DNA of 59,472 bases from Candidatus Kaiserbacteria bacterium (GTDB taxonomy: Bacteria > Patescibacteriota > Minisyncoccia > Phycocordibacterales > Phycocordibacteraceae): assembly GCA_026396675.1 (NCBI GenBank), contig JAPLWI010000011.1, positions 1 to 59,472 of the forward strand. The letters are read 5' to 3'. Shown here piece by piece: positions 1-59,472 of this stretch (position 1 is the stretch's first letter; the number at the start of each line of letters is the position of its first letter). Under the pieces are notes generated by a model. It saw nothing but the letters and a program-made list of their open reading frames with translations. It was not told where the DNA came from and did no database searches. A program made the translations under genes and the position numbers.

Positions 1-426
1 GATGGCACGCTGGTCGTAAACTACTACGGTCTTATCGCCCCGATGATTCGTTCGATTCAAGAATTAGACGCCAACATGAAGCAATTGCAGGCCGCTGGGG
101 CGATTCTTAGCGTAGAAGCGGGTACCGATGCGCAATGTGTTGTGGGGGATACGAAATTGCGGAGAAGAAGGAAAGGAAAAGGAAACACACAAAGCGACGG
201 CAACGTCGGCATCGAATACGAAGAAATCGCGATTGCCGATGTTGCGGTTGGTGATGAAATTGCCTCGCTCGACGAGCGCACCGGTCGGGTCGTGTACTCG
301 CGCGTGAACGCGCTCTTGGACATGGGTGTGCAAGAAATATTTGAACTCAAAACCGCCTCCGGTCGCACTATCAGAACCACTGGAAATCATCCGTACCTTG
401 TTCGGGAAAGGGCGACATTGTCCTAA
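1..426 (+). CDS. 3' end of a large fibre/surface-like protein gene (5'-partial) terminating in an N-terminal split-intein (Hint) half
   Basis: Frame 1 is open from base 1 (DGTLVVNYYGLIAPMIRSIQELDANMKQLQAAG..., coiled-coil fibre/chaperone-like). From Cys codon 136-138 it carries intein block A (CVVGDTKL) and block B (TGNHPYLV). It stops 7 codons after block B, with no endonuclease domain and no C-terminal splicing blocks. Confidence 0.8.
   Translation, partial: DGTLVVNYYGLIAPMIRSIQELDANMKQLQAAGAILSVEAGTDAQCVVGDTKLRRRRKGKGNTQSDGNVGIEYEEIAIADVAVGDEIASLDERTGRVVYSRVNALLDMGVQEIFELKTASGRTIRTTGNHPYLVRERATLS
136..423 (+). other. Split-intein N fragment (IntN, about 96 aa)
   Basis: Cys1 followed by VVGDTKL (block A) and TGNHPYLV (block B, TxxH). 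The ORF ends where endonuclease domains are normally inserted. Confidence 0.75.
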
Positions 427-444
427 AACCTTATGCCGATTTTC

Positions 445-474
445 TTTACACTTGTCAAAAAAGATAGCATAAAA
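445..474 (+). promoter_or_regulatory. Candidate sigma70-type promoter for the intervening cassette
   Basis: TTTACA (445-450), 17-nt spacer, CATAAA, in the 150-nt gap before the NYN gene. Sequence match only. Confidence 0.3.
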
Positions 475-575
475 ATAGGTGATTTTATATCACAGATGCT
501 TATGGCAACTCCGAAAAACACCGAAACTCGTGAGATTTCCGGCACGGTTATTCGTGATATAGAAGCGAAAATTGT

Positions 576-1208
576 ATGAAAAAGCCCCGAGTCGGTGTAT
601 TTATTGATGCAGGGAATCTGTATCACACATCTGCTAGAATCGGATGGCGCATTGATTTCAGAAAATTGAGAAACTTGTTGTCTCATACTTGTGACCTATC
701 TTTCATTAACTACCATATTATTGTTCCGCGTGAGGATGATGTGAATTATGCAAAAACGCTCACACACATACAAAAGGCCTCCGCGGCATTTACGGTGTGT
801 CAAAAGCAGATGAAGTATATCTGGAGTGATGAAGAGAAAAGAGAGATAAAAAAAGGAGATATTGATGTTGATCTTGCGGTGGATGTCATAGAAAGGTTTG
901 AGAATGTGGACGCTATGATTGTCGTGAGCGGTGACAGTGATTATCTCGCGCTTGAAAAGTATGTAGCTGAGCGCGGGAAGCCCCTCATATTTATGGGTTA
1001 CAAAAAGAATATGGCGTGGGAACTCCGTCTTAAAAACCATATGTTTTTTGAATTGATTAGAGAGTGGGTAGAATACGGAATAACAACAAACCCCGACCTT
1101 TCGGCCGGGGCGACGTTAACAGGGTCAATTATAGCAAAGGCTATTTCTGAGTCAAGCATTTTGCCGGCGGGTGTGGATAACGATATCTCAGGCAGAAAAA
1201 GGATATGA
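576..1208 (+). CDS. NYN/LabA-like (PIN-fold) RNase-domain protein
   Basis: MKKPRVGVFIDAGNLY..., DIDVDLAVDVIE, MIVVSGDSDYLALEKYV: the acidic-residue pattern of NYN/LabA-like domains. Confidence 0.75.
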   Translation: MKKPRVGVFIDAGNLYHTSARIGWRIDFRKLRNLLSHTCDLSFINYHIIVPREDDVNYAKTLTHIQKASAAFTVCQKQMKYIWSDEEKREIKKGDIDVDLAVDVIERFENVDAMIVVSGDSDYLALEKYVAERGKPLIFMGYKKNMAWELRLKNHMFFELIREWVEYGITTNPDLSAGATLTGSIIAKAISESSILPAGVDNDISGRKRI

Positions 1209-1415
1209 AAAAATCTTCTGAACTTTCTGAACTGCAAACAAACAAATCCGACCTCGTTGCCGAGGCCGGATTGCTGGAAGCGCGCGTTCTTCCGAATAAA
1301 AATAAAAGTTGGCTCCAGCACGAAACTACATGGTTTCGCGCGATTGCGCGACGAAGCGGTTGTCAACCCGCGACGGCACTTGCTACAGAGTGCAAAGGAA
1401 TCATAGCATAATACT

Positions 1416-1862
1416 ATGGAAAAGAACTTTGACGGATGGAATGAGGTGAAAAAAATAACGCACACAGAGCATCCGCGCCTGTATACGGTTCGCGAGATAT
1501 GGTGGTGCAGACTTGGCGTGAATGTTGGTACAGAACAAGATGGGAAAGGAGAATGGTCTGTCCGGCCTTGTATTATTCTGCGAGGATTTGGTTCCGATGC
1601 TTGTTTGGTTGTGCCGCTCACGACATCAACTCGCGAACACCCGCTACGTGTCACTGTCGGTTTGGTTGAAGGACAAGAAGCGAGAGCCAACCTATCTCAA
1701 ATTCGTGTTGTAGATACTCGTCGTTTGGAGGAAAAGATCGGATTTCTTGAAACGAAAGCGTTTTCAAAATTACGAAAAGCCGCCAGAGATTTGTTCTCTG
1801 GCGGCTTTTCTGACTCTCTCCCCCTTGCGGGGGCAAGGCCGAAGCCAACTGTCCAAATATGA
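1416..1862 (+). CDS. PemK/MazF-family toxin-like endoribonuclease
   Basis: FDGWNEVKK...REIWWCRLGVNVGTEQDGKGEWSVRPCIILRGF...LVVPLTTS...ANLSQIRVVDTRRL matches the MazF/PemK SH3-like barrel signature. The 3' end of the ORF reads through a terminator-like hairpin (1779-1812). Confidence 0.75.
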   Translation: MEKNFDGWNEVKKITHTEHPRLYTVREIWWCRLGVNVGTEQDGKGEWSVRPCIILRGFGSDACLVVPLTTSTREHPLRVTVGLVEGQEARANLSQIRVVDTRRLEEKIGFLETKAFSKLRKAARDLFSGGFSDSLPLAGARPKPTVQI

Positions 1863-1865
1863 TAT

Positions 1866-3164
1866 ATGACCACAACTGAAAAGTCAATGAAGAAAAAGGG
1901 AGTTGTTGATAACTTATTGAAGAGGTTTTTCGGCGCCCCCGTGCCTGATGTTGTCTTTGCGCCTGCGGCAATTCCTGCGACTAAAGCGACGATGACGACA
2001 AAAACCGTATGTCCGTACTGCAATTCGAGTAATTTTGTCAGGCGCGGCATTCGACAGAAGAAGCACGAAGTCGTGCAACTTTATTTGTGCCGGAATTCGG
2101 AATGCGGTCGAACTTTCACAGCCGAAAGAGTGAAAGGAAAAAGATTCCCTCTACAAGTCATTCTGGAAGGCATCAGTTATTACAACTTGGGATTAACGCT
2201 GGAACAAACTTGTCATATCTTAAAAGAAAAATTCTCAAAAGATGAAAATATTTTAGCACCGACGCCAGCTACGCTGGCGTCGTGGGTGGAAGAATATAAG
2301 CCGATTTGCAGGTTTGAACGAATGCGCCCGTACGCCGTCAAATTATTTCCGCCGCAGAAGATGATCGAAGTGGTTACGATGGCGCACCGCCAACTTTATC
2401 GATTCCGATACCATCGTGCAAAAACGCTGTTGTCAATGGAAGAATTTAAAAATCGTCGTTTCGGTCGTCTGAAAGAATATTTGGATAATGTTTCTGCGGA
2501 GACACCGCATCAATATTTTCAAGACGGAGAGCGGATGAGCGAGATCAGGAGCAAATTCGACAAAACCGATATGATTATCAAAAGTAAATCAAATTTCGCC
2601 AACAAAACCGCCGAGTTCGTCTTGCGGAGCGTGCCGGATAATAACGCGCGGCATGAGGCGTTGCAACGCTTCATGATTGCAAACGACTCGGTGACGATAG
2701 CGACCGAGGTGCCGGTGTATATTCGGAAAGAAGATGTGGAGCATATGGAGAATGTGCTGAAGTTCAAAATCTTAGGTGAAGAGGGGCTACTGATTAAGGG
2801 ACATGCAGACAAAGCTAAGTCAAAATCGGCAGCGGGAAGCAAATCGTTTCCAAAACTCTTAACCGGTCACATTGACATTCTGCAAATCCGCAACGGTATG
2901 GTGCACATTCTTGACTACAAACCGAACGCGAGCAAGGAGAAGCCGATTGAACAGCTTACATGGTACGCGCTTGCGCTTTCGCGCCTGACCGGTCTGCGTT
3001 TGTTCGAATTCAAATGCGCGTGGTTTGACGACAAGGATTTCTACGAGTTCTATCCGCTGCATGTCGTTAAAAAATTGCAGATAAAAAAACGCGCGCGGAA
3101 AGTGCATTACAGAGACGGCAGTGTAGCGGAAATTCCGCGCCAGGACGTGTTTAAAGTCGCATAA
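1866..3164 (+). CDS. Zn-ribbon + HTH + RecB/Cas4-type PD-(D/E)XK nuclease (candidate free-standing homing endonuclease)
   Basis: The N-terminus has CPYCNSSNF...CRNSECGRTF (a four-Cys ribbon, IS1 InsA-like), followed by a putative HTH (ISYYNLGLTLEQTCHILKEKF). The C-terminus has GHIDIL ... ILDYKPN ... EQLTWYALAL, i.e. the D, D-x-K and QxxxY nuclease motifs. Confidence 0.65.
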   Translation: MTTTEKSMKKKGVVDNLLKRFFGAPVPDVVFAPAAIPATKATMTTKTVCPYCNSSNFVRRGIRQKKHEVVQLYLCRNSECGRTFTAERVKGKRFPLQVILEGISYYNLGLTLEQTCHILKEKFSKDENILAPTPATLASWVEEYKPICRFERMRPYAVKLFPPQKMIEVVTMAHRQLYRFRYHRAKTLLSMEEFKNRRFGRLKEYLDNVSAETPHQYFQDGERMSEIRSKFDKTDMIIKSKSNFANKTAEFVLRSVPDNNARHEALQRFMIANDSVTIATEVPVYIRKEDVEHMENVLKFKILGEEGLLIKGHADKAKSKSAAGSKSFPKLLTGHIDILQIRNGMVHILDYKPNASKEKPIEQLTWYALALSRLTGLRLFEFKCAWFDDKDFYEFYPLHVVKKLQIKKRARKVHYRDGSVAEIPRQDVFKVA

Positions 3165-3171
3165 ATAAAAT

Positions 3172-3651
3172 ATGCAAAACTACGCGCAATCAAAATATAA
3201 ATATCAGACCAACAAGGCGTTTACGCCGAGGAAGCCGGTCAAGACCTTCCGCGACCTGGACATTTATCAGCAGGCGATGAACTGTGCAGTCATTGTCGTG
3301 AAGAATATCCGGCCGAAATTGGTAACGCTCAAATACCCGTTTTTGGAAGGGCTAATGGACTGCACGATGACGGTGCCGCTTTCTATCGGCGAAGCACACT
3401 CTATCCGTTTCGGCGATTTCGCGAAGGGACTCGGTTTGATGGAAAAAGCAATGTCGGGGTGCAACAAGATGATTATCTATCTGGAACATATTAAAGGTAT
3501 GTACGGAGCAAAGGTTGATGCCGGTGTAATTGATGAGATTATCGCACGTTATGCCGAGACGCGGACCAAGGCATTTCATTTGGAATGTTCGTGGAAGAAA
3601 TGGGGGACCGCGCCGCGTGAGCGCGGCGCGTTGGGCGCAGTCAAGCTATAA
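3172..3651 (+). CDS. Four-helix-bundle protein (23S rRNA intervening-sequence protein family type)
   Basis: FRDLDIYQQAMNCAVIVVKNIRPK...FLEGLMDC...SIGEA resembles the characteristic F.DL.vyq.A opening and helical pattern of this family. Confidence 0.6.
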   Translation: MQNYAQSKYKYQTNKAFTPRKPVKTFRDLDIYQQAMNCAVIVVKNIRPKLVTLKYPFLEGLMDCTMTVPLSIGEAHSIRFGDFAKGLGLMEKAMSGCNKMIIYLEHIKGMYGAKVDAGVIDEIIARYAETRTKAFHLECSWKKWGTAPRERGALGAVKL

Positions 3652-3665
3652 TCATATATAAATGT

Positions 3666-3881
3666 ATGTTTCCATTTTTTAACAAAACAAAAGACGTTAA
3701 GGGGAAGTGGCGCAAAATTTCCGATTTGACACCTGGACTTGAAATCGCTGTTCCTTCCGAGAACGGAAATGTTGCTTGGGATGAAATAACTTCCATAAAA
3801 CCAGTTGGCCGCGAGCAGGTTTACGATATTGAGGTAGAGGGAACACACAACTTCGTCGGCGACGATATTTTTGCGCATAAC
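3666..3881 (+). other. Split-intein C fragment (IntC, about 72 aa; +1 Thr codon 3882-3884)
   Basis: Block F is VYDIEVEGTHNFV. Block G is IFAHN followed by Thr. Confidence 0.75.
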
Positions 3882-4973
3882 ACCTATGTCTTGAAGTCGG
3901 GCAATCTGTCGGCTAATGCTCCTTCCGATGTTTTGAATGCCGATGACAAGAGTGTTGATATTTATAAACTTGCAACTTACGCGCTGTCAGAAGAACAATC
4001 GCTTGCGGCTAAAGTGGATGCGGAGCAGACGGAAATGGTCTCGCTCGAAGCGCGCGTGGAAGCGCTGGAAACAGGATCCGTGTCATCCGGTGGCAACTTC
4101 GGCACGGGGACGCTCGGCACGGGGTTGGCGAACGCCTTGAACGGCTTCGGCGTATTAATACAAAAGGGCATCGCGCAATTTAATACGCTCGTATTCCAAC
4201 GGCTCGTCGCGGCGACTGATTCCACAGGTGCTTCCTCAGCTGGTTCTGTCAGCATCTTGACGGGAAATGTGGTTGCGCAGGTCACCAATTCATTGGTAAT
4301 GCCGTCCACGAAGGTCTTCATCACATTCAATTCGCAAATTACCGGAAGCTGGTGGGTGAGCGACAAAGCTACTGGCTCGTTCCGCGTTGTCCTCTCGACA
4401 CCGCAGGCCAGCGATGTCTCATTTGATTACTTTTTGGTTCAAACGGAAGGTCAAATTTCAACGAGTACGGCGGCTGTCAGCGATCAACAAACAAACAATA
4501 ATTCTTCCGTTACAACGGCACCGATTATTGTAGAAAACTCGAGTGCCGAAACATCCGATACAACGGCAACAACTACTGCGACTTCAACGCCGGAATCTTC
4601 AGACACCACTCCGCCGGTCGTGACACTCATTGGCGAGGCGGCGATACAGATAAATGTTGGTGGCACATTCACTGACCCCGGCGCAACTGCGACTGACCCA
4701 GTCGACGGTGATGTGACCTCGAAGATTGTGGTGACCGGTTCGGTCAATACGGCAACGCCCGGACTTTACACACTCACCTATTCAGCTTCGAATGCGGCAG
4801 GGAATACAGGCACCGTGTCGCGCGTTGTCACAGTCCTCGCACCTGCTGAAACTCCAGCCCCAGCCGATGGTTCGACAAACTCACCACCTGACGATACAAC
4901 CGCGCCGACTGAACCAGCAGCACCTGCTCCTGAAACACCCACCACTCCCGCTGTAGAAACACCAGTGGGTTGA
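3666..4973 (+). CDS. Split-intein C half fused to the C-extein of the fibre/surface protein (coiled coil, Thr/Ser-rich linker, Ig-like DUF5011-type module, Pro/Thr tail)
   Basis: It starts with ...GREQVYDIEVEGTHNFVGDDIFAHN|T (intein blocks F and G, with +1 Thr). The extein follows with LEARVEALETGS coiled coil and TPPVVTLIGEAAIQINVGGTFTDPGATATDPVDGDVT...YTLTYSASNAAGN (Ig-like). Confidence 0.8.
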   Translation: MFPFFNKTKDVKGKWRKISDLTPGLEIAVPSENGNVAWDEITSIKPVGREQVYDIEVEGTHNFVGDDIFAHNTYVLKSGNLSANAPSDVLNADDKSVDIYKLATYALSEEQSLAAKVDAEQTEMVSLEARVEALETGSVSSGGNFGTGTLGTGLANALNGFGVLIQKGIAQFNTLVFQRLVAATDSTGASSAGSVSILTGNVVAQVTNSLVMPSTKVFITFNSQITGSWWVSDKATGSFRVVLSTPQASDVSFDYFLVQTEGQISTSTAAVSDQQTNNNSSVTTAPIIVENSSAETSDTTATTTATSTPESSDTTPPVVTLIGEAAIQINVGGTFTDPGATATDPVDGDVTSKIVVTGSVNTATPGLYTLTYSASNAAGNTGTVSRVVTVLAPAETPAPADGSTNSPPDDTTAPTEPAAPAPETPTTPAVETPVG

Positions 4974-4976
4974 ATC

Positions 4977-5063
4977 GTGTCCAACATGTCCAACACCGAG
5001 TGTCCGACAATGCCCGACACATTGTAAACAACATGTCCAACACTCGGTGTTGGACATGTTTGG
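4977..5063. repeat. REP doublet downstream of the RAYT gene
   Basis: A perfect hairpin ACATGTCCAACAC-TCG-GTGTTGGACATGT lies at 5031-5059. A degenerate inverted unit GTCCAACACCGAGTGTCCGAC lies at 4988-5008. Confidence 0.85.
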
Positions 5064-5071
5064 GCGGCAAC

Positions 5072-5731
5072 TTAAAGTTCTAAAACCTCACCGAGTGTTT
5101 TGGCAATACTCGTTCGCACAAACATTTCATATTCGCTTGCCGTTTTGAATTGCCCCAAGACCACTTCCGTGGAAAGTAACTTATCCCAACGACTTTTATC
5201 GATGTAGTCCTGGTAACTAGACCACTCGTATTTTTGTTCATTACTTTTCCATTGTTGCAAACCTCTTACATTGCGATGAATGTAAGTCGAGAGGTAAAGC
5301 AATTGATCGTCGTCTTCTATATGAATAGCTCTATATGGTCCTTGAAATAAGTGTCCGGACACTCTGTATCTCGTGTTGTAATACTTTGTATAACCATTTA
5401 AAACGCGTTGCATATATCGTGCGATGCCATTTTCTTGAGTTTCTTTAAGAATAAGATGAAAATGATTCGGCATGAGACAGAACGCGGTAAGTTCCACATA
5501 CCGATTCTTAATGATTTTCGTAACATCCTCCGCACCAATGTCGAACACTCGGTGTTGGACAAAACGACGCACACGGCGGGAAATTTGATCAAAAACAATA
5601 TCGGATTGGAAAAATAAAATTAAAAAGAGGAATCGAGAATAATCCGAGGTATCATGAAAAATAATTTTCTTCTGTGTACCGCGATTGTACACGTGATAAT
5701 ACTCACCAATGCTTATTTGAACATTTCGCAT
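5072..5731 (-). CDS. REP-associated tyrosine transposase (RAYT; IS200/IS605-type Y1 HUH transposase)
   Basis: YHVYNRGTQKKIIF N-terminus, HUH motif PNHFHLIL and catalytic Tyr motif STYIHRN. The gene is flanked on both sides by REP hairpins. Confidence 0.85.
   Translation of the reverse strand: MRNVQISIGEYYHVYNRGTQKKIIFHDTSDYSRFLFLILFFQSDIVFDQISRRVRRFVQHRVFDIGAEDVTKIIKNRYVELTAFCLMPNHFHLILKETQENGIARYMQRVLNGYTKYYNTRYRVSGHLFQGPYRAIHIEDDDQLLYLSTYIHRNVRGLQQWKSNEQKYEWSSYQDYIDKSRWDKLLSTEVVLGQFKTASEYEMFVRTSIAKTLGEVLEL
5538..5563. repeat. REP unit inside the RAYT coding sequence
   Basis: ATGTCGAACACTCGGTGTTGGACAA, translated on the minus strand as ...FVQHRVFDIG... Confidence 0.8.
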
Positions 5732-5763
5732 ACAGTTTCATTGTCGCAGAAATACGGGCATTT

Positions 5764-5790
5764 TGTCCAACACTCGGTGTTGGACATGTT
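5764..5790. repeat. REP unit between the RAYT start and gap
   Basis: TGTCCAACACTCGGTGTTGGACATGTT, with 9-bp arms and a TCG loop. Confidence 0.85.
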
Positions 5791-5831
5791 TTGGAAGTTG
5801 CAGATATTGCATGTGTGCTACACTTTTATTT

Positions 5832-6896
5832 ATGAAAAACATTCGCATTGCCATTAATGGTTTCGGGAGGATAGGTAGAGCATTTGCGCGCCGCGCGCAA
5901 AATCGTGGTGTTGAAATTGTCGCAATAAACGATCTCGGCTCGCTGGAAAATCTCGCGTATCTGCTTAAGTACGATACTGTGTATGGGCGGTTCCCCTCAG
6001 AAGTTTCAACGAAGGAGGGCGCGTTTCTTATAGATAACAAAGAGGTGAAATTCTTTTCGGAAAAAGATCCAGCGAAATTACCGTGGAAGGACTTAGACAT
6101 TGATGTCGTCGTAGAATCAACTGGACTTTTTACCGATTATGAAAAGGCGAGCGTGCACATTACTGCTGGCGCAAAACGTGTCGTAATTACCGCACCGGTC
6201 AAGGTTCCGCCAGTCGACGGAGGTGGTGCGACAGTGCTAATGGGTTTGAATGAGGAGAAGCTCGCGTCGTGTCAGATTTCGTCAAACGCTTCCTGCACTA
6301 CCAACGCCGCAGGTCCAATTATCGCGATCTTGGATGAGGTGATTGGTATAGAAAAAGCAATACTTTCCACAACGCATGCGTACACAGCAAGTCAGTCAAT
6401 TGTAGATGGGCCATCAAAAAAAGATATGAAAGAGGGAAGATCCGCGGCGCAAAATATTGTGCCGACTTCAACTGGTGCGGCAACGGCAGTCACGGCAGCA
6501 TACGAATCGCTCGCCGGAAAATTTGATGGCATCTCGCTTCGCGTTCCGGTAGTTGTTGGGTCAATCGCGGACATTACTTTCATCGCGAAGCGACCAACAA
6601 CTGTTGAGGAAGTAAATGGGGCGTTACGCGGCGCCGCAGTGGCGCCGCGCTGGACAGGCATTTTCAAAACGACTGACGAAGAACTCGTATCAAGCGACGT
6701 CATCGGTGAACCATACGCTTCAATTGCCGATCTCGGAATGACTCGCGTTGTTGATGGGAATCTCGTGAAAGTACTTGCTTGGTATGATAACGAGATGGGG
6801 TATGCGGAGTCGCTAGTTCGGCATGTGATTGCCGCGTCCGCGGCAATCATGCCGAATCCGTCAGCGGATTTGGCGCAAGCCGCCGCGAAAGCATGA
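5832..6896 (+). CDS. gap: Glyceraldehyde-3-phosphate dehydrogenase, type I
   Basis: MKNIRIAINGFGRIGR..., SNASCTTN active site and WYDNEMGY. The start is set at ATG 5832, because the ORF-track start at 5763 runs through the REP. Confidence 0.95.
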   Translation: MKNIRIAINGFGRIGRAFARRAQNRGVEIVAINDLGSLENLAYLLKYDTVYGRFPSEVSTKEGAFLIDNKEVKFFSEKDPAKLPWKDLDIDVVVESTGLFTDYEKASVHITAGAKRVVITAPVKVPPVDGGGATVLMGLNEEKLASCQISSNASCTTNAAGPIIAILDEVIGIEKAILSTTHAYTASQSIVDGPSKKDMKEGRSAAQNIVPTSTGAATAVTAAYESLAGKFDGISLRVPVVVGSIADITFIAKRPTTVEEVNGALRGAAVAPRWTGIFKTTDEELVSSDVIGEPYASIADLGMTRVVDGNLVKVLAWYDNEMGYAESLVRHVIAASAAIMPNPSADLAQAAAKA

Positions 6897-7375
6897 AAGT
6901 ATATTTTGCTTCTGACCACGCCGGATTCGCGCTCAAGAACGCACTCGTTGAACACATTCGCACACTCGGATATGAGGTGGAGGATATGGGATCATTCTCA
7001 CATGATACAGGTGATGATTATCCGGACTTCGTGACGCCGCTTGCGGAGTGCGTTGCGGCTGAGCCGGACGCACGCGGCATCATCATCGGCGGAAGCGGTC
7101 AGGGCGAAGTGATGTGCGCGAATCGCGTGAAGGGGATTCGCGCCGCCGTGTTTTATGGTCCTCGACGAGTAACAGAGGCACTCGATATTGAAGGAGGCCG
7201 TTCCGAAGACGGATACGATGCGGTGCGACTTCCCCGCCGGCACAATGATGCGAATGTACTCTCAATCGGCGCGCGCTTTGTCTCTGGAGACGAAGCCGAT
7301 GAGGCAGCTCGCATATTTCTCGAAACGCCTTTTTCCGATTCATCGCGTCATTCGCGCCGTCTTGCAAAGTTTTAG
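6893..7375 (+). CDS. rpiB: Ribose-5-phosphate isomerase B
   Basis: MKVYFASDHAGFALKNALVEHI..., GIIIGGSGQGEVMCANRVKGIRAA. ATGA overlap with the gap stop codon. Confidence 0.9.
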   Translation: MKVYFASDHAGFALKNALVEHIRTLGYEVEDMGSFSHDTGDDYPDFVTPLAECVAAEPDARGIIIGGSGQGEVMCANRVKGIRAAVFYGPRRVTEALDIEGGRSEDGYDAVRLPRRHNDANVLSIGARFVSGDEADEAARIFLETPFSDSSRHSRRLAKF

Positions 7376-7390
7376 TAGTATACTTACCAA

Positions 7391-8104
7391 ATGGGCCTCG
7401 TTGTCCCGGCCGTGCTTCTTTCCTCGAAGCAGGAGCTAGAGGAGAAGCTGGAACTTTTTTCTCGGATTTCTTCCATTACCCGAGTGCAGATTGACGTGGT
7501 CGATGGTCGTTTCGTTTCACCCACTTCATGGCCATACTCCGCCCCTCTGGAATTTTTAGAGATGATTAAGCATCGCGAAATGCTTCCGTACCTTGACCGT
7601 TTTGAATATGAAATTGATTTAATGTGTCTTGATGCTGAACAAGCGGCTGGAGCGTGGCTCGCTCTTGGCGCATCGCGCCTCATATTCCACGCTGAGAGTG
7701 CGACTGATCTACCACGACTTCTCGCATCAGCAAGGAAACGATATGGTGGCGGCGAATTTTCATCACTTGTTTCCTTCGGCATTGCTCTCAACATTGCAAG
7801 TGATCTCGCGCTTATTGAACCGTGTTTGGGTCAGATAGATTTCATACAATGTATGGGCATCGCGCAGATCGGACGACAAGGACAACCATTCGACAGACGC
7901 GTATTTGAGAAAGTACATGTACTTCGCAATCGTCATCCCGAAATTCCAATTCAAGTTGATGGCGGCATCTCGCTCGAAAACGCGCATGAGCTCGTTGCAC
8001 TAGGTGTTTCAAATCTCGTAATCGGTTCCGGTATTCTTCGCGCAAGCGATTCAATTACTGCAGTCGCGGCGTTTGAGGAACTTCAGAGTCCATACGGAGT
8101 TTGA
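7391..8104 (+). CDS. rpe: Ribulose-phosphate 3-epimerase family protein (divergent)
   Basis: VQIDVVDGRFV, LIFHAES, IQVDGGISLENAHELVALGVSNLVIGSGIL. Located within a pentose-phosphate gene cluster. Confidence 0.7.
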   Translation: MGLVVPAVLLSSKQELEEKLELFSRISSITRVQIDVVDGRFVSPTSWPYSAPLEFLEMIKHREMLPYLDRFEYEIDLMCLDAEQAAGAWLALGASRLIFHAESATDLPRLLASARKRYGGGEFSSLVSFGIALNIASDLALIEPCLGQIDFIQCMGIAQIGRQGQPFDRRVFEKVHVLRNRHPEIPIQVDGGISLENAHELVALGVSNLVIGSGILRASDSITAVAAFEELQSPYGV

Positions 8105-8121
8105 TAAGGTATAATCTGAAA

Positions 8122-8994
8122 ATGCCGCCTGCGGATGCGAAAATAAAAGAACTTAAAGAAAAAGCGAGATTAATTCGCGAGACGGTTATTCGAATGCTCA
8201 CAACAGCAGGCAGTGGGCACACTGCCGGTTCCTTGGGCATGGCGGATATTTTTGCCGCATTCTATTTTCATATTTTAAAGCATGATCCGAAGAATCCGGA
8301 GTGGGAAGAACGCGACCGACTTATCCTTTCAAACGGACACATTTGTCCTGCATTGTATGCAGCGATGGCACACTCCGGTTATTTTCCTGTTGAAGAATGT
8401 TTAACTCTGTGTAAATTTGGCAGTCGGCTCCAAGGACATCCAGAACGCCTACGATTGCCCGGTATTGAAACAACTTCTGGGCCGCTCGGTGAAGGTCTCT
8501 CGCAAGCCGCCGGTATGGCGCTTGCGCTCCGTATGGGTATATGTCGAACACTCGGTGTTGAACACGCATGTCAAACACCGAGTGTTCGACACGAAAAACG
8601 AATTTATTGCGTGATGAGTGACGGCGAACAAGATGAGGGGAATACTTGGGAAGCAGTGATGTTCGCTGGGAAAAATAAATTGTCGAACCTTACGGCGATT
8701 ATTGATCGCAATGGTATTCAAATAGATGGAATGACTGAAGAGGTAATGCCACTAGAGCCGCTCGCGGACAAGTACCGCGCATTCAACTGGAATGTGCTTG
8801 AAGTGGACGGCAATGATATCTCCGCATTTGTCGTTGCGGTTGATGAGGCAAAAGCAAGTGAGAAACCGACTCTAATTATTGCGCACACCATTCCTGGCAA
8901 AGGCGTGCAAGAAATTGAGAATGATTATCACTGGCACGGGAAAGTTCCGACAAAAGAAGAATGCGAGCGGTTTATTAAATATTTAAACATTTAA
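8122..8994 (+). CDS. tkt: Transketolase, N-terminal (ThDP-binding) subunit, carrying an in-frame REP doublet
   Basis: TTAGSGHTAGSLGMADIFAAFYF, LILSNGHICPALYA, SDGEQDEGNTWEA. ATG 8122 is preferred over the TTG at 8101. Confidence 0.92.
   Translation: MPPADAKIKELKEKARLIRETVIRMLTTAGSGHTAGSLGMADIFAAFYFHILKHDPKNPEWEERDRLILSNGHICPALYAAMAHSGYFPVEECLTLCKFGSRLQGHPERLRLPGIETTSGPLGEGLSQAAGMALALRMGICRTLGVEHACQTPSVRHEKRIYCVMSDGEQDEGNTWEAVMFAGKNKLSNLTAIIDRNGIQIDGMTEEVMPLEPLADKYRAFNWNVLEVDGNDISAFVVAVDEAKASEKPTLIIAHTIPGKGVQEIENDYHWHGKVPTKEECERFIKYLNI
8541..8592. repeat. Inverted REP doublet inserted in frame in tktN
   Basis: TGTCGAACACTCGGTGTTGAACA (8542-8564) and TGTCAAACACCGAGTGTTCGACA (8569-8591). Same unit as at the RAYT locus. 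Confidence 0.85.
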
Positions 8995-8996
8995 AT

Positions 8997-9995
8997 ATGA
9001 TAAATCCTGACGCAAAACTAAACGCAAAAGTGTTTGCGGATGATATTGAAAAAACGCCAGTGCGCAACGGTTTCGGAACGGGCATCGTGGAAGCAGGAAA
9101 GGCAGACCCACGTGTTGTCGTGCTCTGTGCTGATCTTGCAGAGAGCACGCGTGCGGAATCATTTAAAAAAATATTTCCCGAACGATTTATTGAAATGGGT
9201 GTCGCCGAACAGAATATGGCGACAGTCGCCGCCGGCATGGCAGCCGCAGGAAAAATTCCTTTCATCACATCGTACGCAGTATTTTCTCCAGGCCGTAATT
9301 ACGAACAAATTCGCACAACCATCGCGCTCAATAAAATGTCGGTAAAAATATGTGGCATGCATGCAGGCGTTTCTGTTGGCGCTGACGGAGCGACGCACCA
9401 AATGTTGGAAGACATCGGAATGATGCGGACACTTCCGGGAATGGCAGTTATTGTTCCTTGTGATGCGGAAGAAGCAAGAAAAGCAGTCATCGTAGCAGCG
9501 AAGACAGACGGTCCTGTTTATATTCGCTTTGGACGCTCTGCAACACCGGTCTTCACAACATCAGAGACCCCTTTTCAGATAGGAAAATCTTTAACGTTGT
9601 GGGATTCAAATCCGTCAGCTGGTGGACCAAAAGTCGCAATTCTTTCAACCGGTTCATTAAGTTATGCTGCCCTAGCGGCAGCGAACGAGCTCTCAAAAAA
9701 TGGCGTAGAATCAATCGTTTTGCACATTTCAACTATCAAACCATTGGATGAAGAAGCAGTACTTAATGCGGCAAAACGTGCTGGTCGCATTGTCACTGTT
9801 GAAGAACACCAAGTTGCCGGCGGTTTCGGGAGTGCCATCGCCGAATTTCTTTCAGAGACATATCCTGTTCCGATAAAAAGAATCGGCGTCCTCGATCAGT
9901 TCGGTCAATCCGGTTCTCCAGAAGAGCTGTTGGCGCATTATGGGCTAGACGCTCTCCACATAGCGGATACCATACGTGCGTTTGTGCTTATATAA
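8997..9995 (+). CDS. tkt: Transketolase, C-terminal (pyrimidine-binding) subunit
   Basis: FIEMGVAEQNMATVAAGMAAAGKIPF, GADGATHQMLEDIGMMRTLPGM. Confidence 0.93.
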   Translation: MINPDAKLNAKVFADDIEKTPVRNGFGTGIVEAGKADPRVVVLCADLAESTRAESFKKIFPERFIEMGVAEQNMATVAAGMAAAGKIPFITSYAVFSPGRNYEQIRTTIALNKMSVKICGMHAGVSVGADGATHQMLEDIGMMRTLPGMAVIVPCDAEEARKAVIVAAKTDGPVYIRFGRSATPVFTTSETPFQIGKSLTLWDSNPSAGGPKVAILSTGSLSYAALAAANELSKNGVESIVLHISTIKPLDEEAVLNAAKRAGRIVTVEEHQVAGGFGSAIAEFLSETYPVPIKRIGVLDQFGQSGSPEELLAHYGLDALHIADTIRAFVLI

Positions 9996-10106
9996 TAAAT
10001 AATATGAAGGGACGAATAAATTTTTATTTTTCAATGTTACTCGTTGCTATTATGGGCGCTGGTGCAACATTACTCATAATGCATGTTGCAAACGCAAATT
10101 CATTCT

Positions 10107-11090
10107 CTACAATAACTCAACGCGAAATTCTGCAGGAGCTTCGGTGAGAAATTTTTCAAGTGTCTTGCGCGTGAGGAGACCTTTCTGCGCGCCAATTTCC
10201 TGCACGACAGACATCGCATTTATCGGTCCCCAGAGAAGCGCTTCATCAAGCGATTTGCCGAGCGCGAGTGCTGCGACAATTGACGAAGTTGATGCATCGC
10301 CAGCGCCAGTGCGATCTAGTGGCGGTTTCGGATCCGGATACATAGGCACTTTAAATATTTTTTCGCCGTTGCTGGCATAAGCGCCATTAACACCGTCCGT
10401 GATGAGAACTATCTTCGGACCGAGTGCATGCATTTTTTCAAGAAGCGTTTTTATATCCGTTTCTCCAACTACAAGGATGCGCTCCGCCTCTTCTTTATTA
10501 CATGCAATAAGTTCTGTTCTGGTATAAAGAGCACTGAGTTTTTCCTTTCCCATTTCCATCTGGAACGTGCCGGGCTGGAAGGCGAGTTTCGTCTCAGGAT
10601 GTGCGGCAAGCCACTCCGTTAGTTCGGCATGAAATGATTCAGAATTTTTGCCGATTGAAGAAAGATATATCCATTTCGGCGGTTTAAATTCTTTAGGAAT
10701 GATATATGGATAATCCTCATGTCGGATAAGAATAGTACGGTCTGATTCATACCAAAGTACGAAATGATGATTTGTAGGGATGTTATCATTTACGGCGACA
10801 TATTTTGTATCAACTCCTTCGCGCATGAATGTCGCAAGAATCTCTTTACCAAAATAATCATTACCAACATTTGAGACGAATCCAGAGGAGAGACCAAGAC
10901 GTGCGGCGGCGACCGCCGCGTTAGCTGCATTTCCAACAGCAGGTACGGACACAACAAAATCGTAGGGAATTTTGTCGCCCCACGGCATAGAAATAGTGCA
11001 GTTCGTATTATTATTGTCGCAATTAATCTGTGCTTCTTTGAGCCGAATAAATTCATCAACTGTTGTGTCGCCGATAGCAATAAAGTCCAT
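10107..11090 (-). CDS. PfkB-family carbohydrate kinase (ribokinase/phosphofructokinase-like)
   Basis: GNAANAAVAAARLGL and DRTGAGDASTSSIVAAL (PfkB signatures). Confidence 0.85.
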   Translation of the reverse strand: MDFIAIGDTTVDEFIRLKEAQINCDNNNTNCTISMPWGDKIPYDFVVSVPAVGNAANAAVAAARLGLSSGFVSNVGNDYFGKEILATFMREGVDTKYVAVNDNIPTNHHFVLWYESDRTILIRHEDYPYIIPKEFKPPKWIYLSSIGKNSESFHAELTEWLAAHPETKLAFQPGTFQMEMGKEKLSALYTRTELIACNKEEAERILVVGETDIKTLLEKMHALGPKIVLITDGVNGAYASNGEKIFKVPMYPDPKPPLDRTGAGDASTSSIVAALALGKSLDEALLWGPINAMSVVQEIGAQKGLLTRKTLEKFLTEAPAEFRVELL

Positions 11091-11123
11091 CCGACAATTC
11101 TAACACGTGTTAACATTAGTTTT

Positions 11124-12122
11124 ATGACTGATCTTGTCGCAACGGCTCGTTCACTTTTCGCACCAGGTAAAGGAATCCTTGCCGCTGATGAAAGTGTGCA
11201 TACCGCAACAGAGCGTCTTGCTGCACATAACATCACCACGAGCGCGGAGATGCGCCGGCAGTATCGCGATCTCTTCATCGGTACTATCGGCATCGAGCAG
11301 TATTTATCGGGCGTTATACTTTTCTCTGAAACGCTTCTAGAAAAAGGGAATGATAAAAAATTATTTTCTGCATCGCTCACAAAGCGAGGCATCATGACTG
11401 GCGTGAAAGTTGATCTCGGAACTGAACCATTCCCAGCGAGCCAGCACGAACTCATTACGCAAGGGCTTCTCGATCTACCAGAGCGCATCGCCAAATATAA
11501 GAAACAAGGAGCCGTCTTTACTAAATGGCGCACAGTTTTTTGCATTGACGGCGGTACACTCCCATCTGCACAAGCGATACACGAGAACGCGAAACGACTC
11601 GCAAGTTATGCGAAGGACTCGCAAACTGCAGGTCTCGTTCCTATTCTAGAGTCGGAAGTTTTGTTCAAAGGGAAACACAGCCGCACTCGTGCTCGCACGG
11701 TTATTGAAGAAACGTTACAAACGTTATTTTCTGTACTCGACGAACACGCAGTTGATCGTGCAAGCATCATTTTGAAGACATCCATGGCGCTTTCAGGAGA
11801 TGCGAACGAGAAGAAAGATTTACCAGAAGAAGTTGCCGAGGACACACTCGCGGCGTTGTTAAAAAGTGTACCGCGACAGATAGCGGGTATTGTTTTTCTT
11901 TCAGGTGGACAGACGCCTGATCAGGCGACCGACAATTTGTCTGCAATTTGTCAGTTGTCCAAAAAGGATGGAGGAACTACTCCGTGGCCGATTTCGTTTT
12001 CATTCGCACGGGCACTTCAAGAAGAAGCGCTTTCTTCCTGGAAAGGGAAGGAAGAAAATATTTCTGTCGCTCGCGCGGCATTTCTCGCGCGTCTCGCGAA
12101 GGTTTCCGCCGTACTCATATAA
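11124..12122 (+). CDS. fba: Fructose-bisphosphate aldolase, class I
   Basis: LFAPGKGILAADESVHTATERL is the hallmark class I aldolase N-terminus. Length is about 330 aa. Confidence 0.9.
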   Translation: MTDLVATARSLFAPGKGILAADESVHTATERLAAHNITTSAEMRRQYRDLFIGTIGIEQYLSGVILFSETLLEKGNDKKLFSASLTKRGIMTGVKVDLGTEPFPASQHELITQGLLDLPERIAKYKKQGAVFTKWRTVFCIDGGTLPSAQAIHENAKRLASYAKDSQTAGLVPILESEVLFKGKHSRTRARTVIEETLQTLFSVLDEHAVDRASIILKTSMALSGDANEKKDLPEEVAEDTLAALLKSVPRQIAGIVFLSGGQTPDQATDNLSAICQLSKKDGGTTPWPISFSFARALQEEALSSWKGKEENISVARAAFLARLAKVSAVLI

Positions 12123-12159
12123 TTGCTTTCTTTCACGCTTTCCCGTATATTCAAACATC

Positions 12160-12798
12160 ATGCTTACTCTTACGGTAGAAAAGAGGAAAGACGGCGGCAA
12201 GAGCGCCGCTGAGCTACGCCGCGCTGGATTTATTCCTGCGGTAGTTTATGGCGCACATCACGCTGCTACACCGATCTCCATGCAGGCACGCGCGTTTGAA
12301 AAAGTTTTGAAAGAGGCCGGCGAAGCGACAATCGTTTCGCTCACAGGTCTCGGTACACCACTCCCAACGCTCATACATGAGGTTAATTTCGATCCAATCA
12401 CGAATCAACCACGTCATGTTGATTTCTATGCGGTAACCAAGGGCGAAAAAGTTGAAGTAGCAATTCCTCTCTCATTTGTCGGCGAATCACCGGCAGTGGA
12501 GGCAGGAGCGAATCTTGTGAAGGTTCTCCACGAACTTGAGGTTGAGGCAGATCCAATGAATCTTCCGCATGCCATTGAAGTTGATATCTCCGTGCTGAAA
12601 GAGATTGATGACCAAATTCACGCGAAGGATCTAAAACTCCCTTCTGGGGCCGCACTCATCACTGAACCAGATGATGTGGTCGCGCTCATACAAGAAGTTG
12701 TTATTGAAAAGGAAGAATTGCCGGCACCGGCAGATATCGGCTCAATTGAAGTAGAAAAGAAAGGCAAAGAGGAAACGGAAGAAACACCGGAGGCGTGA
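12160..12798 (+). CDS. rplY: 50S ribosomal protein L25/Ctc
   Basis: MLTLTVEKRKDGGKSAAELRRAGFIPAVVYG..., with an acidic C-terminal tail. The upstream part of ORF 11890 overlaps fba and was discarded. Confidence 0.9.
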   Translation: MLTLTVEKRKDGGKSAAELRRAGFIPAVVYGAHHAATPISMQARAFEKVLKEAGEATIVSLTGLGTPLPTLIHEVNFDPITNQPRHVDFYAVTKGEKVEVAIPLSFVGESPAVEAGANLVKVLHELEVEADPMNLPHAIEVDISVLKEIDDQIHAKDLKLPSGAALITEPDDVVALIQEVVIEKEELPAPADIGSIEVEKKGKEETEETPEA

Positions 12799-12813
12799 TA
12801 AAATAAACTGGCA

Positions 12814-14088
12814 ATGCGTCAGTTTATTTTTCTTGTTTTCTGGTGCGCACTTATCGGCGCACCTTCTGTTGTACTTGCGCAGAGTGTGGCGCAGGCGGCC
12901 ACCAATTACGAACAGCAATTACGGGATAAACTAGCAGATGTTGAGAACCAGATTGCCGCTCAGCAACAATTGTTGAATGGCGATATCGGCGTGCATAATA
13001 AAACGCTTTCTTCGCTTTCTGGGCAATTATCGGCAGAAAAAGAATCGCTCGCTCAGATTCTCCGACAGACCCAAGTGCTTGATGACTACTCTGTCGTCAG
13101 TGTTGCACTCGGCTCCCAGAGCGTCTCTGGTTTCTTCAGTGATCTTGACGCTTTTACTTCTATAAAAAGTTCACTTGCAAAATCATTTGCTCATATTCAA
13201 CAAACAAGCGTTTCAACCGAAGCAGAGAAGGAAACACTCCAAGCACGACTCGCGGAACAAGAACAGTTGCGCACCGTTGCACAGCTCGCCAAGCAGCAGG
13301 TTCAAGCACAAGAACAAGATAAACAGAAACTTCTGACGCAGACTAAAGGCGTTGAAGCAAATTATCAGAAAATGATTGCGACGAACCAGAAGACCGCGGC
13401 ACAGATTCGCTCAGAACTCTTCACCCTGCGAGATTCGGCGGCGATACCGTTCGGCACTGCGCTGACCTATGCTGAAGCGGCTGAGAAGGCGACCGGCACA
13501 CGCGCAGCAGTAACGCTCGGAGTTTTGAAACAAGAGACGAACCTCGGCGAAAATCTCGGCACAGGGTCGTGGCGCGTTGATATGTCGCCGACGCGCGACC
13601 AGCCGGTTTTCTCCTATATCACACAAACGCTCGGTCTCGACCCTGACAAAATGCCGGTCTCTCGGAAGCCGTCGTATGGTTGGGGCGGCGCGATGGGGCC
13701 TGGACAATTCATTCCTTCAACTTGGGTTTGTTATGGCGGATTCGTGAACACAAATACCGGAACCTGTTCTCCGCCATCTGGCGCAGGCAGTTCATTCTGG
13801 CAAGGTCCATGGCAATACTCTTCTAGTAAAGACCGTGTGCGAAAACTACTCGGCGCATCCTCGCCGAGTAATCCATGGACAGCACAAGTCGCGATTATGG
13901 CGACCGCGATGCTTATGGCGGACAACGGCGCGTCTGCACAAACGCCTTCTGCCGAACGGCTCGCGGCACTCCGCTACTTCGCCGGATGGACGCATGCGAA
14001 CAATCCCGCTTACGCATTCTACGGTGACGGTGTAATGGAATTCGCCGCCGGATTCCAGCAGGATATAAATCAACTGGGTGGGCCATAA
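12814..14088 (+). CDS. Secreted coiled-coil protein with a C-terminal lytic-transglycosylase-like domain
   Basis: Signal peptide ...APSVVLAQS, a long Q/E/K/L-rich coiled coil, and GAMGPGQFIPSTW (the G.MQF.P.TW-type transglycosylase motif). Confidence 0.65.
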   Translation: MRQFIFLVFWCALIGAPSVVLAQSVAQAATNYEQQLRDKLADVENQIAAQQQLLNGDIGVHNKTLSSLSGQLSAEKESLAQILRQTQVLDDYSVVSVALGSQSVSGFFSDLDAFTSIKSSLAKSFAHIQQTSVSTEAEKETLQARLAEQEQLRTVAQLAKQQVQAQEQDKQKLLTQTKGVEANYQKMIATNQKTAAQIRSELFTLRDSAAIPFGTALTYAEAAEKATGTRAAVTLGVLKQETNLGENLGTGSWRVDMSPTRDQPVFSYITQTLGLDPDKMPVSRKPSYGWGGAMGPGQFIPSTWVCYGGFVNTNTGTCSPPSGAGSSFWQGPWQYSSSKDRVRKLLGASSPSNPWTAQVAIMATAMLMADNGASAQTPSAERLAALRYFAGWTHANNPAYAFYGDGVMEFAAGFQQDINQLGGP

Positions 14089-14144
14089 ATATACACCGGT
14101 GTTATTTTTTTTAGCATCCGCGCGATGATACACTATATACACAT

Positions 14145-14729
14145 ATGAAACCCCATTATCTCCTTCCCATATTCGCCGTATTATTCACCGCCGCTGTCTC
14201 ATTTGGCTTGAATGCTCTTGCCTCAACCTTCTCTGAACCATCTGGTTCTCCAACCAGCTATAACGCTCCCGCGCCACTTGATACCAGTGCAAATGCAAAT
14301 GCAAAAGCAGGAGGCCTTCTCCTTAACAGCGGCGGTGCGGCCAACGGTCTCATCGTGCAATACGGCAAAGTCGGCATCGACAAAACAAACCCAGCATTTG
14401 CATTAGATGTGAGCGGAGCAGTCAACGGCACGCAACTCTGTATCAACGGAACTTGTTATTCGAGTTGGCCGGCAGGACCAACTGGCGCAACAGGTTCGGC
14501 AGGTGCCACGGGCGCAACTGGCGCAACTGGCGCTACGGGACCACAAGGACCAGCTGGGCCAACAAATGTTGGATACGCCATCTATTCCTGTCCTGCGACC
14601 TGTTATTCTCCCTATCAGGACTGGGTCACCCCATTCTTAAGTACCCAATCTTCTTGTTTTTGTAATGGTTGTGCATACGGACTGTATCAATGGTTTTCTT
14701 GCACTTATGTTGGCCACTTGGAACCATAA
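14145..14729 (+). CDS. Secreted protein with collagen-like G-x-T repeats and a Cys-rich C-terminus
   Basis: Signal peptide, then GPTGATGSAGATGATGATGATGPQGPAGPT. Confidence 0.7.
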   Translation: MKPHYLLPIFAVLFTAAVSFGLNALASTFSEPSGSPTSYNAPAPLDTSANANAKAGGLLLNSGGAANGLIVQYGKVGIDKTNPAFALDVSGAVNGTQLCINGTCYSSWPAGPTGATGSAGATGATGATGATGPQGPAGPTNVGYAIYSCPATCYSPYQDWVTPFLSTQSSCFCNGCAYGLYQWFSCTYVGHLEP

Positions 14730-14740
14730 AATATAATTGC

Positions 14741-15292
14741 ATGAAAGAAACAATCACCACCCTGTTAGTTCTAATCATCGGAATCACCATTGGTTTTGCA
14801 GGAGGTAAATATATCAACATCAAAGTAGCCGATTCTAGTTGTGAAGCGAAATTGGCAAAAGCTAAAGCGATGTTTCCTTCAGCACAAGATGTGAGAGGTG
14901 TTTCTGGGAAGATAAGTGGAATCAATGGAAATACAGTTACTATTGCGGTGAACGAAACCAGCCCATTTGATGATTCGCCGACCGCGAGGGAAGTGGTTGT
15001 CGGAGAAAATACTAAAATAGTAAAGATGGATTTTAAAGATCAGACAGTATTTAAACAAGAGTTGGAAGAATATCAGAAGATAACCAGTGCCCAAACCGAC
15101 AAGACCAAGATTCCGACCCCTCCAATACCTTTCACAGAGAAAGAAATCTCGCTTTCTGACTTAAAAGTCGGAGATCAGATCACCGTTGAAGCCGGAGAGA
15201 ATATCAAAACAGAGACAAAGTTCACAGCAACGAAAATAACACTTCAGGTTATTCCGGCTGTTTCTAAAACAGCTCCAGCAGCACCGAATTAA
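14741..15292 (+). CDS. Membrane-anchored hypothetical protein
   Basis: The N-terminal TM segment is TLLVLIIGITIGFAGG. ATG 14741 follows the stop of the upstream gene. No family was recognised. Confidence 0.6.
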   Translation: MKETITTLLVLIIGITIGFAGGKYINIKVADSSCEAKLAKAKAMFPSAQDVRGVSGKISGINGNTVTIAVNETSPFDDSPTAREVVVGENTKIVKMDFKDQTVFKQELEEYQKITSAQTDKTKIPTPPIPFTEKEISLSDLKVGDQITVEAGENIKTETKFTATKITLQVIPAVSKTAPAAPN

Positions 15293-15297
15293 CAAAT

Positions 15298-15639
15298 ATG
15301 AACATCATACCGCTACAGGAAATGATTAATCATACAAACCCTAGAGGGAAGTGGCGGGTATGGATTCTGTTTTCAATTGTGGTGATTATTGTTGGGTGGC
15401 TTGGAGTGGCGTGGTTCCTCGGTTTTTTCCCGTTCTCGTATAAAACAACTTTGCAGCAACAGGCCTATCAGAAAGTGTATGACTCGCTCACTGCGACCGG
15501 GACTTCCGAAACTATTCCGAACACGGTGCTAAAAGAACTTACTGCGACATCATCGAGCCCAACTCAATCAACAAAGTCATCGCAGGAAACGCCGACCATT
15601 ACTTCTTCTGTGCTGGATTCGCTCACTCCAAAAAGATAA
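15298..15639 (+). CDS. Membrane-anchored hypothetical protein with a Ser/Thr-rich tail
   Basis: The TM segment is VWILFSIVVIIVGWLGVAWFLGFF. Tightly packed within an operon-like array. Confidence 0.55.
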   Translation: MNIIPLQEMINHTNPRGKWRVWILFSIVVIIVGWLGVAWFLGFFPFSYKTTLQQQAYQKVYDSLTATGTSETIPNTVLKELTATSSSPTQSTKSSQETPTITSSVLDSLTPKR

Positions 15640-15640
15640 T

Positions 15641-16864
15641 ATGCCTTTATTATCTAAAACTTCTCGCATAATTCTTCTCGGACTGCTCGTACTTGCTGCC
15701 GGCACATTGTTTTTTGGCAAAGTATCTATTACGAAAGCCGATTCTACTTCTCTGCCGATAACCGGCTATGCGTGGTCTGATTATCTTGGCTGGATTCATT
15801 TCAACGGTAGCAATTACGGCGTGTATGAGGATTCTACAACCGGAAAACTTTCCGGCTATGCGTGGTCGCCATACTTCGGTTGGATAACATTCAACGAAAG
15901 CGAACTTAATGATTGTCCTTCCGGCTCTTGTCAGGCGAATATTTCTGGTAATGGCTCAGTAACCGGTTGGGCGCGTTCCTGTGCGTCTTTTTCTAATAAA
16001 AATGCCTGTAGCGGCTCTCTCGATTCTGGAAGCGGCGGATGGGACGGTTGGATTCACCTGTCTGGTTCAGGTTATAGCATTACTTCAGCAGCCAACAGTT
16101 GTTGGTCCGGATATGCCTACGGTTCGCAGGATATTGGTTTTATTAAATTTGCGGGCACTGCTGCTGACGGTTATGCCTATAGAGTCGGCGGTCCTTCTTG
16201 TGGCGATTGTACAAATGGCGCGAATAATTATCCGACCTGCAACACTTGTTCTGACCCGTTCGTGTGGGCCGGCTCCTCATCTTCCTGTGTCGCATGTAGT
16301 AATGGAGGATGCACTGGAGGCGTATGTAACAATGGCACAAACAATCCTCCAACCTGCACCATATTTGCGCCAGCCGCGACTCTATCTGCGAACCCATCAA
16401 CAATCGACAGCGGTCAATCAACAACTCTGATATGGAGTTCTACACATTCAACATCTTGCACAGCAGCTGGAGGATTTTCAACGGGCGGCGCTACTTCGGG
16501 TAGCGTCTCCAGTGGTCCTCTCACACAGAATCCATCAATCTTCCAAATCACCTGCTCGAATTCGGACAACACATCTCAACCGGCTTCTGCCACCGTTACG
16601 GTTCTTTCTCCGGATGCGACCATCAGTGCAACCCCTTCTCGCGTCAATTCTGGCGATACCTCCATAATTTCTTGGAGTTCATCAGATGCAAATAGTTGTG
16701 CAGTTACGAGAAACGGTATTGCGTGGAAGACCGGTCTTAGTTCTTCAGGTATATCCGACACCATTACTTCGCAGACCGTCTACACTATCACCTGTCAAAC
16801 CAATGGCACCCCGATAAATAAATCAGTTACGGTAAACATCCTTTCTGGCTTCCAAGAATTCTAA
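15641..16864 (+). CDS. Secreted surface protein with YAWS..GWI.F repeats, a Cys-rich region, two Ig-like modules and a C-terminal FQEF
   Basis: GYAWSDYLGWIHFN and GYAWSPYFGWITFN repeats. The C-terminal roughly 160 aa are paralogous to the end of 20378-22102. Confidence 0.7.
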   Translation: MPLLSKTSRIILLGLLVLAAGTLFFGKVSITKADSTSLPITGYAWSDYLGWIHFNGSNYGVYEDSTTGKLSGYAWSPYFGWITFNESELNDCPSGSCQANISGNGSVTGWARSCASFSNKNACSGSLDSGSGGWDGWIHLSGSGYSITSAANSCWSGYAYGSQDIGFIKFAGTAADGYAYRVGGPSCGDCTNGANNYPTCNTCSDPFVWAGSSSSCVACSNGGCTGGVCNNGTNNPPTCTIFAPAATLSANPSTIDSGQSTTLIWSSTHSTSCTAAGGFSTGGATSGSVSSGPLTQNPSIFQITCSNSDNTSQPASATVTVLSPDATISATPSRVNSGDTSIISWSSSDANSCAVTRNGIAWKTGLSSSGISDTITSQTVYTITCQTNGTPINKSVTVNILSGFQEF

Positions 16865-16870
16865 GTCCGC

Positions 16871-16898
16871 TTGACAATTATATATTATAGTATATTCT
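16871..16898 (+). promoter_or_regulatory. Candidate promoter
   Basis: TTGACA-N16-TATTCT in an A+T-rich spacer. A strong SD (AAAGGAGG) lies before ATG 16951. Confidence 0.35.
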
Positions 16899-16950
16899 TT
16901 CTTTCAGAAAAGGTAAGACGGTTGTCTCGCCAAAAAAAGGAGGATTATCT

Positions 16951-17547
16951 ATGAAAAAGATAACAATGTTCTTTGTAATCGTGTTTCTTGTTTTTGGGTT
17001 ATCAGCACAGTCCGCAGAGATGAAACCGTTTCTTCTTGAGCACTATGGCTGGACTATTGACATCAAACAAGGTGGGAGGTTTGATTTCTGGAACATCGAA
17101 TGTTCCGCAACAACACAACTCCTTCCAAAGGATGGGGTTAATGTCTTCAAGAACTGGGTCTGTCGGCAGAAAGACAAGGAATATTGGACGGTCTCTCTTT
17201 GGCGAGTTCCGTCCGTTAAGTCGACCGCGATTGAGGCAATGGTCTATCGCACAATGTCTGAAGGGCTCGGCTACGGAAAGGTAACTTGTAGAGAAGAAGT
17301 ATTCCCGTCGGCCGCGGATCCGAAAGGAGTTATCAATGATTGTGAAGTTCCTCTTCAGCATGGGACATTTTATGTCTCGTTCTACCACTTCAACATTCCG
17401 ATGCCTGAAGGATCGACATTTGTCGATAATGACGGGAAGAAGCCGGAGACACTCGGCTTCACCATCTGGGTTCAAAATGCTGGAATATCGAACCCAGCTG
17501 TTAAAGGAAGATTGCGAGAACTCGTTTCCGCGATCAGGAAGAAATAA
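16951..17547 (+). CDS. Secreted hypothetical protein
   Basis: Signal peptide MKKITMFFVIVFLVFGLSAQSA, a strong SD and a downstream terminator. Confidence 0.65.
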   Translation: MKKITMFFVIVFLVFGLSAQSAEMKPFLLEHYGWTIDIKQGGRFDFWNIECSATTQLLPKDGVNVFKNWVCRQKDKEYWTVSLWRVPSVKSTAIEAMVYRTMSEGLGYGKVTCREEVFPSAADPKGVINDCEVPLQHGTFYVSFYHFNIPMPEGSTFVDNDGKKPETLGFTIWVQNAGISNPAVKGRLRELVSAIRKK

Positions 17548-17567
17548 GTTCTTTAAGGTTGTTCTTA

Positions 17568-17601
17568 ATGCCGCCGCATTTAACGGGCGGCATTTTGATT
17601 T
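17568..17601 (+). terminator. Rho-independent terminator
   Basis: ATGCCGCC-(10-nt loop)-GGCGGCAT followed by TTTGATTT. Confidence 0.7.
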
Positions 17602-17639
17602 AAGGAATGGTATGATTCGAATCACAAATATGTCTTTCT

Positions 17640-18806
17640 ATGCTTCTTAAAAAGATACATTCCAATAAATTTTTTTACTTCGGTCTCTTCTTTTTATGCA
17701 TAGTTTTGTCTTGTTTTTTACTCTACAGAACAGAATTTAGTTGGGTTACTCTTGACGATAAAAAGATAGAGAAATTAAGCGCGCAGGCCACAGCAGATGC
17801 ATCAAATTTTTTATTTGAAAAAAACATACGCGAATTTAAAGAACTCAGTTTTCTTTATTCACTTAAAGGAAACACTAATTTGGCGGCGCGAATGATGATG
17901 AAAGTAGGTTTTCAATATGATAAGAACGGCGACTATCTCACTGGATTGCCGATTCTTAAAAAAGTAGCTTTCAATGAAAAAATTTCCCCAGAAGTAAGAT
18001 CGGAGGCGATTGCTCGCATCGTTATGGCTTATTCCGGCAATGAGAAAAAAGAAATAATGCAGGCGATATTCAATGATGATAATCAAATGATGAAGGATGC
18101 GCTTGGCGAAGGGAATATAGAAAATAAACAAGATTTACGAAGAGCAGCTATTCATTTACTGGAAAAAGCCAATAGCATTCATGAATATTCTTATCTCGAT
18201 TATATTCTCGCTGCGCGCAAAAGCTATTTGTTTATAGACGAAATGAAAAATATCAGTAAAAAGGAAATAAACTCAAGGAAAGAAGAAATCCTTTCTCTTA
18301 TACAAAGAGGAGATGAATTGTTGAAAAAGGAAGTAAACATGAATGATTTTATAAAAGGAAGTTTCATTCATGATTTTTTACCTTCAGGCCAGTCGCAAAA
18401 ATTACAAGCATTTGCGGAACTTGCTCAAGTTGACCGCATCTATGAGAAATCAGCAACAAGTGTATACAACGGCTTAAAAACAATAAAAGAAATGTATTAC
18501 AAAAATGACAACAGCCCAAACTACTTAGGCACAGAGTCCTTCATCAGATTTTATTACGCCTCGATGCTTGCGTACTTGCATGGAGCTGATTACAAAAAAG
18601 AAATTGAGGAGATTATTGCTCCAACTATGATTGAGACGGGGAATTGGGGAATTGCCAATCGTACCGTGGCATGGAGATTTTATGAAAATGAGTTAACCAA
18701 GCCCGAAGAAGAAAAAGGGTCAAATTATGAGAGTATAATGAATATAGCTTCTTTACTGCCGGATTTTAATCAATTTCTTATAGAGAAAGGATGGATGAAC
18801 GATTAA
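17640..18806 (+). CDS. Membrane-anchored all-helical hypothetical protein
   Basis: N-terminal TM segment FFYFGLFFLCIVLSCFLLY. A+T-rich Lys/Glu/Asn-rich ORF. No family was recognised. Confidence 0.6.
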   Translation: MLLKKIHSNKFFYFGLFFLCIVLSCFLLYRTEFSWVTLDDKKIEKLSAQATADASNFLFEKNIREFKELSFLYSLKGNTNLAARMMMKVGFQYDKNGDYLTGLPILKKVAFNEKISPEVRSEAIARIVMAYSGNEKKEIMQAIFNDDNQMMKDALGEGNIENKQDLRRAAIHLLEKANSIHEYSYLDYILAARKSYLFIDEMKNISKKEINSRKEEILSLIQRGDELLKKEVNMNDFIKGSFIHDFLPSGQSQKLQAFAELAQVDRIYEKSATSVYNGLKTIKEMYYKNDNSPNYLGTESFIRFYYASMLAYLHGADYKKEIEEIIAPTMIETGNWGIANRTVAWRFYENELTKPEEEKGSNYESIMNIASLLPDFNQFLIEKGWMND

Positions 18807-18825
18807 TTTTTTATATAATATCAAA

Positions 18826-19206
18826 ATGATTACTTATACAGATTCTTTCATAATATGGACAATTTTTACAGTTTCTTCAGAAACTCTAACCCTTATTTTT
18901 TTGTTAAGAGTGTTTTTCCATGTTACGAGAGATAAGATTAGCAATACTCGACTTATATTCGCTGGATTTTTCGCTTCTTTTTCGACCATGCCTTATGTGT
19001 GGTATGTTTTCCCAAATCTTGCTGACTGGACGCGTGGTACTTCTGTCCATTACAGCGAAATATTTGCCGTTTTATTAGAAGCGCTATTTTATAGAATGTA
19101 TCTTAAAACAAGCACCAAAAATTCCTTGATAATCTCTCTCGTTTGTAATTCAATCTCTTTCTCTCTTGGAAGGTTTTTAATAATGAAAGGATTATGGTTC
19201 TACTGA
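18826..19206 (+). CDS. Small multi-pass membrane protein
   Basis: Four hydrophobic segments. No family was recognised. Confidence 0.5.
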   Translation: MITYTDSFIIWTIFTVSSETLTLIFLLRVFFHVTRDKISNTRLIFAGFFASFSTMPYVWYVFPNLADWTRGTSVHYSEIFAVLLEALFYRMYLKTSTKNSLIISLVCNSISFSLGRFLIMKGLWFY

Positions 19207-19274
19207 TGATGAACCATAGCTTGTGTACAGTCGTCTTGACGAAAGTTGCTTGTCTGGGATACGATTAATCAGCA

Positions 19275-20387
19275 ATGGAATCTGGGTTGATTAAAAAATA
19301 TTTGAAGTACATCGGAGGATTGATTGTAGTAATCCTCATTCTCCAAGCGGTTGGATATTTTATATACAAAAATGTAGTACCAGCAGCACTTCCTGAAAAG
19401 AATACTCAAGGACAGGGTGTAGATTTATCTCCAGCTACAGTTGTCTTTACAGGACAGCCGGCACCAGAAAAACCATTTGATTTTAAAGGAACTCTATATT
19501 TATCGTTGAAGAAAATAAATGGTAATTTTGGTTTGGGAATATATACATTTAATATTAACGGCACTGTTGGTTCGAAATTCACTACAATTTTTGCTGACAG
19601 GATAACGAAAGATGGAGATTATAACATAAGCATTTCCCCTTCGGTTTCTTCGGACGGTAAAAAACTGGCTTTTGCAAGAGGGAAAGTGAGTGCCCAATTA
19701 CTTCAGATTTTTACCAGTGATATTTCAGGCACAAATGCTCAACAGATTACTAATACTCCTGACAAATATAAAAGAGAACCGGTTTTCAACCCGTCTGGTA
19801 AGCTAATTGCCTATATATCGCATAAAACAAAATCATCCGCAAATGATCCCGACCCAAATATACCAGAGAGTTGGTCGACATATGTGACCGATCTCAAAGG
19901 AAATGTTGTAAAAATAGCTGCTGGTGTCAATCCTATTTTTTCTCCAGATGGAAAAAAATTGCTCATCCTTCAGAACGATGGACTGCATGCTTTTGATATA
20001 AGAGTATGGACAAATCCGAAGCATTTGGGACTTGTAGTAAAAACAGTTGGTGGAAGGGCTTCTGAACAGATGAAGATATCTGTTTCAACAGACGGAAGAA
20101 TGATGTCTTGGTCGTCTGAGAACACAATGAAGGTTGTCGTTTCGCATATAAATTCATGGGACACATTTTCCATAAGTCCGTTTCTAGTTATAAAAACCAA
20201 AGCGTATTGGTCTGTTTTTTCTCCTGATGGAAAATATTTAGCTGTCGACGAATGGAGAAAGGACAGCATCGATGGTACTGAATATCCGGTTATAATGGGA
20301 TATGACCTGTCCAATGGCAAATCAGTGAAACTACTTACTTTAATCAGCGACGACAAGTCGTATTTATGGTTCGGCGCATGGAAATAA
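19275..20387 (+). CDS. TolB-like beta-propeller (PD40 repeat) protein, membrane-anchored
   Basis: Repeated SSDGKKLAFAR, FNPSGKLIAYIS, FSPDGKKLLIL and FSPDGKYLAV motifs. Confidence 0.7.
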   Translation: MESGLIKKYLKYIGGLIVVILILQAVGYFIYKNVVPAALPEKNTQGQGVDLSPATVVFTGQPAPEKPFDFKGTLYLSLKKINGNFGLGIYTFNINGTVGSKFTTIFADRITKDGDYNISISPSVSSDGKKLAFARGKVSAQLLQIFTSDISGTNAQQITNTPDKYKREPVFNPSGKLIAYISHKTKSSANDPDPNIPESWSTYVTDLKGNVVKIAAGVNPIFSPDGKKLLILQNDGLHAFDIRVWTNPKHLGLVVKTVGGRASEQMKISVSTDGRMMSWSSENTMKVVVSHINSWDTFSISPFLVIKTKAYWSVFSPDGKYLAVDEWRKDSIDGTEYPVIMGYDLSNGKSVKLLTLISDDKSYLWFGAWK

Positions 20388-22102
20388 AAAATAAAAAAAA
20401 GAATATAGTTCTAATTCTTGGAGTGTTTATACTGATGTCGGTCATTTTTGTGCGTCTATCGGGCGCTTTCCCGAATCCCTTTTCAGGGAAGATTTTTATT
20501 TCGATTTCAAACGCACTTTTGACACTGAATCAAACAGCTCACGCCGATGGTGATGGCGGCGATGGCGGCGATGGAGGTGGAGGTGGAGGTGGAGGAGACG
20601 GGGGAGGTTGTGGTTCCGGCGGTTGTGGTGGCGATGGTGGTGCTGGCGATGGTGGCGGTGCTGGCGATGGTGGCGGCAGTGGCGATAGTTGGAGCGGCAG
20701 TGACTGCGTTCAGAGTTATGGTTGGGGATGTTACTCAGCCACTAACTCCTGCGGGGAATCTTCAATGGGCAATATAAATTGTTATGGTATTTGTAATGCT
20801 TCGACGCCAGCGAATCCTAGCGGGTACGGCAGTGCTTGTACTTCAGCCGCTAACTCCTGCGGCCAAACCAATTCTGGAAGTATCCAATGCAACGGTTCTT
20901 GTTCCGCTTCAGTTCCATCCAATGCAACATGTCTTCCGACAACTCCAACACTCTCCGCTCTATATCAAGTAGGAATTTACATCGGTACCACTGGCTCGGC
21001 ATACTATCCAAACGGCTATACTTTGTATGCAAACGCCTCTAGCCCATCCGGCTCAAACCTAGCATATTACTTCGAATGGTCTGGCGATTCCGCAGCGGCC
21101 CAATGGTCTGCTTGGGTTGGGTCAGGCGGTTGGGGAAGTGTTGATGGTCATTATGCTGACTACAACGCTGGTACATACTATGCCCGCGCATGGGCGTATG
21201 ACGGCTACGGTAATTGGTCTGTCTCACCATCCGCATGGTTACCCATCACACTTACTAATCCAGCTCTTTCGGTTTCATGTTCTGGTACTCCAGGCAATCC
21301 ATATATTAATCAGCCAGTCGTATGGAATTCTTCGGTATCTGGCGGATCGCGTTTATACAGTTATTCATGGAGCGGCAGTGAAGGTCTTTCAGGTACAAAC
21401 TCATCAGTTGAGAAATCTTATACAACAACCGGAGTGAAGCAAGCATCACTCTCTATAACCGACACACGCTCTGGCTATACATCCTCTGCTACATGTACCA
21501 CAGGAGCGAATCAGCTGAACGGTCCGACGAATAGCCAAGTAGGAGGCACAGGCGTAGGCGTCGGGTCATGCACTTCTTCGCTTTCAGCGAATTCGTATAC
21601 GGTTGAGCAGGGCGAGAATACTTCAATTACATGGAGCGTACCGGGCGGAGCGTACTGCGCTTCTTCATGCTCCGGGAGCGGCTTCAATACGGGTGGAGCC
21701 ATTTCTGGCGGTCCAGTAAATGCAGCCGTTCTTCCGGTCCCTCCAACTACCTCATACGCGCTTACCTGCACCGGCGGAACCTACGGCCAGCCGCCTCCCG
21801 CGAATACTACCGTTACCGTCCTTGTCCCGACTGTTAATCTGACAGTGAATAACCAGACGGGAACGACTCGCGTGAACCAAAATACTGCGAATAATGTTAC
21901 AGTGGCCTGGACATCTACGAACTCGTCTTCATGTACAGTCACCAAGAATAATTCTCCATGGAATACAGGTCTTAATTCACCTGGCATTACTGATTCTGTT
22001 ACATCTCAGACGGTCTATAAAATTGATTGTTTAAATAACCACGGCACGCACGCGACCGCTTCCGTCACCGTGAATGTTCTAGCAAGCTTCCAAGAGTTTT
22101 AA
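20378..22102 (+). CDS. Secreted surface protein with a Gly/Asp low-complexity tract, Cys-rich repeats, Ig-like modules and a C-terminal FQEF
   Basis: The signal anchor is [17 protein letters not shown]. The Gly/Asp tract is [46 protein letters not shown]. The end (...[12 protein letters not shown]) is paralogous to 15641-16864. An alternative start is 20366. Confidence 0.7.
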
Positions 22103-22285
22103 TCTTTAAATTTATGATTAATCATCCAACCGCTTTGCCACCGACGAAAGCACCAAACAAACCTCTTCCCGCCACAAATCTTCCTGACGGATCGTTGAAA
22201 GTTTCATCCACTTCTCTTGTTTCTACAGTAGCATCGAAAGCAACTTCGACAGAACAATCCGCCAGTGCGTCTTATACCAATTTTA

Positions 22286-22313
22286 TTGGAAATGGAACAA
22301 CACTTTATATACT
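22286..22313 (+). promoter_or_regulatory. Candidate promoter for rpmE
   Basis: TTGGAA-N16-TATACT, about 20 nt upstream of ATG 22333. Confidence 0.35.
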
Positions 22314-22332
22314 TGTAAGCACAGGACTTGTC

Positions 22333-22581
22333 ATGAAAAAGGACATCCACCCGGAAGGGTATCGACCCGTTGTGTTTGAAGATCTCGCTTCTGGCGCGAA
22401 GTTTTTGATTGGTTCTACCATTGCATCGTCAGAAACGACTACTTTTGAAGGGAAAAAGTATCCGAAAGCAGTCGTAGAAATCTCCAGCAAGTCGCACCCG
22501 TTTTATACGGGCGAAGACCGTATGCTTGATAAGGCCGGTCGAGTCGAGCGCTTCAAGCAGCGCGCCGCGAAAAAGAAATAA
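22333..22581 (+). CDS. rpmE: 50S ribosomal protein L31 (type B, no Cys ribbon)
   Basis: [29 protein letters not shown]...[10 protein letters not shown]...RVERFKQR. Confidence 0.9.
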
Positions 22582-22705
22582 GCAAGAAATCCGAAATCCG
22601 AAACAAGCACCAAAATTTTAAATTCAAAATGAATTCAGTTTTTGATTTTTAATTTCCAATTTGTTTCGGATTTCGTGCTTAGGAATTTCGTGCTTTAATA
22701 AAGAT

Positions 22706-23494
22706 ATGGACTACGCAGAGTATTTAAAAAATGGAGCGAAAGGCAAGACCGAAGACAGTTTGGACGGAAAACCAATTTCGATTGTGGTGGAGCTGCGCGC
22801 GGGCGCTGGTGGCTCTGAAGCGGCCATTTTCGCTCGCGATTTAAAGGAGATGTATCAGAAATATGCCGAGCATCGCGGATGGAGAACGCATATTATTGAT
22901 GATCTAACACTCGAAATTTCCGGTCCAGACGCCTATGACGCTTTGCGTTATGAAACCGGCGTGCATCGGGTCCAACGCGTCCCGCTCACTGAGAAGACCG
23001 GCCGTGTTCATACTTCGACTGCATCGGTCGCTGTGTTGCCGATTCGTGCAAAGTCAAAGATTGAAATAAATCCTGGCGATATTCAAATGGAATTCTCTCG
23101 AAGCGGCGGAGCGGGAGGACAGAATGTGAATAAAGTTGAAACGGCAGTACGACTCGTGCACATTCCAACCGGTATTGATGTGCGATCGTCCTCCGAGCGC
23201 AGTCAGCAGGCGAATCGCGAGAAGGCAATGCAGATTCTCTCCGCTAAACTTGAGCAACTGCACGAGGAAAAAGAGGCGCGAGAACACGCAGCCGAGCGCA
23301 AGGCGCAAATAGGCACCGGCGATCGTTCCGAGAAAATCCGCACATATAACTATCTCCAAGATCGTGTGACCGATCATCGACTACAGAAGTCCTGGCACAA
23401 TCTGCCGAAGATTATGACGGGCGGCATCGACGATATTGTCGAGGAGCTCCTCGCTCGACAGCGCGATGAAGCATCGCTTGCATCTATCTCGTGA
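22706..23494 (+). CDS. prfA: Peptide chain release factor 1, lacking N-terminal domain 1
   Basis: [28 protein letters not shown] (RF1 PxT-type decoding loop) and [25 protein letters not shown] (GGQ). Only about 85 residues precede GVHRVQRV. Confidence 0.85.
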
Positions 23495-23515
23495 TTCAAG
23501 TACAGTAGTCCCATA

Positions 23516-24214
23516 ATGACGGCAGGAAGTGACAAGGTAGAATTGAAGCGCCTCTTCGACACAGGGGCGCATTTCGCGCAGGTAAAAAGCCGTCGTCATC
23601 CTTCGATGAAGCCGTACTTGGTGGGAACGAAAGGGCGACAAGAGATTATTGACCTAGTGCAAACAACCGAACAGCTTGAGGCCGCGAAAGCCGTCATGGA
23701 AGCGTTTGCGAAGGAAGGGAAGACAATATTATTCGTTGGAGGGAAAGTAGAAATTGCCGCAGTCGTGAAAAAAGCGGCAGAGGAAATCGCCGCTCCATTT
23801 GTCGCGGCACGCTGGCTAGGCGGTACGATATCTAACTGGAGTGAAATAAAAAAGCGCGTTGAACGCCTTGCTGAACTTTCTGAAAATGCGGCGACGGGAG
23901 CGAGCGCCAAACAGCATACCAAACTTGAGCTAGTGCATATCGACCGCGAGAAGAAGCGACTCGAAGAACGGCTAGACGGCATCACGACTTTAACGAAACA
24001 TCCGGACGCTCTTCTTGTTGTCGACACCAAGCACGAAAAGCATGCGGTAAAAGAGGCGAATGATGCGGGTATTCCCGTTATCGCGATTATGAATTCCGAT
24101 TGCGACTTGCGTAACGCGGCATATCCAATCGTCGCAAATGACGCATCCCGCGAGACGGTTCGATTTATCCTCGCCGAGCTCACAAGTGCATTTAAAAAAG
24201 GACAAACAGCATAA
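23516..24214 (+). CDS. rpsB: 30S ribosomal protein S2
   Basis: LFDTGAHFAQVKSRRHPSMKPYL, ILFVGGK, RWLGGTISNW, DALLVVDTKHEKHAVKEANDAGIPVIAIMNSD. Confidence 0.93.
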   Translation: MTAGSDKVELKRLFDTGAHFAQVKSRRHPSMKPYLVGTKGRQEIIDLVQTTEQLEAAKAVMEAFAKEGKTILFVGGKVEIAAVVKKAAEEIAAPFVAARWLGGTISNWSEIKKRVERLAELSENAATGASAKQHTKLELVHIDREKKRLEERLDGITTLTKHPDALLVVDTKHEKHAVKEANDAGIPVIAIMNSDCDLRNAAYPIVANDASRETVRFILAELTSAFKKGQTA

Positions 24215-24223
24215 TGTATTGAG

Positions 24224-24266
24224 GGACTTCGTAAATCCATCATCTGATGATGGATTTACGAAGTCC
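24224..24266. repeat. Perfect 43-nt palindrome (21-bp arms) between rpsB and tsf
   Basis: GGACTTCGTAAATCCATCATC-T-GATGATGGATTTACGAAGTCC. No T-tract follows. Confidence 0.9.
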
Positions 24267-24299
24267 AAACATGCATTGTATGCTATTATCTAAATTACT

Positions 24300-24761
24300 A
24301 TGGAAATCACGACTGAAATCATTAAGGAACTGCGAGAAATGACCGGTGTGTCAGTTATGCAGTGTAAAAAAGCGCTTGAAGAAGCGGGCGGGAATCTCGC
24401 TCAGGCCGATTCAGAATCTGATTTTGTCGCAAGGAATCCGGAATTTTGCGCGCTTGCACGCGAGATTGCAATGCAGGTCGCAGCGACCGATCCAAAATAT
24501 ATTACTGTTACGGAGATTCCGAGCGAAGCGAGGAATGCTGCGATTGCGGTATTCGAGAAAGAAGTCGTAGGTAAACCGAAAGATATACAGTCGAAAATTA
24601 TGGAAGGAAAACTATCAAGTTACTTCCAAGACCAAGTGCTTTTGGATCAGCCATTCATCAAAGACGAGACCAAAACGGTGCGTGACTTACTCAATGAAGC
24701 GACACAGAAATTTGGCGAACGCATTGAAGTGAGTCGTTTCGTTCGTATATCGGTTCGTTAA
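24300..24761 (+). CDS. tsf: Elongation factor Ts, unusually short (153 aa)
   Basis: The N-terminal UBA-like segment is IIKELREMTGVSVMQCKKALEEAGGNL. It runs directly into SDFVARNPEF, followed by QVLLDQPFIKDETKTV. Confidence 0.8.
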   Translation: MEITTEIIKELREMTGVSVMQCKKALEEAGGNLAQADSESDFVARNPEFCALAREIAMQVAATDPKYITVTEIPSEARNAAIAVFEKEVVGKPKDIQSKIMEGKLSSYFQDQVLLDQPFIKDETKTVRDLLNEATQKFGERIEVSRFVRISVR

Positions 24762-24766
24762 TCTTC

Positions 24767-25177
24767 ATGGCGTATCTAATTTTCATTCTTGTCTCACTCG
24801 CACTTCTGATTGGTTTCTTCATTCTTTCCGATCATGAAGGACGACACGGCACTCGTTTTTTCGCACGGGAACGTGTTCGTCTCGATGAACAGGTAGAACG
24901 AGCCGAATTCATTTTGACGAATGTTAATCTCGGGTCATTTCTTCGCGGAGAAATTCGCAGTGTAATACAGCGTATTACACACGATGTCGCACACCTTTCG
25001 CTTCAGGCAGTTCGTACCGTAGAACGATTGCTCACGCGCATAGTCCGATATCTTCGTACTCAGCGCGCGATTGACACTGTCCCGCGCGAAAATGCACGGG
25101 AGTTTGTCAAAACACTTTCCGATTTCAAAGATCAGTTGAAGGAGTCACCGCCCGAGATTCCTGATATATTGAATTAG
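24767..25177 (+). CDS. Membrane-anchored hypothetical protein
   Basis: N-terminal TM segment YLIFILVSLALLIGFFIL, with a helical Arg-rich remainder. Confidence 0.5.
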   Translation: MAYLIFILVSLALLIGFFILSDHEGRHGTRFFARERVRLDEQVERAEFILTNVNLGSFLRGEIRSVIQRITHDVAHLSLQAVRTVERLLTRIVRYLRTQRAIDTVPRENAREFVKTLSDFKDQLKESPPEIPDILN

Positions 25178-25194
25178 AGAAGTAGGAAATAATT

Positions 25195-25267
25195 GCCGCC
25201 TTAGCTCAGTTGGTAGAGCAACGCTTTTGTAAAGCGAAGGTCCCCCGTCCGAATCGGGGAGGCGGCT
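25195..25267 (+). tRNA. tRNA-Thr (anticodon TGT)
   Basis: Hand-folded cloverleaf. The acceptor is GCCGCCT/AGGCGGC, the D arm GCTC-AGTTGGTA-GAGC, the anticodon loop TTTGTAA, and the T arm CCCCG-TCCGAAT-CGGGG. No CCA is encoded. Two oddities: an A27-A43 mismatch and C at T-loop position 55. Confidence 0.85.
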
Positions 25268-25941
25268 CAAGGTTTCGTATTAGTCGCGGTTGTCGAGGCG
25301 AATGTGCCTTTTGGAAATTGTTTTTGGAAATCAGCAAGGGAGGTAAAGCCGTAAGAATGTTTACCATTAACGATAAAGGCCGGCAGTGGACCATTAACTT
25401 TCGTGATCGCAATTAGAGTTTTTAATGCACCAAGATTAAGATTGTAATCAAAGGAATACACGCGTAGAGCCGGATAGGTCGTGCGCAAATAAGAAAGCGC
25501 GTAGCCGGCCTTGTCGCAGTCACTGCAGTCGCCAGCATTACTGTAGAAATACAACGCTATAACCGGTTTTGTATGACAAGCGGCGGCAAGTTCTTTAGTG
25601 ATGAGATAATCGCGGATCTCGAGAAGCGAATATTGTTTTTTTAGTTGGACGACTTGCGAATCATTTGTACCAAGTTGGCTTTCGGCATACGAAAGACGTT
25701 CACCCAAATCTGCGAGTTCACCGGTGAGCGTTGTTGAGGAAGCGACGCTATCACAAGGCGCCGCTTCAAGCAATGAGAATTGCGTGTCGAGTGAAAGTGT
25801 ATCGACATAAATCTGATTCTCTATGGTTGATAATTCGGCGATACGCGCATCATTGAGATAATTGATCGTGTAGATAACAGTGCCAGTAATGGCTCCTGCG
25901 ACTAGGAGCGCGATAAGAGAATTGCGGACGAAAATCGACAT
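25267..25941 (-). CDS. Membrane-anchored thioredoxin-like protein (CxxC)
   Basis: N-terminal TM segment, then ALYFYSNAGDCSDCDKAG (CSDC motif) in a Trx-like context. Confidence 0.6.
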   Translation of the reverse strand: MSIFVRNSLIALLVAGAITGTVIYTINYLNDARIAELSTIENQIYVDTLSLDTQFSLLEAAPCDSVASSTTLTGELADLGERLSYAESQLGTNDSQVVQLKKQYSLLEIRDYLITKELAAACHTKPVIALYFYSNAGDCSDCDKAGYALSYLRTTYPALRVYSFDYNLNLGALKTLIAITKVNGPLPAFIVNGKHSYGFTSLADFQKQFPKGTFASTTATNTKP

Positions 25942-25972
25942 AGTACTTGGTTATTATATTTATATTATTTCT

Positions 25973-27235
25973 TTAACGCCACGTCGTGCGTACGCCGAGT
26001 GTCACATCAGAAACTGAACGCATTAACCATAATGGCGCGATGATTCCATAAAGGAGAAGATACAGTACCATACTAAACATAAGTTTCCCAGGCGTTCTTG
26101 ACATGCGCTTGCCCACAATCATCCAACCGAATGTACCAGCGACAATCATTACTCCAAGAAGCGTGAGGACCGTTATAGGTAGATAGAACCATGTAAACGA
26201 TGAATGCCACGAGAGCATATACGAAAGCGGTGCAGCTTGTGTCATAGAGAATGCGTGTATGACATGTCGTATGACCTGAAAAATGCTCAGTAAGAAAAGA
26301 AAAATGCCGCTCACAATCGCTATGATACCGAGCGGCAAGACCAATATTCCAAGAACTGCATTTTTTTTGACGCCGAGTAAATCACGATAATCAAAGAACA
26401 TATTGCGCATGAATCCAGTTGTCCAGCGAACGCGCTGTTTGATGAGTTTGGCGAAGGTTGGAGGACCTTTTGTATATACTCGTGCGCGGATTGCATTACC
26501 GATGTGAAGTCCGGCGCGTTGCATACGCATTGCCATCTCCATATCTTCCGCGAGATACGCATGCTTGAAAAGTCCTATATTTGCGAAAATGAATCGCCGA
26601 TAGAATGAAAAAGGTCCTGGCGTAACATAAAGGCCGTTAATCGACGCAAAAACGTGTCGGAGCGTTATCGCTAGCGAGTATTCCGCATATTGCATGCGTT
26701 GAAGAATCGTACGCGGTTTGTGAATCGACATTGACGCAGTAACTGCGGAAATATGTTTATCATTGAAAGCCGCAACGATCTCGCGCAAGGCATCGGGAGC
26801 AACAAAAGAGTCAGCGTCAAGGAATCCAATAATCTCAGCATCTTTCGCGTATTCTATCCCAAGATTCATAGCAGTGAATTTCCCACCATTCTCCTTATGT
26901 AGTGCGGTGATCTGCGAATGATGAGAAAATCGGTCGATGACTAACGACGTGCCATCAGTTGAACCGTCGTCCACGAGAATAATTGAGAGTTTCTTTTTCG
27001 GATACTCAAGCTCGAGTAATGACTCCACTGTTCCGGCGATCGTGGTCTCTTCGTTCCAACAGGGAACGACAATGGCGACACGCGGAACTTCCATGGCGAA
27101 TGGCTTGATCATCTTTCCTCGGGACGCACGTGCCGGTCCCGAAAGGAAGGTCACTAGTAAAAATGACTCAAAATAGAGCGCGATGAAAAGAAATGGGTAG
27201 GTAAGTACCTGTAGATTCATATAATAATGGCACAA
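25973..27235 (-). CDS. Family 2 glycosyltransferase, membrane-embedded processive type
   Basis: VAIVVPCWNEE...LVDDGSTDGT, FLDADS and QRVRWTTG (QxxRW), with flanking TM helices. Confidence 0.85.
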   Translation of the reverse strand: MCHYYMNLQVLTYPFLFIALYFESFLLVTFLSGPARASRGKMIKPFAMEVPRVAIVVPCWNEETTIAGTVESLLELEYPKKKLSIILVDDGSTDGTSLVIDRFSHHSQITALHKENGGKFTAMNLGIEYAKDAEIIGFLDADSFVAPDALREIVAAFNDKHISAVTASMSIHKPRTILQRMQYAEYSLAITLRHVFASINGLYVTPGPFSFYRRFIFANIGLFKHAYLAEDMEMAMRMQRAGLHIGNAIRARVYTKGPPTFAKLIKQRVRWTTGFMRNMFFDYRDLLGVKKNAVLGILVLPLGIIAIVSGIFLFLLSIFQVIRHVIHAFSMTQAAPLSYMLSWHSSFTWFYLPITVLTLLGVMIVAGTFGWMIVGKRMSRTPGKLMFSMVLYLLLYGIIAPLWLMRSVSDVTLGVRTTWR

Positions 27236-27254
27236 CTATAGCATAAAATGTCCT

Positions 27255-28385
27255 CTAACGAATTATCGCTCCGAAATTTTTAACTGTTGCGGTCTCTAGT
27301 TCTTTATGAAGCGCGTTCACTTCTTCGTTGGTAAGTGTGCGGTCCAAACTGCGATAAGTGATTCGGTATGCGTAACTCACCTTGCCGACACCCAATTTTT
27401 CTTCATTTTCATATTTATCAATGAGTTCCATTTGTTCGGCCGTATCCCCAATGACATCGCGCACCAGATCAAAATAATTATTCGGTTCAAAATCTTTGTT
27501 CACGATAAATGAGATATCGCGAATGATAGACGGGTATTTACTTACCTCTTTAAATTTCGTCCCGAGCCGAAGCTGTTTCTTAACACGGTCGTCATCTGAC
27601 CAAAGAAGACGAATATCTGGAAGTTCCATCGAAATAATCGCAAGTCGTTCAAGACCGAAACCGAATGCCCAGCCATTATATCCCTCAAGACCCATCTTTT
27701 TCAAAACGCTTTTTTTCGGCATTCCGCCACCGAGTATTTCTACCCACTCGTCACCAATTTTAACTTCGACCTGCAAAGAAGGATCCGTATACGGGAAGAT
27801 ATCATCCAAGAAGCGATATTCAGTTTCTTTGCCAAAGACGCTCTGCACGATTTCAGACAGTATGTTTTTTAAGTCATCGAGTACCAAGGTTTTCTCAGAG
27901 TCCGGTACCAAATACCATCCACCCATCTGATGGAAAATATTCATGTGCCGGCGGTCAATTTCGTCTTTGCGATACACTTTTCCGTAACAGAGTGTGCCCA
28001 ACGATTCGCCATTTGCAATGCGCGCCTTAATCTCCGGCTGGTTTAAATAGTAGTACCAGAATACAGTATCGTGCGTGCGCAGGATGTTCTTGTCGTCTGC
28101 ATAATATGTGTCCGAGGTTGAACGTGCTGGGTGGTCGTCGGGGAAGTCGAATAGGTCAAAACTGATGCTCGCAGGCACTATCTCTGGTATTTCAATAACA
28201 TCAAATCCTTTCACTATAGGCAGTTCTTTCACGCGTTTTACGATTTCAGCTATAGGACTTGTGCTGGTTCGTGATAAGTCGGGCATTGCCAAATAACGCT
28301 TCATTCTCGCCGCGTCAACATCGGATCGTGCCTCTAAATCTGCCCGTAATCGTTCCTCCTCCGCCATCGATATTTTGATATCCAT
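27255..28385 (-). CDS. pheS: Phenylalanine-tRNA ligase, single-chain mitochondrial-type (alpha catalytic core + FDX-ACB domain)
   Basis: The class II core has HPARSTSDTYY and GWAFGFGLERLAI. The C-terminal segment YPSIIRDISFIV...YFDLVRDVIGD...LIDKYE...YAYRITYRSLDRTLTNEEVN is an FDX-ACB domain. Confidence 0.85.
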   Translation of the reverse strand: MDIKISMAEEERLRADLEARSDVDAARMKRYLAMPDLSRTSTSPIAEIVKRVKELPIVKGFDVIEIPEIVPASISFDLFDFPDDHPARSTSDTYYADDKNILRTHDTVFWYYYLNQPEIKARIANGESLGTLCYGKVYRKDEIDRRHMNIFHQMGGWYLVPDSEKTLVLDDLKNILSEIVQSVFGKETEYRFLDDIFPYTDPSLQVEVKIGDEWVEILGGGMPKKSVLKKMGLEGYNGWAFGFGLERLAIISMELPDIRLLWSDDDRVKKQLRLGTKFKEVSKYPSIIRDISFIVNKDFEPNNYFDLVRDVIGDTAEQMELIDKYENEEKLGVGKVSYAYRITYRSLDRTLTNEEVNALHKELETATVKNFGAIIR

Positions 28386-28390
28386 AATTG

Positions 28391-28419
28391 TTCCAGAATA
28401 GCATATTTTATGCTACAAT
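28391..28419 (+). promoter_or_regulatory. Candidate gyrB promoter
   Basis: TTCCAG-N17-TACAAT with a TG-containing extended -10 (TGCTACAAT). It overlaps the small inverted repeat TAGCAT-ATTTT-ATGCTA. Confidence 0.45.
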
Positions 28420-28434
28420 ATAGGAAATAACGGT

Positions 28435-30516
28435 ATGGTAAAAATATCTGAAAAAGAGCCTAAAAAGAAGGCCTATGACGCCTCGTCTATTACCGTCCTC
28501 GAAGGGCTCGAGCCGGTGAGAAAGCGCCCTGGAATGTACATCGGTACAACTGGTCCTGACGGTCTCCATCATCTCGTCTCAGAAATATTTGATAACGCAC
28601 GTGATGAAGCAATGGTGGGCAGATGCGACGATATAGAAGTCGCGCTTTTGCCGGATGGTTATGTACGCGTTGCCGATAACGGCAACGGCATTCCTGTAGG
28701 CATCCATCCGAAAACGAAGGTTTCAGCGCTTGAGACCATTATGACGACGCTTCATGCTGGCGGTAAATTTGATAATGAAGCGTACAAGGTATCGGGCGGC
28801 TTGCACGGTGTAGGCGCGTCGGTGGTAAATGCCCTTTCAGAAAAAACGAAAGTGGTCGTGCATCAGGACGGTGGTATGCATATGCAGGAATATAAAATCG
28901 GCAAGCCGCTCGCAAAAGTGAAAAAAATCGGCACCAGTAAAGAACACGGTACCATCGTACTCTTCAAACCGGATATTGAAATTTTCAAAGAAGGCGTCGA
29001 ATTTAATTTGGATAAAATCATAACGCATCTGCGTCAACAGGCATATTTGGTAAAAGGCGTTCGAGTTTCGGTGGTTGATTCACGAACGAACGAAAAAGCA
29101 TTTGAGACAGACACGATTTTTCTTCGTGAACAAAAACTCGGTGTTCCATCAACGACATTCTATTTCGAAGGCGGTTTGAAATCGCTTGTTGCATTCCATA
29201 ACAAACACCAGACACCCATACATAAAAATATTTTTTATGTTGAACGTGAACAGGACAAAGTCACGGTCGAAGTTGCATTCCAATATGTTGATGACATTAC
29301 ATCGAGAATCACCGCTTTTGCGAACAATACCTATAACATCGAAGGTGGTACGCACGTCACTGGCTTTAAAACGGCGCTCACACGCTCTCTGAACACATAC
29401 GGAAGAAACGCAAATATTTTGAAAGAGAAGGACGAGAATTTTACCGGTGATGATGTGCTTGAAGGCATCACAGCTGTCATTTCAGTGAAGCTTCCAGAAA
29501 TTCAATTCGAAGGACAAACTAAAGCGAAGCTCGGTTCGGTCGAGGCACAGGGCGCGGTTGGGACGATTTTCGGCGAAGCTCTCGGTGCTTTTCTTGAAGA
29601 AAATCCGGACGATGCACGCGCGATTATCAATAAAGTTCTTCTAGCGCTTAAATCGCGAAAGGCGGCGAAGGCGGCGAAGGATTCGGTACTACGCAAAGGC
29701 GCGTTGGAAGGGATGACCCTCCCAGGTAAGCTCGCTGACTGTCAGACCAAGAGTGCGGAAGAAGGTGAACTATTTATCGTTGAAGGTGACTCGGCCGGCG
29801 GTTCATCGAAGCAAGGTCGAGATCGTCGCACGCAGGCGATTCTCCCGTTGCGTGGCAAAATCTTGAATGTCGAGCGCGCGCGCCTTGACCGTATGCTCGC
29901 TTCAGTTGAAATTCGCGCGCTTATAGTCGCACTCGGTACAGCTATAGGTGATGTCTTTGATTTATCAAAATTGCGCTATCACAAAATTATAATCGCAACC
30001 GATGCCGATGTTGATGGTGCGCACATTCGTACACTACTTCTCACACTTTTTTACCGTCATTTCCGGCCGGTTATCGATGGTGGTTTTATATATATCGCTC
30101 AGCCGCCACTCTATAAAATCACGAAAGGGAAGGCGATGGCGTATGCGTATTCTGATAAAGAAAAAGAATCGGTGCTGAAAGAATTCGGTATCGCGGCGAA
30201 TGAAGTAGCGGTAGTCAGTGAGGGTGACGAAGTAGAATCAGTAGAAGAAACTGCAGAAGCCGCCTCCGCTGAAGCTACGGCGAGCCAAAGGAAACCAACT
30301 AAGGTAAATATTCAGCGCTATAAAGGTCTCGGCGAAATGAATCCGAGCGAGCTCTGGGAGACGACGATGAATCCGGCGCGGCGCGTGCTGAAGCGCGTGA
30401 ATGTTGAAGATGCCGAAGCAGCTGACCGCATTTTTGACATTCTCATGGGCACCGACGTCGCCGCACGCAAGTCCTTCATCCAATCAAACGCGAAATTGGC
30501 GACAGTGGATTTATAA
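28435..30516 (+). CDS. gyrB: DNA gyrase subunit B
   Basis: YDASSITVLEGLEPVRKRPGMYIG, GGLHGVGASVVNALS, EGDSAGGS, PLRGKILNVE, KGLGEMNP. Confidence 0.97.
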   Translation: MVKISEKEPKKKAYDASSITVLEGLEPVRKRPGMYIGTTGPDGLHHLVSEIFDNARDEAMVGRCDDIEVALLPDGYVRVADNGNGIPVGIHPKTKVSALETIMTTLHAGGKFDNEAYKVSGGLHGVGASVVNALSEKTKVVVHQDGGMHMQEYKIGKPLAKVKKIGTSKEHGTIVLFKPDIEIFKEGVEFNLDKIITHLRQQAYLVKGVRVSVVDSRTNEKAFETDTIFLREQKLGVPSTTFYFEGGLKSLVAFHNKHQTPIHKNIFYVEREQDKVTVEVAFQYVDDITSRITAFANNTYNIEGGTHVTGFKTALTRSLNTYGRNANILKEKDENFTGDDVLEGITAVISVKLPEIQFEGQTKAKLGSVEAQGAVGTIFGEALGAFLEENPDDARAIINKVLLALKSRKAAKAAKDSVLRKGALEGMTLPGKLADCQTKSAEEGELFIVEGDSAGGSSKQGRDRRTQAILPLRGKILNVERARLDRMLASVEIRALIVALGTAIGDVFDLSKLRYHKIIIATDADVDGAHIRTLLLTLFYRHFRPVIDGGFIYIAQPPLYKITKGKAMAYAYSDKEKESVLKEFGIAANEVAVVSEGDEVESVEETAEAASAEATASQRKPTKVNIQRYKGLGEMNPSELWETTMNPARRVLKRVNVEDAEAADRIFDILMGTDVAARKSFIQSNAKLATVDL

Positions 30517-30529
30517 TTTCTTGAGAAAA

Positions 30530-30546
30530 GGGAAGTCTGACTTCCC
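30530..30546. terminator. Short hairpin between convergent gyrB and thrS
   Basis: GGGAAGTC-T-GACTTCCC flanked by A/T runs. Weak as a terminator. Confidence 0.35.
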
Positions 30547-31793
30547 TATTTACGCGTTTTGATTTCTTCGGTCGCGCGGGATATAAAGTTGGCGAGCGAA
30601 GTGATGTCTAGTTTGCCCGCATCACGACTCTCAATTGAAACAGTTTTTGATTCGGCTTCTTTATCACCGACGACGATGAGATAGGGAATTTTTTCCATCT
30701 TCGCAGAGCGGATTTTTTTACCAAGGGTTTCGTTTGAGTCGTCAACTTCAACGCGGATATTTTCTGCCTTCAGTCCATCAGTAACTTCCTGCGCGTATTT
30801 TGCGTGTTTCTCCGATACGCTCAACACCTTGGTCTGCACCGGCGAGAGCCAGAGCGGCAACACCCCAGCTGTGTGTTCAAGAAGAACGGCAGCAAAGCGT
30901 TCGATAGAACCCATAATCGCTGAGTGAATCATAACGACCCGTTCACGCTCTCCTTTTTCATTTATACACACTAGGTCAAAACGTTCAGGCATATTGAAAT
31001 CAAGCTGGACAGTCGCCACTTGATGTTGGCGGCCTATAGAATCGGTGGCGAGAAAGTCGAGCTTCGGTCCGTAAAGCGCAGCTTCGCCAGGCGCTTCAAA
31101 CGAATCGGTACCGCGTCCAGAAGCGATTTCTCGCAGGGCATCTTCTGCCTTCTTCCAAATTTCTGGCGTACCAAGATATTTTTCTGGTGTCTTCGGATCG
31201 TGGAATGAGAGGCGTACTTTAAGTTCTGTGAACCCAAACTTTTTATAAAATGTATCAATAATGTCCCAGATCTTTAAGAACTCATCTTTAATTTGTGAAG
31301 TGCGGCAGAATACGTGACTGTCATCTTGAGTAATTGAAAGAACGCGAGTGAGACCATTTAATTCGCCTGACTGCTCATCACGATATACCATCGTCGTTTC
31401 CGCATATCTCTGTGGCATTTCACGATACGAGTGCGGTTTGCGATCAAAAATCTGAGTATGATGTGGGCAACTCATTGGCTTGAGTGCATACTCGCGTTCA
31501 TCTCGGGATTCTATTTTGAAAAGGTCGTCGGAGAATTTCTGCCAGTGTCCTGACTTCTCGTACAACTCACGCTTCGTTATATGCGGAATAGTGACGCGTT
31601 GATAATCGTATTTGGAACGCAATTCCCATACAAATCGATCAAGTTCTTGACGAAGAATGGTGCCCTTCGGTGTCCAGAGAGGAAGGCCAGAGCCAACTAA
31701 TTCGGAGAAAGTAAATAAATCAAGTTCTTTGCCGAGCTTCTTATGGTCTCGTTCTTTATCATCCATATTTACAGAATATATCACATTTCTCAA
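30546..31793 (-). CDS. thrS: Threonine-tRNA ligase, catalytic + anticodon-binding domains only (no TGS or editing domain)
   Basis: It starts at ...RDHKKLGKELDLF, which is the beginning of the class II core in full-length ThrRS. Also GHWQKFSDDLF and PLWLSPVQ. Total length is 415 aa. Confidence 0.9.
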   Translation of the reverse strand: MRNVIYSVNMDDKERDHKKLGKELDLFTFSELVGSGLPLWTPKGTILRQELDRFVWELRSKYDYQRVTIPHITKRELYEKSGHWQKFSDDLFKIESRDEREYALKPMSCPHHTQIFDRKPHSYREMPQRYAETTMVYRDEQSGELNGLTRVLSITQDDSHVFCRTSQIKDEFLKIWDIIDTFYKKFGFTELKVRLSFHDPKTPEKYLGTPEIWKKAEDALREIASGRGTDSFEAPGEAALYGPKLDFLATDSIGRQHQVATVQLDFNMPERFDLVCINEKGERERVVMIHSAIMGSIERFAAVLLEHTAGVLPLWLSPVQTKVLSVSEKHAKYAQEVTDGLKAENIRVEVDDSNETLGKKIRSAKMEKIPYLIVVGDKEAESKTVSIESRDAGKLDITSLANFISRATEEIKTRK

Positions 31794-34700
31794 AGCACCT
31801 TAAGTTCTTCTATCGCAATTGATGGTTCGCCATTCCTGACTGAGACCTTACCCTTCGCGAGGAGACACTCGCCCGAAACGAACGTCTTTGCATGTTCTTT
31901 GAAAAGTTTCGGGAAGACGACCGCCTCAATTGAACCGGTCATATCGCCTAATTTAAGGAATGCCATTTTTTCTCCGCTCTTGGTGAGAATACTGCGCACT
32001 GAAATAACGAGAACCGGTACAATAACTGGCATCCCCGGTTGCGGTTCCGTGATAATTTTTGCAATTGTAATCTTCGCCTTCGCGAGCAGTGTTGCGTATG
32101 CTTCAAGCGGATGGCCGCTCACATAAATACCAAGCAATTCTTTTTCCCACGCAAGTTTATTGAGAAGCGAAGCAGATTTCCCTTGTCGGAGGGTAAGCGA
32201 AGATTCCGAGCCAAGCGAGGAACCAAAGAGAGAGTCCTGTGGCGCCTGCGCGGTCGCTTCACGATGAAATGCGAGCAGCGTTTCAACATTTTCTAGAAGA
32301 GTTCCTCGTTCGCCAAGAGAATCTAACGCACCACATTTGATCAAGGATTCGAGCGATTTGCGATTGAGGTTTTTCGAACTAATTCTGGAGAGGAATTCTG
32401 GAAGCGTTTTGAATTGTCCATGTGTTTTTCGTTCTTCGATAATCGCTTCTGAAATGCCGTCACCGAAGTTTTTAATTGAAGAAAGCCCGAAACGAATTGC
32501 ATCTTCACTCACGACAGTGAACGCCGTGCCACTTTCATTCACGTCAGGCGGTAAAATTTTGATGCCCATTCGAGAGGCCTCGGCTACGAAGATTGCGATT
32601 TGTTCAGTATCGCCCGAGTCGGCGGTCAGAAGAGAGGCGACATACTCAACCGGATAATTCGCTTTCATATATGCGGTTTGGTAGGCAACCAGCCCGTAAG
32701 ATGCTGAATGCGCCTTGTTGAATCCATATGCGGCGAATGGCTCAATCCAATCCCATACCTTTCTGGCTTTGGGTGGTGGCCATCCCGAGTGCGAGATGCA
32801 TCCTTCTATGAATTTATCTTTTTGCTTCTGCATTTCTGCTGGAATTTTTTTGCCGACCGCTTTACGGAATTTGTCTACTTCGCCCCAAGAATATTTAGCG
32901 AACTCATGCGCCATGATCAGGAGGTCGTCTTGATAAACTAGGATGCCGTAGGTCTGTTTCAAAATTGGCTCCATTGCAGGATCAAGATAGGTGATGAGTT
33001 TTGGATTGTGTTTTCGCTCAATGTATTGAGGTATAAATTGCATTGGCCCAGGACGATAAAGAGCGACCATCGCGTTAATGTCGTGGATTGTTGTTGGCCG
33101 GAGCTCTTTCAGCCAACGAGTCATTCCGGAACCATTTAGTTGAAACACTCCTTCGGTCTCACCGCGCGCGAGCATCTCGAATGTTTTTGTGTCATCAATT
33201 GGAATACTTTCAATATCAATAGCTATACCTTGCGTCTCTTTAACTCGTGCGATTGTATCCGCAAGAATAGAAAGATTTTTGATGCCTAGGAAATCGAATT
33301 TAGTGAGTCCAACGCCATCCTCACCAACAGAATACATATCGTACTGTGTAATGATTTTACCTGTGCCTTTTGGGTCAGGCTGTATCGGCGTCCAATCAAC
33401 GACTGGTGTCGGCGCAATTACGACGCCAGCGGCGTGTACGCCAACATGTCGTACGCAGCCTTCGATGCGTTTCGCAACATTAATAATCTCTCGTGTGTCG
33501 TCATCCTCGTCATACAGCGTTTTCAAATCCGGTTCCAATTCAAGCGCGTGATCAATCGTCATCGGGAATCCCTGCGAGCCGATTGGGATGAGTTTCGCGA
33601 TGCGATCGCCAGTGTTGTATGAATGGCCGAGAGCACGTGCGACGTCGCGAACAGCGGCACGCGCCATCATTGTGCCGAATGTACCGATCTGTGCGACATG
33701 GTCATCCCCGTATTTTTCACGCGCATATTCGATGACTTCATCACGACGATTGTCAGCAAAATCCATGTCTATATCCGGTGCCGAAGGACGTTCAGGGTTG
33801 AGGAATCGTTCAAACGGTATTTTATATTCCAGAGGGTCTATCTTAGTGATTCGCAGTAAGTAAGTAGCCATTGATCCTGCCACCGACCCGCGGATGTTGG
33901 TATAAATATTTCGTTCGCGCGCAAAGCGAACAAGGTCTTCTACAACAAGAAAGTATGCCGCGTAACCCTTTAGTTTAATGATGTTTAGCTCATATTCGAG
34001 ACGTTCTAGGACATCTTTTCGGTCGTCTAGTCTGCGCACCTTGATGCCATCGAGGCACAATTCATGCAAGACTTCATCAGCAGTTTTCCCAGTTGGAAGA
34101 GGAAAATTCGGGAATACGAATTTCCCAAGAGTGAGTTCTACATTACAGCGTTCAGCGATTAAGCCAGAATTCGTTATCGCTTCTGGAATATCGGAGAAAA
34201 ATTTCTCGGCAGTTTTTTCGCTTATGAAAGAGAAATCCTCGTCTTCATTTTTCCCACGCGCGCCATGCTGAATGCGCCGCATAATCTCGGTTGCCTCGCG
34301 ATCGTCGGGCTCCAGATAATACACATCATTTTGAGCGACGAGCGGAGTATTACTTTCTCGCGCGAGTGCTACGATTTTTTTCATTCGTGTTTCGTGTCCA
34401 GCGACTCGTGGGTGGTGTGTAATTTCAAGGAAAACGTTTCCTTCACCGAATATTTGTTTGAATTCCGCGAGCGCCGCCGCGGCGCCATTAGCATCGTCTG
34501 CCCGCAAAAGTTGTGCAACATCACCAGCGAAGGACGGCAGAATCGCGATGAGACCATTGTGATACTCGCGCAAAAGTTCTTTATCAAGACGTGGCCGCTC
34601 AAAAAATCCTTCCGTCCACGATTTCGTCACGAGTACGAGCAGATTTTTATAGCCCAAATTATTTTCTGCGAGAAGTACAATGCGTGAACGTTTCGCGTCA

Positions 34701-34948
34701 ATGTCTCGATCCTTATCGTGCCGCGAACGCGGTGCGAGATACGCATCAACGCCGAGAATCGGTTTTATTCCCGCATTGATTGCGGCTTTGTAGAATTCGA
34801 TGGCGCCGTGCATATTGCCGGCGTCGGTAAGTGCAAGCGCATCCATACCTTCCTTCCTCGCTTTTTCAACCAACTCCTCTACCTTTGGCAATGCTTGTAA
34901 AAAGGAATAATGGCTGTGAGTGTGAAGGTGGATGAATCGGCTCGCCAT
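31790..34948 (-). CDS. dnaE: DNA polymerase III alpha subunit
   Basis: FIHLHTHSHYSFLQ (PHP domain), the polymerase core, and a C-terminal OB fold. ATG 34948 is preferred; the ORF track extends to a GTG at 34981. The stop overlaps the thrS start. Confidence 0.95.
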   Translation of the reverse strand: MASRFIHLHTHSHYSFLQALPKVEELVEKARKEGMDALALTDAGNMHGAIEFYKAAINAGIKPILGVDAYLAPRSRHDKDRDIDAKRSRIVLLAENNLGYKNLLVLVTKSWTEGFFERPRLDKELLREYHNGLIAILPSFAGDVAQLLRADDANGAAAALAEFKQIFGEGNVFLEITHHPRVAGHETRMKKIVALARESNTPLVAQNDVYYLEPDDREATEIMRRIQHGARGKNEDEDFSFISEKTAEKFFSDIPEAITNSGLIAERCNVELTLGKFVFPNFPLPTGKTADEVLHELCLDGIKVRRLDDRKDVLERLEYELNIIKLKGYAAYFLVVEDLVRFARERNIYTNIRGSVAGSMATYLLRITKIDPLEYKIPFERFLNPERPSAPDIDMDFADNRRDEVIEYAREKYGDDHVAQIGTFGTMMARAAVRDVARALGHSYNTGDRIAKLIPIGSQGFPMTIDHALELEPDLKTLYDEDDDTREIINVAKRIEGCVRHVGVHAAGVVIAPTPVVDWTPIQPDPKGTGKIITQYDMYSVGEDGVGLTKFDFLGIKNLSILADTIARVKETQGIAIDIESIPIDDTKTFEMLARGETEGVFQLNGSGMTRWLKELRPTTIHDINAMVALYRPGPMQFIPQYIERKHNPKLITYLDPAMEPILKQTYGILVYQDDLLIMAHEFAKYSWGEVDKFRKAVGKKIPAEMQKQKDKFIEGCISHSGWPPPKARKVWDWIEPFAAYGFNKAHSASYGLVAYQTAYMKANYPVEYVASLLTADSGDTEQIAIFVAEASRMGIKILPPDVNESGTAFTVVSEDAIRFGLSSIKNFGDGISEAIIEERKTHGQFKTLPEFLSRISSKNLNRKSLESLIKCGALDSLGERGTLLENVETLLAFHREATAQAPQDSLFGSSLGSESSLTLRQGKSASLLNKLAWEKELLGIYVSGHPLEAYATLLAKAKITIAKIITEPQPGMPVIVPVLVISVRSILTKSGEKMAFLKLGDMTGSIEAVVFPKLFKEHAKTFVSGECLLAKGKVSVRNGEPSIAIEELKVL

Positions 34949-34970
34949 TGGCACAGTATATACTTTCTTA

Positions 34971-35546
34971 ATGAGATTCACGTTGGGGGTAGATGAAGCG
35001 GGGCGCGGGCCGCTCGCTGGGCCGGTTGCGGTCGGAGTTATTGCAGTTCAGGAAGGATTTGATGTGGCGAGAGAATTTCCTGGAGTTGCGGACTCAAAAA
35101 AACTGTCAGAAAAGAAGAGAGAAAAGCTTTTCGAAATGCTTGAAGAACGCGTCGCCTATGGCGACGCGCGTTTCTGTGTGGAATTTGAAAGTGCTGAGAC
35201 AATAGATAAAGAAGGCATCGTCTTCGCAGTTCGCCACGCGCTCTGGCGCGGCGTGAATGCACTTGCACCAGATGCAGCATTGGTAAAAATACAATTAGAC
35301 GGCGCGCTTCGCGCGCCGCCAGAATATTCGCAAGAAACCATCATTAACGGCGACGAACTTATACCAATTATTTCACTCGCATCAATTGCCGCAAAGGTAA
35401 CTCGTGATCGACTGATGAAAGAATTATCACTCCAGTATCCACAGTACGGTTTTGAAAAGCATAAGGGCTACGGTACTCGCGCGCATTACGCCGCGCTCTT
35501 AGAATTTGGTCCATGCGCCATTCATCGTCGTTCGTTTCTGCATTGA
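34971..35546 (+). CDS. rnhB: Ribonuclease HII
   Basis: LGVDEAGRGPLAGPVAVG and DSKKLSEKKRE. The start is set at the Met just before the DEAGRG motif. Confidence 0.9.
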   Translation: MRFTLGVDEAGRGPLAGPVAVGVIAVQEGFDVAREFPGVADSKKLSEKKREKLFEMLEERVAYGDARFCVEFESAETIDKEGIVFAVRHALWRGVNALAPDAALVKIQLDGALRAPPEYSQETIINGDELIPIISLASIAAKVTRDRLMKELSLQYPQYGFEKHKGYGTRAHYAALLEFGPCAIHRRSFLH

Positions 35547-35555
35547 TTACGCTTC

Positions 35556-35584
35556 TTGACCCATTCTTTCTTTGAGAGTATAAG
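35556..35584 (+). promoter_or_regulatory. Candidate promoter
   Basis: TTGACC-N17-TATAAG. GGAGG lies before ATG 35636. Confidence 0.45.
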
Positions 35585-35635
35585 TGATATCGGTGAGGTC
35601 TCGATCTCATACATTGATCTTTTCGGAGGTGTCAA

Positions 35636-36406
35636 ATGGGAAAGGAACAAATGGCTTCGGTCAGTAAAACTTTAGCCCAAAAGATGTTGGAATTTGCCCT
35701 TGGTCAAAAAAGCGTTTCCTTCGGCGAGCTATCCACAGAAGAAGGAGATAAGCTGCTACGGTCTACATTGGAGGAGGTTAATTTGAGAGAGTTGCGCGGA
35801 TTTAAGCCCCTCAAAGATTTATTGATCATTCATCCGGGGAGTTTCATGTACGGCGGCGCTCCCGTGCACACTTTAGAGGTGGAGTTCTTGGATTTAGATC
35901 CAAATGTCTCCCTTCATACCGAGTCCGATGAAGAGAAACCCCAAGTTAATCTGGATACTTACGTCTTGCCTCTTTCCCGCGTGAGAAGGGCCGCCATCTT
36001 CAAACGACACGAATCGGACGAGGAAACTAGGGACTATCAAACGGCAGTTTCGTGGGGCAGGTCGGCTTATCATCACAGAGGAAACGGCAAAATTTTGGCG
36101 CTACGGAGGCCCAATAATCATACGAGGGCCGATGAAAACCTTGTCATTGTCGAGTTCAAGTACGAAAAAATTCCGCTCGAGGCGAGGTATGTGATTAAAG
36201 AAATCACAACACATTCCCTTCCGTTAGAGAAATTCCGCGAGCATTTTGGTTCATCATATGAGCGAATGGCTGTCGAGCTCATAAGTGAACTCCAAACGGC
36301 CTATGAACGCACCTCGAATGAGCTAAAGAGTCAGCTCGACCGTATTTCCGGAAAAGCTCTGAAACTGGGAAGATTGTCGAATGCTCTTGAGTACATTCGC
36401 GGATAA
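35636..36406 (+). CDS. Hypothetical protein
   Basis: A 256-codon ORF bracketed by a promoter-like element, an SD and a strong terminator. No family was recognised. Confidence 0.6.
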   Translation: MGKEQMASVSKTLAQKMLEFALGQKSVSFGELSTEEGDKLLRSTLEEVNLRELRGFKPLKDLLIIHPGSFMYGGAPVHTLEVEFLDLDPNVSLHTESDEEKPQVNLDTYVLPLSRVRRAAIFKRHESDEETRDYQTAVSWGRSAYHHRGNGKILALRRPNNHTRADENLVIVEFKYEKIPLEARYVIKEITTHSLPLEKFREHFGSSYERMAVELISELQTAYERTSNELKSQLDRISGKALKLGRLSNALEYIRG

Positions 36407-36409
36407 TTC

Positions 36410-36454
36410 AACCCCGCGCGGCTATTGTCGCGCGGGGTTTCTCTTTCTTTTTTT
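36410..36454 (+). terminator. Rho-independent terminator
   Basis: AACCCCGCGCG-(8 nt)-CGCGCGGGGTT followed by TCTCTTTCTTTTTTT. Confidence 0.85.
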
Positions 36455-36478
36455 GTCGGTGCATGGTAGGGTAGCCGC

Positions 36479-36799
36479 ATGTCAATTCGCATGCGCCATA
36501 CGAGCGGTCACACTGGCAATCGCCGGTCGCATCATGCGCTCAAAGATATCCGCCTCGGGCATCGGCTCGATGAAGCTACTGGTATGTACCGTGGCAATCA
36601 GATTTTTACGCCGAAAGCGAAGGGCGAACATAAAACAAAAGTAAAAGGTTCTGATACGGAACCAACGGCAAAGCGTACGCATGAGCATGCTCATGAAGAA
36701 CATTCAAACGCTGAAGCGAAAAGCTCGAAAGGTATTTCTGGAAAAGTGGCAACAGCAACTCGTCCAAAAGCACGGAGCGGTTTTGGCGGCGGCGTTTAG
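36479..36799 (+). CDS. rpmF: 50S ribosomal protein L32 (Cys-less, with a long basic C-terminal extension)
   Basis: MSIRMRHTSGHTGNRRSHHAL is an L32 N-terminal signature as I recall it from Patescibacteria. No Cys residues are present. Confidence 0.6.
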   Translation: MSIRMRHTSGHTGNRRSHHALKDIRLGHRLDEATGMYRGNQIFTPKAKGEHKTKVKGSDTEPTAKRTHEHAHEEHSNAEAKSSKGISGKVATATRPKARSGFGGGV

Positions 36800-36874
36800 T
36801 TGTTAGAAATTAATCCACCGCGGCCACATTGCGTGGCCGCGGTGTTTGCTATACTCACATCTATAGATCTTTCC

Positions 36875-37795
36875 ATGGCGAACCGACATTTAGCGCGTTC
36901 TGTCGTCCTCCAGACACTCTTTGAGTGGGACACCACACACGCGTCGCAAACCGAAGCGAAGAATATTCTCGCACGCAATGTTGCAGAATTCGGTGGCGCT
37001 GATGTTGACCAGTTATTTATGGAGCACCTATTATTTGGTGTTTTAGCGAAAAAAAGCGATGTAGATCTCATTATTGAAAAAGCGGCGCCAGAATGGTCGC
37101 TGGAAAGAATCGCCCCAGTCGACCGCAATATTCTGCGCCTCGGACTTTATGAACTTCTATTTGCCGATCGGACGCAGGTGCCAGCAAAAGTTGCTATTAA
37201 TGAGGCCATAGAACTTGCCAAGACATTCGGCGGTGATTCAAGCGGGCGTTTTGTGAACGGCGTTCTCGGTGCCGTGTATAAAGAGCTCGGTGAGCCGGGG
37301 AAAAATGAACAGGGAGAAAAGAAAGCGAAGCGCGAGGAATTGCCGATAGAGAAAATGGGTGGCGCCATCGTCTACGCGAAACACGACGGACAATATTATC
37401 TCGCTCTCGTGCACGATGTATTTGGCCACTGGACGCTTTCAAAAGGTCACATCGGAGAGGACGTTACGCCCGAAGCAGGCGTTACGCGCGTTATAAAGGA
37501 GGAGCTTGGCCTCGATGTAAAGGTTGAAAATCAAGTCGGCGAGAATGAATATATCGCATCGCATCCTGAAAAAGGGAAGATGCGTAAACACGTTTGGTTC
37601 TTCCTTGCCTCAAGCGACTTTGAACCGCTTGTGTTGAAAAAAAGTGGTGGCCTCGATGACGCAAAGTGGTTCCGTCTCAAGGACATCATTGACCTTAATT
37701 TTTATGATGATATGCTCCCAATCGTGACTATGGCTGTACAAAAACTTCTTGACCACGCGAGCAGTACACGCGATAGGATGCCAGCGCATGCCTGA
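36875..37795 (+). CDS. nusB: NusB antitermination factor fused to a C-terminal Nudix-fold domain
   Basis: The NusB part has RHLARSVVLQTLFEWD and AINEAIELAKTFGGDSSGRFVNGVLGAV. After a Lys/Glu linker comes GHWTLSKGHIGEDVTPEAGVTRVIKEELGL, a slightly degenerate Nudix box. Confidence 0.8.
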   Translation: MANRHLARSVVLQTLFEWDTTHASQTEAKNILARNVAEFGGADVDQLFMEHLLFGVLAKKSDVDLIIEKAAPEWSLERIAPVDRNILRLGLYELLFADRTQVPAKVAINEAIELAKTFGGDSSGRFVNGVLGAVYKELGEPGKNEQGEKKAKREELPIEKMGGAIVYAKHDGQYYLALVHDVFGHWTLSKGHIGEDVTPEAGVTRVIKEELGLDVKVENQVGENEYIASHPEKGKMRKHVWFFLASSDFEPLVLKKSGGLDDAKWFRLKDIIDLNFYDDMLPIVTMAVQKLLDHASSTRDRMPAHA

Positions 37796-38477
37796 TTTCT
37801 CCCCATTTACACAAAAAATTGGTGTTTCTTTCAACAACCCAGATCTTTTGGTAGAGGCACTGACGCATCGTTCTTATTTAAATGAGCACCGTGACTATAC
37901 TGGCAATCATAACGAGCGACTAGAATTTCTCGGCGATGCAGTTCTTGAACTTGCTGCCACTGACTTCCTTTTTAAAAAATTTCCCGCAAAGCCGGAAGGA
38001 GATCTCACAAGTTATCGCGCTGCGCTCGTAAACACAGTATCGCTCGCCGAGAGCGCGCAGGCGCTCGGCATCAACGATTATTTACTGCTTTCAAAAGGTG
38101 AAGCGAAGGATACCGGCCGTGCGCGTGAGGTGATTCTCGCCGATGCATTTGAGGCGATTATAGGCGCAATTTATCTTGATGCTGGTTACGTCAGTGCCGA
38201 AGCGTTTATCGCAAAGAATCTGTATGGGAAAATTGACGAAATAATTTCGCGTCGCGCGTATCAAGATGCAAAGAGTCGTTTCCAAGAATCGTCGCAGGAG
38301 AAAAAGGGAATCACACCGAGATACGAAACGCTTTCTGAAGAAGGGCCCGATCATGCAAGACATTTTACCGTCGGTGTTTTCATCGGAGATGAAGAAATTG
38401 CGCGCGGAGAAGGGGCTAGCAAACAAGAGGCCGAACAATCCGCCGCCGAAGCAGGACTAAAGAAGATGCAGTGGTGA
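37788..38477 (+). CDS. rnc: Ribonuclease III
   Basis: FNNPDLLVEALTHRSY, NERLEFLGDAVLEL, and a C-terminal dsRBD (GEGASKQEAEQSAA). Confidence 0.93.
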   Translation: MPDFSPFTQKIGVSFNNPDLLVEALTHRSYLNEHRDYTGNHNERLEFLGDAVLELAATDFLFKKFPAKPEGDLTSYRAALVNTVSLAESAQALGINDYLLLSKGEAKDTGRAREVILADAFEAIIGAIYLDAGYVSAEAFIAKNLYGKIDEIISRRAYQDAKSRFQESSQEKKGITPRYETLSEEGPDHARHFTVGVFIGDEEIARGEGASKQEAEQSAAEAGLKKMQW

Positions 38478-38491
38478 TACAATAATCAGCA

Positions 38492-40717
38492 ATGCTGAAG
38501 CGATTGGAGATCGTTGGATTCAAGTCGTTCGCCAAGAAGACGGTCTTGGATTTTTCTAATTCCACCACAGCGATTGTCGGCCCGAACGGCTCTGGGAAAA
38601 GCAATGTTGCAGAAGCGTTTCGTTTCGCACTCGGCGAACAATCGATGAAGAGTATGCGTGGCAAACGCGCAGAGGATCTTATTTGGGGCGGTTCGCATTC
38701 GGTGCCGCGCGCTTCGCGCGCGGCGGTTTCTGTCATTTTCGATAATTCCAGAAGATCTTTCAAAATTGATTTTGACGAAGTCGCGATTGAAAGGGCAGTT
38801 TTCCGCGACGGAACAAGCGAATATTCCATCAATGGCTCACGAGTGCGTCTACGCGACATCGAAGAACTCCTCGCTGGCGCGAATATCGGTGAGACCAGCC
38901 ATCACATTATTTCGCAAGGCGAAGCCGACAGGATATTACTTTCCTCGCCGCGTGAGCGGCGAATGATGCTCGAAGATGCTCTTGGACTTAAGGTATACGA
39001 ATTCAAAAAACGAGAGGCGGAAAAGAAACTTGTAAAGACAGAAGAGAATATTGCGCAAGTTAATTCGCTCCGACGAGAACTTGCACCGCATCTGCGATTC
39101 CTAGAAAAACAAGTTGAAAAACTTGAGCGGGCAGAAACATTACAAAAAGAACTGGTCAACTCAGCACAAACATACTTCGCAATTGAAGATGCATATCTTG
39201 CACTAGAAAAATCAAAAGTTGCCGTAGAGAAGCGAAATGCAGAAGAACGTCTCGTATTCGCAAGTGCCGAGCTCGATCGTATTGCGGATCCGAAATCGGC
39301 TGATAGCGAGACGATGCAACGCACAGAGACGCTTCGGAATGCAGAACGCGAAGTTTCTGAACTTTCTGCAACGCGCGCGGCGCTTTCGCGCGATATCGGT
39401 AGAGTAGAAGGCGCACTTGTAGAAGTGAAACGGCGTGCAACTGCAACTGCGCGAGAGCCGTACGCGAAAGTGCCGCGTGAAGAACTTGAAGCGCTCCATA
39501 ACGAGGTTGAAAAACAAGTTGAAAGCGCTCTCGGTGCCGAACGCGAGGGAAGTATTGAAGCGCTACGCGCAGCGCTTGTCGCTATTCGTACGGCGGTAAA
39601 ATTTCTTTTCAATCGACACAATGCCCCACGCGACGATTATTTTTCCGACGAGGAGGATGCTGCATTCAAACTTGAGACCGAACGCGCCACGCTCGCCGAG
39701 AAATACGACGCGACTTCTATCGCACTCGAAAAAGCCGAAGCCGCACGCGCACGCGCACGCGAAGCAATGCTTGCTCTAGAAGAGACCAGTCATGAAATTC
39801 GACGCCGCATTCTTGATTTCGCACAAAATAAGGCACATGAGGAAGGCGAAATAGCAAAGGCCGATGCCCGAGAATATGAATTAAACCTTCTCACGGAAGA
39901 ACTAGAGCGAAATAAAAGAGAAGTGCTTGCCATCGGAGGTACTACGGCTGTCTCATATGAATCACTCCAATCTCTTCCAAAGGAAGATCGGAAAACACAG
40001 GAGGAACGGAAACGCACACTTGAACGCACAAAAATTCGCCTCGAAGAAGCAGGCGGCATGAATGAAGAAATACGACAAGAACATAAAGAAGTTTCTGAAA
40101 GAGAAAAATTTCTCGCCGTTGAACTCGATGATCTCGCGAAATCAGCGTCAGGACTTCATGCTCTTATTGACGATTTAAATACAGAGCTCGCAAAACATTT
40201 CTCAGAAGGACTTTCAAAGGTTAATGCGTCATTCAATGAATATTTTGCGTTGATGTTTGGCGGCGGCTCCGCACGCCTCACTCTGAAGGCCGAAGTCGAT
40301 CCCGAGGAGCTTGGCGACGAGGGAGAAGATACTGAGGAGCTCCGCGACGAAGTAAAAGAACGTCCCGGAATAGAAATAGCAGTCAATCTGCCAAAAAAGA
40401 AAGTGCGCTCGCTGATGCAACTTTCTGGTGGCGAGCGCGCGCTCACGAGCATCGCGCTTATCTTCGCGATGAGTCAAGTAAATCCACCGCCATTCTTAAT
40501 TTTGGACGAGACCGATGCGGCTCTTGATGAAGCTAACAGCCGCCGCTATGGCGATATGATAGAAAATCTCGCGAAGAAGTCACAACTTATCGTCATTACA
40601 CATAATCGTGAGACAATGAGTCGCACGAACATCCTCTACGGCGTTACGATGGGCGGTGACGGCGTCAGTAAGCTATTGTCTGTGAAGTTCGAGGAAGCCG
40701 TCGCCGTGGCGAAATAG
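38492..40717 (+). CDS. smc: SMC-family ATPase, short (741 aa) with no recognisable hinge domain
   Basis: Walker A GPNGSGKSN, signature LSGGERALT and Walker B FLILDETDAALD. The middle is continuous coiled coil. Confidence 0.8.
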   Translation: MLKRLEIVGFKSFAKKTVLDFSNSTTAIVGPNGSGKSNVAEAFRFALGEQSMKSMRGKRAEDLIWGGSHSVPRASRAAVSVIFDNSRRSFKIDFDEVAIERAVFRDGTSEYSINGSRVRLRDIEELLAGANIGETSHHIISQGEADRILLSSPRERRMMLEDALGLKVYEFKKREAEKKLVKTEENIAQVNSLRRELAPHLRFLEKQVEKLERAETLQKELVNSAQTYFAIEDAYLALEKSKVAVEKRNAEERLVFASAELDRIADPKSADSETMQRTETLRNAEREVSELSATRAALSRDIGRVEGALVEVKRRATATAREPYAKVPREELEALHNEVEKQVESALGAEREGSIEALRAALVAIRTAVKFLFNRHNAPRDDYFSDEEDAAFKLETERATLAEKYDATSIALEKAEAARARAREAMLALEETSHEIRRRILDFAQNKAHEEGEIAKADAREYELNLLTEELERNKREVLAIGGTTAVSYESLQSLPKEDRKTQEERKRTLERTKIRLEEAGGMNEEIRQEHKEVSEREKFLAVELDDLAKSASGLHALIDDLNTELAKHFSEGLSKVNASFNEYFALMFGGGSARLTLKAEVDPEELGDEGEDTEELRDEVKERPGIEIAVNLPKKKVRSLMQLSGGERALTSIALIFAMSQVNPPPFLILDETDAALDEANSRRYGDMIENLAKKSQLIVITHNRETMSRTNILYGVTMGGDGVSKLLSVKFEEAVAVAK

Positions 40718-40718
40718 A

Positions 40719-42686
40719 TTATGCAGGTACGAAATCCAATTCTTTTTCGGGAATGCGCGCAGCGATTAATTTTACGCGGATTGGGTCACCAAGTTGAAAT
40801 GTTTTTTTCGTGCGACGGCCGGTGAGGCAGTAGTGCTTTTCATCATATTCAAAGAAGTCGTCTCCGACAGAACGGATATTGATCATCCCGTCGGCGTGCG
40901 TCGTTTTTTCTTCCACATACAACCCGCGTTCGGTAACGCCAGAAATAACAGCGTCGAACTCTTGCCCGATTTTGTCGGCTAAGAATTCGACTTGCTTCAT
41001 TTTTATTGAATCGCGCTCGGCATCAGCCGCTGCAACTTCGCGTTCAGAAGCATGAAGTGCGAGTGCATCAAATTCACGCATTTCCTGTTCAGAAATTTTC
41101 GTACCACCCGAGTGCGCCTTCACGAGTCGATGAATAACAAGGTCAGGGTAGCGACGAATTGGCGAAGTAAAATGCGTATAAAAATCGAATGCGAGACCGA
41201 AGTGACCGATATTTTGCGTTGCATAAATTGCCTTACTCATTGAACGCAAAGTCGCTGTTTTAACGAGATATTCTTCCGGCTTTCCTTTCACCGCTTCGAG
41301 CAGTTTATTTAATTCTGCGCCAGTAACATTCCCGCTTCCAGAGGTCTTCAAATGATAACCCATAACACGTAGTAGGTTCGCTAGATTCTCAATACGGTCA
41401 GTATCGGGTACGTCATGAATGCGATACAGTGATGCGAAAGGCGTTTTGCCTTTCGTGCCGAGCGCAGCGAGGTGCTTCGCCACTGCCTCGTTCGCGAGCA
41501 ACATAAAGTCCTCAATGAGACGATTTGTCGCTTTCTGTTCTTTTAGGTGGATAGCGATAGGTACCCCTTCGGCGTCAAGTTCGACTTTTACTTCGGCAGT
41601 ATCAAATTCAATTGCGCCATTCGCTTGACGCTTCGCTCGGATTTTTTTCGAGAGATCTTGAAGCATAGAAAGTTCTGTAAACAAAACACCCTCACCTTTA
41701 TCAAGCACTTCCTGCGCCTCTTCGTAAGTGAAGCGCTTGTCTGAATGAATGATTGTTTCGCCGAACCATGAGTCCAAGACACTAGCTTCGTTATCGAGTG
41801 TGAAAACGGCCGAGACCGCGAGACGGTCTTCATTTGGTTTTAGCGAACATAAATCGTTTGAAAGAATTTCTGGGAGCATAGGAATTGTACGATCGACGAG
41901 ATACACACTTGTCGCGCGCTCATATGCCTCTTTATCCAACGCATTTCCGGGCTTTACGAAGAAAGACACATCAGCGATGTGGACGCCGACTTCTATTTTC
42001 CCATTAGCAAGCTTTTGTATCGATAATGCATCGTCGAAATCCTTCGCATCTGCAGGATCAATTGTACACGTTGGAACATTTCTGAAATCGCACCGCCCAG
42101 GATTCTTTGTCTCTTCCGCAAGCATCGCTGCGCCTTCGGATTCAAGTCGTTTTGCTTCAATAACAACTCCTGGAGGGAAGTTCGGCGAGAATCCTTGCCC
42201 AAGCGCGAGAGCGCGCATTTCTGTCTCGTGTACACCTGCATTGCCGATTATCTCTTCAACAAAGCCGGTAGGATATGTTGCATCTTCTTTCCAATCTTGC
42301 AATCGTACCAATACCTTATAGCCAAGCTGGACATTTCTCGTGTTTACTATTTCAATCGGCACATACATCTTTTTATAATCAGGCGCGAGCAATATCTTTC
42401 CCGCATCCTCTATAAGCGTGCCGACAAATGTCTCGCGCGCGCGCGAAATTATTTCAATCACTTTTCCAGAAGCACGCGGCGGCATTCGCCCGGCTGGATC
42501 CTGATACATTCCCGCTGGAATGACCTTCACGATATCTCCAGCGAGTGCGTGGGCAGTCCATTCAGGAGGAATGATCAAATCCTCGTCACTCTTCTTGCTC
42601 TTTGTAGCTTTAGAGGAGAGTGAGAAAAAACCGAAACCCTTCCGAGTCATCGCTATTGGACCTTCGTATATCGTATCCACTTGCAT
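40719..42686 (-). CDS. rnr: Ribonuclease R / RNB-family 3'-5' exoribonuclease
   Basis: RNB motifs (IDPADAKDFDDALS, YLVDRTIPMLP, HFGLA...YTHFTSPIRRYPDL) and a C-terminal S1 domain. Confidence 0.92.
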   Translation of the reverse strand: MQVDTIYEGPIAMTRKGFGFFSLSSKATKSKKSDEDLIIPPEWTAHALAGDIVKVIPAGMYQDPAGRMPPRASGKVIEIISRARETFVGTLIEDAGKILLAPDYKKMYVPIEIVNTRNVQLGYKVLVRLQDWKEDATYPTGFVEEIIGNAGVHETEMRALALGQGFSPNFPPGVVIEAKRLESEGAAMLAEETKNPGRCDFRNVPTCTIDPADAKDFDDALSIQKLANGKIEVGVHIADVSFFVKPGNALDKEAYERATSVYLVDRTIPMLPEILSNDLCSLKPNEDRLAVSAVFTLDNEASVLDSWFGETIIHSDKRFTYEEAQEVLDKGEGVLFTELSMLQDLSKKIRAKRQANGAIEFDTAEVKVELDAEGVPIAIHLKEQKATNRLIEDFMLLANEAVAKHLAALGTKGKTPFASLYRIHDVPDTDRIENLANLLRVMGYHLKTSGSGNVTGAELNKLLEAVKGKPEEYLVKTATLRSMSKAIYATQNIGHFGLAFDFYTHFTSPIRRYPDLVIHRLVKAHSGGTKISEQEMREFDALALHASEREVAAADAERDSIKMKQVEFLADKIGQEFDAVISGVTERGLYVEEKTTHADGMINIRSVGDDFFEYDEKHYCLTGRRTKKTFQLGDPIRVKLIAARIPEKELDFVPA

Positions 42687-42733
42687 TTAAGACACTCTAG
42701 CAATATTGGCGGTATTCTGCTATAGTCGCGCGT

Positions 42734-43156
42734 ATGTTGATGATTCGATTCCAACGGACCGGTCGGACCAATGATCCGGCTTTTCGCATTGTTTTATTGG
42801 AGAAAACGCGTGCAGCGAAAGCTGGCAGTATCACAGAACAGCTCGGCACCTATAACCCGAAGAGCAAAGCGCTTACGATTGATGCCGAGAGAGTTAAGGA
42901 ATGGATTGCCAAAGGCGCACAGCCAACCGACTCAATCCGGAATCTTTTGATTACAAAAGGCATCTTGGAAGGGAAGAAGGTGAATGTGTTACCGAAGAAA
43001 ACCCCGATCAAATCGGAAGAACCAGAAATAAAATCTGAAATAATATCTGACGTGAAAGTTGCCGCTGAAGAGGTACTAGCTCCAGTAGAAGAAGCTGTAG
43101 CGGAAGACGTAGTAGGAGTTGTAGAGGATGCTGCGGCAGAAGCGGAGTCCCTCTAA
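42734..43156 (+). CDS. rpsP: 30S ribosomal protein S16 (with an acidic C-terminal extension)
   Basis: MLMIRFQRTGRTNDPAFRIVL...LGTYNP. Confidence 0.92.
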   Translation: MLMIRFQRTGRTNDPAFRIVLLEKTRAAKAGSITEQLGTYNPKSKALTIDAERVKEWIAKGAQPTDSIRNLLITKGILEGKKVNVLPKKTPIKSEEPEIKSEIISDVKVAAEEVLAPVEEAVAEDVVGVVEDAAAEAESL

Positions 43157-43163
43157 AATATCC

Positions 43164-43481
43164 ATGGAACCAGATCAAATGTTCCTCGAGTATGCAGTAA
43201 AAGCACTCGTTGAGCACCCAGAGTCGGTCGAAACCACACGCGTTATTGATCAGATGGGTGTTCTCCTAACGCTTACCGTACATCCAGACGATATGGGGAA
43301 AATTATCGGTAAGAGTGGCAAGACCGCTGAAGCCCTCCGAATTCTTCTGCGCGTGGTTGGGATGAAAGGGAACGCACGCGTGAATTTAAAGATCAATGAG
43401 CCGGTCGGTGGGAAAAGAGATTTACCAGTGCAGACAGGACCAGAAGTTAAGACCGTCGATCAAGTGATCGATGAAATTTAA
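43164..43481 (+). CDS. KH-domain RNA-binding protein (YlqC/UPF0109 type)
   Basis: VHPDDMGKIIGKSGKTAEALRILLRVVG (GxxG KH motif). It occupies the conserved position between rpsP and trmD. Confidence 0.85.
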   Translation: MEPDQMFLEYAVKALVEHPESVETTRVIDQMGVLLTLTVHPDDMGKIIGKSGKTAEALRILLRVVGMKGNARVNLKINEPVGGKRDLPVQTGPEVKTVDQVIDEI

Positions 43482-44154
43482 TTTAATTACATTGTTTCCA
43501 GAAGCGTGCGATGCATATTTAAGTGCATCAATTGTCGGGCGCGCGCGAAAGGAAAAAAAGATTTTCATACAGTATCAGAACCCGCGCAATTTTGTTGAGA
43601 ACAAATGGGGAAAGGTAGATGAACGTCCGTACGGTGGCGGTCCGGGGATGGTGATGTCCGCAATGCCCATTGCCCGTGCAGTTCAACGGGCATTGCGGAT
43701 CCCGACGAGTTTTCGAGGAGGGACGAAACTCAAAAAATCAGTCATCATCTGGTTCTCGCCAAGCGCGAAGCAATTCACCAACAAAGATGCTGATTCACTC
43801 ATAAAAAAATACGACCAAGTTGTGCTCGTCTGTGGTCGTTATGAGGGTATTGATGAACGTGCAAGAAAAATACTCAAAACGCTTGCGCCGATTAAAGAAT
43901 TCGCTGTTGGCCAAGCGGTCTACACGGGCGGGGAAGTTCCGGCACTCGCGATCGTGGACGCGGTCACGCGCCGGTTGCCGGGTGTACTCGGTAAAGATGC
44001 GTCGATCGAGGAACGCCGCATCGCCTCATCGGCTGTTTATACGCGCCCAGAAACCATCACCTATAAAAAGAAAAACTATAAAGTCCCAACAGTTTTACGT
44101 ACGGGGCATCACGCAAAAATAGATTCGTGGCGCCAAACGAAGCGAACGAAGTGA
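43471..44154 (+). CDS. trmD: tRNA (guanine37-N1)-methyltransferase
   Basis: MKFNLITLFPE..., RPYGGGPGMVM, VCGRYEGIDERA. Confidence 0.93.
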   Translation: MKFNLITLFPEACDAYLSASIVGRARKEKKIFIQYQNPRNFVENKWGKVDERPYGGGPGMVMSAMPIARAVQRALRIPTSFRGGTKLKKSVIIWFSPSAKQFTNKDADSLIKKYDQVVLVCGRYEGIDERARKILKTLAPIKEFAVGQAVYTGGEVPALAIVDAVTRRLPGVLGKDASIEERRIASSAVYTRPETITYKKKNYKVPTVLRTGHHAKIDSWRQTKRTK

Positions 44155-44201
44155 GCAAAGTCCCGAACCGTCTGCGGGAGGGACCGGCCACCACGCGAAT
44201 A

Positions 44202-44230
44202 TTGACAAATGGCGTTCTAGCAAATAACAT
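44202..44230 (+). promoter_or_regulatory. Candidate promoter of the small membrane-peptide gene
   Basis: TTGACA-N17-TAACAT. Confidence 0.45.
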
Positions 44231-44269
44231 TCTCATCAGAAATCTATTAAAAGGAGAAGGAGGAATAGT

Positions 44270-44434
44270 ATGAACATTTTCTTTTGGTCAAATTGGCTGT
44301 TCTATCCGTTGGTTATTGTCTTCATGATTGTTGTCGCTGCAATAGTCTTCCATAGACCTCCGAAGAAGACGGGCAAAGGATTCAAGAGACCCGCAGATAG
44401 AAATAGAGTTTCCTACTTTCGATACCAAAGATAA
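44270..44434 (+). CDS. Small (54 aa) single-pass membrane protein, absent from the ORF track
   Basis: SD AAGGAGAAGGAGG lies 6-8 nt before the ATG. The product is MNIFFWSNWLFYPLVIVFMIVVAAIVFHRPPKKTGKGFKRPADRNRVSYFRYQR (a TM helix plus a basic tail). A terminator follows immediately. Confidence 0.55.
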   Translation: MNIFFWSNWLFYPLVIVFMIVVAAIVFHRPPKKTGKGFKRPADRNRVSYFRYQR

Positions 44435-44436
44435 TT

Positions 44437-44477
44437 CCGCCCACAACAGAACCGTTGGAGGGCGGTTTCTGTTTTTT
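44437..44477 (+). terminator. Rho-independent terminator
   Basis: CCGCCC...GGGCGG outer stem with an inner CAAC/GTTG stem, then TTTCTGTTTTTT. Confidence 0.7.
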
Positions 44478-44754
44478 ATAACCGTGAGCAAGGACTCCAT
44501 TTGCTCATTGTTTACACGAGGTTGAACCTCGTGCACCTCATGCATAAATCCTTATCCACACTTGCGCGGAATAGGGTCTTTATGGTATCTTCAAAAGTAT
44601 AGATTTGAGTGAGTAATGAAGGGCTGGAGCGAAATTGATTAATACGGGAACTACATAAAAACGCAAAAGCGAGGCGAATCCGTGTGCGTTTGTATTTATA
44701 TATTTTACTGTTAGAGAAAAATCTTAATTATTTACCACTTCACGCCACCACCAC

Positions 44755-47700
44755 ATGCGTAAAAACCTCGTTCAGAAAACATTCGGTGCATATCAAGCAC
44801 CACGAGTACCATTTCCGGATCTCGTCGGGCATCAACGCAACTCGTTCGAGTGGCTTCTCACTGACGGTCTCAAGGAGCTTTTCAAAGAATTCTCGCCGAT
44901 TGCTGATTATTCAGGAAAGAAGTTTGAACTTCGATTTGAAAGTTTTGAAATCGGTGAACCAAAATATGATGAGGACTTCGCACGCGAAAACATTCGCACT
45001 TATGAAGCACCGGTAAAAGCAACTGTGAAGCTTATTAATAAGACACTTGGATCGGAGAAATCACAGGAAATTTTCCTTGCGGATATACCGCTCATGACAC
45101 CTCACGGCTCTTTCATCGTGTCAGGGGTTGAGCGCGTCATCGTTCCGCAGTTAGCACGTTCATTCGGCGCATTTTTTGTTTCAGAACTTCTGCGCGGTAA
45201 GTCGTTCTTCGGCGCTAAAATCATTCCTTTGCGTGGCGTTTGGATTGAATTTGAATCGGAGGCGGATGGTGCTATTTTTGTGAAAATTGACCGGAAGCGA
45301 AAGTTCCCTATTACCGAATTACTTACCGTCTTTGGCGGCGGTGTTGGCGAATCAGTAGCAAAGCATTTCGCAAACGATCCGCTCGCGCTCTCGGCGATTA
45401 AAGCGACACTTGAGCATGATGAAGCCAAATCGGTTGAAGAGGCCTATATAGAAATCCATCGACGTATGCGCGACGGCGATCTCGCGACGCCAGAGAACGC
45501 AAAGAATTTCGTGCAGTCACTCTTTTCTGCCGAGCGTTATGATATCGGGAAAATCGGTCGCCATCGCCTCAACACGCGTTTCGGTCTGCCGGTGACAGAG
45601 AAAGCGCTTGAGAAGCGCACACTTACACTCGCTGACTTCGTTCATATTATTTCAGAAATCACGAGATTAAATGCAGATCCTTCAGCGCGTCCAGATGACA
45701 TAGACCACCTTGGTTTTCGCCGCGTACGATTTGTCGGCGAACTCCTGCAGGCGCGTATGCGCGTCGGAATGAGTCGTATGAAACGAAATATTCAAGATCG
45801 TATGTCTACAACGCAGACCGAAACAACGCTCCCAATGACACTCGTCAATCCACGCCCGTTCCATGCATCAGTTCATGAATTCTTCACCGCCAACCAGCTC
45901 TCGCAGTTTATGGATCAACAGAATATTCTCGCCGAACTAGAAAATATGCGCACACTTTCCGCACTCGGCCCAGGAGGGCTCACCCGCGAGCGAGCTGGCT
46001 TTGAAGTTCGTGATGTGCATCCGTCGCACTATGGACGTCTGTGTCCAATCCACACACCAGAAGGTCAGAACATCGGACTTATTCTTCGCCTTGCAACACA
46101 CGCACGAACTAACGATTTCGGCGTTATTGAAACGCCATACGCTCGCGTGAAGAACGGTGTAGTGACAAAAGATATTGTGTACCTCAACGCGCTGGATGAA
46201 GAGCTTGAAACAATAGCACACGGCGCAACCAAGCTTGATGAGAACGATCGCATCACGACTGACCTTGTTGAAGCACGCCATAAGGGCGAACCGGTCATTG
46301 TCGCACGCGATGCAATCACTCTTATTGATTCTTCGCCATATCAAATGTTTTCTATTGCGACCGATATGATTCCATTCGTGAATCATGACGACGCGAACCG
46401 TGCCTTAATGGGTTCAAATATGCAGAAGCAGGCAACGCCGATTCTTATTCCTGAAGCGCCTTTGGTCGCCACTGGTATCGAATCACACGCTGCGCGCAGT
46501 ACAAGTCGTCTCGTGCTCGCCACTGAGTCCGGAGAAGTTACTCATGTTGAAGCGCGAAAAATTATTGTGAAAAACAAGGAGGGGAAGTTGAAGGAATATC
46601 GTTTGCAAGGACTTACACGAACAAATCAAAATTCCGCGTTTATGCAGCGACCATCAGTCAACATTGGTATGACTGTGAAAAAGGGCGACGTACTCGCAGA
46701 CAATTCTTCAACTGACCATGGTCAACTCGCGTTGGGTCAAAATGTCCGCGTTGCTTTCATGAGTTGGAACGGTGCGAACTACGAGGACGCCATCGTCATC
46801 TCCGAACGTCTTGTTGAAGATGCTAAATTCACGACTGTTCATATTGAGGATTTTGAATGTATCGTGCGCGACACGAAACTCGGTCCTGAAACGACGACCC
46901 ACGATATCCCGAATGTTGGTGAACTTCGGCTTAAGAATCTTGATGAAGAAGGTGTCATTCGTATTGGCGCAGAAGTGCGTCCCAGCGATATTCTTGTCGG
47001 TAAAGTAACCCCAAAGGGTGAGACACAACTTACTCCAGAAGAACGGCTTCTGCGAAGCATCTTTGGCGACAAGGCGAAAGATGTGAAAGATACTTCTCTT
47101 CGCATGGAAGGTGGCAAGCGCGGTCGCGTCATCGGTGTTCGAATTTTCTCGCGAGAGCGCGGTGACCAGCTAGAAACAGGCATTATTAAAAAGATTGTCG
47201 TTACAGTCGCGCAGGTTCGAAATGTAAGCGTCGGCGACAAACTCGCAGGACGACATGGCAATAAAGGTGTTATCAGTCGCATATTGCCGGTTGAAGATAT
47301 GCCGTATGACAAGGACGGCAATCCAGTCGATATCATTCTCACTCCACTCGGTGTTCCGAGTCGTATGAATCTTGGGCAAATTCTTGAAATGCATTTAGGT
47401 CTTGCGGCGTACACTCTTGGTTATCAGGCGATCGTTCCGCCATTTGCCGGTGCGTCCGCAGATGAAATTCGCGACGAACTCGTCAAGGCCGGCTTCGCGA
47501 AAAATGGGAAAATACAATTATATGACGGCCAATCTGGCGAACCATTCGCACAAACAATCTCGGTCGGTTACATGTATGTTTTTAAACTGCATCACATGGT
47601 GGAGGATAAAATTCATATGCGTTCAATCGGTCCTTATTCTCTCATCACTCAACAACCGCTCGGCGGCAAAGCACAGAACGGCGGACAACGATTCGGCGAA

Positions 47701-47931
47701 ATGGAAGTTTGGGCTCTTCTTGGTTACGGCGCCGCTTACACGCTTCGCGAAATGCTTACGATAAAATCGGACGATATTCAAGGTCGTTCAGCGGCCTTCG
47801 ACGCTATCGTAAAGAATGAATCTATTAGTCATACCGGCACCCCTGCATCATTTGCTGTCCTTACGAATCAGATCCGCGGGCTTGCGCTGGATGTTGAGCC
47901 GATAAATCTATCGCCAGAACCGGAAGAATAA
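44755..47931 (+). CDS. rpoB: DNA-directed RNA polymerase beta subunit
   Basis: Conserved throughout (PHGSFIVSGVERVIV, NHDDANRALMGSNMQKQA, GRHGNKGV, GGQRFGEMEVWAL). Confidence 0.98.
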   Translation: MRKNLVQKTFGAYQAPRVPFPDLVGHQRNSFEWLLTDGLKELFKEFSPIADYSGKKFELRFESFEIGEPKYDEDFARENIRTYEAPVKATVKLINKTLGSEKSQEIFLADIPLMTPHGSFIVSGVERVIVPQLARSFGAFFVSELLRGKSFFGAKIIPLRGVWIEFESEADGAIFVKIDRKRKFPITELLTVFGGGVGESVAKHFANDPLALSAIKATLEHDEAKSVEEAYIEIHRRMRDGDLATPENAKNFVQSLFSAERYDIGKIGRHRLNTRFGLPVTEKALEKRTLTLADFVHIISEITRLNADPSARPDDIDHLGFRRVRFVGELLQARMRVGMSRMKRNIQDRMSTTQTETTLPMTLVNPRPFHASVHEFFTANQLSQFMDQQNILAELENMRTLSALGPGGLTRERAGFEVRDVHPSHYGRLCPIHTPEGQNIGLILRLATHARTNDFGVIETPYARVKNGVVTKDIVYLNALDEELETIAHGATKLDENDRITTDLVEARHKGEPVIVARDAITLIDSSPYQMFSIATDMIPFVNHDDANRALMGSNMQKQATPILIPEAPLVATGIESHAARSTSRLVLATESGEVTHVEARKIIVKNKEGKLKEYRLQGLTRTNQNSAFMQRPSVNIGMTVKKGDVLADNSSTDHGQLALGQNVRVAFMSWNGANYEDAIVISERLVEDAKFTTVHIEDFECIVRDTKLGPETTTHDIPNVGELRLKNLDEEGVIRIGAEVRPSDILVGKVTPKGETQLTPEERLLRSIFGDKAKDVKDTSLRMEGGKRGRVIGVRIFSRERGDQLETGIIKKIVVTVAQVRNVSVGDKLAGRHGNKGVISRILPVEDMPYDKDGNPVDIILTPLGVPSRMNLGQILEMHLGLAAYTLGYQAIVPPFAGASADEIRDELVKAGFAKNGKIQLYDGQSGEPFAQTISVGYMYVFKLHHMVEDKIHMRSIGPYSLITQQPLGGKAQNGGQRFGEMEVWALLGYGAAYTLREMLTIKSDDIQGRSAAFDAIVKNESISHTGTPASFAVLTNQIRGLALDVEPINLSPEPEE

Positions 47932-47959
47932 TTTTATTAATTTCCCTCACCCCTTAATT

Positions 47960-50900
47960 ATGGCACCAAATTCCCGCAGCAGTTTCTCCTCGCGCATGCC
48001 TGCCGGCCAGCTTCACCAAGCGAGCCGTCAGGATATGTGGAATGGATTACGCCTCACTCTCGCGTCACCTGAACGCATCCTCGCGTGGTCATCAGGCGAA
48101 GTGACCAAACCAGAAACAATCAATTATCGTACCCAGCGCTCAGAGAAACACGGGCTTTTCGATGAAAAAATATTCGGTCCGGAAAAGGACTATGAATGTT
48201 ACTGCGGAAAATATAAGGGTATCCGCTACAAAGGAATAGTTTGCGACAAGTGCGGCGTCGAGATCACTCGCTCGATTGTTCGTCGCGAAAGAATGGGACA
48301 CATCGAACTATGCACACCAGTCGCGCACATTTGGTTCCTGCGGAGCGTTCCATCTCGCATGGCGCTCTTACTCGGCGCACCAGCGGCGGATATAGAAAAA
48401 GTAGTATATTTCGCGGGATACATCGTTACCAAAATTGCAGAGGAAGAAAAGAAACGTCTCATTAGCGAACTTGAAGGCGAATACAAATCAAAATATAAGT
48501 CGCTCGGGAGTGATGCAGAACGCGATGCACTTAAAGAAAAAATGACCTTTGCGAAGAATGAAATCGAGAGTGTCATCGTCGGAAAGGTTCTCGACGAACT
48601 CGAATATCATCGCTTTTCTGTGAAATATGGAGGCCTCTTCGATGCGCGTATCGGTGCAGAAGCAATTTACGATATTTTCCGCTCCATGGATTTGAAAGCA
48701 CTAGAGAAGACGCTCTCGGCTCGTTATGAGAAAGCCGGTGCCGCTGAGCGCGAGAAACTCGCAAAACGTCTATCGCTTATTGCCGGTCTCATTGCGTCTG
48801 GCATTCGCCCAGAATGGCTCTTCCTTACTCGCATTCCTGTTATTCCACCGGCATTACGGCCAATGGTCGCGCTTGAAGGTGGCCGCCACGCGACTTCTGA
48901 TGTGAACGATCTTTATCGCCGCGTTATAAACCGTAACAATCGTCTCAAGAAACTAATTGATATTCACGCGCCAGAAGTAATTCTCAGAAATGAAAAGCGC
49001 ATTCTTCAGGAGGCCGTTGATGCACTTCTCGATAATTCCATCAGAAAAAGCGGCGCTTCTGCAGGAGCCATTACGCTCGCACAGCGTCGTCCACTCAAGT
49101 CACTCGCAGATTATCTTAAAGGGAAACAAGGATATTTCCGTCAGAACCTGCTCGGCAAGCGCGTTGATTATTCTGGTCGTTCAGTCATCGTCGTCGGTCC
49201 AGATCTTGAACTTGATGAATGCGGACTTCCGAAACATATGGCGCTTGAACTTTTCCGCCCGTTTGTTATCGCAGGATTCCTTGAGCGAGAACTCGCCTTC
49301 AATATCCGCGGCGCCGGTCGTCTCATCGAAGACGGTGTGCCGGAAGTGTGGGAAATACTCGAAGAGGCAATTGCCAATAAATATGTACTCCTAAACCGCG
49401 CGCCGACGCTTCACCGCCAAGGCATCCAAGCGTTCCGTCCGCGACTAATTGAAGGCGATGCTATTCAACTCCACCCGCTAGTTTGTAATGCTTTCAACGC
49501 TGACTTCGACGGCGACCAAATGGCGGTTCATGTTCCGCTCTCGGAAGAAGCGCAGTGGGAGGCCGAGCATATAATGAGTGCTAATAAAAATATTCTAAAA
49601 CCGGGCTCAGGCGATATAATAGTACTTACAGGCAAACCACTTGATATTATTCTCGGCGTCTACTGGCTTACGAAGGCGGTTGAAAAAGCGAAGGGTGAAG
49701 GTGATCATTTCTCTTCTCCAAACTCGGCAATTCTCGCATCCGAATATGATGCTATCAACATACGCGCAAAGATTAAGATATTGCCGGTCGCCGGCAAAGA
49801 AAAATACGCGATGTTTGATGGACATCCATTCGAAACGACGGTTGGTCGGCTTCTCTTCAATACCGTGCTCCCAGCCAACTATCCGTTCGTGAACGAAACG
49901 ATTACTAAAAAAGTCCTAGCACGTATCGTGACCGATTGTATTGCGCGCTACGGACTTGATGCTGTGCCGGATATCGTGAACAAGGTAAAACACTTTGGTT
50001 TTGAGTATGCTACGAAATCCGGTGTTTCTTGGTGTGTTGATGATGTCTCCGTGCCGAAGAAGAAGCCGGAAGTCGTTGAACGGGCTGCCGTTAAAGTGGC
50101 GAAGATTGAAGAAGAGTATAAAAGCGGACTTCTTTCTGAAGAAGAGAAACGCCGCATGGTTATAGAAATTTGGCAGGCAACGAAACAAGAAGTCGAACAG
50201 CTTGTTGCCGAAGAACTAGACCCAATGGGTTCAGTCGCCGATATGGTGCGGAGCGGTGCGCGTGGCTCAATGGGTAACTTGACTCAAATGGCCGGAATGA
50301 AGGGTCTCATTCAAAATACCATTGGAGAAACCATTGAAGTCCCGATCGCATCTTCCTTCAGCGAAGGATTGAATCCGATTGAGTATTTCATGTCCACACA
50401 CGGTTCACGCAAAGGTCTCACCGATATGGCGCTTGGTACCGCGAAGGCCGGTTACCTTACGCGTCGTCTCTTCGATGTTGCGCAGGATTCAATCGTAACC
50501 GAGAAGGATTGCGGCACATCGCGTGGAGTGAAGATTAATCGCATCAGCGCTTCTGGCATTCAGATTGATTACGCTGAGGCGCTTAGAGGCCGTGTTCTTG
50601 CGGAGGATGTAAAGGATGCAGACGGAACGGTTCTCTTTAAGAAAAAGCATTACCTCTCCGCTGGTGATGCTGAAGCAATTGCAGCTTCTTCTATTTCTTC
50701 TATTGTTGCTCGTTCGCCGATGTCTTGCGAAACGCGTTACGGCATCTGTCAGACCTGCTATGGCATGGATCTCACAACACAAGAATCCGTTGATCTTGGA
50801 GAAGCGGTTGGTACTGTTGCCGCACAAGCAATCGGTGAACCGGGCACACAACTCACACTTCGTACCTTCCACCAAGGTGGCGTGGCTTCAGTAGGTGGTG

Positions 50901-51709
50901 ACATCACCGGAGGTCTTCCGCGCGTTGAAGAGGTCTTTGAAAAACGCTCGCCAAAAAATCCGGCGGTCATCTCGAAATCGGATGGTATTGTCACAGAAAT
51001 AAAAGATGCTGGTCGTGAGAAAATAATCGTCGTCGCACCGATAAAAGGGCAAGGGAAAAAAGATGGATCGGAATATGAATATCTCGCGCCATATCCGCGC
51101 GTCTCTCTTGTGAAAGAAGGCGATACAGTATCGAAGGGCCAGATTCTTACTGACGGTTCTGCCGACCTCGACGACCTCTTCGAATATGCCGGCCGTGCAG
51201 TGGTGCAGGAATATATTATCGCCGAAGCGTCGAAAATCTACGAATTGCAAGGCGCTCATGTATCACGTAAGCACCTCGAAGTCATTGTGAAGCAGATGTT
51301 TTCACGCATGAAAATTACCGATGCAGGGGATACCGATTATTCAATAGGCGATGTTTTAGAGGACTGGGAATTTGCGAAAGCGGTGACGGAGATGGAGGCA
51401 GCGAATAAAATAGCGCCGCAGGCGCGTGAGATTGTGCTTGGCATCAAAGAGAGCGCGCTTTCGCGTCGCTCATTCCTCTCCGCGGCATCCTTTGAGCAGA
51501 CAACGAAGATTCTTATCAACGCGGCGCTTAAAGGCAGTGTAGATCGCTTGCGCGGACTGAAGGAAAACATTATTCTCGGGCGTCTCATTCCATCAGGAAC
51601 AGGTTTCGCGGGAAGTAAGAAATACTCGCACATTACGAAACTTCAATCCGAACGGCCAGTAGCACCATCTTCACGCCCGAGCTATTCGCGCGCTCCTAGG
51701 GCACTCTAA
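47960..51709 (+). CDS. rpoC: DNA-directed RNA polymerase beta' subunit
   Basis: Zn ribbon CYCGKYKG...CDKCGVE, NADFDGDQMAVH catalytic loop, RGLKENIILGRLIPSGTG. Confidence 0.98.
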   Translation: MAPNSRSSFSSRMPAGQLHQASRQDMWNGLRLTLASPERILAWSSGEVTKPETINYRTQRSEKHGLFDEKIFGPEKDYECYCGKYKGIRYKGIVCDKCGVEITRSIVRRERMGHIELCTPVAHIWFLRSVPSRMALLLGAPAADIEKVVYFAGYIVTKIAEEEKKRLISELEGEYKSKYKSLGSDAERDALKEKMTFAKNEIESVIVGKVLDELEYHRFSVKYGGLFDARIGAEAIYDIFRSMDLKALEKTLSARYEKAGAAEREKLAKRLSLIAGLIASGIRPEWLFLTRIPVIPPALRPMVALEGGRHATSDVNDLYRRVINRNNRLKKLIDIHAPEVILRNEKRILQEAVDALLDNSIRKSGASAGAITLAQRRPLKSLADYLKGKQGYFRQNLLGKRVDYSGRSVIVVGPDLELDECGLPKHMALELFRPFVIAGFLERELAFNIRGAGRLIEDGVPEVWEILEEAIANKYVLLNRAPTLHRQGIQAFRPRLIEGDAIQLHPLVCNAFNADFDGDQMAVHVPLSEEAQWEAEHIMSANKNILKPGSGDIIVLTGKPLDIILGVYWLTKAVEKAKGEGDHFSSPNSAILASEYDAINIRAKIKILPVAGKEKYAMFDGHPFETTVGRLLFNTVLPANYPFVNETITKKVLARIVTDCIARYGLDAVPDIVNKVKHFGFEYATKSGVSWCVDDVSVPKKKPEVVERAAVKVAKIEEEYKSGLLSEEEKRRMVIEIWQATKQEVEQLVAEELDPMGSVADMVRSGARGSMGNLTQMAGMKGLIQNTIGETIEVPIASSFSEGLNPIEYFMSTHGSRKGLTDMALGTAKAGYLTRRLFDVAQDSIVTEKDCGTSRGVKINRISASGIQIDYAEALRGRVLAEDVKDADGTVLFKKKHYLSAGDAEAIAASSISSIVARSPMSCETRYGICQTCYGMDLTTQESVDLGEAVGTVAAQAIGEPGTQLTLRTFHQGGVASVGGDITGGLPRVEEVFEKRSPKNPAVISKSDGIVTEIKDAGREKIIVVAPIKGQGKKDGSEYEYLAPYPRVSLVKEGDTVSKGQILTDGSADLDDLFEYAGRAVVQEYIIAEASKIYELQGAHVSRKHLEVIVKQMFSRMKITDAGDTDYSIGDVLEDWEFAKAVTEMEAANKIAPQAREIVLGIKESALSRRSFLSAASFEQTTKILINAALKGSVDRLRGLKENIILGRLIPSGTGFAGSKKYSHITKLQSERPVAPSSRPSYSRAPRAL

Positions 51710-51732
51710 AATTCTGCAAAGGTTTCTATTTC

Positions 51733-51762
51733 TTTGTCAAGCACCAGCGCAGCAAGGTAGAA
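51733..51762 (+). promoter_or_regulatory. Candidate dnaG-rpoD promoter
   Basis: TTGTCA-N18-TAGAAT, 10 nt before ATG 51773. Confidence 0.4.
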
Positions 51763-51772
51763 TCAAGAGAAT

Positions 51773-53470
51773 ATGACCGACACTGTCGCGCAGATTAAGG
51801 AGCGCCTGACGATTCAGGATATCGTGGCGCCATATGTAAAATTGACGAAGGCAGGGAAGTCACTCGTCGGGCTCTGCCCATTCCATAAAGAGAAAACAGC
51901 ATCTTTTCATGTCTCGCTTGATCGCGGCACATGGCACTGCTTCGGCTGTGGACTGGGCGGTGACGGATTTTCTTTTATCGAAAAAGTTGAAGGTGTTGAT
52001 TTCAAAGGCGCGTTAAAAATTCTCGCAGAGAAAGCAGGAGTTCAAATTACTACCATATATGGTAGTGGCGGCGGGAAAGAAGATGTATCAAAAAAAGATC
52101 GCTTGCGCGAAGTGATTAGCAGAGCGAGCGAGTGGTATGCAGGAAAACTTGTCGGGAGTCCAGCCGAAACATACGCGAAGCAGCGCGGCCTCTCGAAAGA
52201 GACCATTCATTCATGGCGTCTCGGCTACGCGCCAGACGCGTGGCGCGCGCTCCTTGAAGCACTTTCAGCTGAAGGATTCACAGTGCAAGAACTTCTCGCA
52301 GCAGGATTGATAAAGGAGGCCGATGGGAAGACCGGCACGTTTTATGATCGTTTCCGCAATCGGCTGATGTTTCCGATTACAGACAACGCCGGTCGTGTTG
52401 TCGCATTCACTGGACGCGCTCTGTCCGCGGACGACCAGGCGAAATATCTCAATAGTCCAGAAACGGAGTTGTATCATAAGTCAGAAATTCTTTTCGGCAT
52501 AGACCGCGCAAAAGATGCGATTCGCACGCGCAAGTTCGCTCTTCTCGTTGAAGGTCAAATGGACGTCTTGCTCGCGCATCAAATCGGTTTTGAAAACGCA
52601 ATCGCACTTTCTGGCACAGCACTCTCAGAAAAGCACCTCGCGCTTATTAAACGTTACAGTGAAAATCTTTTGCTAGTCCTCGATGCCGATACAGCAGGAC
52701 TTTCTGCGACTGCAAGATCTGCTGCACTCGCGCTATCTCGCGGACTGCAAGTAAAAGCGGCCCGACTTCCAAAAGGAAAAGATCCAGCAGAACTCATCAG
52801 TGGAGATACAGCTACTGGCAAAAAGGAATTTTCAAAATACATTACAGCCGCGAAACCGATTGTTGAATTTTTCTTGGTGTCTTTGACAGAACGAGAGCGT
52901 GATCCACACCGACTTATTTCTGCCGCCGAACGAATCATTCTTCCGCTTATTGCCGCAATGCAGAGCCCCATGGAGCGCGAACATTTCATACAAATCACTG
53001 CCCGCACACTTGGACTTTCAAATGAGGCAGTTCGCGATTCGCTTACTAAATTACCTCGCGCGAGTGTGGAAGAGACCGTGACCATGAAGGATTCTGTCAC
53101 CGTGATAAAACGATCTGCACGCCAAAATCGCGAAGAGACGCTTCTTGCCGTTGTCCACGCGTATCCTGATACCCCCCTTGCCGAACGCGTCAAAACGAGG
53201 TATCTTCAGATTACTGAAGCCGACCAATTGCCCGCCGATGCTCCTGTGGAGCCGGCCCTTTTCGAAGCGGAACGGTTGTTCGGCAAAGATCCGGAAGAAG
53301 ACGCGGCGGATGAACTCCTCCGTGTTTTTGAAGAATTAGTGGTTCGAGAGGCGTATCAAGAAGCAGTGACGCATCTGCGAAGAATAGAATCCTCGGGAGA
53401 TGCAAAGGCAATCGAGAGCGCACAGGCGCAGTGTGCGAAAATTTCTACCCGTCTTGCCGTATTCGGATAA
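51773..53470 (+). CDS. dnaG: DNA primase
   Basis: [34 protein letters not shown] zinc finger and a TOPRIM domain ([18 protein letters not shown]). Confidence 0.95.
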
Positions 53471-53492
53471 CTCACCTATCTATTTTTTCATC

Positions 53493-54725
<1,233 letters not shown>

Positions 54726-54731
54726 ATAATT

Positions 54732-55562
54732 ATGGGAAAGAGAATGAAACTCCCGATTAAACACTGGAGTCATTCGTCCTTAATGGCTTTTTTAAGGAAC
54801 CCATTGGCGTGGTACAAGCGATATGTAGAAGAAATATATGACACTCCTAGAACTCCCGCATCTATTGTCGGGAGCGCGGGGCACCTCGCGCTCGAGCATT
54901 TTTATCGGGGCGAAGCAAAGAATGTCGCAATGCAGAAAGGTCTTGAATATCTGCGCGCCATTTCAGATGCTGATATTGATTTCGGTAAATTAAAAACACG
55001 TCGTGCGAAGAAGGAAAAGCGCGCGGCGATGGAACGAGAATATCTCCAAGCAATTTCTTTTTATCTTGAGCGACCGCCGCGGCACAAAGTGCTTGGTGTT
55101 GAAGTAAAAGGCGTGGTGTCGGTCGACGGGCTTCTTCTACCAATTAAAGCCGTTTCGGATTTGGTTGTCGTCTCAAAGATTGAGAAAGGCGCTGTTGATA
55201 TCATTGACCATAAATTCGTTGCATCGTTTAGCAAAGGAGGCGCGGAAAAGACGCTTTTTATGATTCAAGCGATTTTCAATTATTACACCGTCAGAGAACT
55301 TTTCGGCAAACCGGTACGGCGGTTTATCGTCTATGAATGCAAAAAAACAAAAAACGCCGATGGAAGCAAACAAGTGCGACGGTATGAAATTGATTTCCAA
55401 AATCATGAAGAGGACTTCTCAGTTTTCCATCGACTACTAAACGACGCGACAACGGAAATCTCTCGTCGGCGCATCTATTTGCCGAATCCTTCTGACATGT
55501 TTGAAGGCGAAAATTCTTTTGATATATACCGCCTTGGCCTGGTGGATGATTCCACGAGGTGA
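54732..55562 (+). CDS. PD-(D/E)XK (RecB/Cas4-like) nuclease family protein
   Basis: WSHSSLMAF...YV, GSAGHLALEHFY, AVSDLVV...VDIIDHKF (D ... D-x-K arrangement). Confidence 0.65.
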   Translation: MGKRMKLPIKHWSHSSLMAFLRNPLAWYKRYVEEIYDTPRTPASIVGSAGHLALEHFYRGEAKNVAMQKGLEYLRAISDADIDFGKLKTRRAKKEKRAAMEREYLQAISFYLERPPRHKVLGVEVKGVVSVDGLLLPIKAVSDLVVVSKIEKGAVDIIDHKFVASFSKGGAEKTLFMIQAIFNYYTVRELFGKPVRRFIVYECKKTKNADGSKQVRRYEIDFQNHEEDFSVFHRLLNDATTEISRRRIYLPNPSDMFEGENSFDIYRLGLVDDSTR

Positions 55563-55598
55563 CACCTTACGGAAACCGTAAGGTGTCACCTCGTGGAA
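55550..55598. terminator. Perfect 23-bp-arm hairpin between convergent genes (bidirectional terminator-like); both stop codons lie in its arms
   Basis: TTCCACGAGGTGACACCTTACGG-AAA-CCGTAAGGTGTCACCTCGTGGAA. Confidence 0.75.
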
Positions 55599-56260
55599 AG
55601 TGCCTGATCAATTAATTGTTTAACTGCGTCATAGGAGTACGCGCCGTTCATTACGATAGGCACCTGACCTTTTACGAGAATGAGAGAATATGGAGTTCCT
55701 TTCGCACCGACATCAAGCGCATTTTGGCGGTCAGCATTAATTCGCGCGTCAAGAGTCGAAGATGCGTTGGCGTAGCAGGTAGCGAAAGCGTCCCCCGAAA
55801 TGCCCGCAATTGCCGCGAACTTTCCATATTGTGAAGGACCAATCGGCTGATTTGCGAAAAGCGCGTCCGCGAATTTCCAAAATGCGTCATTGCCTGCAAC
55901 AGCAGCGGCACACTCGGCTGCGCGAGCGTGTGAAAATGCATTCGGATGAATCTCAACAAGAGGAAATTCGCGATACACCCACGCGACTTTCCCATTAGTA
56001 CCTTCGTTCGCAATAATCTGATTCATCGTTTCATTAAAGTTTTTGCAAAAATCACAATCAAAGTCAGAATATTCTACGATCACGACTGGCGCTGCAGGAT
56101 TCCCGAACAAGTGGTCATTCGCACCGATCGGCCGTACTAGTGCCGGATTGCCTGAGTCCGGTGTCGTTATCGTCGGGTGTCGCATTGAAAAATACACTGC
56201 TCCTGCAACGACAATTCCGCCGAGGATAATCGCGATTGGGATTGTAAGTTGGGATTTCAT
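55586..56260 (-). CDS. DsbA-family thiol:disulfide oxidoreductase, membrane-anchored
   Basis: N-terminal TM segment, VVIVEYSDFDCDFCKNF (CxxC), and GTPYSLI near the C-terminus. Confidence 0.8.
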   Translation of the reverse strand: MKSQLTIPIAIILGGIVVAGAVYFSMRHPTITTPDSGNPALVRPIGANDHLFGNPAAPVVIVEYSDFDCDFCKNFNETMNQIIANEGTNGKVAWVYREFPLVEIHPNAFSHARAAECAAAVAGNDAFWKFADALFANQPIGPSQYGKFAAIAGISGDAFATCYANASSTLDARINADRQNALDVGAKGTPYSLILVKGQVPIVMNGAYSYDAVKQLIDQALSTR

Positions 56261-56838
56261 AATTGGAGTGCGTGCGTCATCGTTGATGTTTTATTTATTT
56301 CATGATTCCAAAGCGACGTATCAATTTTAATATCACGAATATCTCGCAGATCTTTATACTTAAGTACTCCGTGTTCAAGCGCATACTCATACAATTTACG
56401 CGTGATGCGCACATCATCAATACAATAGTCGCGAACCTGATCTTTCTTTCCTTCTTTCCACCACACTCCAGCTTTCAACCCATCGCCTGATTTCCCACTA
56501 CCGAGCGTTGCTTCGGCGAGCGACTGAAGTCGAATACGACGACCGAGCACTTTTTGTACTTCAACAAGCAAATCGAGCGAACGAATATGCGAGAGATCGC
56601 CGGGGTAATAACGATTTAAAAGCGGAATGTCGAACGAGTCAGAATTAAAACCAATAAGCATGTCGGCGTGTTCTATAATCGGCCAGAGTTTTGGCAATTC
56701 TTCTTTAACGAACGATGAATACTCATCCGTATGCGAATCATGAATAGCCACCACAATGAGTTCTTGTTCCCGTACATCAATGTGACCGCGCACAACGGAG
56801 TCAGAAATGGACTCAATATCGAAAGTAATAGCGCGCAT
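56257..56838 (-). CDS. DEDD-family 3'-5' exonuclease (PolB-exo/RNase T-like)
   Basis: ITFDIES, GFNSDSFDIPLL, YCIDDVRITRKLY (Exo I/II/III). Confidence 0.75.
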   Translation of the reverse strand: MRAITFDIESISDSVVRGHIDVREQELIVVAIHDSHTDEYSSFVKEELPKLWPIIEHADMLIGFNSDSFDIPLLNRYYPGDLSHIRSLDLLVEVQKVLGRRIRLQSLAEATLGSGKSGDGLKAGVWWKEGKKDQVRDYCIDDVRITRKLYEYALEHGVLKYKDLRDIRDIKIDTSLWNHEINKTSTMTHALQL

Positions 56839-56840
56839 AC

Positions 56841-58109
56841 TTAACTGCCAGCGCGAAGCCGTACGAGTAATTCGGAAAGGGGAAGTCCAACTTCCTCGCC
56901 AGTCGCGAGAATTTTCATACGAAGTGAATTGCCTGAAATCTCATCTGTGCCGTATGCGATAAAGAGCGGAATGCCGCGCTTCACAGCATCTTTTATTTGA
57001 TCACCAAGTGTTCGATCAGTCAGGTTTACGAAAATACGACCACCTTGTTTTCGTAGTGTGTCGGCGAAGGCCTGTGCGGCGGGAATGTCACCAACGGTTG
57101 GCGTGCCAAGATAGAGTTGCGGCCTTCCTTTGTTCGTGTCGATGGTGAGTTTGTGCGTCTCAAGAAAATCAGAAAGAGTTACATCTCCGAGCGCGAAACC
57201 GACAGCTGGGATCTGATCTCCACCAAAGAGTGCAACAAGACCATCGTATCGTCCGCCACCAAAGAGAGCCCGAGGATTCGCCGGATTAGTGTCATACACT
57301 TCGAAGACCATGCCAGTGTAATAGTCAAAACCGCGCGTAATACCAGCATCAAAGACGACATTCCCAACGCCGCGCGCTTTTAATCCATTTATACGATCAA
57401 GAAGTTTACTTTTCTCCTTCGCTACCTCGTCTGCCGCTCCAGTGTTTTCGATAATCGTAAAAGGATCTTTTGACGAGAGCGTAGAAGATGCAGCGACAAA
57501 AGCTGCGGGCGTCATTTTTGATTTTTTATCCAGGAGACGCAGATAATTTCGGACACCGTCACTTTTTAATCCAGCCGCTTTACAGGCGGCATTTAGAAGT
57601 GTCCGTGAATTCATACGGATGACGAAATCACTTTCCGTAGCACCGAAGTCTTTTAACAGAGCAGACACTAATCGTACAATTTCGATATCCGCTTCACCTT
57701 CTGGAAGACCGATGAGATCAATATCCGCTTGGTAAAACTCACGCAATCGACCTTTCTGCGGCCGTTCATAGCGAAAACGATTACCGATAGAGAACCAGCG
57801 GAGTGGCATCGCGAGCTCGCGGCGTTTAGCGGCAACCATTCGTGCGAGTGTCGGCGTCATTTCGGGACGCAGTGTCACACGACGATCACCCCGGTCCATG
57901 AAAGTGTAAGTTTGTTCACCAACAATTTCTTCAGATGTCTTCGCTTCGTAAATTTCGGCGCGTTCTAGGGGGGAAGCGTTGTATTCCTCATATCCCCACA
58001 ACATTAATGTCTTACTGATTCGTGTGAAGATTGCTTGAAGACGCACCCAATCAGATGGGTAAAAATCACGGACGCCTTTATAAGGATCGGTAGAAAGTGG
58101 TTCTGACAT
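56841..58109 (-). CDS. hisS: Histidine-tRNA ligase
   Basis: KGVRDFYP, RLREFYQADIDLIG, GGGRYDGL. Confidence 0.93.
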   Translation of the reverse strand: MSEPLSTDPYKGVRDFYPSDWVRLQAIFTRISKTLMLWGYEEYNASPLERAEIYEAKTSEEIVGEQTYTFMDRGDRRVTLRPEMTPTLARMVAAKRRELAMPLRWFSIGNRFRYERPQKGRLREFYQADIDLIGLPEGEADIEIVRLVSALLKDFGATESDFVIRMNSRTLLNAACKAAGLKSDGVRNYLRLLDKKSKMTPAAFVAASSTLSSKDPFTIIENTGAADEVAKEKSKLLDRINGLKARGVGNVVFDAGITRGFDYYTGMVFEVYDTNPANPRALFGGGRYDGLVALFGGDQIPAVGFALGDVTLSDFLETHKLTIDTNKGRPQLYLGTPTVGDIPAAQAFADTLRKQGGRIFVNLTDRTLGDQIKDAVKRGIPLFIAYGTDEISGNSLRMKILATGEEVGLPLSELLVRLRAGS

Positions 58110-58116
58110 GCAAAAA

Positions 58117-58851
58117 TTATATCATTTTGGCGCAAATTACGCGTGGCTTGTCATACTGGTCATTCAATATTTTGGCACGCAATCCTTGTGACTCAAACAA
58201 TGAGAGCGCGATTGTCGAGTGTTCACTGTCGCACTCAATCCACGTCTCACCTCCTTCCGTAAGGTGACACCTCGTGGAAAGCGCGATACGGCGGATTAGG
58301 TCGAGGCCATCAACGCCAGCTCGCAGAGCGCGAGACGGCTCGTAATCAGCGACACTCGACTGTAATATGCGATTGTCGGGAATGTAGGGCGGATTCACGG
58401 CGATGACATCGAACTGCAGATTACCGAAGGGTTCAAAGAGGTCACCAATACCGATGTGTGCTCGTGATGCATTCAAATTATTCTCGTGAATGTTTTTTAA
58501 AATAGTTTTCTCATGTGCAGGGTCAATCTCTCCAAAAAATACTTCCATATATGGTAGTGCTTTTAATGCCGCGCATCCGATTGCGCCGCTTCCAGCGCAG
58601 ATGTCGAGGAATGTCATGTGGGGTTTCCGAAACCCCACATGATTTAAGAGTTGCTCGGTCCACCACTCTGTTTCTGGTCGTGGAATGAGCGGCTTTGAAT
58701 CGAGATAAATTTTCAATCCTAGAAATGGTTGCCAACCAATGACATATCCAAGCGGCTCGCCTTTGGCGAGCCGCTTTTTATCGGCCTCATATTCCGGTGT
58801 TTCTTTCCCATTGTATTTTTCTTTCAAAAGCCACTGTTCATCCTTGGTCAT
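58117..58851 (-). CDS. prmC: Release-factor glutamine N5-methyltransferase (PrmC/HemK), short form
   Basis: LIPRPETE, DICAGSGAIG, VIAVNPPYIP (NPPY). Confidence 0.85.
   Translation of the reverse strand: MTKDEQWLLKEKYNGKETPEYEADKKRLAKGEPLGYVIGWQPFLGLKIYLDSKPLIPRPETEWWTEQLLNHVGFRKPHMTFLDICAGSGAIGCAALKALPYMEVFFGEIDPAHEKTILKNIHENNLNASRAHIGIGDLFEPFGNLQFDVIAVNPPYIPDNRILQSSVADYEPSRALRAGVDGLDLIRRIALSTRCHLTEGGETWIECDSEHSTIALSLFESQGLRAKILNDQYDKPRVICAKMI
58257..58281. repeat. 25-nt copy (1 mismatch) of the right arm of the 55550-55598 hairpin, inside prmC
   Basis: CCGTAAGGTGACACCTCGTGGAAAG compared with CCGTAAGGTGTCACCTCGTGGAAAG at 55576-55600. Confidence 0.9.
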
Positions 58852-58873
58852 ATAAAGAAGTTACCACGAAAAC

Positions 58874-58902
58874 AAAAATGCTCCGCCTAGCGGAGCATTT
58901 TT
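58874..58902 (-). terminator. Rho-independent terminator of the RRM gene
   Basis: AAAAATGCTCCG-CCTAG-CGGAGCATTTTT. T-tracts follow on both strands. Confidence 0.8.
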
Positions 58903-58926
58903 GTTGTGGCGAAATGAGTAAGAGAA

Positions 58927-59283
58927 TTAGTATCCTCCGCGACCGTAGCCGCCACGACCATAACCGCCTGCATCGCCACCTCCAAAGCCGCCTTCGCGGC
59001 GAGGAGGGCGATCACCCTGCGGTCGGGCGAAAGAGACCGAGAGCGTGCGCCCATCCATCTCCTTACCGTCCCAACGATCGATTGCCGCTTGCGCCTCCGC
59101 TTCGGAAGCCATTTCGACGAAGCCGAAGCCGCGTGAGCGGCCCGTCATACGATCAGAAATAATACTCGCGGACACGACATTACAGACCTCGCTAAAGGTC
59201 TTTTTAAGATCGTCTTCCGTCGAGCGATAGGGGATACCGCCCACGTAGAGCTTGTTCCCCTGTACTGATGCTGCATTGTCCAT
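58927..59283 (-). CDS. Glycine-rich RNA-binding protein (single RRM)
   Basis: KLYVGGIPY (RNP2), RGFGFVEM (RNP1) and a C-terminal GGFGGGDAGGYGRGGYGRGGY. The start is set at MDNAAS (ATG 59283-59281). Confidence 0.88.
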   Translation of the reverse strand: MDNAASVQGNKLYVGGIPYRSTEDDLKKTFSEVCNVVSASIISDRMTGRSRGFGFVEMASEAEAQAAIDRWDGKEMDGRTLSVSFARPQGDRPPRREGGFGGGDAGGYGRGGYGRGGY

Positions 59284-59472
59284 GTATTGGATATAACTGA
59301 TTAACCTCGCCGAAACTGAACACTTGCGGCTCGCCTTCGCCAGCTGGCGAACGGCTAAACCGAGCGAAGCTCGAATACTCTGCGAGTAAAAACAGTATGA
59401 CAGAAATGCCAAAAAAATGCAAGGGAGTGTGGATAACTTTAATGAGTGCCAGAAAAAAGAGCTGGGAAGAAC

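What the first reader, a model, noticed from the sequence alone, without database searches (positions are those of the whole stretch)
27255..28385. Mitochondrial-type single-chain phenylalanyl-tRNA synthetase in a bacterium
Seen in the sequence: one 376-codon ORF encodes the whole enzyme. The first ~280 aa are a PheRS alpha-type class II core (HPARSTSDTYY, GWAFGFGLERLAI). The last ~95 aa are KYPSIIRDISFIVNKDFEPNNYFDLVRDVIGDTAEQMELIDKYENEEKLGVGKVSYAYRITYRSLDRTLTNEEVNALHKELE, a ferredoxin-fold anticodon-binding (FDX-ACB) domain. No pheT is adjacent: the neighbours are a GT2 gene and gyrB. Established knowledge: bacterial PheRS is an (alpha-beta)2 enzyme, with the FDX-ACB domain at the C-terminal end of the beta subunit. 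Alpha core plus FDX-ACB in one chain is the architecture of monomeric mitochondrial PheRS (human FARS2, yeast Msf1), which lacks the beta-subunit editing site. The C-terminal motifs here (DISF, FYDLVR, LIDK, YRITYR, RTL..EEV) match my recollection of the FARS2 C-terminus. Inference: this organism may rely on a minimal, editing-free PheRS. That bears on both translational fidelity in CPR and the evolutionary origin of the mitochondrial enzyme.
Basis: partly seen in the sequence, partly recalled or inferred. Interest (0 to 1): 0.7.

Follow-up and report, generated by a model that had tools for sequence, protein, structure and literature searches.

The report
Single-chain mitochondrial-type PheRS in CPR bacterium
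A tiny-genome (CPR/Paceibacteria) bacterium makes its phenylalanine-charging enzyme as one short chain, as mitochondria do. The gene sits exactly where related bacteria keep the normal two-subunit enzyme, so it appears to have replaced that enzyme and its proofreading domain.

Summary
Window 27255-28385 (minus strand) encodes a 376-aa protein made of a PheRS class II catalytic core (aa 37-271) and a ferredoxin-fold anticodon-binding domain (aa 282-376), with nothing else. Its best sequence and fold matches are human mitochondrial PheRS (E 1e-59; TM 0.78-0.81 over both domains). The family is abundant in Paceibacteria (Kaiserbacteria-like and others; 63-85% identity). New result: related Paceibacteria with a canonical enzyme have rpsB-tsf...pheS-pheT-gyrB. 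In the window and in most of the 83 single-chain places examined (73 have gyrB in the locus), the single-chain gene occupies that same slot beside gyrB. No locus, assembly or near-complete contig examined carries both systems. The two types are interleaved on a GyrB tree. The single-chain protein is far better conserved than PheT. Trees show it is not a recent local pheS-pheT fusion. All single-chain forms group against canonical PheS (100% bootstrap), and the CPR clade is sister-like to the mitochondrial clade. It is not NCBI's 'SrmL mystery ligase'. The most likely reading is the sole, monomeric, editing-free housekeeping PheRS (about 0.75-0.8). Whole-genome absence of pheT could not be tested directly. 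No paper in the searchable library describes this.

The parts
27255..28385 (-). Single-chain PheRS gene (376 codons plus stop)
   Evidence: ORF and translation. Pfam tRNA-synt_2d + FDX-ACB. Best PDB sequence hit is human mtPheRS, E 1e-59. AF2 model pLDDT 92.3 with Foldseek TM 0.78-0.81 to 3CMQ/5MGH.
28278..28385 (-). N-terminal extension, aa 1-36. It is family-specific, predicted helical, and has no match in mitochondrial PheRS or PheS.
   Evidence: Lies outside the Pfam core match. AF2 predicts helices 8-18 and 23-33 at pLDDT >=90. By blastp only the Oligoflexia homologue P0125 matches aa 15-60. Conserved within the family.
27573..28277 (-). Class II catalytic core, aa 37-271. Contains motif 1 (DHPARSTSDTYY), motif 2 (GKVYRKDEIDRRHMNIFHQMGG), the Phe pocket (FPYTDPS) and motif 3 (GWAFGFGLERLA).
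   Evidence: Pfam PF01409, E 4e-53. Motif alignment with mitochondrial, SrmL and canonical PheS. Family-invariant residues. Asp106/Gly155 coupling.
27258..27542 (-). FDX-ACB anticodon-binding domain, aa 282-376 (equivalent to the B8 domain of bacterial PheT)
   Evidence: Pfam PF03147, E 1.4e-23, profile 1-94/94. 38-42% identical to five of six mitochondrial representatives (32% to P0185), against 27-36% to Paceibacteria PheT C-termini and 24% to E. coli PheT.
28386..28434 (.). 49-nt divergent intergenic region between the PheRS gene and gyrB. Presumed promoter region; none was detected above chance.
   Evidence: Coordinates. The promoter and terminator scans found no more sites than shuffled sequence.
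28435..30516 (+). gyrB, the conserved flank of the PheRS slot
   Evidence: Pfam. gyrB is in the locus in 73 of 83 single-chain places, mostly adjacent to the gene, and lies next to pheT in 36 Patescibacteria pheS-pheT loci.
25973..27235 (-). GT2 glycosyltransferase, 19 nt or more downstream on the same strand. Possibly co-transcribed. It recurs beside the slot in relatives.
   Evidence: Pfam. Synteny in L283/L284 and many other loci.
23516..24761 (+). rpsB-tsf, the other conserved flank of the slot
   Evidence: ORFs. Pfam for tsf. The same genes precede pheS-pheT in L281, L214, L246, L251 and L280, and precede the single-chain gene in L052, L057, L064 and L079.
30546..31793 (-). ThrRS of 415 aa without an editing domain. 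Context: a second editing-less class II synthetase nearby.
   Evidence: Pfam finds only tRNA-synt_2b + HGTP_anticodon.

Best explanation
This is the bacterium's housekeeping phenylalanyl-tRNA synthetase. It is built like the mitochondrial enzyme: one chain with the class II catalytic module, which activates Phe with ATP and transfers it to tRNA-Phe, fused to the ferredoxin-fold domain that reads the GAA anticodon. It most likely works as a monomer that swings from a closed to an open state on tRNA binding, as human mtPheRS does. It has no B3/B4 editing site, so Tyr-tRNA-Phe cannot be cleared in cis, and accuracy must come from the synthetic site. In this lineage it has displaced the canonical pheS-pheT pair at that pair's own chromosomal position. 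Shown here: domain composition, homology, fold, conserved catalytic motifs, positional replacement, lack of co-occurrence in all data examined, and strong purifying selection. Inferred: enzymatic activity, monomeric state, absence of any pheT elsewhere in this genome, and absence of trans-editing.
For: Architecture and homology:
- Two domains only.
- Best PDB sequence hit is human mtPheRS at E 1e-59, against 1.8e-32 for the best bacterial PheS alpha chain.
- The AF2 model (pLDDT 92.3, pTM 0.87) superposes on closed-state human mtPheRS over both domains, TM 0.78-0.81, rmsd about 3 A.
- The family representative P0121 passes NCBI's curated pheS_mito cutoff (264 vs 258).

Active site:
- Motifs 1-3 are present. 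The pocket Ala (equivalent to E. coli A294, PMC3275996) and pocket Thr (equivalent to human Thr235) are conserved and invariant in 48 family members.
- The carboxylate missing from motif 2 (Gly155) is coupled to an Asp at position 106: 189 sequences D/G, 23 with X/D or X/E, 1 exception.

Replacement:
- L281 (636-kb contig) has rpsB-tsf-GT2-x-pheS-pheT-gyrB. The window and L283/L284 (693-kb contig) have rpsB-tsf...GT2-single-chain-gyrB.
- 73 of 83 single-chain loci have gyrB in the locus, mostly beside the gene, and 36 Patescibacteria pheS-pheT loci have pheT-gyrB. Collinear cases are L052, L057, L064 and L079. No locus has both systems.
- No assembly prefix is shared between 80 single-chain genomes and 79 + 80 PheT genomes.
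- No contig length is shared between near-complete single-chain contigs (693,323; 644,815; 629,206; 616,166) and PheT contigs (1,054,716; 848,474; 722,128; 710,381; 637,345; 624,246; 621,860; 617,472; 603,205).
- 1.2 Mb of single-chain loci contain no B3_4/B5 sequence.

Selection: mean p-distance is 0.32 for the single-chain protein against 0.57 for PheT, at similar GyrB divergence.
Against: - Whole-genome absence of pheS/pheT was not shown for this organism (only 59 kb is held) or for the closed relative CP174359.1. The tools cannot scan a whole genome, and the last scan was truncated.
- The co-occurrence tests rest on truncated top-80 and top-120 lists.
- Single-chain and pheST types are interleaved on the GyrB tree, and both gene trees track GyrB locally. 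This is also what ancestral coexistence followed by differential loss would give, so some extant genomes might still hold both.
- The window protein itself is below the curated cutoffs of every NCBIfam PheRS model (238 vs 258 for pheS_mito), and PGAP labels family members 'hypothetical protein'.
- The motif-2 Glu (Tth E220 / human E159 by my recollection, a contact of the Phe amino group) is Gly here.
- A distinct bacterial single-chain family (SrmL) is regarded by NCBI curators as a ligase of unknown function, so the architecture alone does not prove PheRS activity.
- No activity data exist.
Confidence: 0.78

Rival explanations
1. It is a paralogue with another role (a non-canonical ligase like SrmL, a stress or backup PheRS, or a tRNA-dependent transferase), coexisting with a canonical pheS-pheT encoded elsewhere in the same genome.
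For: Canonical pheS-pheT exists in MAGs carrying the same lineage labels (Kaiser-, Taylor-, Vogelbacteria). The top NCBIfam hit by E-value is SrmL. The Oligoflexia homologue P0125 sits in a non-housekeeping context, and that phylum normally has pheST. Interleaving on the GyrB tree is compatible with past coexistence. Motif-2 Glu is replaced by Gly.
Against: The gene occupies the pheS-pheT slot itself, so at least that copy of pheST is gone. Co-occurrence was zero in every data set examined. The SrmL score is 242 against a cutoff of 300, and a true SrmL (P0270, 402 bits) is only 31% identical with degenerate motifs 1 and 2, whereas this family keeps them. Its conservation is similar to that of GyrB and much tighter than that of PheT.
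Confidence: 0.12
2. It arose recently and locally by a deletion that fused the resident pheS to the 3' end of the adjacent pheT (in-situ fusion). Its resemblance to mitochondrial PheRS would then be convergent.
For: It lies exactly where pheS-pheT lie. The resident Paceibacteria PheS is already minimal (about 239 aa), and PheT ends in FDX-ACB. A single internal deletion would produce this architecture.
Against: In the core-domain tree all single-chain forms (CPR, Oligoflexia-type, mitochondrial, SrmL) group against canonical PheS with 100% bootstrap, and the CPR clade is not nested in Paceibacteria PheS. The core is 26-32% identical to local PheS but 34-42% to mitochondrial and other single-chain forms. 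FDX-ACB is 38-42% identical to most mitochondrial representatives against 27-36% to local PheT. It shares the mitochondrial-type signature SxSDTYY where canonical PheS has DxxDTFW.
Confidence: 0.04
3. It is a eukaryotic (nuclear, mitochondrial-targeted) gene that contaminates or is mis-assembled into a bacterial contig.
For: The best database relatives outside the family are mostly eukaryote-like mtPheRS sequences.
Against: It is embedded between bacterial housekeeping genes with tight spacing and no introns. The same context recurs in more than 80 independent assemblies, including a closed 721-kb chromosome. GC content is uniform across the window. There is no presequence.
Confidence: 0.01

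Closest known systems
Mitochondrial monomeric PheRS (human FARS2, PDB 3CMQ/3TUP; yeast Msf1; 'PheRS-M' in AARS Online; TIGR00469)
   Same: Both are one chain made of the alpha-type catalytic module plus the B8/FDX-ACB anticodon domain, with no B1-B7 and therefore no B3/B4 editing site. It shares motif signatures (DHPxRSxSDTYY, GWAFGxGLERLA, pocket Thr, KYPxxxxDISF, YRITYR..RTL..EV). The predicted fold superposes on the closed state at TM about 0.8. PMC3275996 describes hmPheRS as exactly this chimera, fully active as a monomer and lacking quality-control domains.
   Different: It is encoded in a bacterial chromosome among housekeeping genes, with no presequence. It lacks the FARS2-type N-terminal 'GRNLHxxxxHP' segment and the insertion that splits the core in eukaryotic sequences (two-stretch alignments), and has its own helical extension of about 36-60 aa instead. 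The segment RTHDTVFWYYY replaces RTHTSAHQ. Motif-2 Glu is Gly, with Asp106 as the likely substitute, and the pocket reads FPYT where others have FPFT. It forms its own clade (99.5%) outside the eukaryotic group. The window protein scores 20 bits under the TIGR00469 cutoff.
SrmL, 'PheS-related mystery ligase' (NCBIfam NF051887)
   Same: A bacterial single-chain protein of PheS-like core plus an FDX-ACB-like C-terminus, about 350 aa. It is the highest-scoring NCBIfam model for the window protein by E-value.
   Different: The window protein scores 242 bits against a cutoff of 300. A true member (P0270, 402 bits) is only 31% identical and has lost the canonical motif 1 and 2 residues (KNNISRSSTYTHY, IIHHMD, PHPYTNEG) that the CPR family keeps.
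Canonical bacterial (alpha-beta)2 PheRS, in its reduced Paceibacteria form (PheS about 239 aa without coiled coil; PheT about 626-650 aa without B2)
   Same: Same presumed reaction and the same chromosomal slot (rpsB-tsf ... gyrB). Homologous catalytic core and FDX-ACB domain.
   Different: The canonical form has two genes, a heterotetramer, B3/B4 editing and B5 domains. The single-chain form drops about 500 residues, including the editing site. Core identity is only 26-32%, and the TIGR00468 score is 161 against a cutoff of 237.
Other bacterial single-chain homologues (Oligoflexia MAG protein MBX7144632.1 = P0125; P0127; P0131 from a recoded, probably CPR, lineage)
   Same: Nearest relatives outside the family: 40-42% core identity, same architecture, grouped with the CPR clade at 74.5% bootstrap.
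   Different: They are longer (414-456 aa), keep Asp at the motif-2 position, and P0125 lies in a non-housekeeping neighbourhood. Their function and distribution were not explored.

Membership tests
Monomeric mitochondrial-type PheRS (PheRS-M / TIGR00469) | One chain = alpha-type class II catalytic module + C-terminal FDX-ACB (B8) domain, with no B1-B7 | tested here: met
   Pfam PF01409 aa 37-271 + PF03147 aa 282-376 and nothing else in 376 aa.
Monomeric mitochondrial-type PheRS (PheRS-M / TIGR00469) | Score at or above the curated equivalog cutoff of TIGR00469 (258.35 bits) | tested here: inconclusive
   The window protein scores 238.4, which is below the cutoff. The family's 50%-cluster representative P0121 scores 264.3, which is above it. 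The model was built from eukaryotic sequences.
Monomeric mitochondrial-type PheRS (PheRS-M / TIGR00469) | Whole-chain structural equivalence to solved mtPheRS | tested here: met
   AF2 pLDDT 92.3. Foldseek top seven hits are all human mtPheRS: the six closed-state entries align at TM 0.78-0.81 and rmsd 2.8-3.2 A over about 386 columns, and the open tRNA-bound state 3TUP at TM 0.61. Bacterial PheS covers the core only.
Monomeric mitochondrial-type PheRS (PheRS-M / TIGR00469) | Phylogenetic membership of the single-chain clade | tested here: met
   The single-chain clade separates from canonical PheS at 100% bootstrap. The CPR family is a separate subclade (99.5%) beside, not inside, the eukaryotic group (NJ only).
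Monomeric mitochondrial-type PheRS (PheRS-M / TIGR00469) | Class II motifs 1-3 and Phe-pocket residues intact | tested here: met
   Motif alignment and family invariants. One deviation: the motif-2 Glu is Gly, coupled to Asp106.
Monomeric mitochondrial-type PheRS (PheRS-M / TIGR00469) | Active as a monomer; charges tRNA-Phe; no editing activity | not testable with these tools
   Needs protein biochemistry. Only the absence of the editing domain is shown.
Monomeric mitochondrial-type PheRS (PheRS-M / TIGR00469) | Eukaryotic nuclear gene whose product is imported into organelles | tested here: not met
   Bacterial chromosomal context in the window and in more than 80 loci. It therefore works like, and is homologous to, PheRS-M but is not an organellar enzyme.
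SrmL (NF051887) | Score at or above 300 bits against the equivalog model | tested here: not met
   242.1 bits. The positive control P0270 scores 402 bits.
Canonical bacterial PheS alpha subunit (TIGR00468) | Score at or above 237.45 bits; partnered with an adjacent or genomic pheT | tested here: not met
   161.1 bits. No pheT is in the window or in any of 83 single-chain loci. The genome-wide partner test could not be done.
Sole housekeeping PheRS of the organism | No other PheRS genes in the complete genome | not testable with these tools
   Only indirect support: occupation of the slot and zero co-occurrence in truncated lists.

The most novel reading that the evidence does not exclude
The single-chain (core + FDX-ACB) PheRS was invented in bacteria and not in eukaryotes. 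The mitochondrial enzyme of all eukaryotes would then descend from a bacterial single-chain lineage related to this one. Within Paceibacteria, the single-chain gene and the pheS-pheT pair would behave as two interchangeable 'cassettes' that have replaced each other repeatedly at one fixed chromosomal slot next to gyrB. That would give natural, closely related pairs of organisms with and without PheRS editing.
Probability: 0.35. Interest if true: 0.85.

Novelty: new variant of a known kind. Interest (0 to 1): 0.72.

Why it matters
Textbook and review knowledge holds that bacterial PheRS is an (alpha-beta)2 heterotetramer with a Tyr-editing site. [quoted passage not shown]

Here a large, diverse bacterial group appears to use that minimal form as its housekeeping enzyme. 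If that is right, four things follow:
- It shows that a cell, and not only an organelle with 13 proteins to make, can live without PheRS cis-editing. This fits the neighbouring editing-less ThrRS and the general reduction seen in CPR.
- It supplies bacterial outgroups that make the origin of mitochondrial PheRS testable: bacterial invention plus transfer, against eukaryote-to-bacterium transfer.
- The interleaved single-chain and pheST lineages, sharing one locus, form a natural experiment on the cost and benefit of aaRS proofreading.
- Current pipelines mis-handle the family. PGAP calls it 'hypothetical protein', and pheT_bact and pheS are commonly used as marker genes (the latter point is from my own knowledge). 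This may distort completeness estimates and annotation of Paceibacteria genomes.

Tried and rejected
- **SrmL membership.** Rejected on score and on motif degeneration in a true member.
- **Recent in-situ pheS-pheT fusion.** Rejected by the core tree and by per-domain identities.
- **Direct test for pheT in closed genome CP174359.1.** Not possible. Loci extend at most 10 kb.
- **Contig-length fingerprinting of near-complete contigs.** No overlap was found, but the lists are limited to the top 120.
- **Literature.** Seven searches found no paper linking PheRS to CPR/Patescibacteria, apart from a remark that many CPR PheT lack the B2 domain (PMC5370408). Two CPR-wide papers do not discuss it. 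Non-open-access literature is not covered.
- **Promoter and terminator scan around the gene.** No more sites than in shuffled sequence.
- **Gene-tree against GyrB-tree congruence**, used to decide between differential loss and repeated transfer. Both families track GyrB locally (rho about 0.5), so the question stays open.
- **A trans-acting tRNA-binding partner.** A tRNA_bind gene lies directly upstream only in the L080/L073 clade, not in the window or the other loci.
- **SrmL placement in the tree.** Its position inside the mitochondrial clade in the NJ tree is probably a long-branch artefact and was not interpreted.
Full report
**1. The observation**

The ORF is real and sits at the stated coordinates, but on the minus strand: 27255-28385, ATG start, 376 aa. 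Pfam finds exactly two domains:
- the PheRS class II core, PF01409, aa 37-271, E 4e-53;
- a complete FDX-ACB domain, PF03147, aa 282-376, E 1.4e-23.

The flanking genes are a GT2 glycosyltransferase (25973-27235, same strand) and gyrB (28435-30516, divergent). The window is a housekeeping stretch: rpsB, tsf, gyrB, thrS, dnaE, smc, RNase R, rpoB, rpoC, dnaG, rpoD, hisS. Its only RNA gene is one tRNA-Thr. It contains no pheT and no second pheS.

**2. What the protein resembles**

- **Solved structures, by sequence.** The best hits are human mitochondrial PheRS (3CMQ, 5MGU and related entries; E 1e-59), aligned through both domains. The best bacterial PheS alpha chain reaches E 1.8e-32, and PheT chains match only the last 100 residues.
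- **Predicted structure.** An AlphaFold2 model built on 48 family members is confident (pLDDT 92.3, pTM 0.87). Its seven best Foldseek hits are all human mtPheRS. The six closed-state entries superpose at TM 0.78-0.81 and rmsd about 3 A over about 386 columns. The open tRNA-bound state 3TUP superposes less well (TM 0.61), so the model is in the closed conformation.
- **NCBIfam.** Two near-equal best models come out: 'PheS-related mystery ligase SrmL' (242 bits, cutoff 300) and pheS_mito TIGR00469 (238 bits, cutoff 258). Canonical pheS scores 161 (cutoff 237).
- **SrmL is excluded.** A genuine SrmL (P0270, 402 bits) is only 31% identical and has lost canonical motif 1 and 2 residues, which the present family keeps. 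The family's own 50%-identity representative (P0121) passes the pheS_mito cutoff (264 bits).

**3. Distribution**

The protein belongs to a large, tightly conserved family. There are thousands of database members, and the top 120 are 70-100% identical. 157 species-representative genomes were found from six exact peptides alone. MAG labels include Kaiser-, Nomura-, Colwell-, Zambryski-, Taylor-, Vogel-, Lipton- and Doudnabacteria, i.e. Paceibacteria/Parcubacteria. The window's closest relatives are Kaiserbacteria-like (80-85% identity; GyrB about 90%). One carrier is a closed 721-kb chromosome (CP174359.1), and others lie on 616-693-kb contigs. GenBank/PGAP calls members 'hypothetical protein', while JGI calls them 'PheRS alpha chain'. 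At 50% clustering the whole family collapses to about one representative. The next relatives (38-47% identity) are an Oligoflexia MAG protein, two unnamed bacterial sequences, and many eukaryote-type mtPheRS sequences. One of the unnamed sequences, P0131, does not translate in table 11, so it is probably from a recoded CPR lineage.

**4. Is it the only PheRS?**

Only 59 kb of this genome is held, and no tool scans a whole genome. I therefore tested it indirectly.

(a) Canonical pheS-pheT does exist in Patescibacteria, including MAGs labelled Portnoy-, Kaiser-, Taylor-, Vogel- and Wolfebacteria. pheS always lies immediately upstream of pheT. Both are reduced: PheS is about 239 aa without the coiled coil, and PheT is about 626-650 aa without B2.

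(b) Synteny is the key result.
- In a pheST-type Paceibacterium (L281, 636-kb contig) the order is L25-SLT-L31-RF1-rpsB-tsf-x-GT2-x-pheS-pheT-gyrB.
- In the single-chain relative L284, and in the window, the order is L25-SLT-x-L31-RF1-rpsB-tsf-...-GT2-single-chain-gyrB.
- Across all loci held, 73 of 83 single-chain places have gyrB in the locus, mostly beside the gene, and 36 Patescibacteria pheS-pheT loci have pheT-gyrB. The non-Patescibacteria pheT loci examined showed no gyrB nearby.
- Four single-chain loci (L052, L057, L064, L079) are perfectly collinear: rpsB, tsf, single-chain and gyrB on one strand.
- No locus has both systems.

The single-chain gene therefore occupies the pheS-pheT slot. 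At minimum, the ancestral copy of pheST is gone from this chromosome region.

(c) No assembly is shared between the 80 single-chain genomes and the 79 + 80 PheT genomes returned.

(d) No contig length is shared between near-complete single-chain contigs and near-complete PheT contigs. This held in two PheT searches centred on the nearest pheST lineages.

(e) 1.2 Mb of single-chain loci contain no B3_4/B5 sequence.

All lists are truncated, so this is strong circumstantial evidence and not proof.

**5. Evolutionary pattern**

- **GyrB tree.** On a GyrB NJ tree (101 loci) the two types are interleaved, with good support at several nodes. T_L251 groups with M_L014 and M_L026 at 100%. M_L025 groups with T_L227 and T_L237 at 100%. 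A pheST clade is sister to the window's clade at 52%.
- **Congruence.** Both gene families follow GyrB locally (same nearest neighbours; rho about 0.5). I cannot decide between repeated replacement at the slot and ancient coexistence with differential loss.
- **Conservation.** The single-chain protein is much better conserved than PheT among comparably diverged genomes (mean p-distance 0.32 against 0.57; GyrB 0.27-0.32). This is what an essential enzyme would show.

**6. Origin of the gene**

A core-domain NJ tree (201 columns, 200 bootstraps) groups all single-chain forms against canonical PheS at 100%. It recovers the CPR family as a clade at 99.5%. It joins that clade to the Oligoflexia/P0127/P0131 sequences at 74.5% and places this group beside the mitochondrial-type clade. 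The CPR family is not nested in Paceibacteria PheS.

Per-domain identities agree:
- **Core:** 40-42% to the other bacterial single-chain proteins, 34-41% to the mitochondrial type, and 26-32% to any PheS, with no preference for local PheS.
- **FDX-ACB:** 38-42% to five of six mitochondrial representatives (32% to the sixth, P0185), 27-36% to Paceibacteria PheT, and 24% to E. coli PheT.

The gene is therefore not a recent local pheS-pheT fusion. It shares the fusion ancestor with mitochondrial PheRS and displaced pheST in situ. These trees cannot settle the direction of transfer: bacteria to the eukaryotic ancestor, eukaryote to bacteria, or both from a third lineage.

**7. Mechanism**

- **Shown.** The protein keeps motif 1 (DHPARSTSDTYY), motif 2 (GKVYRKDEIDRRHMNIFHQ) and motif 3 (GWAFGFGLERLA). 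Motif 3 retains the Ala equivalent to E. coli A294 / T. thermophilus A314, the size gate against para-substituted rings (PMC3275996). It also keeps the pocket Thr (human Thr235; PMC3275996) within FPYTDPS, and the FDX-ACB signatures it shares with FARS2. These residues are invariant in 48 family members.
- **A peculiarity.** The Glu of 'FHQxEG' is Gly155, while the residue after the motif-1-region His is Asp106 (RTHDT in place of RTHTS). By my recollection, not verified here, that Glu corresponds to T. thermophilus E220 / human E159 and contacts the substrate amino group. Across 213 sequences the pairing is D106/G155 in 189 and X106/(D or E)155 in 23, with one exception. This suggests the carboxylate relocated and was not lost, but it may reflect only one or a few events.
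- **Inferred.** By homology, the enzyme activates Phe, binds the GAA anticodon with the FDX-ACB domain, and needs a closed-to-open domain rotation to charge tRNA, as shown for human mtPheRS (3CMQ against 3TUP; PMC3275996). It has no B3/B4 domain and therefore no cis-editing of Tyr-tRNA-Phe.
- **Supporting context.** The neighbouring ThrRS (415 aa) also lacks its editing and TGS domains. This fits a general loss of synthetase proofreading in this organism.

**8. Novelty**

The architecture is that of a known kind (PheRS-M). What appears new is fourfold:
- its use as the apparent housekeeping enzyme of a large bacterial group;
- its distinct subfamily features (N-terminal helical extension, RTHDTVFWYYY segment, D106/G155 pairing, FPYT pocket);
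- its positional displacement of pheS-pheT;
- the patchy alternation of the two systems among close relatives.

The reviews I could read treat the monomeric form as exclusively mitochondrial (PMC3275996; PMC11580382). Seven full-text searches found nothing on it in CPR. Databases partly 'know' it, since TIGR00469 hits some members and JGI names them PheRS alpha. Closed-access literature was not searchable, so prior description cannot be excluded.

**9. Verdict**

The best explanation is a sole, monomeric, editing-free PheRS that replaced pheS-pheT in situ (confidence about 0.78). The main rival is a paralogue coexisting with a pheST elsewhere in the genome (about 0.12). Interest is 0.72.

**Limits.** The trees are NJ only, the co-occurrence lists are truncated, and there is no whole-genome scan and no biochemistry.

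Noticed in passing
window 30546-31793 (-): ThrRS is only 415 aa, with the class II core and HGTP anticodon domain but no TGS or tRNA_SAD editing domain. The orthologue in L283 is 410 aa with the same two domains. This is a second editing-less synthetase, about 2 kb from the single-chain PheRS.
   Followed up: partly
L080 9566-9976 (+); L073 4631-5035 (+): A stand-alone 134-136-aa tRNA_bind (PF01588; PheT-B2/Trbp111-like) gene lies directly upstream of the single-chain PheRS on the same strand (18-nt gap in L080). It occurs only in this two-genome clade and may be a trans-acting tRNA-binding helper.
   Followed up: partly
proteins P0286, P0288, P0291, P0293, P0298 and others: A subset of Patescibacteria PheT-like proteins (about 775-815 aa) carries an NlpC/P60 peptidase domain (PF00877) in addition to B3_4, B5 and FDX-ACB. 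NCBI names some of them 'beta subunit-related protein'.
   Followed up: no
L281 9279-11896; L202-L280: Canonical PheRS in Paceibacteria is itself reduced. PheS is about 239 aa and starts at the catalytic core with no N-terminal coiled coil. PheT is about 626-650 aa without the B2 domain. PheT is very divergent between relatives (mean p-distance 0.57).
   Followed up: partly
L285 9463-10833; L286 154-1524 (protein P0131): A 456-aa single-chain PheRS homologue lies next to an F-type ATPase operon on contigs whose gene does not translate under table 11. This suggests a recoded (Gracilibacteria/Absconditabacteria-like) lineage also uses a single-chain PheRS.
   Followed up: no
L287 10001-11245 (protein P0125, Oligoflexia MAG JAIBBV010000034.1): The closest non-CPR relative (42% identity) is annotated 'hypothetical protein' and sits among metabolic genes, not translation genes. 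It may be a paralogue in a bacterium that has normal pheST.
   Followed up: no
window 3666-4973 (+): A 435-aa ORF has an Intein_splicing hit (aa 20-72, E 3.6e-9) and a bacterial surface Ig-like domain (aa 320-390), an odd combination.
   Followed up: no
window 24300-24761 (+): EF-Ts is only 153 aa, matching only the C-terminal half of the EF_TS profile plus a weak N-terminal UBA-like hit. This is another shortened translation factor.
   Followed up: no
window 27255-28385, aa 106 and 155: Two active-site positions are tightly coupled across the family: Asp106/Gly155 in 189 sequences, against Asn/Thr/Ile/Gly106 with Asp or Glu155 in 23, with one exception.
   Followed up: partly
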